This document shows positions 1 through 64,000 of a stretch of DNA of 64,000 bases, in pieces (within the stretch, counting starts at the first letter, position 1; every line of letters begins with the position of its first letter). The notes beneath the pieces were generated by a model. That model saw only the letters and a list, made by a program, of their open reading frames with translations, made no database searches and was not told the origin of the DNA. Source of the stretch: Eledone cirrhosa. Taxonomy: Eukaryota. Made by a program: the position numbers and the translations under genes. The stretch is from assembly GCA_964016885.1 (NCBI GenBank), contig OZ024744.1:39804001-39868000 (forward strand), in the 5' to 3' direction.

Positions 1-373
1 ATTGACCCCGAAAGGATAAAATATGAAGTTGACATTGTCAAGATTTAAATTCAGAATGTAAAGAGCTGGTACAAATGCCACAACTCTGTATATACATACC
101 CAAAGCTATCTGGATGTTGATAGTTATTATAATCGGTTTGTAAATCTTAATTTATCCTGTTAATTGAGTCTTGTGAACTGTATTATCTTTTGTCAGTATT
201 TGCTTCACCCTGGAGTTTTTGTCTCTTATGATTTGAATGCATATATATATATATCTGTGTTCATCTCTCCTTACAGTATTATAAGGCTCGGGAAAATGTT
301 TTCCTTGAGCTACTTTGATTATAAGGGACTAACGTGAGTTTTTAACTCAATATATTCTTTTGATATATATATA

Positions 374-1133
374 TTTAATGAAGGGTTAAAAATGAAATGT
401 TTAGATGGTTATATGTGGTTATTAGTTGATATGATAATAACAAAGTATAATAGGAATAGGTGTAATAACGAGAATATAAAGAATATAATGATTTGGTTAT
501 ATATAGTTTACTTCACGTGAATCAATTAAAAAGTACATATAAAACAGTTACCAAGAGTTGTTAACGTAGTTATTGTTTCTGATATGAGGCTGTTGAAGTC
601 TGTTGTTGTTGTTGGTGTGAAAACAGCGAGCGACAGTTAATTGTTGTTGTTGTTGGAATTTGGAGACCGTTGTAGTAGTTGTGAGACTGTAGTTAGTAAG
701 AGAGAGAGAGAGATGGTTTGTATATCTCTGAATGGTCTGTAATTAATTGTAGACCACTGTGGCTTGTACATGGTCTGTAGGAGTAGGGTTCCAATTGCTC
801 TGTGTGTATCTGTAGACCTCATGGGGTCTGTTGATAGTGGTGAATCCTTACATAGTTTGTTGTGTATCCTAGTGCTTTGATATCTCTGTGTCTGTAGACC
901 CTTGGGGTCTATTGATAGCAGTGAATCCTTACATAGCTTGTTCTGTAGTGGGGTGCTCTGATGTATACCTGTAGTGGGATGATAGCACAGGCTTTATATA
1001 CCTATCGCTTCGTGTCCCCCCACCTTGAGGGGACACTCAAACATATCAACCTGTCTGCACCAAAAGGGTGTTGACCCATAATTTAACCTTTAGGTATCAC
1101 CCAAAGTTCAAGGCACGGACAGATTTCGTTACA
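374..1133 (-). mobile_element. Solo LTR-like element, same family as 21245-21681
   Basis: Shared end ...GGACAGATTTCGTTACA, TATA box, two copies of the internal unit, (TA)n on both sides. Confidence 0.75.
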
Positions 1134-1216
1134 TATATATAACACATGCTGTATATTTATATATGTATTACATGCTATATGTTTATATACATATTTATAT
1201 ATATTTATATATATAT

Positions 1217-3820
1217 CATCATCATCGTTTAACGTCCATCTTCCAGGCTAGCATGGGTTAGACGACTTTGTTCCATTTGATGCGGGAATGGTTGGGAGTC
1301 CGTGTCTCACTTGTACAGAAGTGTCTCTGGCAGGTTTTTTTACAGCTGGATGCCCTTCCTAACACCAACCACAGTTACAGTGTGGACTGGGAGCCTTTTC
1401 CCCGAGTCTCCTACACGGCCACCTTACAGTGTGGACTGTTGTGTCATCGACACAGTGGACGGAATGGAAAAGGGAGGATGGGGTGGGGTGTACATTGGTT
1501 TAAGAGGTGCTTACTGACTGGAGGTTTGTATGCAAAGCAGTCTGATCTTCTGTACAACTGCATGGCACCAAAGATCTCAATCCAGTGTCATTGTCTTCAA
1601 GAGGTCAGTTTTTATCACCTCATCCCAGGATTTTCTTGGTCTACCCACTCCGTAGCTTCCATCAATTTTCATTGCCCTGCACTTTTTTATAGAGCTGAGA
1701 GCTGTCATCCTTCATACGCATCACATGTCCATACCAACGCAATCTCCTCTCCAGAACATAACATTTGATACCTCTTATGCTTAGTCTCCCTCTTAGTTTG
1801 TTTATGCTTCACCTTTCGCGCACATTACTATATCGTCATTCATATACATGCATCATACAATCTGCCTTTCACTTTTAGAGAAAAACCCCTTGTGGCCAAC
1901 AGCGGTATTAGCTCTCTGAACTTTTTTCATCCCGTTCTAACTCTAGTTACTGTACTTTCAGAGAACCTCCTCCACTGCTGACTTTGTCACCCAGGTAACG
2001 GAAGGTGTCTACTATTTCTATAGAACTATCTGGGCAGTTGAATGAGATATCATCCTGTGGGTCCTTGCTACTTACTGCACCTGAGCATCGGCCACATATA
2101 AAATTTACATTCTTAGATAGCTTACCTCTGATCCCACTATATCTTTTATGTACCCATAGTTTGCATTTGGGACATAGAATGGAATTTCTACCCATTCCTT
2201 TCCTATATACTGAGCATGGCCATTTCCCAGAGGGTACCTGTGCCCTATTCTCTTTGTACATATTAGAACTTTAGTCTTAGACAAGTTGATTCTAGGCCAT
2301 GCTTCCATATTTGGAACTTCTTTTCTAGTTCAGCCATAGATTCAGCTATGAGAGTTAGATCATATGCATATAGAAGTTCCATGGGCAGCCAGTCTTAAAG
2401 CCCTCTGTTATAGCCTGTCGGACAATAATAAACAGGAAGGGGTTAAGGATGGGGCCTTGGTGAAGACCTACTATTACGCTAAATTCATCACTATATTCAT
2501 TGTTAATTCTAACCTTGCTGACTGTTCCTCTATACGTGGCCTGTATAGCTCTCACAAGCCATTCACCCACTCCTAGTTTTCTAAGAGCCCACCAGATTAA
2601 GGTGCATGAGACTCTGTCAAAGGCCTTCTCCAGGTCAACAAAAGCTAAGTAGATGGGTTTACTGTTAGCTAGCTACTTCTGTAGTTGCCATACAAGGAAA
2701 AGAGCATCTGTGGTACTTTTACTTGGCACAAACCCAAACTGCATTTCATCTAGATAATTCAGTCCTGGGTGGCCATAGTGTCCTACCTTTCCAGATACCT
2801 TCAGCATTTCAGCAACTATCCCCAAAGGCCCAGCTGTCTTGCCTGTCTTCATATCTCTGATTGCCTTACTTACTACACTACCATCAACTTTCACAGCTGG
2901 TCCTTCTATTGGATCGATGTGGGGAAGACTTTATTCCATTCATTCTCCTCATTCAGTAGTCACTTGTAGTGACACTTCCAAGTTACCTTCTTATCACTAT
3001 CAGTGAGGGCAAGTATACCATATCATTATGGACACACGTCTCCCCAACAATATCACACTTCTCCTTGACACATTGCCTCGCAATCCTGAATATCTCACGT
3101 CTTTGGTCTTCCTGTTGTAGAATATGCTTGAACTTACTATCTTCTGCTTCCCTCTTTGCAAAGTACACTTGTTGTCCAGCTTCTCTCCTAGCTACCCGAT
3201 AGTGTTTTCTATTACCCTGTCCTGCCATTCTTTCCAAGCCTGCTTTTTGCCCTTGATGGACTCCTCCACCTTACTTTTCCACCACTATGTCACTCTCCTC
3301 TTGCCTAACTGTCTGTTCCAGCCACAGATTTCATCAGTCGCCATCTACAGGTTAACTTTCAGGAATTCCCACTGTTCCTCTATATTGTTTGTCTCTAATT
3401 GTTCTTCCTTACTATCAAAAGCATCAAGAAATATGCTTTTAAATTTGTTTCTGGCTGTGGGGTTGTTCAGCTTCCATAATCTTCTCCTTAAGGTATTCCT
3501 CTGTTGGCAAGTATGTCTGACCCTGACTATGAGGTCACTAACTATCAAGTTATGTTGGGAGGTGCATTCTTCTCGAGGGAGGGACTTAGTGTTCAAAACA
3601 GACACTTTGTCTCATTTCCTAGTAAGGATAAAGTCTATCTGGCTGGTGTGCTCTCCTGATCTAAATGTAATCCAATGACTGTCACGTTTTTTGAAGTTTG
3701 TGTTACAGATAGTCAGGTCATTTGCATCACAGAATTACAGGATCCTGACGCCTTCCTCATTTCTGGTACCAAAACCTTAACCTCCATGGACACCATGATA
3801 GCCATCACAATGTTGTCCAA
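1217..3820 (-). mobile_element. Degraded RTE LINE (late APE region to 3' tail)
   Basis: Fragmented ORFs 3345-3605, 2983-3237, 2673-2894, 2355-2570 and 1947-2261 are collinear with the RTE protein. (CAT)n tail on the + strand at 1217. Confidence 0.9.
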
Positions 3821-4259
3821 AGTAACTTTTTGTTATGTAAGAAGCTGTCTGATGAGATCATGGCAATAAGTATGCGGAATCGTGTGGCCACTGTCGTCAT
3901 TGAAATATGTATCACAGCCTTCAATAAAGGACTTTAACATCTGAAATTACTTAGCATTTTCTTATTCTATATATATTTATATATATATTTGTATATATTT
4001 TTATATACCATATTTCCTGGTGCCAAATACACTTCATCCTCGAGGACGCACCCTAATTATGACAACCAAAAATAAAAAATAAATAATAAACAATAAAAAA
4101 ACAACCTTCGGCCTCCAGGACACATGGTAGATTTTTCAGACTTATTTTAGGAAAAAAATAGCGTCTTCGACGCTGGGAAGTATTTTGGGGTTTCTTGGTG
4201 ACTTTGGACATCCTGCAAGACCAAAAAAAAAACCTGTTAAAGGGCAAAGGAGCTCTTAA

Positions 4260-4490
4260 GAGTCAATGGCCATCCAAAATCACTGAGAGAGATGACCCCT
4301 TAGCCTTTGTCAAGGCAGAATTCTAGGAGAAGGAAAACTCTGATATAACACTTGCAACCCTGATGGTATCCAATGATGTTGACTTGTTCTTCTTTTTGGT
4401 AAATATCATCTTGGTTAAGAGAGTGGGACTGGCTTTGTGCAGTGCCTTTGCTCACTATAAAAGCTTCACGGCACAGGCATTGCCTTATAT
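4260..4490 (+). repeat. Dispersed repeat, second copy at ~6130-6365
   Basis: Shared TAGCCTTTGTCA...CTAGGAGAAGG...CTCTGATATAA...GAGAGTGGGA...GCACAGGCATTG. Resembles RTE 5' UTR-derived sequence (inference). Confidence 0.55.
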
Positions 4491-4686
4491 CTGGAGATCT
4501 CTCTGCACTTGTCGTCACATGGTACATTGGGCCCAGCACTATGTGTCAATAATTGTCACAGGTGTAGTGTTTGTACCAGAGTTTTCAAGTCACTGGCTGG
4601 ACTAAAAAGTCACACTCGTTCAGCGCATCAGTAGGGGTTCTCCTACATGGATATATATTTATATTTATAAGTATATATGTATGTAT

Positions 4687-6020
4687 CATCATCATCACCG
4701 TTTTACGTCCGTTCTTCCACGCTAGCATGGGTTAGACGGGTTGTCCTGTTGTGAGCAGTGTCTAGTCGGCTGACCTTGTCTTGCTCATACAGGAACTGAT
4801 TCTGGCTTGATTTCTACAGCTGGATGCCCTTCCTAACACCAACCTCATTTACAGTGAGTGCTGGGTGCTTTTTTGCCGTAGCACCTCCATGACCACTTTG
4901 CAGTGGGAGGATGCGGGGGCATATTGTCTATATGCTTCAGCTTTGGCTTGTTCCTGGGGGCGGGGGGGGGGGGTCTTCTGTATTACTGCGTGATGCCAGA
5001 GGTCACGGTCCTGTTCTTGAGAAGTGCAATTGGGTAAGATTGGCCTTTATCACCTCATCCCAGGTCTTCTTGTGTCTCCCCACTCCGCGCCTTCCATCGT
5101 CTTCTAGTGCTCTGCACCGTTTTATGCAGCTGTCATCCTTCATATGCATCACATGTCCATACCAACGCAAGCGCCTTTCCTGCACACAGCATTTGATTCC
5201 TCTTATGCTCAGTCTCTCTCTCAATTCATTTATGTTTTGCCATTCGCATATATTTCTATTAAACATCCATCGGAGCATGCAGGCTTCGTTTCATTGCTGT
5301 TCGTATACACGCATCATACAGTCTGCCTTTCATTTTGAGGGAGAAGCCTTTTGCAGCTAGCAGTGGCAGTAGTTCCCTGAACTTCTTCCATCCCGTTCTT
5401 ACCCTAGTTATTGTACTTTCTGAACACCCACCTCCTCTGCTAATTCGGTCACCTAGGTAGCATAAGCTGTCTACTGTTTCTACAGAGCCCTCCCAGAGAT
5501 TGGTGGTACTTGTTTTCTGTGGCTGTCTGCGGCTTGCTGTCCCAGCACAGCTGCTACATGTGAAGCCTACATTCTTAATTAAGCTTCCTGAGATCCCGCT
5601 ACATCTCTTGTGTACCCATTGTTTGCATTTGGGGCAGAGAATGGAGTTCCTACCTACACCTTTCCTACATACTGAGCAAGGCCATTTCCCTGAGGGGATC
5701 TGGGTTCTGTTTTCTAGTCTACTTACAAGGACCTAAGTCTTTGTCAGGTTGACTTTGAGACCCTTTCTTTCTAGTCCCTGCTTCCAAGTTTGGAATTTCT
5801 TCTCTAGTTCTACCATAGATTCAGCTATAAGTGTGAGGTCATCTGCATACAGGAGTTCCCTTGGGCATCCGGTCTTAAACTCCTCCGTTATTGCCTGCAG
5901 GACTATGATGAACAGGAGAGAGCTAAGAACAGAGCTCTGGTGGACACCAACCTGTACGCTAAATTCCTCGCTATTCTCATTGCTAATCCTAACTTTGCTG
6001 ACTGCTCCCCTATACATGGC
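4687..6020 (-). mobile_element. 5'-truncated RTE LINE (subfamily of 38344-42365)
   Basis: GVHQSSVLSSLLF...[15 protein letters not shown], same 3' UTR and tail. Confidence 0.93.
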
Positions 6021-6763
6021 TTATATATGTGTATATATATACATGTGTATATATATGTATATATGAATATACATGTATGCATGTGTATATATGCGGGGAT
6101 TAAGAAATTATCTGGCTGGATACCCGATCGTCTGGTTACACCACTGGGAGCGAAGGACCCCTAGCCTTTGTCAGGGCTTTCTTCTAGGAGAAGGCAACTC
6201 AGGAAACTGGGATAACTCTGATATAAAACCTGCGGCTCAGTAGTTACCGATGATGTTGTTCTTTTCTTCTTTTCGGGTTATAGCTACTGTTGCTGAGAGA
6301 GTGGGATTGGCTCAGTGCACAGTCTTTCCTCACTTTAAAAAAATCTTCACGCGCAGGCATTGCACGATAGCATTAATTGATAATTATTAATAATGGTATA
6401 TCGTGCAATGGCCATACTCGATAACGAGGGGGAAGCCATCATATATGTATGTATATATATATATATATATAATATATAAGATCAAAAGATGGTTAAAAGA
6501 GTTCCATGTATTTTATTATGCGTATTTCAAAAACAAATATCATCATGCAATAATATTTGTGTTTTCATCAGATAAAATAGGAAGACATGATATGAAGGTT
6601 AAAAAACAGTTGTGAATAGTGCAATTTTAAATCAACATAATAAAATACATGGAACTCTTTTAACCATCTTTTCATCTTATATATTATGAATACTCCAGTC
6701 CTACAAACTGTAGAGTGCTTCTTATCTGCATTGCTTTATTGTACTACAATAAAACTCACCTCC

Positions 6764-6805
<42 letters not shown>

Positions 6806-6852
6806 CATATATATATGTATATACATATATATATATGTATATGTATATATTT

Positions 6853-7635
6853 CATTCATTCATTCATCATCATTTTACGTCCACTTTTCCCTGCTTGCAA
6901 GGGTGGGACGGGTTTTATTCAGCACAGCATCTCTCCACTCGTCACGGTCCTTCATCATCTCCACCGTGAGCTTCAACGATCTGAGGTCTGTTCTCACCAC
7001 CTCCGCCCATGTTTTTCGTGGTCTACCTCTACCATGTCTTCCTTCAACTGGCATTTCCTAGCACTTCTTCACCCATCGGTCATCCTCCATGCACATCACA
7101 TGTCCATACCACCTCAATCTCCTCTCCCGTACATTATATTCTATCCCTCTCAGACACAGTTTCTCTCTCAACACATTTATGCTCGGTCGTTCACGCACAT
7201 TTACACTGCACATCCAACAGAGCATGCTTGCCTCATTTCTCTCTAGCCATCGCATATTCTCTGCAGTTGCTGCCCATGTCTCACTACCATGCAGCATCGC
7301 CAACAACCGGCCTTTCGGACGCAGGGAGAAACCATTCTTCATCAGCAGAGGAAGCAGCTCCCTAAACTTCTTCCAACCCGTCCTTATTCTAGATACTATG
7401 CCAGTTCCTTTTCTGCATATCGAACATGGCCATTTCCCTGACGGAATCAGAGTTTTGTCCTCTTTTCTACTCATCAACACTTTTGTCTTAGCTAGGTTCA
7501 CTCTCAGTCCTCTTGATTCCAACTGCTGTTTCCATAGCCAGAATTTATTCTCTAGCTCCTCTACTGATTCTGCTAAAAGAACCAGATCGTCAGCATAGAG
7601 AAGTTCCCATGGACAGCCAGTCTTAAACTCCTCTG
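6853..7635 (-). mobile_element. 5'-truncated RTE LINE, short-3'-UTR subfamily
   Basis: RT C-terminus ([17 protein letters not shown]) runs straight into the tail CCCGTCCCACCCTTGCAAGCAGGGAAAAGTGGACGTAAAATGATGA. Internal deletions are present. Confidence 0.9.
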
Positions 7636-7681
7636 AATGTATATGTATATATGTATATGTATATATATATGTGTATATGTA

Positions 7682-7744
<63 letters not shown>

Positions 7745-8372
7745 GTATATATATATGAATATATATGTATATATATATGAATATATATGTATATATATAT
7801 GAATATATATGTATATATATATGAATATATATGTATGTATATGTATATATATATGTATGTATATGTATATATATATGTGTATATATTGTTATACTTGGGG
7901 AGGGTCATATTTGCGTAATATTGCCAGAATTAATAACAGAACACACTCACTGTTTGGTTGGTTTTCGCTTCTCGCTGTCTTTTATATCTGCGATCTAACT
8001 TACTCGGTCCTCAATGTTGCCATTGACTGACCGACGGTCAAAAATAATACAGATACAATATAGACACAAACACATATATATAGTTTACATAATTTACATA
8101 AATCTTTCGTTGCACATCTGCAACATCGTCAGTGGTGTTATATTCTTTGTTCCTCCTGTTGTGTTGTATGACTACGCCATTTTTTATTCAGTCTGTCTAT
8201 ATATTTATTTATTTATTTGCTTGTTTGTCTTATTTTATTTTGTCTTCTTTGCGCATATATTTCATATAAAAAACCTCGCTAAACTAATTCATCGCCGCTA
8301 TGTGTATATATATATGTATATATATATGTATATATATATGTATATATATATATGTGTATATATATATGTATA

Positions 8373-8717
8373 TCATCATTCATCATCATTTCATTTTACG
8401 TCCGCTTTTTCCCTGCTTGCAAGGGTGGAACGGGAACTGATGCTGGCTTGATTTCTACAGCTGGATGCCCTTCCTAACACCAACCTCATTTACAGCGAGT
8501 GCTGGCTGCTTTTTTGCCGTGGTACCTCCACGACCACTTTGCAGTGGAATGATAGGGACCTCAGTTCCTATCATCTCATTTCTACAGCTGAGTAAACTGG
8601 AGCAATGTGAAATAAAGTGTCTTGCTCAAGGAAACAACACATCGCCCGGTCTGAGAATTGAACTCACAACCTTTCGATTGCAAGGCCAATGTTCTAACCA
8701 CTAAGCCATGTGCCTCC
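8373..8717 (-). mobile_element. tRNA-derived SINE, same family as 31627-32020
   Basis: Near-identical head and core, one fewer internal repeat unit. Confidence 0.88.
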
Positions 8718-8720
8718 ATG

Positions 8721-8751
<31 letters not shown>

Positions 8752-9129
8752 GTATATATATATATGTATATATATATGTATATATATATATATGTATATG
8801 ACGGTGATGAATTTGTTGTGTGAGGTTTTTTATATGAAATCGTGTCGAAACAAATATTGTTATACTTGGGGAGGATCATATTGTTGTATTAATATTGCCA
8901 GAAATAATAACAGAACACACTCACTGTTTGGTTGTTTTTCGCTTCTGTATCTTTTATATCTCCATAGGTAATTTATTTGGTTCTCAATGTTTATCATTGA
9001 CTGACCAACGGTAAAAAATACAGGTATAATATAGATATATATAGTCTAACAAAGTTCTTTCGTTGCACATCTGCAATATCATCAGTGGTGCTATTATGTT
9101 CTTCCTGTTGTATTGTATGTCTACACCAT

Positions 9130-9165
<36 letters not shown>

Positions 9166-9170
9166 TATTG

Positions 9171-9238
9171 CCTTGTCTGATGAATGAATGCGGACGTTTC
9201 TTGTATTCGTCTTATTCGGGAAACCTCTGGTAATGAGG
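9171..9238 (+). ncRNA. Type I hammerhead ribozyme motif
   Basis: CCTTGT-CTGATGA-[stem II]-GAAA-CC(TCT)GG-TA-ATGAGG. Stem I pairs CCTTGT with ATGAGG using G-U pairs. Confidence 0.6.
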
Positions 9239-9257
9239 TAATTATACTGTATTGTTT

Positions 9258-10424
9258 CATCATCATCATCATCATCATACGTCCATCTTCCACGCTTGCA
9301 TGGGTTTGGACGGGAGTTTTCCCACTTGAGGCAAGATTTGTTGTCCTGCTCGTATAGTACTGTCTGCCGGGTTTTCTACGGCTGGATGCCCTTCCTAACA
9401 CCAACCACGTTTACAGTGTAGACTGGAAGGTTTTTACCGTGTTACCTACACGGCCACATTACAGCGTGGACTGTGTGTTTTTTTTTGTTGTGACACCTAC
9501 ACGACCTCATTTGTTTCGGACTGGATGTTGTGGTACCAACATAACTTCACATTTAAGGGGGTGGTGTGGATGGTGTGGGGGGTAGTGGGACGGGGGTCTA
9601 TTTTGTTAGAGGTGCCTAATGTCTGTAGGTTTCACTTTGTACTTAGGTAAGGCAGGTCTTCTCTATTACTGTGTAACGCCAAAGATCTCGGTCCAGTGAC
9701 ATTGTCTTGGAGAGGTGTAAGTGTGTGAGGTCAGAATTTATCAAGTCGTCCCAGGTTTTTCTGGGTCTGCCTACTCCGTGGCTACCGTCTATTTTTATCG
9801 CCCTGCACTTTTTTATACAGCTGTCGTCTTTCATGCGCATCACATGACTTACTCTCTCGAGTAAACAACATCTGATCCCTCTTATTCCTAATTTCTCTCT
9901 TAGTTCGTTTATGCTTTGCCATTCACGTATATTACTATTACACATCCAGCGGGGCATGCAAGCTTCGTTCCTCTCCAGTCAGCGCATATCCTCTGCACAC
10001 AATGCCCAGGTCTCACTGCCATGTAACATTGCTGTTCGTAAGCAGGCATCATACAGCCTGTCTTTCATTTTTAGAGAGAACCCTTTAGTGGCCAATAGTG
10101 GTATAAGCTCTCTGAACTTTTTCCATCCTGTTCTGACTCTAGCTACTGTACTTTCAGAGCACCCTCCCCCACTGCTGATTTTGTCACCCAGGTAACGGAA
10201 GGTGTCCACTATTTCTATAGAACCATTGTGCAATGGAATGAGCTAGTATTCTGTGGGCACTTGCTGCTACTTATTGCACCAAAGCACTGGCCACATACAA
10301 AATCTATATTCTTAGTTAGCTTACCTGTGATCCCACTACATCTTTTATGCACCCATACTTGGCATTTGGGACATAAAATGTAGTTTCTGCCTACTCCTTT
10401 CCTACACACTGAGCATGGCCATTG
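9258..10424 (-). mobile_element. 5'-truncated RTE LINE
   Basis: ORF fragments 10215-10481, 9979-10233 and 9643-9957, with a (CAT)n tail. Confidence 0.92.
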
Positions 10425-10640
10425 TTTTTTATACATTATATATATATAGTAATAATAATAAATTAGAAGACTAAAATCCAAAAAGGGCTCGATAAGGATA
10501 AATATATATCAAATATATAAGAACCGTAGAGCAAATATTTATTAAAATAGCAGATTGAAGTTTAAGCAAAGAATCGCTGCTTTCACCCTTAACGGGATCT
10601 TCTGAAACTAAGAAAGTCAATGAAGATTGACTTTGTTAGT

Positions 10641-10703
10641 TTATATGTATATATATATGTGTGTGTATATATATATATATGCACATATATATATGTGTGT
10701 ATA

Positions 10704-10752
<49 letters not shown>

Positions 10753-10871
10753 GTATATATATATTTGTATATATATATTTGTATATATATATATTTGTAT
10801 ATATATATATGTGTATATATATATGTGTATATATATATATGTATAAATATATATATGTGTATATATATATG

Positions 10872-10905
<34 letters not shown>

Positions 10906-10914
10906 TATGTATAT
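10641..10914. repeat. TA/TG microsatellite (representative)
   Basis: Similar tracts at 6765-6850, 7637-7887, 8300-8372, 8718-8800, 15435-15620, 23305-23550, 59880-60045 and 61220-61570. Confidence 0.95.
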
Positions 10915-11360
10915 AACGGAGGAGTTGTGGTAAGGAACCAGATGGACCATAAGGCACCAGAGTACTCAATACTTAGGATAGTAGAGTGGGTAATAGGAGA
11001 AAGTATGACCCCGACGGCAGAGCTCAAGCCATTTTGACGGCTATTTCTGGACTAAAGTAAGATTTTTTTTAGTTTGGTAAATATATAGCCGAACTTTTCA
11101 AGGGTACTTCCTTATATGGAAAGATTGTAGTTGTCAAGGGGATGGCTGAACTTGCCTGTAGAACGATAGGGGAGTGGGTAGAGGCGGAGGAAACATTACA
11201 AATGCTGTTTACGAAGGATCAACTCTTAAACAAAAAAGACGAACTGGTAACTGCATGCAAACACAGATTGCAGAAGACTTACCTCGTCCTCAAACCCCCT
11301 AACGATCCGGGTGGGTAGACCAGGGCTGAAACACCCCAATAATAATTTGTTTTCCCGTGT
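10915..11360 (+). mobile_element. Possible Penelope-like 3' remnant
   Basis: Encodes EETLQMLFTKDQLLNKKDELVTACKH, resembling the LNKRxELxxxCRH end of Penelope GIY-YIG ORFs. (TA)n flanks. Confidence 0.45.
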
Positions 11361-11372
11361 ATATATATATAT

Positions 11373-11785
11373 TGTTTCTGAATTTGTTAAGCAAGATTCT
11401 TTATCTGAAAACGTGTGTTGAAACCGATATTGTTATACTTTGGGAAGGTCATGTTGAACACACGCACCAGTTGCTTTCACCCGGATGTAACACATGCGCA
11501 AACTAAGCACACAACACACACAAAAACAAGATGGCGTAGGACAGAACAAAGGAGAGGCACAAAACAAAGAAAAGAATCCCCAGTCACTGAAGAGGTCACA
11601 GAATGTGTGACGAAAGAACTTTGACAATATATGAACAACCGTCCGGTTGTGGAACCAACCAACCAACCAACCGGAAATTTATAAATTCTTTTGAAAAAAT
11701 TAAAAAAAAATTTTTAATAAATTGGAGTGAAAGCAACTGGTGCATGTGTTTCTTATTGGCAACATGACCCTCCCAAAGTATAACA
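11373..11785. repeat. Unclassified repeat with TGTTATACTTTGGG...CCCAAAGTATAACA inverted ends
   Basis: ~26-bp inverted repeats at 11431 and 11785 with ATAT flanks. Related copies at 32023-32317, 7888-8297 and 8803-9130. Confidence 0.75.
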
Positions 11786-12287
11786 ATATATATATATATG
11801 TGAATATATATATGTTTGTATTTGAAAAAAAGGAAAAGAATGACTTCACTTGTAGTGTTAAAAAATTTCATGATTTAATGTTATAATATAATATTATAAT
11901 ATTCTACCAACTTATAATATTATATTACATTATAACATTTTTAACACTACAAGTGAAGTCATTCTTTTCCTCTTTTTCAAATATACCTAACTGTACCAAG
12001 GATCCCACATATTTTCCAATATATATATGTATATATATATATCTTTTCACTTCTTAATAATTTGTGTTTGAGACATGTTGGCTGAGAGCTTTTAACGGGA
12101 ACGAAAATATTTGTTTTCTATTCTCCCGCCACCATGTAAAGTATGTAAATCGGTGGCTGGTCAGTGGATGGAGTTGTATCAGATTCCAGTTGCTAATTAC
12201 TTTACTGTGTCCGCCATCACAAACAGTCATAGCCGGCATGGGCTGGGGTTTGGATTATGTCGATCGATTGCTTATAGATTAGGCGAT

Positions 12288-12399
12288 ACCCACTGATGAA
12301 GCCACATATGCCGATTATGCATTGTTGCATAATATATGCAGACAGATGGTGCAGAGCACCTTACTGCTGCATTAAGTGTGGCCGAAACTCGAGTCCGGG
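12288..12399 (+). ncRNA. Penelope-type hammerhead motif with extended stem II
   Basis: CCCA-CTGATGA-A-GCCACA...TGTGGC-C-GAAA-CTCGAG-TC-CGGG, with a palindromic minimal helix III. Confidence 0.65.
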
Positions 12400-12577
12400 A
12401 ACTATTATAGGCACCCGTTTTACATGTGTTGTATTGAAGCAAATAACTATGTGTATACTCTGGTAATGTATCTTACATTGCCTATTGAGTACGCTGAGAT
12501 ACAACCGGTCCTGGCATTGATAAATGTGCTGGATGTGTCAACTCCTTATTATAAATATATATATATATATATAAATT

Positions 12578-13113
12578 ATAGACGGTAGCCACGGAATAGG
12601 CAGACCCAGAAAAACCTGGGACGACTTGATAAATTCCGACCTCACACACTTACACCTCTCCAAGACAATGTCACTGGACCGAGATCTTTGGTGCTACACA
12701 GTAATACAGAAGACCCACCTTGCCTAAGTACAAAGCGAAACCTACAGTCAGTAGCCACCTCTAACAAAATAAATCCCCCCTCCCCGTCCCATTACCACCA
12801 CCCCTTTAAATGTGAAGTTATGTTGGTACCACAACATCCAGTCCGAAACAAATCAGGTCGTGTAGGTGTCACAACAAAAAAAAACACAGTCCACGCTGTA
12901 ATGTGGCCGTGTAGGTAACACGGTAAAAACCTCCCAGTCCACACTGTAAACGTGGTTGGTGTTAGGAAGGGCATCCAGCCGTAGAAAACCCGCCAGACAG
13001 TCCTATACGAGCAGGACAACAAATATTGCCTCAAGTGGGAAACCTCCCGTCCAAACCCATGCAAGCATGGAAGATAGACGTTAAACGATGATGATGATGA
13101 TGATGATGATGAT
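12578..13113 (+). mobile_element. RTE LINE 3' fragment
   Basis: GRPRKTWD-encoding end, 3' UTR and (GAT)n tail. Inverted homologue of 9258-9790. Confidence 0.9.
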
Positions 13114-13137
13114 ATATATATATATATATATATAAAT

Positions 13138-13902
13138 GGGAAAAAGATAGTCTGCCTCAAATCGATCCAATAGAAGGACCAGTGGTGTAAGTTAAAGGTA
13201 GTATAATAAGTAAGGCAATCAAAGATATGAAGACAGGCAAGGCAGCTGGGCCTTCGGAGATAGTTGCTGAGATGTTGAAAGCATCTGGAATGGTGGGACA
13301 TACTATGGTCACCCGGATAGTAAACCAAGTCATATAGAATGGGGTCATACCAAATGACTGGCATAGCAACATCATCATTAACTGCTACAAGAGTAAAGGA
13401 GATGTCCTAGATAGGGGAAACTATAGAGGCATTAAATTAATTGACCCGGTCATGAAGGTCACAGAAAAAGTTATAGCGCAACTAATCAGAGAGTGAATTG
13501 ATCTAGATGAAATGCAGTTAACCAAATATATACCCCAATCCACTACCTCTACTCCACTCTCCCACTCCCACCAACACCACCCTCTCTCTGTAAAGTTGGT
13601 ACCACAACATCCAGTCCAAATAAATGAGATAATGAGATTGAGATCGTGTAGGTGTCACGACAAAAACACACACAGTCCACGCTGTAATGTGGCCGTGTAG
13701 GTAACACGGTAAAAAGTTCCCAGTTACACACTGTAAATGTGGTTGGTGTTAAGAAGGGCATCCAGCCGTAGAAAACCTGCCAGATAGTCCTATATGAGCG
13801 AGTCACGGTCACCCGACCAACCTTGTCTCAAATTGTGACAACTCCCGTGTAACCCATGCTTGCGTGGAAGATGGACGTTAAATGATGATGATGATGATGA
13901 TA
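13138..13902 (+). mobile_element. RTE internal RT fragment joined to an RTE 3' UTR fragment
   Basis: 13138-13517 encodes DMKTGKAAGPS...GNYRGIKL. 13518-13902 is 3' UTR plus (GAT)n tail. Confidence 0.85.
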
Positions 13903-14274
13903 TATGTAAACATATATATAGTAAGAATATTTTCGAAACGGCGAGCGAGTTTGAAATTAGAAATATAAGCTATCGCCGTATTTTGACAAAAGAAATTAAA
14001 GAAATTATTTAGCCTGATAGTGGGGTTAAGAACCCTCGGAGAAATGGAAAAAGATGAGTATTGAGGTACATACTCGTCTCTTTCCATTTGTCCGAGGGTT
14101 CTTAACTCCACTATCAGGCTAAATAATTTCTTTAATTTCTTTTGTCAAAATACGGCGATAGCTTATATTTCTAATTTTATATATATATATCATCATCATC
14201 ATCATCGTTTAACGTCCATGTTCCACGCTTGCATGGGTTTGGAATATATATATAGTAATTTGGAATATATATAT

Positions 14275-14592
14275 AGTAATAATAATAATGAAATTATTGG
14301 GTACAGTGCTCAGGTGCACTGCAACTCATCAAAGGTGCATGTATAGTACATAGAATAATATACAAATGTCATGAAAATGAACAGTGTATGAGTTATGATA
14401 TACATGTGTGCGTATGTATGGAGGGGAAATATCAGGTGTAGTGTTGGCGAATTTCAGGAAGCATGGAGGTTTTAAAGGATGCAGTGTCTTGACAGCTAAC
14501 AACTGGTGCAGGGAGTTTGTTCCATGCTTCAGCAACTCTGAGTGTGAAAAATTGTTTATGAAAGTCATGGGAGCTGTGCTGTTTTCTGACTT
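14275..14592 (-). mobile_element. CR1-like LINE 3' fragment
   Basis: Encodes FFTLRVAEAWNKLP...FK (FFxxRVxxxWNxLP motif), followed by an (ATT)n tail. Confidence 0.75.
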
Positions 14593-14623
<31 letters not shown>

Positions 14624-14748
14624 ACATGCACATGCACACATATATTTAGAGAGATAGATGTTTGGATGTATATATATGTATGGTTACTAACAATAACAGC
14701 ATTGATCAACCAATGAATATATAACCTATAATACATTCAATTATTTAA

Positions 14749-14985
14749 TGGCGGTGGATTGGAAGTATCAGTAGAGCATTGGACAACATGCTTTGTGGCA
14801 TATAGTTACTACCCTTTACGTTCCGAGTCCAAATTCTGTCGAGGTTAGCTTTGCTTTCACCCTTACGGGGTCAATAAAATAAAGTACCAGTAATGCACTG
14901 GGGTCAATTTAAGCAAATTTCCCATCTCCCCTTCTCCCCTTAAATTTGTTTGACTTTTACCTAAATCAGAAACCATTATTCTGTT
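14749..14985 (+). mobile_element. Second SINE family (core GACTTTGCCTTTCATCCTTACGGGGTCGATAAAATAAAGTACCAG)
   Basis: tRNA-like head plus conserved core. Further copies near 1-80(-), 16000-16180(-), 20840-20990(-), 30007-30115(+), 43700-43870(-), 54285-54405(+) and 62720-62885(-). Confidence 0.75.
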
Positions 14986-15018
14986 ATTGTTTTATTGTTT
15001 TGTTCTTTTATTGATCAG

Positions 15019-15294
15019 AATGCAAAACAGAAAATCAAGCAAGTTGAAGTTGAACGAAGCAAAATGGAGCTGAAATTGAAATTCAATGAGAAACCTATTG
15101 GCCTAGCTCGTTTAGTGCAGCCAAAATGTCCAACATTCATCACACACCGGGGTTATGGGGCATTCCCACATTATGATTCACAGAAGAACCATAAAAATAA
15201 ATGCCTTGATAACAGTGCCGAAACTCAAGAAAACCAAGAAAATCAAGAAGATTTGACTGACGACGACCATAACGGTGATGGAAGCAGCAACTAA
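15019..15294 (+). CDS. Probable terminal coding exon of an unidentified plus-strand gene
   Basis: Polypyrimidine tract and CAG at 15016-15018, then 91 open codons (NAKQKIKQVEVERSKMELKLKFNEKPIGLARLVQPKCPTFITHRGYGAFPHYDS..., acidic tail) ending in TAA. No resemblance to the repeats in the window. No upstream exon was identified. Confidence 0.6.
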   Translation, partial: NAKQKIKQVEVERSKMELKLKFNEKPIGLARLVQPKCPTFITHRGYGAFPHYDSQKNHKNKCLDNSAETQENQENQEDLTDDDHNGDGSSN

Positions 15295-18141
15295 GAAGAA
15301 AGGAAGAAAGACTAACAGACAAAGAGGGAGAGAGAATGAGAAGCACTGGATGTCTGATGGTGGTGGTGGTGGTGGTTGTCAACATTTCTTCTATATAGTA
15401 ACTCTGGTTTACATTTCTTGTAAATCTGTTGCCCACCACACATGCATACATACACACATACAGACACAGACACACACATGGACAGACACACACATGCACA
15501 GACACACATGCACAGACACACATGCACATGCACAGACACCGACACACATACACATGCACAAACACCGACACACATACACATGCACAAACACACACAGCAT
15601 ATATTCACACACATACACCCGCCCAACATGAAGGTGCATGACCTAATAGTTAAGGTGTTGGACTCAAAATCATAATGTTGTGTGTTTCATTTCTGGGTGA
15701 CATGTTGTTTTCTTGAGCAAGACACTTCCTTTCACATTGCTTTTCATTATAGTATTGGGACCACTGTCATTAAAACACACGAGAAGCCTCCTATGGGATA
15801 TAACCTGATAGTAGGCTAGCCAAACCTGCTTAAGTGTGAGCTGTAAATTTCACAAAAAAAAACAAATTATTTCACACATACATAGGAGATAACATGGAAG
15901 CCTCTACCAAAAAAACAAGAGAATTAAAATCGATGTTTCTCCAATGTATGTGTGTGTGCTTATCATGATAATGAAACTTTCCAACATAGACGCAAGGCTA
16001 CAGATTTAGAGGTGAGGGTTTACTGTATCAACCCCCAATACTTGACTGGTACTTTTATTTTATTAACCTTGGAAGGATGAAAGGCAAAGCTGACATCTGC
16101 AAGATTTAACTCAGCACATACAGAAACAGAAGTAAATACTGTGAGACTTTTTTTCAAATATCTAACAATTAGGCCACCCATGACCTTTGTTCTTTATTAA
16201 TGTTTGTGTTGATAGGTTATTAAAAACAAAAATTATAATCAAATTTTTTTTTTAATCCATGAAAGAAGAGAAGTAATAGGATATAATCCATCAACCTCAA
16301 AGAACAAAATTGTAATCAAGTACAGCAACAACAACAACAACACTGAAAGAACTTTTAGATGGTCGCTCAACCTGCTAGAAGTATCAGCCAAATTTCCCGA
16401 AAATTGCACCCTATCATGATGATGATGATGATCCTCATCATTTAATTTCTGTTTTTCTTGCAATCATGTCTTAAATAAATGAAAAGAACATGTTAGATAA
16501 TGCAATTCTAACCTGTTGTTTAGTTGAGTTTCTATTTGGTTACATCACATAGATTTCTTTCCTGGTTTAATTTGTTTGATGCCAAACTTCCTCAACTAGC
16601 TCTTGGTTCTCTGATACAAAGCTGCTTGTTTTAGAGTATTTATACATATATTAAAACCTTCCAGCGTAATTTTAATTCAGGACTTTTTGTTAACTTATGC
16701 TCCAAACATCAGTTTTCTAATGAAAATGTCAGTCATTTTACTAAATTTCTCCAATAAATTATGTTATTTTAAAAATTTAGCTCAAACATATTGGCAGTGT
16801 ATTTCATTAGAAATATAGTAATGAAGCAGTTAATGATAGGGGCCCTGTCCTATACATAGTATTCTAACTTACCCTCCCCACCAATAAAAAGATGCAATGG
16901 TCAGATCATGGCTGAGACCCTTTAGAGGAGAAAGGTTGATTTGAAGCTACATAGACTGTTAGAATTTGCATCTAAATCTCCCTGGGAAGATAAATGCAAA
17001 GGAGGTGTAGGGAAGGTGTTGCATACTAGATATATGCCTCAGCTCCTGCATATGGGAGGGTGGGTCTTCTGTAATACTGCATAGTACCAGAGATCACTGT
17101 CCTGTGTTCACCTTAGCGAGGTGTAATTGTGCAAAGTCAGCTTTTATTACCTCATCCCAAAATATTTATAACAATGCAAACAACAACAAACATTTTAAGA
17201 CAATTGTATGTCCCATGACAGATTACATATTGACTATGGGGTCCTTTTTAAAGCAATGCTTTACAGCCAAATATCCTTCATGTCTTCAGACCTATTAGTT
17301 ACGGCATGCAAAGATATGGTGTACCTATTTTAAATATCAATATCAATATAACGAATGGTGTGCTCATATGCGGAGATGCTATAGGGTGAATACCCTTAAT
17401 CCTTTAGAATTTACACCGGCCTTATCCAGCCAGAATTCTCTCACCTCTTTCTATTCAAACTAGCTGTAATTGGCCACTCATACTTATGTTAAGGTATTGT
17501 TCTCAAAATAAATATTATCAAAATTTCATACAATCAATATTATGTGAGATAATTATGTGAAGTAAAGCCTTTACCATGAAAATATAATAGTATATATAGA
17601 GTAATGTAAATGGTAAAGGGTTATATATGGAAAAAGAAGTTGCCATCGACTGCTATGAGGAATCAAGCCCCATCTAATGTATGATGGTAAGAGTGGTCAT
17701 GGTCCCTTTGCTTAATAGCCTAAAGCAGCTGGTATCTGGGAGATATAGGGTTCAGTTCCTCATAGCAGCCGGTGGCAACTTCTTTTTCCATCTTTAAGGG
17801 TCTTCACTCTATTTTATAAGCTATTTCATAACGTCTATGCATAAGCACATCATTCTTAGTACTGTATTTTATCCTTTCAGTGCTTCATAAAAATCCAAGA
17901 GATCAGCTATGCATACACAATCAATATCAATATTTATACTAATGTCAATAACATTTTTTTTTAAGTAAAAGTAAATAAAGTCATAACAACAACAAAAATC
18001 CTACACAAAACAAATCTACTCTATATATGGTATGGAAAAATGGAAATTGTATTAAAATTACTTCGTGAAAAAAACAAACGAAATGTCTCTATGGTGATGA
18101 AACAACAGGATATTTTCTTGATATAATAATGTAACTATATG

Positions 18142-18180
<39 letters not shown>

Positions 18181-19025
18181 AATACTGACTATTAACTCCA
18201 TTTCATATTACCACCACCACCATGAGCATCATATATGCCACTACTACCAATGTTTACATACTATATATATATATATATACACACACACATACATGCGCAC
18301 TCATTATATTATTATATAATAGCTTGAATTTAAAGAAAAAGAAACAGAGAGCTATGCTTAGGGTGGGGCAACTTCCTGAGAGAAGTAAAATGTTTTAATC
18401 TCTTGAGGCAATAGTTTATACTACTTCAGCTTGCAGTAGAGACGGTAGCAAGGAGGTGGCAGAGAGTGGGTGATGGTGAGAGAAGATTGTTTATTTATGT
18501 ATTTATTTAACCACTCTCTCCATTTCATCCAATCCCCATTCAAGATTATTTGGTATTTCCTTGGGTGTATGTCCTTTACTATAGAGCTTCAGGTTCACTA
18601 GTCTGGTGTGTGGAATTTGGTAGATGGAAGCTGATTGTGTGTGTATATATATATTTTGGTAGTCTGTGGTACTGGGACCAGGAAGAGTAAGAATCAGAGT
18701 AGTACTTGATACATGGAATGATGTAAAGTGGGTATATTAGTGAAGTAGAGCATCGACCATGAGTTCAGGTGGTTTCAGGTAGTGGTTGATCCTCTACTTC
18801 ATTAATATATATATAATATAGAAATGGCTTCTACAGGACTAGAACTGTTTCATTCAGGAGAAATCATCAGGATTCCTGATGAAATCATCCTGATGATTTC
18901 TCCCGAATGAAACAGTTCTAGTCCTATAGAAGCCATTTCTATATTAAATATTTATACTCTGCTATGTATTGAGTACCTTACTTACTGTGGTTACCCCCGA
19001 TTGAACCCGGGCTAAACATATATAT

Positions 19026-19334
19026 CATCATCATCATCATCATCATTTTACGTCCGATTTTCCCTGTTTGCAAGGGTGGGACGGGAACTGATTCTGGCTT
19101 AATTTCTACAGCTGGATGCCCTTCCTAACACCAACCTCATTTACAGTGAGTGCTGGGTACTTTTTGCAGTGGAATGATAGGGACCCCAGTCCCTATCGTC
19201 TCATTTCTACAGCTGAGTAAACTGGAGCAATGTGAAATAAAGTGACTTGCTCAAGGAAACAACACATCACCCGGTCTGAGAATTGAACTCACAACCTTTC
19301 GATTGCAAGGCCAATGCTCTAACCACTAAGCCAT
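19026..19334 (-). mobile_element. tRNA-derived SINE, same family as 31627-32020
   Basis: Same head, core and tail, with an internal deletion. Confidence 0.88.
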
Positions 19335-19345
19335 GATATATATAT

Positions 19346-19605
19346 CATCATCATCATTACCATTTAACGTTAATTTTTCCATGCTAGCATGGGTTAGACG
19401 AGTTGTCCCATTGTGAGATAAGCCAGGTCAGATGACCACGTCTTGCTCATACAGAACTGCTTTTAGCTTGGTTTCTACAGCTGGATGTCCTTCCTAACAC
19501 CAACCACATTTACAATGTGTACTGGGTGCTTTTTGTCATGACACCTACATAACCACTTTACAGTGTGGGCTGGGAGCTTTTTGGTGTAACACCTTTACAA
19601 CCATG
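19346..19605 (-). mobile_element. RTE-type 3' UTR fragment
   Basis: GCTAGCATGGGTTAGACG...CTGGATGTCCTTCCTAACACCAACC with a (CAT)n tail. Confidence 0.8.
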
Positions 19606-19634
19606 TGATTTCCAGTTCAGTCTCATTGTATAGC

Positions 19635-19679
<45 letters not shown>

Positions 19680-21244
19680 TCCATAACTTAGTAGTTTGAC
19701 AAAAAAAGAAGATAAGTATATACCAGATTTGAAAAAAAAATTACTTAGGTAGATATCATAGACTAAACTCCTTCACGGTTGTACTCCAGCATAGCCACAG
19801 TCTAATGACTAAATAACTGAAACCAATTAAAGAATAAATGAATACACACACAATATACTCTGTTGAAGGAGGTAAGTTTAAAATGAGTCAATCACATCTC
19901 AAGGTTGTCAGAATATGAATACCAAATTAATTTATAAACTAGTAGGGTTTCATATCACATATCTAACATAGGGATTTGAAAAACTGTTATTAACTGAAAT
20001 TTTATCCTTGCAGTTTGTAGAGAAAAACTCTCTCGAGTATGCTTAAAATGAACAAGGTTGATAACTTTAATTAGCTGATTGAAATTTTGGGGAAATGTTT
20101 AATGTAGATAGGAATGGAGCTGTTATTTAGTACTAACTGAGGAAAGTGGAAGCCAAGTTTCGGACTTATTAAGATTTCTTCAGCAGAACATATTCTGCTC
20201 AGTTGGCAAGACTCATATATATGTATGGAATGTATTGACACTGATTATGAATATCAACAATATGGCTGAGAGAAAATATCTCAGGCTCATGACCAGTCTA
20301 GTATATACGGCAATGTTTTACATACGTAACATAGAGGGTTGAAAAATTTCATTTAACTGAGATTATCAATGCAATTCATAGAAAAAGCTGTCTCTAGAGC
20401 TGTGGTTTCAAACTAGGGATCTGGGGACCCTTCTAGCATGTACTGGGGTGGAGGGTACATTGGTGAACCAGGCTTAAAATTTCAATTACTTTATTAAAAA
20501 CATAATATACACACACTGTTGAGTATCCATTTTTCTCTGAATTTAAACATTTCTATCTTTTCATTGCTTATTCTTGCTTTATAACAGTCTGTGAGGGAAG
20601 TAATTTTAGCTGCAGGGATTTATGGGAAAATTCATTCAAATAAAAGCGGTCCTTGGTAGTGAAAATGCTGGAAACCATTGCACTGGATGGATGGTCCTGC
20701 AACTCCTGAGGGAGTCATAGGGGCGCTGTATTGACATACAGTGTTTCTAGGGCATTATTTTAAACCTGACAGAATCCATCTCCTCCCCAGGTCTGAATAC
20801 AGCAGATTTCTTCAAGAAGTATAGAGAGTGAGAAAGTGATATAGAGGAAAAATCAACCCCGATACTTGACTGGTTCTATTTTTATCGGCCTTTAATGAAT
20901 TAAAGTTGACCTCAGTGAGATTTGAACTCAGCAGAGAGCTGAAATGAATACCACAAAGCATTCTAACGACTCTGTCAATTCGCCGCTTAACCACTGCGCT
21001 AATGGTATTTAATATCTAAGAATAGCAAGCAAAATTTCAGTCAAAAAAAGGTTTATTTGATCACGATTTTACATATATGATATTGCAGATTGCTATGCTG
21101 AACTATTTTTCATCAACTATCATCATCATCATTTAACATGTCTTTTCCTTACTTACTTCAGTTGGAATGAGACTCTTTGACACAGTTTCTTTTACAGTTA
21201 GATGTCCTTCCTAAAGCCAACTCCATACAAGTATGGTAAATATC

Positions 21245-21681
21245 TGTAACAAAGGGTATTAGTAGTATGTTTGTTAGATGAAATAACAAGAATAGCTGAT
21301 TTACTTTATATATGAAAAGGTTTACTTCACTTCAGTCAAAAAGAACAATAAACAAGTTACCACGAGTTGCGAAGGTTGACGATGTTATTTTGTTGTTGGT
21401 TCATGAGGCTGGTGTAGTCTGAGACCAGGAGAAGGAGAGAGAGTAATGGTCTGTGGTTGACTGTAGATAGCAGTGAATCTTTCACATATTTGCTAGCGTA
21501 ATGCTCCGATCTCTCTGTGTGTAAACGTGGGATGATACAGGCTTTATATACCTGTCGCTTTCTGTCTCCTACCTTGAGGGATCGCCCACACATGAGCCTG
21601 TCCACGCCGGAAAGGATGGTGACCTAGAATTTGACTTTTAGGTGTCACCCAGGGTTCAAGGCATGGACAGATTTTGCTACA
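21245..21681 (-). mobile_element. Solo LTR-like element
   Basis: Termini TGTAACAAA...TTTTGCTACA, 4-bp TSD TATC on both sides, and a TATATAAA box on the minus strand. Homologous to 374-1133 and 56946-58583. Confidence 0.8.
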
Positions 21682-22588
21682 TATCTATCACTATCTAGGG
21701 TGAGTAAAAATTCTCGAGATCCATGGATGAGTTCTCTCCAGCGATCTCAGTCTCCCTCTTCTAGTGTAGAGGCTCCCACAGGAGCACTGACTGCAGTGTC
21801 AACTCTGAATGTCAGTGAGCATGTCCAGCTAACGTCAGACTTCTCTGTGTTACTTTCGAGCTGACTTTTGCTACATATATATATATATACACACCACTGA
21901 AGTTAGTCAAACTTCTTAGCTGCAGGATATCTTTATGGGAGACATAAAGAATGTCACAATTGGTGTTTATAAACAATATTGGTATGTTTGTGATGACTGA
22001 TATACACACACATATACATATATGTGATAGAATTCCTTACTCTTTCTATCTACCAAATTCAGGCATTGGTAGACCCAAGGTTATAGTAAGAAGACACTTG
22101 TTCAAAATACCACACAGTGGGACTGAACCCATAACTTCTTAATCTCACAGCCATACATGTGTCCTCCTCTTCTTTGCCCACTTATTTCCGGATGGGTCCT
22201 ACAGAAGAGTCCTCAGACACTCCTTCCAACAGATCCTTTCAAGACCAACTGTCTCCAAGTGAGTCCAGCTGAACTCATGGATGTTGTCTAACCATCTTAC
22301 TTGTGGTCTACTCCTGGTTATTTCGCCCATAAGATTTGTCTTGTGATTCTTTCTTGAAATATTCTAACCACATGCCTGTAATATCAGAGCTGTGATCTCT
22401 CTGAAATTTATGAAGTGATTTGTCTAGTATTAGCCATTTCATTACCATATTTTAAATGAAACACACTGTTTTATAATTAATTAATGAAGAATTTGGGATT
22501 TGAAGGTATTTAAAATTAATATGATTGTTGTAGCATAACTTAAGAAAATGTTTTTATATAAAATTATGTTGGAAGGTTTTAATTTAAA

Positions 22589-23315
22589 CTAGCAGTGTAT
22601 CCCGGCGTTGCACGGGTAAGAACATTGGTAATAGCACCTCCAATGATAAACGTTTATTTGTGAGTACTTGTTACAAGCTCACGAAAATATACCGACAGGA
22701 AACTTGTTTTATTTGGAGAAAATTAAGAAGTTGAAAGTACAGTTTAGCTGTCTACGTCCATTGTTCATAGAAATATTGTTGAGCCCCTTCTTTTCATACT
22801 CCTCTGTTTTGGCCTATTTGAGTAAATGTGAAAGAGAAAGTCACAGGTTAAGTTGGCAGAAGGTTCCAGTGCAATAGCAGTAAGGCGTAGGTTACTTACC
22901 TCAAAAGTTAATTCGCACTCTTTCTAAGTTACTCTTTCTCTCTATCCCTCTCGGTGCAGTCCCTTGCGAATTTCTCACATAGGCCTGGTGTAGATTTGCA
23001 CCCGATCCATCTACCCGATGCACATGTCCGCTTTGTACGGCTTTTGGAGGAAGGAGTGACCAGCAGTACGTTGTTCGGTATTATTACGAAAAGGTGTAGC
23101 AGAGAATCCAGCGTGAACTAACAGCTCGAGAGGAAACTGCTTACCCCGAAGATTCATTCGCCATCGTTCTTGTCAATGCTCCGTTTAGTTGGTATTTGTT
23201 GGTCTACAGTTAGATGAATGGTGCACAAAGGGTTAATGTTTATTGGCAAGAAGTTTTTTGAATAATAAAAGACGGGTTAAAGAGACCTACAATGTATCTG
23301 TGTTTATATATATAC
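22589..23315 (-). mobile_element. Non-autonomous Helitron-like element
   Basis: Minus-strand 3' end CCCGTGCAACGCCGGG hairpin, 8 nt, then CTAG|T, the canonical Helitron terminus. The 5' end is lost in the TA repeat, so that boundary is approximate. Confidence 0.7.
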
Positions 23316-23325
23316 ACACAGATAC

Positions 23326-23357
<32 letters not shown>

Positions 23358-23564
23358 ATGTATGTATATATATATGTGTGGGTGTGTATATATATATCCA
23401 TATATTTTTATGTGTATATTTATATATATGTATATGTGTATATATATCATCATCATCATTTTACGTCCGCTCTATATATATGTATATGTGTTTGTATATA
23501 TATATATATGTATATATATGTATATCTTGAACTCATCTATATGTATATATATGCATATCTTGTA

Positions 23565-26558
23565 CTCATCTTGAAGTTATTGAAGAGATAAGACACACTC
23601 TACTCTGAAAGGCTAAACTGAATCACTAGAGTTGGTTTAGCTACGTTCCAGTCATCCATCCATACAAATCTTGTCAGGTATTTCAGCTACCACAACACAT
23701 TTATTTTGTTATCCTCATTTTCCCCTACCATGCTGAATCTGTCTCTGTCTATTTTTCCATCAAAGGCTAAAGGCCATGACTGGCTATTATTAATATTGTT
23801 GTTGCTGTATTCTATCGGCTACTTTGCCATGTTGTATTCTATTGGTTAGTTTGTTAGCCTTGACGGCGACCTTCTCTCTACCTCACAATTTCCCTCCTAC
23901 CCACCCCTCACACCACCATAGCCTATTCGACCAATCAAACCTCAGCATGCCATTTCTTCTACTTCTACTACTACTACTACTACTACATAACTCTCTCCTA
24001 CCCCGTCCCAGCCCAACACACCCTGCCATTATTACCACCACCACTGTTCTTCTAGCCCTGAATTTTCCTACCGTTATGTATGGATGAGCTGAGAATAAAT
24101 GGAGCAACCCTGAATTAATAGATGAAATGAATATGAATCCGCGAGCTACCAAGCACCCATGTGAAGCCCCAATCCAGAGAGAGGAAGCACACACACACCC
24201 CTGCAAAAATCGACCCTTCCTTACGAGTGTCGACAAATGCCCAAAACTCCAAGTTGGTACCATCAATGTAAGCACAATGAAAGGAAGAGCAGGAGAAATC
24301 GTAGAAATGCTAGAGCGAAAGGAAATTGATGTATGCTGTGTGCAAGAGACTAGATGGAGAGGAGAGTCTGCTAGAGTCATGTAGGAAAAAGTCGGTGCTA
24401 CAAATTTTTCTGGGTGGGAAATGACGATGAGAAGGGTGGTGTAGGTATACTACTAGCTGACAAGTGGGTAGATAAAGTAATCTCAGTGTACAGGGTAAAT
24501 GCAAGAATCATTAAACTCAGACTAGTCCTGAATAAAACAATTACCCCTATAATATCAGCTTACACACCCCAATCGGGGTTGCCAGACGAACTTAAGGATA
24601 GATTTTACGAGTCCCTAATGCACACAACTGCTCTAACAAACGACAATGACTTCCTAATCATTGCAGGAGATTTTAACGGACACGTAGGTAAACACTGTGA
24701 CAGCTTCAATAGAGTTCATGGAGGCCATGGGGTTGGCACAAGAAATGAAGAAGGATTCAGACTTCTAGAATTCTGCGACGACAATGACATGTCGATATGT
24801 AACACAAACTTCAAAAAACCCGACAACCACCTGATCACCTATAGATGAGGGGAGCATTCTAGTCAGATAGATTTTATCCTCATCAGAGGACGTGACAGAT
24901 GGACGGTCGTAAACACAAAAGCCTTCCCTAGTGAGGAATGTACCTCCCAACATAGCTTAGTTGTCAGCGACCGCACAGACAGAACTAGACAAACCTGGAA
25001 CAGAGGCCAACCTGGAGAAGAAAGATCTGGAAGCTGAAAGACCCCTCAGCCAGTAACAGATTTAAAGATATTTTACTCAACGGCTACGTGAATGGCTTGT
25101 GTAAGCTGTACAAGCCATGTATAGGGGAGCAGTCAGCAAAGTTAGGATTAGCAATGAGTATAGCGAGGAATTTAGCATACACGTTGGTGTCCACCAGGGC
25201 TCTGTTCTTAGCCCTCTCCTGTTCATCATTGTCCTGCAGGCAATAAGGGAGGAGTTTAAGACCGGATGCCCATGGGAACTCCTGTATGCTGATGACCTCG
25301 CACTTATAGCTGAATCTATAGTAGAACTAGAGAAGAAATTCCAAACTTGGAAGCAGGGACTAGAAAGAAAGGGTCTCAAAGTCAATCTGACAAAGACTAA
25401 GGTCCTTGTAAGTAGACGAGAAAACAGAACCCAGATCCCCTCAGGGAAATGGCCTTGCTCAGTATGTAGGAAAGGTGTAGGTAGGAACTCCATTCTCTGC
25501 CCCAAATGCAAACAATGGGTACACGAGATGTAGCGGGATCTCAGGAAGCTTAATTAAGAATGTAGGCTTCACATGCAGCAGCTGTACTGGGACAGCAAGC
25601 AGCAAACAGCCACAGGAAACAAGTACCACCAATCTCTGGGAGGGCTCTGTAGAAACAGTAGACAGCTTCTGCTACCTAGGGGACCGAATTAGCAGCAGAG
25701 GTGGGTGTTAAGAAAGTACAATAACTTGGGTAAGAACGGGATGGAAGAAGTTCAGGGAGCTACTACCACTGCTAGCTGCAAAAGGCTTCTCCCTCAAAAT
25801 GAAAGGCAGACTGTATGATGCGTGTATCCAAACAGTAATGTTACATGGTAGTGAGAACTGGGCGCTGAAGGTGGAAGACTTACGTAGATTAGAGAGAAAC
25901 GAAGCCTGCATGCTCTGATGGATGTGTAATAGTAATACACGCGAACGACAAAGCATAAATGAATTGAGAGAGAGACTGAACATAAGAGGAATCGAATGCT
26001 GTGTGCAGGAGAGGCGGTTGCGTTGGTATGGACATGTGATGCATATGAAGGATGACAGCTGCATAAAAAGGTGCAGAGCACTAGAAGTCGATGGAAAGCG
26101 CGGATTGGGAAGACCCAAGATGACCTGGGATGAGGTGATAAAAGCCGACCTTACCCAATTACACCTCTCAAAGGCAATGACACACGACCGTGACCTCTGG
26201 CGTCACGCAGTAATACAGAGTACCCGACCTCCCATGGGTACAAGCTGAAGCATATAAACAATATGCCCCCCCCCCCCCCCCACTGCAAGGTGGTCGTGGA
26301 GGTGCCACGGCAAAAAAGCACCCAGCCCACACTGTAAAGTGGACGTGTAGGCGCCACGAAAAAGCACCCAGCACTCACTGTAAATGAGGTTGGTGTTAGG
26401 AAGGGCATCCAGCTGTAGAAATCAAACCAAATCAGTTCCTGTATGAGCAAGGCATGGTCAGCCGACCAGACACTGCCCACAACAGGACAACCTGTCTAAC
26501 CTATGCTAGCGTGGAAGAACGGACGTAAAACGGTGATGATGATGATGATGATGATGAT
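23565..26558 (+). mobile_element. RTE LINE, same subfamily as 38344-42365, with a ~1 kb internal deletion near 25082
   Basis: Collinear with the 38-42 kb copy, including the 5' non-coding part. APE and YADD motifs, (GAT)n tail. Confidence 0.95.
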
Positions 26559-27319
26559 ATGTGTATATATGTGTGTATATGTGTATATGTATATATAAGT
26601 TTATATGTATATGTGTGTGTGTGTGTATGTTTGTGAATGTAGCGAAGATAATACATCAGCAATGACGTGTTCATCAGAATGTTGTTTTGCAGACAGCCAG
26701 ACATACAGACAGATATTATAAGGGCTCGACGGAGATCGATAACCGTTGCCTAACACCTCTTTAACAACAGAAAATTGAAAAATAAAAGCTGCAGTTAGTA
26801 TCTTTATACCGCAAGGAATATATAAATGCAAGTTTGAAGTCAATTGGAGTAGAAATGTGGATTTGTATAGACTTTGCAAAAATGAGGACACATACACAGA
26901 CAACAACAGTTTTATATATATAGATAACACATTAAAATGAGTGTCTTTGTTTCCTAGAACTGGAGACAGTTTTGGGCAGGCTTATATTAAAAGGGTTAAA
27001 GATGAGTTAATTTTGTCAAAAGCTTAATATATATTGCAAAACTTTTGGTCTGAACAATTGAGAAAAGCCACCAAAGTCCAGCCTTTTCTACTATTTGTTG
27101 TTTATCCTTCATCAACCTTCCAACCATCCCTAACTATTATTACAAAAAAATCACTTCACCTTCTCTGCCATTTTACATGTATTTATATGTCCCATATCTA
27201 AAGTTTGAAAAATTAACTTTTGGCAAAACTTTGAAGTAACTGTCAAACATTCTTATAATAAAGAGATATTTTATCCTATATCTTTTATTGAAGTCTTTGT
27301 TCAGTTAATGTTTGCTGTC

Positions 27320-27715
27320 GGTTGATTGGCAATACCGGTCAAGGGTCAGATGCCATGCTTTGCAGCATAGGGTTACGACCCTTTATAGTTTGAATTCAAA
27401 TCCCGCCAAGGTTAACTTTGCCTTTCACCCTTACAGGGTTGATAAAATAAAGTACCAGTAATGCACTGAGATAATTGGTGGCCTTGTGCCAAATGAAGAA
27501 ACAATTATATTCATATATTTAGGGCAGCAGATTGGCAGTATTGGTAGAGCATTAGACACCCTGCTTTGCAGCATAGAGTTACATCTCTTTACATTCTGTT
27601 TTTAAATACTGCCGAGGCTAGCTTTGCCTTTCGTTCTTACGGGGTCAATAAAATAAAGTACCTGTAATGCACTGGGGTCGCTTTATTGACTTTTCCCTCT
27701 CCCAAAATTGATAAT
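27320..27715 (+). mobile_element. Two tandem copies of the second SINE family
   Basis: The core motif occurs at ~27410-27460 and again at ~27615-27665. Confidence 0.75.
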
Positions 27716-30700
27716 ATATACATGATATTAATATATATATCATCAGCAGCAGCAGCAGCTGTTTTCTATGTTTTTCCATGTTGGCAGGGGATGGGCAAGA
27801 CATTTTGGGGCAGCATTCTATATAACTATGTAAGTGTTGTAAAGAGGGTTTGGGGTGGGATAAGCATAGCTCATCTACCTCACGGGATGTTTCAATGTTC
27901 AATCTTGTCTAGAATGGGATATATCCATGTGTGCCCCAGCCACGAAACCTCTGACTAGAACATATAAATATATAAACCCAGTGCACATGGCAAGAACACG
28001 TCCTGTCTCCCCAGTTGACTGAAACCCAAGAGGCACACCATGTTGCTCCTCTTCCATTTACCTGATGTTACTTGCCCTTCTACTCTCAGACCTCATGATG
28101 TTACTGACCTTTATACTTTCAGCAAAGCTCCCAGCACCAGAGTAAGAACCTTTGTTATAATTCCAAACACCAACTTCATGAGAAAATTAATTATATTACT
28201 ATACCCCCTCCAAATGTTTTAAAACTTTTTTTTAAATTGTTAATAACTTTATTAATGACATAATATTTTTCTTTATTAATAATTAAAAATGGAAAAGGAA
28301 GGGAAAGGTATGGGCTCTAGGGTCACAGAAGAATGGGGGGGGGGGGGGTTCTAGGCCTAGGGCGCAGCAGTGTTTGGGGCTGCACCCAATGAATGAGACC
28401 GCAAAAGCATTCCCACGAAATTCATACACAGTGTCTTTTCATTAGAAATATACTAATGAAAGAGCTAAGAAAACTCAAACCATGAGCATACATCCATTAA
28501 ATTCTTTGATGCAGAAGAGTCTAAAGTTGCTTGATGGTTTTGTTTTCCACACTATACAAAGTAATTTCAAATACTGCAAGTCTCCAGTGTTTTCATCTTA
28601 TATAAAAATTTCAGTATTTACATTTGCTCCTTGATCCGGATTGACAAGATCCCAGTCCTCATTCACTTACCAAGTGGGGTGGAACTTGTCAGATCAGACC
28701 AAGGAAACAATGTATCTATTGGTCTTTCCACTTGCAAATACTATCAACCGTCTGCAGCTCCTGGCAGAAGAAGCAACTCAACATAAAGTGTCTTGATGAA
28801 GCTCATTTGCATAGAGAGCAAAAGCTGGTAGGCTCAAATTAATGGCATAGCATGATTTAGATGTGATTCAATATACAACTCCAGTGACATCTCAATCATA
28901 CTATGTCAGAGCACCACAAACTCTCATTAATTAGAGCCTGCCAACTTTTGCTCTGTATGAAAATAAGCTTCATCAGCCAATGTTCATAAGCATAAAAATT
29001 AAGCTCTTAGCTAATTTTTTTCTTATCATCCAAGAACAGTTAGCCTATCTGATGATGGTTAAGACTAGTGGTGGATTAATCACCTCTTTTAAAATTCATA
29101 GCGAGGCTACAAAAATGTTTATCTAAATGAACATCTTGTATGTGATTCATTAAACAACCCCAGTCACATCTCAATTACACTATGTCAGAGCATCACTACC
29201 TCTCACATACATATATATATATATAGGCTTAAAAATACAAAGAAAGCAAGAACAGGGGGAGGGAGTTTTCCTCATCAATTCTCTGCTGGGCATCTCAGAT
29301 ATTTCAACGCTTTAAAGACAATATATCTACCCCCAATAACTGGATAAGTTATTGGGAAAACGGAGGAGGGAGGGAAGGAAAATAGAAAGGAAAAGCGAAA
29401 AAAAGAGAAGAAAAGAGAAAAACACCGAAAAAAATAACAAACCGAAGAATGTGCGAGCAGCTTCAAGAAAGAAAATCCAACTCCATATTGGAGCTGAACA
29501 AAGTTCTAGAGCGTGTGGACGAATGAAAAACACATCTGATCCCAGTGAGTGTAAGCGAGAAAAGGAGTGCTAGAAGTTCAGGCGAGGGAAAGAATAAGGT
29601 GGCTGGCAGAGAGAGGGTGAGTGAAAGTGAAAGTGAAAGAAAGAGGGAGAAGAGTAGATAGTAACGAAATAGGTAGGTAGAGGGAGAGAGAAGAATGGTC
29701 ACAGCGAAACATGATAAAATATATGGAGAATAGGTAGGCTGTGTAGTTGCTAGTTAAGGTAGGCTTAAAAATAAGAAGCAAGAATGGAAGGGGTTTCCTC
29801 ATCAGTTGTTTACTGGGAGTCTCGGATATTTCAACGTTTTATCCGAGACCTCCAGTAGACAACTGATGAGGACCCCCCTCTACCGTTCTTGCTTTCTTCT
29901 TATTTTTAAGCCTACCTTAACTAGCAACTACACAGCCTGCCTATTCTCCATTTATATGTATATATCATTTAATGTCCATCTTCCACGCTATTGTATTATT
30001 ATTATTACCGAGGTTGACTTTGCCTTTCATCCTTACGGGGGTCGATAAAATAAAGTACCAGTAATGTACTGGGTAATTGCTGGCCTTGTGCCTAAAGTAG
30101 AAACAATTATTATTACCAAATTATCTACATGAAAGAATGGAGAGACAAACAAAGACAACAAGGAGCAAACATCGCATCATCCTCAGACATCAGCTATCAA
30201 ATTGGATTGGACAACTTGATTACAGATGGTATCAATAGTCCAATGTATGATTTTAGAAGACAAAAAATATATATATATATATGTGTGAGAGAGAGAGAGA
30301 AGAGAAGGATAATTACTTCATCCAAATGATATTCACTGGCAACACATAAATATTCCTTCTTCAGCTGTCCACAGTAGCTTAATACATTTAATACAGTCTG
30401 TGCTATTTCTTCCAAGGGTGGCCTTCATTTTCAAAAGTGCCCTCAGGAAATCCTTAACTCTGGCTCTATCAAGTTACATGAATCAAAGATACCATACTGG
30501 AAATGGCCAGAATGGAAATATGGAGCTCATTTGGGCATAACTTAACTCATCCGCTGCTAACACCATAAAGAGGCTGGCCTGATGTAATTTTCCATCTGAC
30601 TTCCACTGCCCAAGACATTATACCACATGTTATCCTGATCTAAAAATCATTTCATGCAACAGCAATAAAACTAGAGAAATTACTGTGTGAAGTGATTTTG

Positions 30701-30779
30701 AGATCAGAGGAGCATGTTGTATAATAGTAATTAAGGCTGTTAAAGTGTGGTGTCACATATGAGTTAACAGAGTCGACCC

Positions 30780-31340
30780 CTTCTGGTGGTAGTAGAGGAC
30801 AAGGTGTGTGTGCATGAGCTCTTCCATTTGTTTGTTCTTCATTCAGTGTTCGCTACCTTGTTACATGAGACTCACCGTTACTAGCTAACATCCTTAGCCA
30901 CTGTTTCAATGTCCAAGTACTGTAGCCTGATCAGGAGCACTACAATCTTCACTAATCTTCCTAACACTTCCTCAAAGAACCAGACTAACCCAGTTAGTTT
31001 GCTGATCTTGTATGCACATACCTCCATCTGCTCTTGTAAACATTTCACTCTTCCAAGCTTGCTGTACACAATGAAAGATCCTTCAGTGAAAGCCACTTTC
31101 AACCACTAATTCTCTATTTTTCATGCCTCTAACTGATCTGCTTTGTCCATTTCTAAATACAAAGCCAAAGCATCTCTCTCTAACTACAAAAGTCTTGCCA
31201 CGTCAAGTATTCCCTACGGCTTTGCCACCAACTTCTTTACCTTTACCCAGGCAACTATATCTGCTTCATTAGAAAAGTTTGTAACAATGTCATTGAGGAT
31301 TCTTACCTTTGTAGACATCTTCTGGGTTAAGATACCAAAA
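30780..31340 (-). mobile_element. Decayed Gypsy-type gag relic
   Basis: Conceptual translation MSTKVRILNDIVTNFSNEADIVAWVKVKKLVA...LERDALALYLEM...LKVAFTEGSFIVYSKL...EQMEVCAYKISKL, with stops. PBS-like TGGTATC just upstream. Confidence 0.65.
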
Positions 31341-31626
31341 TAGCATGCAGTAAAAATGTTAATCAACACTTACTTCACTTTGAGAAAGTAGTCAACAAAT
31401 CCACCTCTGTGTGTCTTGAAAGATACTACACACTCTAGAAATGGGCAGAAGAGAAATGAGGGAGATCCTACATGGTCAATCTACTTCATCCACTGCTACC
31501 ACCAGAAAAAGGCTGGCTCTCTCCTGTTGCTGCTTACCCGATGTCACTTCCATTCTAACTTCTAGTGCTCAACCCACTTATTTTCATTGTTGTTTGTTTA
31601 TTTTGATTTGTAATATATATATATAT

Positions 31627-32020
31627 GGAAGCACATGGCTTAGTGGTTAGAGCATTGGCCTTGCAATCAAAAGGTTGTGAGTTCAATTCTCAGACCGGGT
31701 GATGTGTTGTTTCTCTGAGCAAGACACTTTATTTCACATTGCTCCAGTTTACTCAGCTGTAGAAATGAGATGATAGGGACTGGGGTCCCTATCATTCCAC
31801 TGCAAAGTGGTCGTGGAGATGCCACGGCAAAAAAGCACCCAGCCCACACTGTAAAGTGGACGTGTAGATGCCACGGCAAAAAAAGCATCCAGCACTCACT
31901 GTAAATGAGGTTGGTGTTAGGAAGGGCATCCAGCTGTAGAAATCAAGCCAGAACCAGTTCCCGTCCCACCCTTGCAAGCAGGGAAAATCAGGCGTAAAAT
32001 GAAACGATGAAACGAAACGA
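31627..32020 (+). mobile_element. tRNA-derived SINE (CORE-like), full length
   Basis: A box TGGCTTAGTGG, B box GAGTTCAATTC, CORE-like TGAGCAAGACACTTTATTTCAC, and an RTE-derived tail. Confidence 0.88.
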
Positions 32021-32022
32021 TA

Positions 32023-32317
32023 TGTTATACTTTGGGAGAGTCATGCTGCCAATAAAAAAAAACAGGATAGAACAAAGGAGAGACACAAAATAACAAGTCA
32101 CTGAGGAGGTCACAGAATGTATGACGAAAGAGCTGGCAATAAACAACCATCCAGTTATTAAACTAACCAACTGGAAATTTATAATAATTTGAAGAGAAAA
32201 CCAACAGGTATGAGTGTTTTTATTGGCAGCATGACCCCTTCCCCCCCTAAGTATAACAATATCTGTTTCAACACATGTTTTCTGATAAGAAATCTTGCAA
32301 AACAAATACAAGAAAGT
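32023..32317. repeat. Second copy of the TGTTATAC inverted-end repeat
   Basis: Inverted ends at 32023 and 32258. The internal sequence matches 11540-11680. Confidence 0.75.
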
Positions 32318-34205
32318 GTATATACATATATGGATGTTCCTGGTGTATAAGGGTTCAACATTCTTCTCAGTTCATTTTTTATGGTTATACCATAATGACA
32401 GGATTTTGAGAGAAGGATGGAAGGTTTGATTGGATCTTGGTCTTAAATCTTAGATCACAAAGGTGGATCAGACAAGATTTGGACCAGCTAGGGCTTCAAA
32501 ATGATGACATATATATATCATTATTAATGTTGTTTTCTCTGCTAGAGAGAGTTGTGTGTTGTGACAGACCTGTCAGTATGCAAATGAAGTTACAGACCTC
32601 AAGGTAGGCTGGGGACCTGACATGATTCCGTGCTCTACTAAGTTCATTTTGTGGCACCAGTAATGTCTTTGACACAACTGAAATCTCCGACTCATTGCTT
32701 GACAAATTTTCTTAAGCTAGAAAACCTATCACCAACGACTTTACAGAGTGTAGTGGGTGTGTTTATGATGTATATCACCAACACTAGGGAGGTTCATGTG
32801 TCTATGACACAACTTAAGTCTTATCAACTCTTTGTGGAAAGTTTTCTATGGCTGGATACCCTACCTATCACCAACCACTTTACAGAGTGCACTGGGTGCA
32901 TTGATCATGCAGATCACCAACAGTAGAGAGGCTGTCATATCTATGATGGCACCACTATATATCTAATATGAAACAATAGTTGACCACATAAAATGTCAGC
33001 AGTTTATATCTTGTCACTACAGTTTAGTGTCCATCTTGTTTCCTCATAACTTTATTTTAAAACATTGCAGAGAAACATTTTAGATGGCATAGATTACAAT
33101 TATCATCATTTAATGCCCACTTTGCCTGCTATCAAGGGTTGGATGGGGCTACATAGACCAAGTCAGTATTGCAGTGGGGCTAATGACCTCCCAGACAGAC
33201 CAAATAGTCTGGATCCCACTTACACATGGTCATATCGAGTGTAGAGAAGTCATTGTGTCTTTTGACACAAACTGAAGAATCCTCCTAGATTAATTTTTTT
33301 TAAAGTATTTTTATTGACTCTTAACTTGTAACTGATTATGATTACTTAGAAATGAAAAAAGAAACTTGCCTTGATATATATTTCTGTTTGTTAACATGTT
33401 CATTACTTTTGATCCATATTTGTAATAGTAAAAATAAAAAACGAAATGAAATTAAGCGAAATTTACATCTCACACCTATGCAGGTTTAGCTGGTCTCATA
33501 CACTGCATTTCATAAGAGGATTCATAGATCTTATTAATGATAGGGCGCTCCAGTTCTATCATGAAAAGCAATGTGAAATGCAGTGTTTTGATCAAGAATG
33601 CAACAGGAATTGAACCAATGACTTTATAACTGTGAGTTGAACAGCCATGTGCCTTCTCATTGAAGGCCATTTTTCTCCTGAAATGTTCATAAACTGAAAC
33701 TATTTTTCCCATACAAAATGTTGAGAGAGAGACTGTTTGAAAGACAGATAGATTTCACCATAGTAGCCAACTACACAGCAAATGATGCTTTCCTGCCGAT
33801 GCTCCCAGCTTGCATGTTCATTACTTGAGACACCATTCATTACACGAGACATTTAATGATTGAAAAAATGGTTCATGAAATTATTTGTTCATGAACTGAG
33901 GTTCCACTGCATTTGAAGTAGATTAAATTTAAACTCAAACATTTTTCATCCTGCCTTTCCATTTCATGTTGATAAATAATAATCAGGATAATGTCACATA
34001 TTTTCTACAGGAATGCTATGTCATTTCAACAACTATGAAAAAAATAAAAATCTCATAAAAAACATTAGGGAAGTTATGAGGAAACAAGGTCATGAGTTGG
34101 GTCACTAAACTGTAGTTCTACCCATATATAAAAACAATGATAACATTTTTTTTTTAAAATAAATTTTCTTAACACATACACAATTAAATTATGTATTTAC
34201 ATTTA

Positions 34206-34414
34206 TTAATCTTTTTTCACAGACTCATTACTTGAATTTTGTTTTGAATTTAATTCAAATAAATTTGATAAAGTTTCTTTTTTTCTCTCATAATGTTGCA
34301 TAAGGTCATCATAATCTTCTTTTACAAAATCAAATACAGATTTCTTCACGCCTTTAGGCTGGGGTTTGGAGAAACCAGTATCAAACAGTCGACCTGATCC
34401 AAGCAGGAAAAAAG
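34206..34414 (-). CDS. Last coding exon of the DMAC1/DUF4536-like gene
   Basis: Acceptor TTTTCTTTCTTACAG, phase-compatible with the donor at 43037. The joined reading LSF-A-FFLLGSGRLFDTGFSK...SVKKD* completes a second TM helix ending LGxxRL. The frame is open for 209 nt, and AATAAA overlaps the stop. Total ~178 aa. Confidence 0.8.
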
Positions 34415-34513
34415 CTGTAAGAAAGAAAAGAATAATAATGAAATAATAAAAAATTTGTTTGCTCTACATGGCTGAATACAATAAATGTAATCTGAGTTTT
34501 TTGAATATTAATA

Positions 34514-34693
34514 ATTGTTTCTACTTTTGGCACAAGGCCAGCAATTATTCAATGTATTACTGGTACTTTATTTTATCGACCCCGTAAGGATGAAAGGCAA
34601 AGTTAACCTCGGCAGGATTTGAACTCAGAATGGCAAGGGCCGTAACTATGTGTCAAAGCATGGCGTCCAACCCTCTACCAATACTGCCAATCC
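34514..34693 (-). mobile_element. Second-family SINE inserted near the last acceptor of the DMAC1-like gene
   Basis: Core motif on the minus strand. The empty site is preserved in the inverted duplicate at 35167-35287. Confidence 0.85.
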
Positions 34694-34901
34694 AACATTC
34701 GATTCGTTTGCAATTATGCAAACAAGCCTCATTTTTAAAGCCATGTCAATAGAATGAACCCTTCATTCTTGCTCTTGTGTTGGCATGTAAATAGAACTGC
34801 AGACACTAATGTTTCTGGGTATTACCCTTCATCAGTACAGCTCACTGTTCACCTGCCAACTGTCAGAACTAGTGAAAATATATGCTATTTTCTAAAATAT
34901 A

Positions 34902-35021
34902 CAGTGATTGATCGGCCTGATTTGCATATTAGCAGACTGGCTGATCAGTCAGATTTGCATATTAGCAGATCCACTGATCAGCCAGATTTGCATATCAGCA
35001 GACTGGCCAGTCAGTTTCCTG
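34902..35021. repeat. 33-bp tandem repeat (x3), possibly a MITE
   Basis: Unit CTGATCAGCCAGATTTGCATATTAGCAGACTGG, bounded by TA|CAG...CTG|TA. Confidence 0.6.
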
Positions 35022-35339
35022 TATACGAGCGATAAATGGGCGGCTTTGCCACATTCAAATAAAAAAAAAATTTCTCTCTACATGGCTGAATACAATAAAT
35101 GTAATCTGAGTTTTTCGAATATTAATAATAACATTCAATTCGTTTGTAATTATGTTTGCAATTGTGCCAACACAAGAGCCCGAATGAAGGGTTCATTCTA
35201 CTGACATTACTTTAAAAATGAGGCTTGTTTGCATAATTGCAAACGAATTGAATGTTATTAATATTCGAAAAACTCAGATTACATTTAGTGAAATAATAAA
35301 TTTACTAAAAAGATGGAAAAATGTTCAAGGACTTACTAT

Positions 35340-35810
35340 TTCTATTTATAATAAAGGGATTTCATTTGCTAGTAAGGAGTAGATTGTATGATATCCGAGT
35401 ATGTGGTGCAACGTTAGCATGATAATGAGATGTGAGCCTTGAAGACAGAGGATGTATGATATAAAGGCTAGAAAGAAATGAGGCTAGCATACTCTGTTGG
35501 ATGTATAATTTTAGTGTACATGAACAACAAAGCACAGAGGAGGTGAGAGAAAAACTGCATATAAGAGAAATCAGATATAGTGTGCAAGAAAGAAGGTTGC
35601 GTTGTTACAGACATACAATAAATGTATGCATAATGACAATTTTGTAAAGACGTGCCAGGAGTTCCAAGTGGAAGGGGGTCATAAAAGAGGAAGACCAAGG
35701 ATGGTTTTTGGTAGAAGTGGTGAAAGATGATCTCAGGATATTGAATCTTGGAAAGAAAATTAAGGAAAGAGATAAAGTCCAGAAAAACAGACGTAAAAAT
35801 GATGAATACT
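35340..35810 (+). mobile_element. Highly decayed RTE RT C-terminal fragment
   Basis: Recognisable remnants of the HGSETW, RRLRW and GRPR-encoding segments. Confidence 0.55.
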
Positions 35811-36629
35811 AATTATGATTATCATGGTCCCTCTTGCTAGTTTATAGATTCATCCTGATTATTGGATTCTACAGATTTTGACTCAAATTACATAGATTTG
35901 TACTAATCTCTAGTTTTTATAGCATTATTAACAACTCTTGTTGACATATTTATAATGACAGAAACTACCAACGATTTTCAAATAATTTTGAAAACAATCA
36001 AGAATTTGGAAGGATTTAGTAATATTTCTTTCTTATTATTTATTAGTCTGGTCTTTAGAGCATAACTTAACAAAAATTCTTACATAAAATTAGAGTGAAA
36101 GGTTTTTTTAAATAAATATAAGTTAAGGTCCGAAACACTCGCTTGAGGGACATTTCTTTTCTGAAGACCTGCTTTCCAGCTCCTGAGAGTTTCTTACCAC
36201 TAAAATGAAAGGTTTTTTTAATAAATATAAACACTAGAGGTGATTTCAAGCAGTTTGGTATCAAAAGAGTTAATCATTTTCTCTCTCTTATTGAATAAGA
36301 AACAAATCTTCCCCAGCTTGAAAAGACCACATGGAGCCTGCATAACTAACCTCTGCTTAGCAGGGAAAATAGTTTAAAAAACACTAGTGCTGTAATCATT
36401 TCAGTTAAAGAGATGATTTTCAGTCAAAATGCCAGAGGTCATCCAGATAATAAACTTTTAGTCAACTGATCTTATCTTTAGAACATATATTTACAATATT
36501 TACATCAACATTGTTTTGATTAGTTTTCATTTCTGTCTCTTATCAAGCATCTTAATTCTGGATATATGGGCTAGTGGTCATAGCATGTTCAGGAGTGAAT
36601 TTTTTTGACAATCAGATATTAGGCTCTGG

Positions 36630-36827
36630 TGAGGATCGGCTGAAAAGTTCATAGGCTGACTATGAAGGAGTGATGCTAGAGCTGTGAAATCTTGCATGCA
36701 TTAATTTCAACTCTTCTTATTAATAACTGCATTGTTTCTTTCCAGGGACTATGTTGAAAAATAAACCTCTTTTGGTTATACCATGAGAGTATCTCGGTCA
36801 GCCGATGAACTTTTCAGTCAACCCTCA
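36630..36827. mobile_element. Mariner-like MITE
   Basis: ~31-bp TIRs TGAGGATCGGCTGAAAAGTTCATAGGCTGAC and GTCAGCCGATGAACTTTTCAGTCAACCCTCA, followed by TA. Confidence 0.8.
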
Positions 36828-37589
36828 TAGTTTGAATCCAATATGAAATTATGCACATATCCATTAATCTGTCCTCAAGTTTATCACCACGACCTGGCCC
36901 ATTGGAGCTTTAGTTATGTCCACGCTGTTGCCAGTATTCCAACTGGATCTCCAAGTTAAGGATAACTTTCTCTTTTATACTTACCACCAATCTCAGAGAT
37001 CCCACAAAAATGTCATGAGTACAGCCCCTCCTTCTTGATCTAAGTTATTACAAAATTTTCAAAATTCACCATATGACATGTTAGATAAAATGTGTATTTG
37101 TGTTTGTGTGTTTCTGAGTTTATATCAGCAACTTAATGGTTAAACAAAAAGAGATCAATAAACATGTACCAGACTTGAAAAAATGAACTACTAAACCCCT
37201 TCATGGCAGTGTCCCAGCATAACTGCAGTCTAATGACTGAAACCAGAAAAACAAAAGTAAAAGAAAAGACTTAAAAATTATTTCAATTTTTGTTGTTGTT
37301 GTTTTTAGATGGCTAATCTGTCTGCTTTTCAATGACCAAAAAATTTTCAAAGAAACACCTTCTGGATGAAAAATATATATTTTTAGTGGGAGCTAACATT
37401 TAAAGTAGTGAGTAAAAAAAATATTAATCAATTAAAATGATTCCCAATAATAAAAAGTAAAATCATAATGATTTTTCTCGTCAAAAACAAGGGTGATAAC
37501 TCTAGAATTCAAATTGATTCAAAATTGAATAGAAACATGTAGTGGAGTCGGGGCGAGGGGGATATAATCTTTGGTATGTAGTGATAACT

Positions 37590-37626
37590 CGAGACATGTT
37601 TCAGTCATATTTGAACTCCTCAGTAA
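37590..37626 (-). ncRNA. Degenerate minimal hammerhead motif
   Basis: CTGAGGA-GTTCAAATATGACT-GAAA-CATG-TC, with a palindromic ACATGT helix III. Stems I and II are imperfect. Confidence 0.4.
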
Positions 37627-38343
37627 AACATAGTGTGATTTCTATTTCCCACACCTTAGAACGAGTGTCATTTGCAAAAACATTTACTGTTTAGGCTATT
37701 TAAAATAACAGGCATCGAATAAAAAGGATGCCTTTTGCATGGAAAACAGTTAATGCACCTATTTATAATGATTATAAGGTATCATAAATGCAAAAGAACT
37801 TCCCTTATTTATTTAGTTACTCAAGATTGCTGTTTTGTAGTTTAGCACGAGATCAACGTAGATTGAGCACACCCAGCAGTGATCACCTTCTCTGTGTTTA
37901 ACCCATTTGTTACTGGTTCAACAATACAAAAATGTTTATATCTAAGTGTCTATATTTATCTAAAAACCTTTCATAATAATTTTACATAAGAACCATTGAT
38001 AAGTTATATTCCAAACAACAGATAAATAATGAGAAATTTAGTTACATATAACTCTTCAAAGTCATCTACTCCTATCGGTTTATTTTGCCATGAGATGCTA
38101 CAGGCCATGATGGCTACCTACGAAGTCATCTACTCTCTTCCTCTCTCTTACACTATTATTAGTGTTGTTGTATTTATCATTTAGCTGTCTCTACAAAGTC
38201 ATCTACTCCTATCGGTTTATTTTGCCAGGAGATGCTACAGGCCATGACGGCGACCCCCTCTCTCTCTATGAGAGCTACCTTCTCTCTATCTATCTCTAAG
38301 CCACCTATTACATCCCTTTCCCTCTCACCCATTCCTTCCTCAC

Positions 38344-41300
38344 TCATCTTGAAGTTCTTGAAGAGATGAGACACACTTGATTCTGAAAGGCTAAAATGAA
38401 TCACTAGAGCTGCTAATCCACGTTCCAGCCATCCATCCATACAAATCATTCAGGTATCCCTCTATTTCCCAATTGCAAATATTCCGCTCACACAATTATT
38501 GCTGTATTTATCATTTCACTAGCTTCCACAACACATTTATTTTTACCCTCATTTTCTCTCCCATGCTGCCTCTCTACGAAGTCATCTACTCTCTTCCTCT
38601 CTCTTACACTATTATTAGTGTTGTTTTATTTATCAGTTTGCTTTCTCTTCAAAGTCATCTATTCCTATCGGTTTATTTTGCCATGAGATGCTACAGGCCA
38701 TGATGGCTACCTACCTCACAATTTCCCTCCCGTCCACCATACCTATTCGACCAATCAAACCTCAGCATGTCCCCCTCACCCATTACCAACCCCAACAAAG
38801 CCTGCCATTTCTACTACTACCTACCTCTCTCCTCACTCGTCCCAGCCCCAACACACCCTGCCATTATTACCACCACCACTGTTCTTCTAGCCCTGAATTT
38901 TCCTACCGTTATGTATGGATGAGCTGAGAATAAATGGAGCAACCCCGAATTAATAAATGAAAATGAATATGAATCCGCAAGCTACCAAACACCCATGTGA
39001 AGTTTCAATTCAGAGACAGGAAGCACACGCACACCCCTGCAAAAGCCGACCCTTCCCCACGAATGTTGACAAATGCCCAAAACTCTGAGTTGGTACCAGC
39101 AATGTAAGCACAATGAAAGGAAGAGCAGGAGAAATAGTAGAGATGCTAGAGTGAAAGGAAATTGATGTATGCTGTGTGCAAGAGACTAGATGGAGAGGAG
39201 AGTCTGCTAGAGTCCTTGTAGGAAAAAGTCAGTGCTACAAATTTTTCTGGGTGGGAAATGATGATGGGATGGGTGGTGTAGGTATATTACTAGCTGACAA
39301 GTGGGTAGATAAAGTAATCTCAGTGAACAGGGTAAATGCAAGAATCATTGAAGTCAGACTAGTCCTGAATAAGACAATTACCACAATAATATCAGTTTTC
39401 ACACCCCAATCAGAGTTGTCAGACAAACTTAAGGATAGGTTTTACAAGTCCCTAATGCACACTACTGCTCTAACAAACGATAATGACTTCCTAATCATCG
39501 CAGGAGATTTTAAGGGACACGTAGGTAAACACCGTGACGGCTTCAATAGAGTCCATGGAGGTTGGCACAAGAAATGAAGAAGGATTAAGACTTCTAGAAT
39601 TCTGCGACGCCAATGACATGTCGATATGTAACACACACTTCAAAAAACCCGACAACCACCTGATCACCTATAGATGAGGGGAGCATTCTAGTCAGATAGA
39701 TTTTATCCTCATCAGAGGACGTGACAGATGGACGGTCGTAAACACAAAAGCCTTCCCTAGTGAGGAATGTACCTCCCAACATAGCTTAGTTGTCAGCGAC
39801 CTCATGGACAGAACTAGACAAACCTGGAAACAGAGGCCAACCTGGAGAAGAAAGATCTGGAAGCTGAAAGACCCCTCAGCCAGTAACAGATTTAAAGATA
39901 TTTTACTCAACGCCTACGACAGTAAAGAAGAACAGATAGAGACATTCAATATAGAAGAGGACTGGCAGTTCCTAAAAAATAACTTACTAAAAGCAATGGA
40001 TGAGATCTGTGGCTGGAGTAAGACCACAAGCAGGAGGAGAGTGACTTGGTGGTGGAACAATAAGGTAGATGAGACAGTTAAGGCCAAGAGACAGGCATGG
40101 AAAGAATGGAAGAATGGGGGAAGCAGGGTACATTACATAGAGACCAGGAGGGAAGCTAGGCGACAAGTATACTTAGCTAGAAGGGAAGTAGACGATAGAA
40201 AACTCAAGCATATTTTGCAACGCGAGGACCAGAAACAGGAGTGTTCAAGATTGCGAGGCAGTGTGTCAGAGAGAATTGTGATGTCATTGGAGAGAAGTGT
40301 ATCCAGAATGATAAAGCTGAGCTTGCCCTCACAAGTGCTGAGAAGAAAGATGCATGGAAGAGCCATTATGATAGATTACTAAATGAAGAGAATGCATGGG
40401 AAGAAGAGACCCTACTCCAAGTAGACCCTATAGAGGGGCCAGCAGTACAAGTCAGCAGCAGCATAGTAAGTAAGGCAATCAAAGATATGAAGATGGGGAA
40501 GGTAACCGGTCTATCAGGTATAGCTGCCGAGATGCTGAAGGCATCTTGGTCGGTAGGTTACACTATAACCACACGTATTGTTAACCAAGTAATACTAGAA
40601 GGTGTCATACCAAAGGATTGGTGCAGTAGCATCATTGTCAACTGCTACAAAGGTAAAGGCGATGCACTAGATAGAGGAAACTATAGAGGTATAAAGCTGA
40701 TAGACCAGGTCATGGAAGTAACAGAAAGAGTTATAGCACAGTTGAGTAGGGACCGGGTGAAACTAGATGAGATGCAATTTCGGTTTGTACCAGGAAGAGG
40801 CACCACTGATGCCCTCTTCCTTGTGAGGCAGTTACAGGAAAAGTACCTAGCCAAAAGTAAGCCACTCTAACTGGCATTCGTCGATCTCGAGAAAGCCTTT
40901 GTCAGAGTTCCACGTGCTATAATCTGGTGGGCTCTTAGAAAACTGTACAAGCCATGTATAGGGGAGCAGTCAGCCAAGTTAGGATTAGCAATGAGTATAG
41001 CGAGGAATTTAGCGTACAGGTCGGTGTCCACCAGGGCTCTGTTCTTAGCCCTCTCCTGTTCATCATAGTCCTGCAGGCAATAATGGAGGAGTTTAAGACC
41101 GGATGCCCATGGGAACTCCTGTATGCAAATGACCTCGCACTTATAGCTGAATCTATGGTAGAACTAGAGAAGAAATTCCAAACTTGGAAGCAGGGACTAG
41201 AAAGAAAGGGTCTCAAAGTCAACCTGACAAAGACTAAGGTCCTTGTAAGTAGACGAGAAAACAGAACCCAGATCCCCTCAGAGAAATGGCCTTGCTCAGT

Positions 41301-42365
41301 ATGTAGGAAAGGTGTAGGTAGGAACTCCATTCTCTGCCCCAAATGCAAACAATGGGTACACAAGAGATGCAGCAGGATCTCAGGAAGCTTAATTAAGAAT
41401 CTAGGCTTCACATGTAGCAGCTGTGCTGGGACAGCAAGCAGCAAACAGCCACAGGAAACAAGTACCACCAATCTCTGGGAAGGCTCTGTAGAAACAGTAG
41501 ACATCTTCTGCTACCTAGGTGACCGAATTAGCAGCGGAGGTGGGTGTTCAGAAAGTACAATAACTAGGGTAAGAACGGGATGGAAGAAGTTCAGAGAGCT
41601 ACTGCCACTGCTAGCAGCAAAAGGCTTTTCCTTCAAAATGAAAGGCAGAAGGGATGATGCGTGTATCCGAACAGCAATGTTACATGGTAGTGAGACCTGG
41701 GCACTGAAGGTGGAAGACTTACGTATATTAGAAAGAAACGAAGCCTGCATGCTCCGATGGATGTGTAATAGTAATATACGTGAACGGCAAAGCATAAATG
41801 AATTGAGAGAGAGACTGAGCATAAGAGGAATCAAATGCTGTGTGCAGGAGAGGCGGTTGCATTGGTATGGACATGTGATGCGTTTGAAGGATGACAGCTG
41901 CATAAAAAGGTGCAGAGCACTAGAAGTCAATGGAAACCGCGGAGTGGGGAGACCCAAGAAGACCTGGGATGAGGTGATAAAAGCCGACCTTACCCAATTA
42001 CACCTCTCCAAGGCGATGACACACAACCGTGACCTCTGGCATCACGCAGTAATACAGAGTACCCAACCTCCCATGGGTACAAGCTGAAGCATATAGACAA
42101 TATGCCCCCACACCCCTCCCACTGCAAAAAAGCACCCAGCCCACACTGTAAAGTGGACGTGTAGGCGCCACGGAAAAAGCACCCAGCACTCACTGTAAAT
42201 GAGGTTGGTGTTAGGAAGGGCATCCAGCTGTAGAAATCAAGCCAGAATCAGTTCCTGTATGAGCAAGACAAGGTCAGCCGACCAGACACTGCCCACAACA
42301 GGACAACCCTTCTAACCCATGCTAGCATGGAAGAACGGACGTAAAACGGTGATGTTGATGATGAT
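38344..42365 (+). mobile_element. Near full-length RTE-clade LINE (APE endonuclease + RT), disrupted
   Basis: APE motifs (VQETRW, GVGIL, IAGDF, QIDFIL) and RT motifs (GNYRGIKL, QFRFVPGRGTTDA, GVHQGSVLSPLLF, LLYAND, FCYLG), with a (GAT)n tail. Several stops and frameshifts. 38055-38343 holds rearranged duplicates of its 5' region. Confidence 0.95.
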
Positions 42366-43037
42366 AACCACTATTTATATATATACATACACATAGCCAA
42401 ACAGTAAGAGAAAAGGAAAGAGGATATACAAATATTGGTGGCTAAAGCTAGAAAACTAGCTCTCCTGCTACAAGATTGGAATCTGTGGCTAAAGAATAAG
42501 AAGCTACAACAACATTAATGGTGGAGAAAGAAAAGAAAAAAATACTAAATGCCCCAAGATTCTTCATTATTTTCATATTTGAAAATCAGTTTTCCATTTG
42601 AGAGTAAAAGGTATAGGAAAGAAGAGTGCTCTACGTAAAGTACAGAGCTATTTAATTATGTAATAACACAATACAATTATTCCATTTACCAAAAGTTTCA
42701 CAAAGACAGGCGACGTCAACAGAGGTGTCCGAAGTCGTTCATCAGAAAGGAAAATTTTCCTTTCTGTCTTCGTGAAACCTTTGGTAAATGGAATAATTGT
42801 ATTGTGTTGTTTATTACATAATTAAATATATATATAACTAAGCCATGAGGAAATATGAAAATGACAGGGTGAGAGGAGTGATGGAAATAAATATGAAGGA
42901 AATAAAATCCAGGATGAGGGTGTGGGTGCAGATGATAGGGCGAAACGGAGAAACTTATTATGGAGCCGGTAAGGCTAAACCCTTGCTTTAGCAGAGAAAT
43001 TGGCTTTAAAATGCTTGGTGTATACATGCATACTTAC

Positions 43038-43365
43038 CGAAGCTCAAAGGTGCAACAATGCCAATCAAGTGCAATTTCTTTCCTTTTAATTCTTTAGGTG
43101 GATTATTCAGCTGGGTTAGAAGAAATATGCTGATACCAAAACAAACTGAACAGCCTATATATTTGCAGGAAGCACAATCATCTTCACGAACCCGAAACGC
43201 ATTTTCCAACCAAGGATATCTTTCAGCAAGGAATGAAGGAACCGGGGTAGGGCTTGGAATTTTCTCCTCTATTGTATTGTCATCACTGCTGGAATTTGAA
43301 GTTGAAAATGTCACCTGTCCATCAGTGTTATGCTGAAGACCCAAAAACTTTTTTATAACATCCAT
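43038..43365 (-). CDS. First coding exon of a DMAC1/TMEM261 (DUF4536)-like small membrane protein
   Basis: ATG at 43365 lies 15 nt inside an exon opened by a TTTACAG acceptor (AG at 43382-43381). Encodes ...EDDCASCKYIGCSVCFGISIFLL..., a DCxSC motif followed by a hydrophobic helix as in DUF4536 proteins. Ends at a phase-1 donor G|GTAAGT. The family is recognised from memory, not from a search. Confidence 0.8.
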
Positions 43366-45168
43366 TGAGAATATTTCTCTCTGTAAATAGATTTTAAAAC
43401 AATTAATGTAAAAAATATAAATAGCAATATGAGAACAAGTGCTTTAAGGCCACTGTTTCTGGTAAAGAATGAGTTTGTCTTGCAGGCTCCATGTCAGACT
43501 TCATTCACATCATGTGATCCTTCTTAAGGCAATGTTTTATGACTGGAGACCCTTTTAGTCAACTCTTATGACATACAAGGATACTAAACTAGGTGCATAA
43601 AGCAAAAAAATAAAATAAACTATTAGAAGCACATGGGTTCTACATATAAGCACTCTCTCTTTCTGGATATATTTAAAATACGGTTACTCGTGAGAGGCTG
43701 GTGTAGGCAGCGAGAGGAAGCTATCGTTGATTAAATCGACAATGGTACTTGACTCTTTTATCAATTCATCTCTGAAGGACAAAAGGCAATGTTAATTTTG
43801 GTAGGAATTGAATTTAGAACGTGAATTTAGCTGTAACTAAATACCGCAAGCCGTTTTGTCAGACGCTCTAAGGAATTTATAACAGTGGCACAAAGCTACA
43901 ATTTTCGGGACACAGAAACACTTATATTGTCAATCTCGGTTGGACAAAGGCAAAAGGTGACATCGGTGGGATTTCAACGCAGAACGTGAGGTGTACACTC
44001 ATACACATACTAATAGATATTTGACAAGGTTAATGTTATTTCACTTCGTTTCTGCACTAATTCTAGAAAAAAAAACAAAAAAACTACGTTACCAAAATAA
44101 CAAATATAACTACTGCTACTGCAATTCCTAATATTGGTGCAAGGCTGACTACAAAAGTATACGAGAGAGTTATTACACTCAACTGAATCGACTTCAGAGC
44201 AAGCCGGCTACTGTATCGCTTTGACCTTCGAGGGATAACATCTGAAGTCGACTCCAGCAAGATTTGAAATTAGAACTTGAAAGTAAAACACTAAACAGCA
44301 TTAGCTTTAGCACTATTTCTGCCACTCAAGTTTTTTTGTTCTCTCTGCATATATATATATATATATTAATAAAAGGAATTCCAACTTTGTCTGATTTACT
44401 CGTTTTATTTACAATCCTTTAAAATTATAATGATATTATAATGAAATAGCATGGTAGAATATTAAATGTTCAGTGTTAAGTGAACAAGTACTTTCATGCT
44501 TTCGCAATCTCCAGGTTCATATTCTGTAGTGACATATTTATACTTATATATGGTTTATATATAATTATAAATATGGAGGGTAGTACTAAGCACTAGCCAA
44601 TTACCGGTAAGAGAAAAGGCTCAATGTAAATTATATATATATATAAATGCTAGTATGCACAAGTATCAGCTGTGCTAGGGCGAGAAATAAATTCTAATTT
44701 TATTTATATGTATATACACATACATAATGTGTACGTACGTACGTACGCCAGTGTACATTCACCTACGCAAACACGTTCCTAGAAGTTTATTAATGTCAAC
44801 AATAATCATCAGTTTGACCAGTCAATGTAAGGAGCTTTGATAGGGTCAAGCGTACCTGGAAACCCTCCGTAGTTGCTAAGGGTTTGCTTCAAGCAAAACT
44901 ATAATAACAAAATAATTCTTCCTTATACCACACACTAATATATTTAAAAAGGAAGGACACATTAGATATTGTAATCTTAGATACAATAAATAAATAAAAA
45001 GCGGACGGTCAGGGCGATGACATTCTTTTAATAAGAGATCTATTGTTTTGTTAAACCTAGGTTTAAATAACGTTTGTTTACATCTGAAGTAAATATTATA
45101 CGGCGACAATGGGAATGAAAATACTTTTCTCGGAAAAATGAACAAAAAAAAACTAGCAAAATAATTAC

Positions 45169-45310
45169 CTTTACAGACTGTATGATTTGTTCATTTCATT
45201 ATAAGTAAGCTAACAGTATATATTTTGATAAAATTATATACATACTATCTATTTTTATTTACCAAGCAGTCACCTCTAGCACATGGCTAAACAACATAAC
45301 CTTTCTGTGT
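45169..45310 (-). other. Possible non-coding first exon of the DMAC1-like gene
   Basis: The ATG exon begins with a splice acceptor, so an upstream exon is needed. An AG|GTAATT donor-like site lies at 45168 in non-repetitive sequence. The 5' boundary is a guess. Confidence 0.25.
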
Positions 45311-47011
45311 TCTACAAGAGTTATCTTTTGTGGCAAAATATGATCATGTTTGATTCCTCTCTATGTGTATCGAGAAAAGGACGACTAGATTTCGATCCTC
45401 ATTCGAAGCAATTTTCTTTCGTTAATTATCATGGGGAAAAATGGAATTGATTTTACGTCTATTATTCAACCCTCCCTATAAAATGTAAAACTTTTGTACG
45501 AAAATACCACTTTATATGCAGATAATTAAATTTCCGAAGTAAATTCCTGTAAGCCTTCTATATTGAGGTGAAAGAAAAATCAAATTCGATGTACCGATGG
45601 GGACATTGATAAATTTCCGGCGAATTAGTGTCTTCATGTATAGATAAGAACGAATGTGAATATACACTGGCGTTGGTGTACTTACTCACAAACATATCGG
45701 ATAAATAAATAAATGGGACGATCAAAACCATGACATTTTTTTTTTGTAAGAAAACTATTAAGTTATGGTTAAACCTGGGTTTAAACAAGAACAAAGTGAA
45801 AGGAAAAAAAAATTCCGATGTACCCTATGTTCTGATACATCAGTTAACTTACATATATGTTGCATTTTAATTTAATTTATTTCGTTGTATCACATCCGTG
45901 TCTATGCTTTCATTTTTGCAGGAATTTTAGTTTCACTTTAATGTGTTTTTGTTTGTTAGTTTTGATGAAGTTATTTATCATTTTAGGGATGTTTCGCTTT
46001 GGGTATAGCAAAATAATAGACAATAAAATGTAACGTGAAAGTAAAAAGCCTGATAATAAAATAAAATCGATTGAAACGTGCAAGTTTTATAAGAACATTA
46101 GGCAGGTTTTCTTGTGGAGGAGAGGAGGTGATTAATATCTAACTGTCTCGCTTTATTGGTGGGTGGCGCTTGGCAGTATTTAATAATGTACTTTTACACT
46201 ATGTTCAATTCCCAACAGGGACAATTATACCTTTCCTTCAGTGGCATGGTTGTGGACGAGAGAAAGGTCGTCCTCTCCGAACGGTAATTTAGGTGGAGAG
46301 ACATTACTTTTTGTCTATTGTTATTTTGGGAGGTTTGTTTGTTTTTTTAATTTGGAGAGCGAGTGAAAGTTGACAACTGGAAGACTACCAGGACAACACA
46401 ACTCTGTCACTTTTCTCTTCCCATCTGGGGTTAATAAATAAAATACACTTATTTGTTAATAGCTGTCTTCAGATTTTATGTTTTGAACATGAGAGAATCA
46501 GAATCTGCAGATTTGGAGTTATGGGGGCTTTAATTTCACGTGAACGGAAGAGGATTGGCGACATGACTTGCTTTTTCGACAGTGTGGGTGGTTCTCTTTC
46601 TCTTCGATCAACATTGACGCATCTGTGTGAGAGCTCTAGATAGACCGGTTGAAGCGTCTACAATGTTAAATGGGCAAAGAGTAAACAAGCTTTTTTGCTG
46701 ATCCTCTTCCGCTTACGTGACGTCACCGATCTACCACCACATCCGGCTATCCCCTCACCCCATAACCCCAAACAAAAAAGTTAATAAGAAATATCTAAAT
46801 CAGAAACAGATAAGGGTAAAAGTATTTAGAACTTCAAAGCTTTTTCTTTTTCGAATATAAATATATTTCGTTTGCACTTGAAGTGTATAGATATATTATG
46901 TTTGTATTTGTAATTACATTTTTACCTTTAATAAAAGAGATGTATATTTTATGGAATATAAACATATATAATCAACAAAATGAATTAACAATAACAATAA
47001 AAAGGAATCCC

Positions 47012-49466
47012 CTTATCCTCCACCCCCGAGGCCAGCGCCAAGCGTTTGCGTGACCAGGTAAACGCAAAGCTTATCATGGGTGATGTCTCGGTCGCAGTCA
47101 GAGTTTATTGCCTCAGAGGACACTGTCGTCCAACCCACCGAGGAGATCCTGGCTGCTCTGCGGCTCAAACACCCTGAGCCAGCCACTGATCTCAGACCCA
47201 TACCCCCACCTGCTCCTTGTGGGTACTGATGCAGATATCATGTCCGCCATCAGGTCCTTCCCAGCTAGCAGCTGCGGAGGTGTTGATGGTCTCCGACCAG
47301 GCCACCTCAAGGACTTGACATCCCCCCTCTCCGCTGAGGCCGGGCGCCGCCTTCTGAGTGCAATTGTGGCGCTCACCAATAGGCTCATTCATGGTGCCCT
47401 CGACCCTTACGCCCGAGGCCTCTTTTTTTCGGCCAGCCTCACCGCTCTCAGGAAGAAAGAGGGTGGCATACGCCCCATTGCTGTGGGCAATGTCTTCCGG
47501 AGGCTGGCTGCCAAGGTGATCTGCAAGTCCGTCACACACGAACTGGGTGAGGAGTTTAGTCCGGTGCAACTGGGTGTCGGCGTGTCCGGTGGCTGTGAGG
47601 GAGCCTCTCATGCAATCAGGCAGTTCTTCAGCAGTTGCCCATCGGTACCGGCATCTAGGGACTCCAGGCACCTCATTGTCAAGCTTGACATGAGGAATGC
47701 CTTTAACTCTTTACGCGGAGATCATCTGCTTGAGACCTGCCTCAGCCGAGCCCCCTCTGCCTACCCGCTGGCCTAGCTGTCATATGGAGCCCCGAGCATG
47801 CTCCTAGCTGCTGATACGGTCATACCCTCGGCTACTGGGGTCCAACAGGGCGACCCTTTGGGACCCCTCCTGTTCGCCCTTGGTATTGACCACATCGCCC
47901 GGAGTATCACGGCCCATCTCAACGTTTGGTATCTGGATGATGCTACGTTGGGCGGGCCCGTACGGACGGTCTGCCAAGACCTTCAATCGGTGATTCCTGC
48001 CCTGGCGGGAATCAGCCTCCAGGTCAACTCAGCCAAGTCGGAGGTGGTGAACGTCAGCCTCAATGCTGCGAGCTTTGCAGCCTCCGTCTTGGACGTGCGG
48101 TCCATTCTCCGCCAGGTTCAGGTGACCCCCAAAGAAGATGTCCTCATCCTCGGGTCACCGATCCACCCGCCGGCCATCCGCTCCACCATCAGGTCCAGGC
48201 TTCAACAGCTCCAGACTCTCACGAGCCGACTGGTCTTGATTGACGGCCACCCAGCTTTCTTTCTGCTGAGGAACTGCTTCGCCATGCTGAAGCTCCTCTA
48301 TACACTCCGCAGCGCTCCTTGCTACACCCAGACATCTCTCCTCGCTGACCTCGATACTTGTATCCGAGCAGCAGCCGAGGGGATATGCAACGTCAAGTTT
48401 GACGACATAAGGTGGCAACAGGCCACTTTACCAGTCAGGTATGGCGGCCTAGGCTTCCGGTCCCCGATCTCACTAGCTTTGCCGGCGTATCTTTCGTCGG
48501 TAACCTCGTGCCGCGTCCTCGTCAGAAGGGTTCTTCAAAACACAACAGAACCCTCTGTGTTCAGAGAACGTGAGGCCGCCTGTGAGACATGGGACCGGCT
48601 GGGACTTAGCCCAGTAGACGTCCCTCCTCCTTCTCCCCTGTTGACGTCAAGTCCCCCCAACGCACTTGGGATGCAATCCAGTGCAGCCTGGCCTCAGACA
48701 GGCTCACGCACCAGCTCGACCAGCACCGCCTTGCTTGTTTTCGTGCGGCCTCCAAACCCCACAGTGGTGCCTGGCTCCATGCTCTGCCCTCCTTCTCCAC
48801 TGGCACGCAGCTAGACAACCATCGCCTGCGAATCGGCGTTTCCCTGAGGCTCGGCCTCCGGATCTGCCAGCCACACCAATGTCGCTGCGATACCACCGTG
48901 AACTCTCTCGGCCTCCACCCGCTTTCCTGTCGCCACAGTGCCGGCCGCATTCCACGCCATACTGCCCTCAACGAGGTCATTAAGCATGACTTGGACGCTG
49001 CAGGCTTCCCTTCCCAGCACGAGCCGGTGGAGCTGGATCGAGGGGACGGCAAAAGACCATCTTCCCGTTCCGCGGTGGAAAACCCCTCGTCTGGGATGCC
49101 ACTTGCACTGACACTTTCTGCAGCCGCAACCTGGTGCAGTCTGTGACTGACCCAGGTTCTGCTGTATGTCGGGCTGAGGGTGACAAACTCCTCAAATACC
49201 GGTCGCTCTCCAACAGGTTTGCGGTCGTTCCCCTGGCAGTGGAAACTTCTGGTGTCCTCGGCCCCAGGGCTACCTCCATACTCACCACCATAGGCGCTGA
49301 GCTGGCCAGCCGTAGGTGTGAGCCCAGCGCGTCTCCCTTGCCGCCCTTCTCCATTCTGTCCGTCGGGGCTGTGGGTGGGCCCCATCGCGTACCAATACAT
49401 TAGTTAAATACCAATCTTTCATCTGATACAACACAATAAAGTCTGTAAATTCATAAAAAAAAAAAA
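47012..49466 (+). mobile_element. 5'-truncated CRE-clade (RT + restriction-like endonuclease) non-LTR retrotransposon, disrupted
   Basis: Motifs LRLKHP, GGIRPIAVGNVFRRL, QLGVG, KLDMRNAFNS, GVQQGDPLGPLLF, YLDD, GGLG, CxC..H..SC, RHxxLN, LVWDATC, KxxKY and PLAVETSG. AATAAA at 49435 followed by poly(A). In-frame TAG at 47774-47776 plus frameshifts. Confidence 0.88.
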
Positions 49467-49478
49467 GAAGATATGCAC

Positions 49479-52373
49479 TGTACTGACCTACATTCCGTGG
49501 GCTCACATACATTCTATGTGCGTGATTTGGCTCAGCTCAGCCAACCAGCGCCAGTAGAAGAGAATGTATCTCTACGCGCCCCGAGGGAAAAGTTCCCGCG
49601 TGGATTTGAAGAATCAGCCTCTCGCTTCCTCTCTGTGAAAAGGTAAACACCTAACTTTCTTTCGTCGTGAAATCACTAGCTAACATGAAACACAACAACT
49701 TAACCACGGCTTGGCAACACTTCAGCCAGTGGACCGTGTGTTCTGAAATCCTTAATTCATTGTTTCATCTCTCTTGGCATGTCAGCTATTCAGCTCTACT
49801 CAGCTCAATCTTTGTAAATAAATATGGTACATACAACCCAGTGTAATGTTATAATTGGTGACCCCGAGAAAAAAATAATAGGAACGGGTGTTGTGTGAAT
49901 ATGGAAAAAAGAAAGTTAGGTGTTTACCTTTTCACAGACAGGAAGCGAGAGGCTGATTCTTCAAATCCACGCGGGAACTTTTCCCTCAGGGCGCGTAGAG
50001 ATACATTCTATTCTACTGGCGCTGATTGGCTGAGCTGAGCCAAATCACGCACAGAGAATGTAAGTGAGCCTGCTCCACATGGATTTTTTCTCCGAAACTG
50101 TCTACAACGAAAAATATAAGTAATCCTTTTCTCAACAGCAAACAAACAAGACAAAATTTTGTTCTTCACCTAACGTGTTTACATCGTTTAAGTGTGTTTC
50201 ACTCACTGGATATATCCTTCGTTCTTCTCACAACGAACACTCAAAAAGACTTGGACTCCTATATTCTTATATTCAACATGTCAATTTTGATGAACATCAC
50301 AGCTCGCTTACTCATTCAACTAAGCCTTTTTCATTACTTTCACAAAAAAATTGAACTCCCGCCATATTTGTATACAAAGGGAATATAGCCTTTCCTTCTT
50401 TTTCACCATATTGTCACGTTCACACACAAATTTTTCAAAATGGCTGCCAACGATCTGTTCCACTATCATTTTCGCGCCATTTTCTCGCGCAAAAGAAATA
50501 TTTTTATTTATTCAACTTGACTTTAACCTTGTTTCGGCACGTGTGTGGGAGCACACATCTCAACTCACACGCCATAGATAATGTTTCTTGCCAAGGATTC
50601 TCCAGCCTTAAGCTATATTCTCCTATTTGCCGTTAAAAACTGCGCATTTATTCAGAATGCTTATTTCTATGGTCGTTGGCCTCTTGTCCCATCCAGGTCA
50701 ACGTGTTCTCAACATCGACCATCAACTTTGGCTGTTATTTCTAGCACTTTGCGCAACTCATTTTTTCTGGGAAACTTTTTACTGTGAATTGAAACAACTT
50801 CGAATAGAATATCACTCAGCGAGACAACAACAACACAGCTTCATCTTTGCTTTATCAACAACCAAAACCGGCAGAACAAAACACAGAATTTATTTTTGCA
50901 GTACTCTTCCTGTGAGAAAATCCCACCGCCTTCGGGGGTTGGAAATTTCACGTTGTACCACAGTCCAGAAACCACCTGCATACATTCTCTTGGGGACACA
51001 CTCTTTTTCCTGCTGTCATATGCTTACATACCTGTTAACTTTATTTTTGAACATTTGAACCTTTTTTAATAACTATGTTCGAGCACGTTTCTTTGCTCCT
51101 TTGACTTCTTCTTTTAAGTTGATTACATTGTATATATCACTGTATCATTTTCTTTATCATTGTATATATGACTGCACCCACACATTCTTTGCTGTATTAC
51201 ATGCCTGCATATGCACATATATTTCTTTGACACACACCAACATGTTGTTCTTAGTATATGATATTCAAACGTCGTAAAGTTCTGCGAGATCCCTTCCCAC
51301 CTGGTGGAGGTACCAAAACATGCTAGCGACTCATAGAGCTTAATTCACCTAGATTCAAACAGGCACCGCAACACAAGAACTGCTAATTGCAGCTGGATTC
51401 AAACAGCTTCGCATCTCGTTGCACACTCATCGTCCATAACAACCTCCATCTTGTTACCTTACCCGACTCACTGGGAAAACAACAAATGGAACTGGACTTG
51501 TCAGCATTTCCACCATTTCTGTGGATTCTCCGGAATTGTGGAATTTACACTGCAACTACTACCCACCTACAGATTCAACTTGCTTTTTTCTTTTCAAAGC
51601 AACCAGCCATTTTTTCCTGGCTGCCTAGCACTTTCGGCAATACATCTGGGAGGCCGACATTTTCTCGCCTACCCATCATCTTCTTGCCAGCACTGGTAAA
51701 CTACCATAATAGCTTCATCCTCAGCTACTGGTACAACACTTACCATTAACATTTAATGCAAGAACAGCAACTTCACCCATGTCAGACTTTATCCGTTTTC
51801 TGTTAGACCCTTGGTGGTCACGTATAAACTACAAAACAGCTAGTCATTTGACACAGCGGCTCAACACGGCCCTTAGCGCCTCATTTTTCTTCTTGCATGC
51901 ATCCTTCTGCACAATTATTTTTTCACTGATGTGCTTTCAGCATTTTTTCCTGCTGATTCAATAATCTGTATCGTCTTACGTCTAGAGGGGCAGTATTGTA
52001 GTGACTTACATTCCGCGGGCTCACATACATTCTCTGTGCGTGATTTGGCTCAGCTCAGCCAATCAGCGCCAGTAGAAGAGAATGTATCCCTACATGCCCC
52101 GAGGGGAAAGTTCCCGCGTGGATTTGAAGAATCAGCCTCTCGCTTCCTCTCTGTGAAAAGGTAAACACCTAACTTTCTTTCGTCGTGAAATCACTAGCCA
52201 ACATGTAACACAACAACTTAACCACGGCCTGGCAACACTTCAACCAGTGGACCGTGTCTTCTGAAATCCTTAATTCATTGTTTCATCTCTCTTGGCATGT
52301 CAGCTATTCATCCTCTACTCAGCTCAATCTTCGTAAATAAATATTGTACATACAACCCAGTGACACTTTTATA
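49479..52373 (+). mobile_element. Non-autonomous LTR retrotransposon (Gypsy-like signals)
   Basis: LTRs at 49479-49853 and 51997-52373 are highly similar. TSD GCAC at 49475-49478 and 52374-52377. PBS TGGTGACCCCGA at 49856 is complementary to the 3' end of tRNA-Trp. Purine tract AGAGGGG precedes the 3' LTR. No gag/pol recognised inside. Confidence 0.92.
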
Positions 52374-52781
52374 GCACTCTTCATCAATTGTACACTACAA
52401 AAGGAATGCTAGAGCCCCCCCCCCCCCCTCAAACATTTTGATGCAACCCAAAATACTCGTGGCATTTCTGATAGCAGGATTGTGGTGCTGGATGACTGTA
52501 TTTTACCATCCAAGAACAGTTATTTCAATAATTTAATTCAGTTATGGATTCAGTAAACCTCACCCCAACCGACTTCCACCAAAGCACGTTAGATGTGATG
52601 GAGAGAAAGAGACATTAACAGTAGTATATCATATGAGGTATCAACTTATAGCCCTTGGCCAATGCAACCATGCTATGAGATTGATCAGACTTTTGAGTTT
52701 TTCATAGATTAAGTCATCAAAAGGACATGGGGATTTACAAGTAATTCCTAAAAATAAAATTTTAAAAAATTAGTGTGCCTT

Positions 52782-53964
52782 CATCATCATCATCATCATC
52801 AACGTTTAACGTCCGTGTTCCACGCTTGCATGGGTTTGGACGGGGGTAGTCCCACTTGAGGCAAGAGTGATTGTCTTGCTCGCATAGGACTGTCTGGCAG
52901 GTTTTCTACAGTTGGATGCCCTTCCTAACACCAACCACATTTACAGTGTGGGTCTGGGAGGTTTTTACCGTGTTGCCTACACGGCCACATTACAGCGTGG
53001 ACTGTGTGTTTTTTTGTCGTGACACCTACACAATCTCATTTGTTTCAGCCTGGATGGCGCGGCACCAACATAACTTTACATAGAACGGGGTGGTGTGGAT
53101 GGGGTGGGGGTGGGGTGGTGGGACGGGGTGTATTTTGTTAGAGATGCCTACTGGCAAGGCGGGTCTTCTCTGTTACTGAGTACCGCCAAAGGTCTCGGTC
53201 CAGTGACATTGTCTTGGAGAGGTGTAAGTGTGTGAGGTCGGGGTTTATCAGCTCGTCCCAGGTTTTTCTAGGTCTGCCTATTCCGTGGCTACCGTCTATC
53301 TTTATTGCCCTGCACTTTGTTATACAGCTATCGACTTTCATGCGCATCACGTGTCCATACCAACGTAGCCTTCTCTCGAGTAAACAACATCTGATCCCTC
53401 TTATTTCTAATTTTTTCCTTAGTTCGTTTATGCTTTGCCGTTCACGTATATTACTGTTACACATCCAGCGGAGCATGCAAGCTTCGTTCCTCTCTAGTCT
53501 GCGTATATCCTCTGCACACAATGCCCAGGTCTCACTGCCATGCAACATTGCTGTTCGTATGCAGGCATCGTACAACCTGCCTTTCATTTTTAGGGAGAAC
53601 CCTTTAGCAGCTAATAGTGGTATAAGCTCTCTGAACTTTTTCCAACCAGTTCTGACTCTAGCTACTGTACTTTCAGAGCACCCTCCCCCACTGCTGATTT
53701 TATCACCCAGGTAACGGAAGCTGTCCACTATTTCTATAAAACCCTCTGCGCAATTGAAAGAGCTAGTATTTTGTGGGCACTTGCTGCTACTTATTGCACC
53801 AGAACACCGGCCACATGTAAAATCTATGTTCTTAGTTAGCTTACCTGTGATCCCACTACATCTTTTATGCACCCATACTTTGCATTTAGGACATAAAATG
53901 GAGTTTCTACCTACGCCTTTCCTACACACCGAGCACGACCATTTCCCAGAAGGGACCGCCGCCT
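52782..53964 (-). mobile_element. 5'-truncated RTE LINE with an intact 263-aa C-terminal frame
   Basis: ORF 53138-53929 and (CAT)n tail. Possible TSD TGCCTT at 52776-52781 and 53965-53970. Confidence 0.93.
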
Positions 53965-54759
53965 TGCCTTAATACTTTAAAATAATTGCTTCGAGTTTCA
54001 AGGTCAGAAATTGGAAGTCCAAAGAAGCATGAGGTTGATAGGGAAGGACCATGATGAAAAGGAAGAAATCAGGTAATAGGCCTACTATAGACTGGGGTTG
54101 CAGAAATGGTTGATTGAGAATTCAAAGTTTAAATTTGGAACCATAAACTTGAAGGCCCCCTATGATCATGCTCCTCAATTATCAACTTTGTTGTAGCAAT
54201 GACTCTATTTGGGGGTCCCCACAAACAAGCATCATCAAGATACCAGACATGCAGATCCATGTCAGACCCCCCACCTTAGCAATATTATTGGTAGTATTGG
54301 TAGAGTGTCAGACACCTCATCCTTATGAGGGTTGATAAAATAAAGAACCAGTAATGCACGGGTCAATTCAATCGATTTCCCCTCCCCCTACAGTAGAAAC
54401 CATTATTGACACTCAGTGCAAATAGAATAGGACATTAGGGATCATCCTGTTGAACTCCCAGGGTAGAACGAATGCTCTGATCACCAAAGAGATGAAAAAG
54501 CTCTCAAAAATCATTGCAAAATAAAGTGGTTGAGCTGGAGGGCTTGCTTTTTCACTGACTTGAGGATGACATCACATCTAATTGAATTGAAAATATTAAG
54601 TTTGAAAGCAATCTTGAGACCTCAAAAGGTGTGATAATAAATGTTCTTGTGGCATGAGTAGCTGCTTCACAACTTATATTAGTGCAGATGGCCAACACAC
54701 TTTTCCTGTGAGGTGACTCAAAGACTCAACTATGAGGCAAAGATCTTCATTTGGCTTAA

Positions 54760-55081
54760 CCTCTTCAGTGCCGTAGATAAGATAACTCTTCCTAACATGT
54801 ATGCATTCCAGTGCCATGGATGAGATAACTCTTCCTAACATGTATGCATTCCAGTGCCATGGATGAGATAACTCGTCCTAACATGTTTGAACACTTTTTC
54901 AACTGTTCAAAACTTCAAAGTTAGATGGGGTTACTAGTTTATTGATGTGACGTTTGTCACTCATTCAGATGTGTGTTGTTAATAAATGTTTGTTTTAAAA
55001 AATAGTAATTTTACTGAAAAAAAAAAAGAAAAAATCGCACAGCAACTGTAACTGTGTAAAATATATATGGCAGTCAACAGG
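54760..55081. mobile_element. piggyBac-like MITE with an internal 43-bp tandem repeat (~3 copies)
   Basis: TTAA on both sides, imperfect 13-bp TIRs CCTCTTCAGTGCC and GGCAGTCAACAGG, repeat at 54766-54885. Confidence 0.65.
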
Positions 55082-55934
55082 TTAAAGAAACCAAATAGGT
55101 TTGTACCAAAGAACAAAGATGTATGTAGGGGAGGACACTTTCAAAAGAAAATATGTTAATAAACTGAGAGAGACATTCCAAAAGCTCTGAGCAAATGAGG
55201 GATGCCATCTTTAAGATAATGAGAGGCAGAAGCCATCAATTCCATGAGCAGAATATGCAAGAAAGATTGCTTTTTTGACATTATCTGTATTAAAAACTTG
55301 TCTTAAACAATCTGGTAGTTTGAACAATCATCTATAAGAGGAAATAAATGTTTCCCCTTCAGTTGATTAAGGGACTGTGCATTACATTAGGTAAAGATGG
55401 TCAGAACAGAAAATATATGGACTACTCCTTTGAGATCATGTTTGCAGAATTTGGTATTAGTGGCTTTTTCAGGTTTGGGCACCAAATGATATTTGAAACC
55501 ACAGCTTTTGAACTCAGAGTACAAAGATCTAGAACAAATACTGCAAGCCATTTATTTGTACAATGCTCAAACAATTCTGCCAATAGACGATCTTACAAGC
55601 ATATCAGACTACCTCAAAAAGAAATATGACAGGTAGGTTTCAAAATGCCAACATAATACAAATGCCGTTTTACTACAGTAATTTATTTCAACCCATTTCC
55701 TACAGAATTGAAAAAGGAAAGATGCTGATCATCAGATCAGATCTAGTACAGAGTCAGTTCAGATAGCACAAAGCATTCTCTCCAACCTTTTAACAACTCT
55801 GCCAATCCACAACTTCCAGACTTGTACTATTTAGTGTTAGAAATTTGAAAGTTTGAAAACAATGAGAAAATAACGACTTTTTTCCATCTTTAAGAGAAAT
55901 TTCTCTTTTTTTTTATCAACTACCTATAGTGATC

Positions 55935-56290
55935 AACAACAACATCAAATGGCCCGAGAAAATCAGAAACGAAGATCTGTGGGAGCAAGCATGACAAGAA
56001 CCAGTGGCAAAGCAGATTCTACAGAGTTGTGGAGCTGGATATGTCATACCCTCAGGAAATCAGCATCCAACACCACATGCCAAGCCCAGACCTGGAACCC
56101 ACAGGGTAATAGGAAAAGAGGCTGGTTCTGTGTCAGCTGGAGGCATGACGCTGAGGCTGAATTAAGAAAGCTGGAAGCCAACTGGAGTGGAGTGGAGTGG
56201 TGAGAACAGCTCAGGATCCTGTATGATGACGGGGAGTGATCAATGGCCTATGCTCCACAGAGAGCAATGAAGCTGAATGCTAATGATTGA
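55935..56290 (+). mobile_element. 3' remnant of a second RTE lineage (SR2/RTE-1-like)
   Basis: Encodes WPEKIRNEDLW...WSWICHTLRK...WNPQGNRKRG...AQD...GLCS, a typical RTE C-terminus. Confidence 0.8.
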
Positions 56291-57118
56291 TTGTTATTAC
56301 AGTTAATTTCTGTGTTTGAAACTCTTACAAGTGGAACCAATCCTAACATTGGTAGGAAGACACCAGCTTGGTAGTGTCTGAGCATAATAAGATTCCGACT
56401 CTTACAGAATGTTGGAATATAATATTGTTAATGATATGTAATAAACTGGGCTGTGTACGAGACTGCTCATATTAAATTATGATAAAGCTGTTTGTTATAT
56501 AATAACTTGCATTGTATACAAAACTGCTAATGTTAAATTACCATAATGTTCTTAATGTTATGTAATAAATCATGTGATATACATACAAGATTGCTAACAT
56601 TGATATAATTAATATAAGGCTGTTAATGTTATGATACATGTGGATAAGATGATGACATTCCCTTAGCTTTCAGTTTCTCACTGGGGACTTATAATATCTA
56701 CTTCCTTCCTTGCCAGCCCCAGCCTCATGGAACTTAGCATAGCCCTACTTACTAAAAACCCAATTTCCATCACTCATTATTGGAATCCCATCAATATTAA
56801 GCTATTTCAAGTTAGCATCAGCAGCGGGCTGGCCATATGGCTATTTGGGAAATGCCTGGTGAATCATGGGCTGAGTAAAAAAAATGACAACTAAAGGCAG
56901 AGCTGCTGCAAAAAAATTAAAACAAAAAAATATATATATATATATGTAGCGAAATCTGTCCGCGCCTTGAAACTTGGGTGACACCTAAAGGTCAAATTCT
57001 TGGTCAACACCCTTTTGGTGTAGACAGGTTGATGTGTTGACTATCCTGTCAAAGGGGGGGCGGAGCGCGAGACAGGAAGCGATAGGTATATAAAGCATAT
57101 ATTTTCCCACCTTAAACA

Positions 57119-57670
57119 CAGAGACATTGGAGCGCTAGGATACACAACAAATTATGTAAAGATTAACCGCTAACTTCAGACCCCAGAGGTCTACAGAAAG
57201 GCCAGAGACAACGGAGCATTACACCTATAACAAACTATGTAAAGATTCACTGCTATCAATAGACCCCAGTAGTCTACAGCCAGAGACATCAGAGCATTAC
57301 ACCTATAACTAACTATGTAAAGATTCACTGCTATCAATAGACCCCAGTAGTCTACAGCCAGAGACATCAGAGCATTACACCTATAACTAACTATGTAAAG
57401 ATTCACTGCTATCAATAGACCCCAGTAGTCTACAGCCAGAGACATCAGAGCATTACACCTATAACTAACTATGTAAAGATTCACTGCTATCAATAGACCC
57501 CAGTAGTCTACAGCCAGAGACATCAGAGCATTACACCTATAACAAACTATGTAAAGATTCACTGCTATCAATAGACCCCAGTGGTCTACAGCCAGAGACA
57601 TCAGAGCATTACGTTAGCAACCAACTATGTAAGGACTCACCACTATCAACAGACTCCATGGGATCTACAG
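57119..57670. repeat. 78-bp tandem repeat, ~7 units
   Basis: AGACCCCAG recurs at 57261, 57339 and onward. Five central units are nearly identical and the outer two are diverged. Confidence 0.95.
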
Positions 57671-57986
57671 ATACACACATAGATTTGAGCCGTACTACTA
57701 CAGACCATGTACAAGCCACAGTGGTCTACAACCAATTGCAGACCATTCAGAGGTATACAAACCATTTACTCTCTCTTACTCACTACAGTCTCAGAATTAC
57801 TACCAAGGACTCCAAATAACAACAACATTATCTGTTTGCTCGCTGTTTTCACATCAAAAACATTGTCAACCTTAACAACTCTTGGTAACTGTTTTATATG
57901 TACTTTTTAATTGAGTCACGTGAAGTAAACCATATATAACCAAATCATTTATTCTTTATATTCTCGTTATTACATTTATTCCTATT

Positions 57987-58512
57987 CATCATCATCATCA
58001 TCTTCGGTTAACGTCCATCTTCCACGCTAGCATGGGTTAGACGGGAGTTGTCCCACTTGAGGCAAGGTTGGTCGGGTGACCGTGTCTCGCTCGTACAAGA
58101 CTATCTGGCAGGTTTTCTACTGCTGGATGCCCTTCCTAACACCAACCACATTTACAGTGTGGAACTGGGAACTTTTTACCGTGTTACCTACACGGCCACA
58201 TTACAGCGTGGACTGTGTTTTTTTGTTGTGACATCTACACGATCTCAATCTCATTATCTCATTTATTTGGACTGAATGTTGTGGTACCAACTTTATAGAG
58301 AGAGGGTGGTGTTAGTGGGAGTGGGGGGATGGAGTAGGGGTAGTGGATTGGGGTGTATATTTGGTTAAGAGGTGCCTACTGACTGTAGGTTTCGCTTTGT
58401 ACATAGACAAGGCGGGTCTTCTGTATTACTGCGTAGCGCCAAAGATCTCGGTCTAGAGACATTGTCTTAGAGAGGTGCAAGTGTGTAAGGTCAGAATTTA
58501 TCAGATCGTCTC
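57987..58512 (-). mobile_element. RTE 3' fragment nested inside a solo LTR
   Basis: (CAT)n tail and RTE 3' UTR. The flanks rejoin to match the uninterrupted copy at 374-1133. Confidence 0.9.
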
Positions 58513-58609
58513 ATTATACTTGTTATTTCATCTAATAATCATGTTACCTCATCCAACATCTAACTATTTTTAACTTCCATTAAATATATATATATATATA
58601 TATATGTCT

Positions 58610-59780
58610 GTAAAAGGTAAACAGAAATAACAACACAATCAGTACAGTATACGGAAGGGATATATTAGGTTAACGCTTGATATAGCAGGAAGAGGGTCAT
58701 AACGTTTCGGATGCTAGTCCTTCATCAGAAGAAAGAATGAGAAATAAGATAGATTGAGGGGACGGGTGGGTTGGAATTTGAAAAAATGTCTTTAGATAAA
58801 AATAATAGGTCCATTCATGTTGTCATCTCTTCCAAAACTGCTGCTGCTGGCGTTTTGTGTATGATTTACTTTTTAGAAAAGTGGATGATGGAGCGTGTGT
58901 ACCTGAAATGGAAAAAAAAAACGTTTTGTAAAAAGAGGTATACTTGAGCACGTGCGTAAGCATGTGTTTGTGTGTGTGTGTTATTATACGTCCGTACGAA
59001 GCTAAGCATAAATGTGTGTGTATATGTGAGTAAAAGAGTGTGTGTGCATGTAAGTACGAAGCTATGAGCAAAAGTATGTTAATATAAGGGTGTCTATGTG
59101 TGTATACAGAGCAGTGAAGGGAAAAGTGGAGTGAGCATATATAGTCAGGTTTGGTTGTGAGAGAAGCTGATAATGATCAAGAGAAAGTGATAGGAATCTG
59201 GGTGTGATAATGGATGGGGTATTAGAAAAATTGGGGAGGTGAGTTGAGTCCAAGAGGGGAATAGGACCCAAGGCGGTGAAGCCTGAGATCAATGATGTAA
59301 AATGACACCCAGGCTGAAACATGTAGGGAAGAATGACCAGGAGAACAGAAATGATGGGCGACAGGAGTATCCAAACCGAGTCGTATGTCCCTCAAATGTT
59401 CGACAAAATGGTCCTCCATACGGCGTCCCATTTGTCCGATGTATAAAGACCCGCAAAGGGAACACCGGAGGGCATAGACAACGTGGGTGGATGTGCAGGT
59501 GAAGGAATGGTGGATATGGAAAGACCTGTTAGGAACTGTGAACCAGGAACTCGCGGAGGTTGCGGGCGCACTTAAAAGCAGTAATCGGTGGGTTTGGAAA
59601 AAAGCGAGAAGTGACGGGGACAGAAGAGAGGATACAGAAGGAATAGAGAATATGTTGCCAGAGTGGAGGGTGATGGGGTGGTAGGTGAGAGGGAAAGGAA
59701 CACGGGTGTTGGGAGGGTGGTGGTGAGGTGAGAGGGTTGTGGTGCGGTCTGTTTCACAGGCACAGGTGAGAGCAGCTTGG
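58610..59780 (-). mobile_element. Penelope-like element 3' part: GIY-YIG endonuclease plus pseudo-LTR region
   Basis: FTCTSTHVVYALRCSLCGSLYIGQMGRRMEDHFVEH...PVAHHF...H...GLN in ORF 59222-59836, with a hammerhead-like motif downstream at 58695-58733. Confidence 0.88.
58695..58733 (-). ncRNA. Minimal hammerhead motif in the Penelope pseudo-LTR
   Basis: CTGATGA-A-GGA(CTAGCA)TCC-GAAACGTTA. Stem I is poorly paired. Confidence 0.5.
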
Positions 59781-59903
59781 ATATATATATATATGTATGT
59801 GTATATATATATAATAAAATGAAAACGAAATTTCATTTCTCACTCTTAGTACGGCACTTACTTAAATCTGATGCGTACATATATGTATGTGTACCTGTAT
59901 GTA

Positions 59904-59967
<64 letters not shown>

Positions 59968-60214
59968 TGCTATTGTACGTCTTTATACATATATGTATGT
60001 ATGTATACATACATACTTACATTTATATATATATATATATATATGATGGAAAACGAAGAATCAGTGATGCATCGGAACACAACTTATTACATATTACAAT
60101 TGTTTCTCCGGCAAACAGCTTGAGGTGCGATCTGTTTGTGGATCGAACCTGACTCTGGATTTGCAAGTTCCTCAGATACGTCTGGTGATTTCGAAGCAAA
60201 TTCTCTTTCTCCAT

Positions 60215-60310
60215 GGTTCTGACCTTTCGAGTCTATATCACCCGCCTTCATCCTGTTTGCGCGTCCTTGGATTGGTCAGTGATTTGTGACGTCATCATAG
60301 TTCTGACCAC
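60215..60310 (-). promoter_or_regulatory. Possible promoter (CRE and CCAAT motifs upstream of an ATG at 60214)
   Basis: TGACGTCA at ~60287-60294 and CCAAT (ATTGG on +) at 60271 in locally CpG-rich sequence. The short downstream ORF is not recognised. Confidence 0.25.
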
Positions 60311-63154
60311 TGAAAGCTGCCCACTGGCCATCTAGGCGTGAGCTGTCACTCACCCCAATCCCATCCGCAAAATTACTGCTCTATGTACCTACACACACTC
60401 CCACACACAGAGACACAGGCAGATAGAGCTTGCGTGCTTGCGTTCATGCATGTACCTACATAAACATATACACATATCTATATATACACCAGACGGTACA
60501 CACTCTCCACATGGACATCACCGGATGGCCCCAACTAAAGCCATACGGGGAAGTGGACGTCAGTCGGGGTGGCGGCGCGGGTCCAAGGAAACCGACACCA
60601 CACCTTGTTCACTATGTATGCATTGTGGGGTAGGTCGACACAATCAATGCTACCCATTAGACTCTGCACCTCATCTTAAATAACACGGTGGCTTACTTCC
60701 ATGGGTATAATCAATCCCGTATCATACATCAATAAGGCACTCTAACATACAGTAACATATTCCATTATAGGCTGTATTCCATTATGTAACACCTCATATA
60801 TTTTTTCATGTACAACCCAATATGTATTTTTTATATATTTTTTGTATATTCTGTATGCATTTTTTATATATGTTCTGGGTATACCCTTTACATTATTCCC
60901 ATGAGCTCCCCATATGTAATTTTGTTTAAGTTTTCTATATGTGGATTAATCCACATTAGCACCATAATGCCAACTCTGCCAACATGTACATCAGAGTGTG
61001 TCTGAACGAACCTGTATACCGTCATGTGAGATGCTGCATGCATTAACCATCGTACCCCCATATGTACCTTTTTCATACCCTGCACATATTCCACCACGTA
61101 ACATTTCGATGTACAGCACCATGTGCTTGCTGCATACACCCTCCACATATTTTTTATGCAGTTTATATTTTTTATATTTTTATTTTTATATTTTTTAATT
61201 TTTTATACAGTTTATTCTCATATATGTGTGTACGTGTGGGCGCGTACGTCTGTATGGATGTGAGTGCATAAATGCGTGTGTGTGTGGGTATATATGTATA
61301 GGTGGATGTATGTGTGTGTGTGGGTATAAATATATAGGTGGATGTATGCGTGTGTGTGGGTATATATGTATAGGTAGATGTATGTGTGTGCAAAAGTACA
61401 TGCACATATATATGTGCGTCTGTGTGTGTGTGTGTGTGCATGCATCCACACACATATGTACACATATATATAATATGTATATGTATGTGTGTGGATATAG
61501 GTATGTATGTGTGTACGTGTGTGTGTATATATACATATATGTGTGTGTCTATATATATATATATATATCAATTCTGATTTTAACTTAAATCATTCTCTAT
61601 AAAATAACTACCAGACTTAAAGAGTAAGCAACAGGGTTAGATATGTTTGACTAGAAACTTTGAAAGGAGTGCACCAGAATGGCCCTTAAAGAATAAAAGA
61701 ATAATTAAAACACCAACATCGACAGTGGCAATGTCTCAGACATTTAGTTACTGAATCCATGCAAGAATCTTATATAAAACATCAAGTCTTGCATGCAATC
61801 TATACCAGCTGGAATGGTTGCCAAATTAAGTTGTCAGTCAAAGACAAGTAACCAATTTAAATCAACATGATAAATATTAGAATAATCAATTATTTTTTTG
61901 ACATATTTCAGTAAAGATTCATTACAAGTCATATACTAGTTTGTAAGTTTCCTGCTGCAAAAACAAATAAAACAATACATTAAACTTTAAAGGAACACTG
62001 TCAAATCAAATAAGAAAATAAATAAAATAAAATAAATAAATTAAAATGAATGAATAAATAAAGTTTTACATTTCCTCAACTGAGATTCTAACAGAAATCA
62101 ATACTATTCAGATATCAATTCACATCCAGCTTCAAACTGCTTTTATCGACATCATTGTTAACATCATGGCTGCCACTGTCATCATTTTTACTATTATCAT
62201 TATCATTATTGCTATCATGAAGTTTGTAGCTAACATTGCTGTCATTATCATTATTACAGCATTAACATATCATTGTTACAAGAACAACCTGATGGCAGGT
62301 GTTATGATCGTGTTTCTAATGGTTTGGCAAGAACAATGATTCATAGTTTAACCAGATTTAATTAATTAACAGTTGTATAGTTTTAATTTTCTATAGTACT
62401 ATAATGGTTTAAAAACTTTCAAGGCTTCTCTTTGACTAGGAGAGATAATTGGTTTTACGTCTTTTACTCCACAGATTGAACAAAGGCCAGAGCTTATCCC
62501 ATATTTCTAATGATACACTATTTCAATTAATTAACAAAGAATTAGGAAAGATTTTCTAAAATTATTAATTATTTAATTATTAACACATTTGTTACAATAT
62601 TTCTAATGAAAGACCTTGCCTAAGATTTTCAAATAGTTAAGAAAATAATCAAGAATTTTGATAGATTTGGTAATACAATTTAACAAAGGTTCTTACATAA
62701 AATTATAATGATTATAGGCATATGGCCAGCAATTTGGGGGTAGGCAAAAGTCAATTAAATCAACACCTGTAAATTATTGGTGTTTTATTTTGTTGGCCTC
62801 GTTAGGATGAAGGGCAAAGCTATAATATCAGCAGGATTTGAACTCAGAACGTAAAGGGCCGTAATTCTATGCCGTGAAGCAGTTTTTAGATAACAGTATT
62901 GTATTATAAAACCAGGGGCAGTTTAGTTCAAAAGGTGAGAATAGTATTTGTAACATATGGTTCTTGCATCAAATTATGTTGGAACATTTTGAATTAAATA
63001 GAAAAACACTTTAAAATGCACAGTTTGTTTCATAAAAACCAGCATTGGTAGAGCACTGTGAAATGAGGGGGCCTCCAATGCACAACCTTATGATCAAGAG
63101 ACTAACACTCTAATCACTAGGCCACATGCTTTCAATAATGAAAAGAATTTATCC

Positions 63155-64000
63155 TCATCATCACCACCAGCACCACCAGAACCAGCACCACCACTATCAC
63201 CACCATCATCATTATCATCATCATCATCGTTATTGAAAGTCTATTTTTCATGCTTGCATGGGTTAGACAGGTTGTCATATTACGAGACACATCAGGTCAG
63301 GTGATCACGTTTTGCTCATAAAGGTCTGTTTTAGGCTTGGTATCTATGGCTAGATGCTGTTCCTAATATAAACCATGTTTCAGTGTGGACTGGGTGTTTT
63401 TTGTTGTGGAACCAGGGTGGAATGGGTGCTTTTTTCTTCATGGTACCAGCGTGACCATCTACTAGATGTGTTTTTGTTGTCCCCAGCACAACAACCTTAC
63501 AGAGTGGAGAGGGTCTGAGCACTTTTGTTGTTGTGGCACCAGCCCTATCACTATACAGCAGCACTGTAGGGGGGCTGGACAGGAGAGGGGTAATTGGGGT
63601 ATGGAAGGTGGGGTAGGAGAGGAGAACAAGTATGCAAGCAAGACATGGATGAGGTGAATGAAGAGGTCTATGATAGGAAACTTAGCTGGTGAGGGTGGCA
63701 TTAAGATTGAGGAGGGTATATGGGAGAAAGGAGGAAGATGGGTGCAGACTAGTGTCCTCTTTGTTTAATCCTGTGCACATAGGAAGGTGGTTTTTCTGCA
63801 GTACAGCATGATGCCAGATATCTCAATCCTGTGTCATCTCCTTTGAGAGGTTTAATTGTGCAAGGTCAGCTTTTATCACTTCATCCCAAGCTTTCCTAGG
63901 TCTTCTGCTATAGCTTCTGTTGACTGAGTGCCCTGCACCTTTTTATACAGCTGTCATCCTCCATACATATCTCATACCCATACCACCACAATCTCCTTAC
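63155..64000 (-). mobile_element. Diverged RTE 3' end running off the window
   Basis: (CAT)n/(CAC)n tail, GCTTGCATGGGTTAGAC, decayed 3' UTR and RT end. Confidence 0.75.

What the first reader, a model, noticed from the sequence alone, without database searches (positions are those of the whole stretch)
46240..46772. Unannotated multi-domain foldback region (candidate structured ncRNA) upstream of the DMAC1-like gene
Seen: three consecutive self-complementary domains with no ORF and no second copy in the window. D1 (46254-46300) has hairpins GGACGA/TCGTCC and CTCTCC/GGAGAG. D2 (46354-46421) nests GAGAG/CTCTT, AGTGA/TCACT, AGTTG/CAACT and CTGG/CCAG. D3 (46512-46772) is a ~260-nt rod: outer TTTGGAGTTATGGGG/CCCCATAACCCCAAA, a 24-bp stem CACGTGAACGGAAGAGGATTGGCG/TGCTGATCCTCTTCCGCTTACGTG, then CTCTTT/AAAGAG and AACATTG-ACGC/GCGT-CAATGTT. 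Four of the five non-Watson-Crick positions in the 24-bp stem are G-U on the + strand, and CpGs are retained. The stem arms also carry E-box, CRE and ETS-like motifs (CACGTG, TGACGTCA, CGGAAG). Inference: a plus-strand structured RNA transcribed divergently from the gene's promoter, a symmetric bidirectional promoter, or an old foldback element. I could not match it to U snRNAs, SRP, 7SK, RNase P/MRP or telomerase RNA.
Basis: partly seen in the sequence, partly recalled or inferred. Interest (0 to 1): 0.75.

Follow-up and report, generated by a model that had tools for sequence, protein, structure and literature searches.

The report
Mirror-image promoter pair, not structured RNA
The long fold-back sits at the front of an octopod gene and consists of two opposite-facing copies of a short promoter-like sequence that recurs across the genome, also in old retrotransposon end repeats, so it is likely the gene's on-switch rather than a new folded RNA.

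Summary
The stems are real. D3's symmetry beats 2000 of 2000 shuffles, but it is the weakest of 21 such foldbacks in this window. D1 and D2 fold no better than 5-9% of random tiles. The plus-strand G-U bias vanishes over longer arms (5:4). CpG retention covers the whole 44-47 kb region. There is no Rfam match; 7SK, RNase P and MRP lie elsewhere; a telomerase template is absent. An RNA-run contig covers 45853-46654 and abuts a CT..AC splice joint to the coding exon. D1, D2 and D3's left arm therefore likely lie in the minus-strand first exon, which folds like shuffles (z -0.8). Both D3 arms carry an E-box/CRE+ETS module of fixed spacing (12 genome hits versus 3 controls). The module also sits, CpG-decayed, in an old ~305-nt TG...CA solo-LTR family. 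Best reading: the gene's promoter, made of a likely LTR-related module present twice in convergent orientation, with the rod as a by-product. One other locus has the same convergent pair. Orthologues, stranded RNA and start sites could not be tested.

The parts
46706..46772 (-). Right arm of D3: G-rich block, CCGGATGT (ETS-like), then CRE + ACGT + ETS module (46726-46706); predicted proximal promoter of the minus-strand gene
   Evidence: module recurs elsewhere; aligns to LTR-family copies, 0 of 200 shuffles; motif names are recalled
46674..46691 (-). Pyrimidine tract 15-32 nt downstream of the ETS site; predicted transcription start region (inferred)
   Evidence: Sequence; ETS about -31 and CREB-type about -45 in mouse promoters (PMC2249607, passages)
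46512..46620 (+). Left arm of D3: second, shorter, inverted copy of the module (E-box + ETS at 46536-46550, CCAAT on - at 46558) that lacks the upstream ETS/CRE block
   Evidence: (2 of 200 shuffles versus LTR copies)
45853..46654 (-). Stretch covered by one 802-nt RNA-run contig that begins at the splice donor; likely first exon/5' leader (12 upstream ATGs in an 817-nt leader)
   Evidence: (joint 43380-45853, CT..AC); fold z -0.80
46254..46300 (.). D1: two 6-bp hairpins, within the chance range
46354..46421 (.). D2: interrupted 68-nt hairpin, marginal
45980..46190 (.). Relic of an unrelated dispersed repeat inside the leader (best matches 71-85% over 45953-46104)
45169..45852 (-). Exon extension to a second splice donor
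   Evidence: joint 43380-45169, CT..AC; 744-nt contig
43038..43380 (-). First coding exon (ATG at 43365) of the DMAC1-like gene
   Evidence: family assignment is a lead only (score 0.90, PF15055 on 47% of cluster members; no Pfam hit)
34184..34414 (-). Last coding exon of the gene (extent as covered by the contig)
   Evidence: joint 34414-43038, CT..AC
44001..47000 (.). CpG-undepleted zone at the gene's 5' end

Best explanation
D3 consists of two opposite-facing copies of a short sequence module that recurs across this genome, and it is likely the promoter of the minus-strand DMAC1-like gene rather than an RNA structure. The right copy (G-rich block, ETS-like site, CRE, ETS, pyrimidine tract) points into the gene and is predicted to start transcription near 46690-46675. 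The left copy lies inside the likely first exon and points back, so it would act as extra downstream factor sites or as a weak antisense promoter. The module likely shares ancestry with the promoter part of an old LTR-retrotransposon family, and kept its CpGs here because the gene's 5' end is likely unmethylated. The inverted pair likely arose by a local foldback duplication. The rod is the by-product, and an mRNA starting near 46680 would carry only one arm of the long stems. D1 and D2 are likely chance hairpins in a repeat-patched leader. Shown: the symmetry, the module's recurrence, its presence in LTRs, the splice joints, the CpG profile. Inferred: promoter function, start site, LTR descent, duplication.
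For: The 15-nt pattern written from the two arms has 12 genome hits (2 here) against 3 for the reversed control. In 7 of the 10 other loci the unsearched upstream letters are TGACR, as in the right arm. With the spacer free (1-12 nt), 10 of 14 hits have the same 4-nt spacer (control 5). One such locus (L040) belongs to a family with 46 matches (40 of 85 candidates scored; 69-86% identity). Three of 30 fetched copies show TG...CA ends, 305-310 nt and 5-bp target duplications. A fragment upstream of the module in L063 matches RT/RNase H/integrase proteins (10 hits), and L063 shares 262 nt with family member L072. The right arm aligns to 29 copies at mean 35.1 against 21.3 +- 1.0 (0 of 200). In 25 of 30 copies the module is recognisable, with a mean of 0.64 CpG against 3 here. 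The order ETS, then CREB-type, then GC-box upstream of the start matches mouse promoters (PMC2249607 passages). CT..AC joints show a minus-strand spliced RNA, and a contig covers 45853-46654. Minus-strand RNAs begun at 46690, 46683 or 46654 fold no better than shuffles (z -0.8 to +2.4). Only the two arms share GGAAGAGGAY (0 of 41 other loci). L046 has the same convergent pair about 760 nt apart.
Against: No start-site or promoter assay exists, and contigs are unstranded and cannot show a start. Similarity to the LTR family outside the core module is weak: right arm upstream 34 of 200 and downstream 98 of 200 shuffles, left arm upstream 135 of 200 and downstream 4 of 200. Convergent factor sites therefore remain possible. 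The arms are not each other's best match by total score (43.7, against left-L044 53.2 and right-L039 58.6), which weakens a simple duplication. Only 3 of 30 copies passed the terminus/TSD test. The L072 and L063 fragments had no integrase hit in Pfam or the PDB. ORF scans 10 kb downstream of 9 other module loci found no gene start (1 nuclear-receptor exon among 186 ORFs). The L050 module region has no BLAST-level relatives. 46240-46511 folds somewhat better on + (z -2.03, 2 of 60) than on -. A leader with 12 upstream ATGs suggests a nearer start may make most of the protein.
Confidence: 0.65

Rival explanations
1. D3 is a neutral, decayed foldback or inverted-end transposon relic that happens to lie near the gene's 5' end; the working start lies elsewhere, and the motifs survive only because the region escapes methylation.
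For: Foldbacks are very common here (20 stronger loci in 64 kb). The leader holds another repeat relic. L046 shows a similar inverted pair with no gene found nearby. The leader has 12 upstream ATGs.
Against: The most intact copy points into a spliced gene, directly beside the stretch that the RNA contig covers. It keeps all 3 CpGs, against a mean of 0.64 in family copies. No multi-copy family covers the whole of D3.
Confidence: 0.17
2. The two modules are host-evolved factor-site clusters, not of retrotransposon descent, forming a symmetric two-way promoter; the LTR family resembles them by convergence or capture.
For: Flanking similarity to LTR copies is mostly at shuffle level. L041, L046 and L050 share the GGGRTTATG...ETS...module layout but score only 47-58 against the LTR family, and L050 has no BLAST relatives over this part.
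Against: The fixed-spacing module is rare (12-14 exact hits in 3 Gb) and was not found at recognisable gene starts. No plus-strand partner gene was found in 96 ORFs over window 49.5-64 kb plus 20 kb beyond, only RT and PHD matches.
Confidence: 0.1
3. A plus-strand structured non-coding RNA spanning D1-D3 exists, and the stems are kept by selection for pairing.
For: z -3.14 on +. D2 and 46240-46511 fold somewhat better on +. Nine of 11 arm mismatches are transitions. The arms share letters beyond the common module.
Against: No Rfam hit at E <= 1, and only unrelated low-score hits at E <= 10. 7SK, MRP and RNase P have proper genes elsewhere. No telomere template over 6 nt. G-U polarity is 5:4, and the inner rod folds better on -. 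The stem sequence is explained by a DNA module that occurs unpaired at 9 of 10 other loci.
Confidence: 0.08

Closest known systems
LTR-derived (exapted) host gene promoters (concept recalled; one search gave search listings only)
   Same: A promoter module that also occurs in solo LTRs with TG...CA ends and 5-bp duplications sits at the 5' end of a host gene with its CpGs intact.
   Different: Only about 70 nt resembles the LTR family and no LTR termini or target duplication remain here. The module is present twice in convergent orientation. Function is untested.
ETS/CREB/GC-box housekeeping promoters (PMC2249607, passages read)
   Same: Order and rough spacing of ETS (about -31), CREB-type (about -45) and GC-rich boxes upstream of a predicted start, in a CpG-rich zone.
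   Different: The data are from mouse. Binding by octopod factors is untested, and a mirror copy lies downstream.
Foldback/inverted-repeat elements, e.g. transposons whose inverted ends carry inward-facing promoters (Mutator-type; recalled)
   Same: Inverted arms with inward-pointing promoter motifs; a second locus (L046) has the same layout.
   Different: No multi-copy family, defined termini or target duplication was found for D3.
Metazoan telomerase RNA (PMC8480181, parts 1-3 of 7 read)
   Same: Size range and long stems; an AAACAAAAAAG tract follows the rod (its likeness to the human pseudoknot linker is recalled).
   Different: No template of 7 nt or more for TTAGGG on either strand, and no RF00024 match.

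Membership tests
Telomerase RNA | Template of about 8-11 nt complementary to the telomere repeat (TTAGGG here) | tested here: not met
   Longest match in 45300-47100 is 6 nt on either strand; the snail template is 8 nt (PMC8480181)
Telomerase RNA | Pseudoknot plus box H/ACA domain | tested here: inconclusive
   No RF00024 hit here or genome-wide, but the model is vertebrate; no pseudoknot prediction was run
7SK / RNase MRP / RNase P RNA | Match to the family covariance model | tested here: not met
   No hit at this locus; above-cut-off genes on C2, C2 and C24
Functional structured ncRNA (any) | Folding better than genomic background, with a strand preference | tested here: not met
Functional structured ncRNA (any) | Compensatory changes among orthologues | not testable with these tools
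   No relative genome is held; one search gave one weak 36-aa match that was not followed up
Functional structured ncRNA (any) | Discrete stranded transcript spanning both arms | not testable with these tools
   Only unstranded contigs of one study
MITE / multi-copy foldback transposon | Many dispersed full-length copies with terminal inverted repeats and target duplication | tested here: not met
   One full match and one 56-nt 84% match; the arm pattern has 12 hits versus 33 control; the search can miss old copies
Solo LTR (the dispersed family, not D3) | TG...CA ends, 4-6-bp target duplication, link to RT/integrase sequence | tested here: met
   3 of 30 copies have ends and a 5-bp duplication; linked Pol fragment
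Solo LTR (D3 itself) | Full-length match with LTR termini and target duplication | tested here: not met
   Only about 70 nt of the right arm aligns; flanks mostly at shuffle level
LTR-derived host promoter | Descent of the module from the LTR family | tested here: inconclusive
   Core 0 of 200 shuffles, flanks weak
LTR-derived host promoter | Transcription starts at the module and depends on it | not testable with these tools
   Needs CAGE, 5'-RACE or a reporter
Bidirectional promoter | Divergent partner gene or transcript | tested here: inconclusive
   No host gene among 96 plus-strand ORFs in 34 kb; the test misses short exons and ncRNAs

The most novel reading that the evidence does not exclude
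Octopods have domesticated a retrotransposon promoter module as face-to-face pairs (here and at L046). The two copies fire towards each other, so sense and antisense starts overlap by about 110 nt. A longer isoform carrying both arms forms a double-stranded rod that ADAR could edit, tuning a mitochondrial assembly-factor-like gene.
Probability: 0.12. Interest if true: 0.55.

Novelty: new member of a known kind. Interest (0 to 1): 0.22.

Why it matters
As it stands this is modest. It removes a candidate ncRNA and names a testable promoter for an octopod gene, with a likely link to an old LTR family. It also warns that in this foldback-rich genome a z-score near -3 is background. If CAGE and orthologues confirm it, it would be a concrete case of a retrotransposon-related promoter serving a cephalopod host gene. 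One literature search (listing only) showed no such cephalopod case among 9 titles, which does not prove it is unreported.

Tried and rejected
Rfam scans: nothing credible. 7SK was considered for GGAUGU/GAUC-like words (recalled) and rejected, as the real gene is elsewhere. RNase MRP and P were rejected likewise. Telomerase RNA: no template; the supplement of PMC8480181 (1 file held) names no cephalopod; the genome's own telomerase RNA was not located. H/ACA, U3, SRP and pre-miRNA were compared by eye from recall and rejected; Rfam gave none. An snRNA-type upstream element was rejected: the module scores near background at the 7SK and RNase P loci and only 11.8 near MRP, and Rfam found no hit above its gathering score near 16 module loci. 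A Penelope-type palindrome (a lead from an earlier AI note) has no hammerhead match here. RNA runs: no RNA holder was listed; run X4 was taken as RNA only because it shows CT..AC joints. X4 has no contig over 46712-47000 and its contig stops at 46654 with no overhang. Contigs cannot show starts, and a hole proves nothing, so this is not counted as evidence. One T>C difference at 45614 in one contig cannot be told from an allele. Orthologue DNA: a metagenome scan gave one weak match (L038), not examined. The idea that D1 lies inside a MITE bounded by 45987 and 46350 was tested and not supported (right end 165 of 200 shuffles, D1 87 of 200). Searches of L046's second module and of L050's module found no family. 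Pfam and PDB did not name the Pol fragments. The scan's look-ups by sequence, by words and by nearby place returned nothing.

Full report
Setting. The window lies on contig C28 of a 3.0-Gb genome with TTAGGG telomeres. The neighbouring gene has homologues only in octopods among 4 candidates (62-69% identity). Its coding exons are 43380-43038 and 34414-34184 on the minus strand. 'DMAC1-like' rests on an ESM Atlas lead for the O. vulgaris homologue (score 0.90, PF15055 on 47% of cluster members); Pfam itself gave no hit.

Observation. The 533-nt region folds at z -3.14 on + and -1.87 on -, and D3's symmetry beats 2000 of 2000 shuffles. The right yardstick is the genome, though. Twenty other loci in this window have stronger inverted arms, and 28 of 266 tiles scanned fold at z <= -3 while the D3 tile scores -2.34. 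D1 and D2 are matched by 14 and 7 of 150 random tiles. The strand argument fails: the inner rod folds at z -3.3 on + and -4.3 on -, and over the longer arm pair and outer stem the wobble polarity is 5:4. CpG retention is a property of the whole 44-47 kb zone (o/e 0.80-1.15, against 0.20-0.56 in the gene body).

Known RNA families. Rfam gives nothing at E <= 1 and only unrelated low-score hits at E <= 10. 7SK, RNase MRP and RNase P have above-cut-off genes on other contigs. Telomerase RNA needs a template; the snail one is 8 nt (PMC8480181, parts 1-3 of 7 read). The best match here is 6 nt.

Transcription. Four runs of one study hold the stretch, none on record as RNA. Run X4 shows joints 43380-45853, 43380-45169 and 34414-43038, all CT..AC, that is, splicing on the minus strand. 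An 802-nt contig covers 45853-46654. D1, D2 and the left arm of D3 therefore likely lie in the first exon. This is inferred from adjacent unstranded contigs, so an overlapping plus-strand RNA is not excluded. The leader would be 817 nt with 12 upstream ATGs. It folds like its shuffles (z -0.80), as do versions started at 46690 or 46683. Part of it (about 45980-46190) is a relic of a dispersed repeat.

What the D3 arms are. A 15-nt pattern written from the two arms (E-box/ACGT, 4-nt spacer, ETS) hits 12 places, against 3 for the reversed control. At 7 of the 10 other places the unsearched upstream letters are TGACR, completing the CRE seen in the right arm. Several also have an upstream CCGGAWGT and a GGGRTTATG block like the outer stem. 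With the spacer left free, 10 of 14 hits keep 4 nt. So two of the 'wobble' positions are purines that also vary among unpaired copies, though the pattern allowed that variation. Locus L040 belongs to an old family (46 matches, a lower bound). Three of 30 fetched copies have TG...CA ends, 305-310 nt and 5-bp target duplications. A fragment upstream of the module in L063, which shares 262 nt with family member L072, matches RT/RNase H/integrase proteins. The family is thus the end repeat of an LTR retrotransposon. In 25 of 30 copies the module is recognisable but CpG-decayed (mean 0.64 CpG against 3 here). The right arm aligns to 29 copies far above shuffles (0 of 200) and the left arm weakly (2 of 200). 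Flanks alone are mostly at shuffle level, and D1 and D2 do not align. Descent from the LTR is therefore likely but not proven.

How it likely works. In mouse promoters ETS sites peak near -31, CREB-type near -45 and GC boxes near -62 (PMC2249607, passages). The right arm has this order and points into the gene, which predicts a start in the pyrimidine tract near 46690-46675. An mRNA from there would contain only the left arm of the long stems, so the rod could not form; only the weak inner hairpin could (z about -0.5). The left copy has lost the upstream ETS/CRE block and would supply downstream sites or weak antisense firing. On origin, only the two arms share GGAAGAGGAY (0 of 41 other loci) and the outer 15-mer is 14 of 15 identical, which favours a local foldback duplication. 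Against that, each arm scores higher against some other locus than against its partner. L046 carries the same convergent pair about 760 nt apart, 1 of 10 other exact-match loci (nine were scanned 10 kb downstream or 3 kb around). A small class of inverted-end elements is therefore also possible.

Results against this reading. No gene start was found downstream of nine other module loci, and no plus-strand partner gene here (282 ORFs of 55 aa or more, low-complexity ones dropped; hits were one nuclear-receptor exon, one RT and one PHD). This test is weak for short first exons. L050's and L046's modules have no BLAST-level family. The D1-D2 stretch folds slightly better on + (2 of 60 shuffles). 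Orthologues, stranded RNA and start sites were out of reach.

Literature. Searches were seen as listings only, apart from PMC8480181 (parts 1-3 and a supplement search), PMC10886601 (passages: solo LTRs with 4-6-bp duplications) and PMC2249607 (passages). Names of factor motifs (E-box, CRE, ETS, CCAAT, TCT) and the Mutator comparison are recalled.

Verdict. This is a real inverted repeat but most likely a promoter pair, probably retrotransposon-related. It is not a new structured RNA. Interest 0.22.

Noticed in passing
L046:1440-2330 (G000:C18:36.499-36.500 Mb): Two convergent copies of the same module about 760 nt apart (arm-versus-arm score 86) enclosing tandem units with (GT)n(GA)n; the second copy is followed by CTCTTTCC. 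Same layout as D3.
   Followed up: partly
L075-L104; window 27874-28084: Old ~305-310-nt solo-LTR family (TG...CA, 5-bp duplication in 3 of 30 copies) carrying tandem ETS/CRE modules; one decayed copy lies in this window.
   Followed up: partly
window 47008-49460: GC-rich, broken non-LTR retrotransposon-like element with a poly(A) tail on the + strand, about 240 nt from D3 (identified by eye); L039 has a related 3' end beside its module.
   Followed up: no
window centres 6580, 11910, 14070, 17720, 18880, 28880, 29830, 30670, 32150, 35230, 36760, 42760: Strong foldbacks, about one per 5 kb; the one at 42760 had very high contig depth in DNA runs, consistent with a multi-copy repeat.
   Followed up: no
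window 45783-45954 and 46009-46328: Further AT-rich inverted arm pairs; the first encloses the splice donor at 45852 (z about -2), and a second donor at 45169 is also used.
   Followed up: partly
L003 (C2:194684573-194684851), L036 (C2:309564179-309564430), L037 (C24:12936134-12936474): 7SK, RNase MRP and RNase P RNA genes of this octopod by Rfam; telomerase RNA was not found with the vertebrate model.
   Followed up: no
window 45614: T>C on + (A>G on the transcribed strand) in one X4 contig; allele or editing, undecidable here.
   Followed up: no
window 49475-49830, 49860-50070, 51995-52360: A ~350-nt repeat present twice directly and once partly inverted, upstream of the gene (seen by eye).
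   Followed up: no
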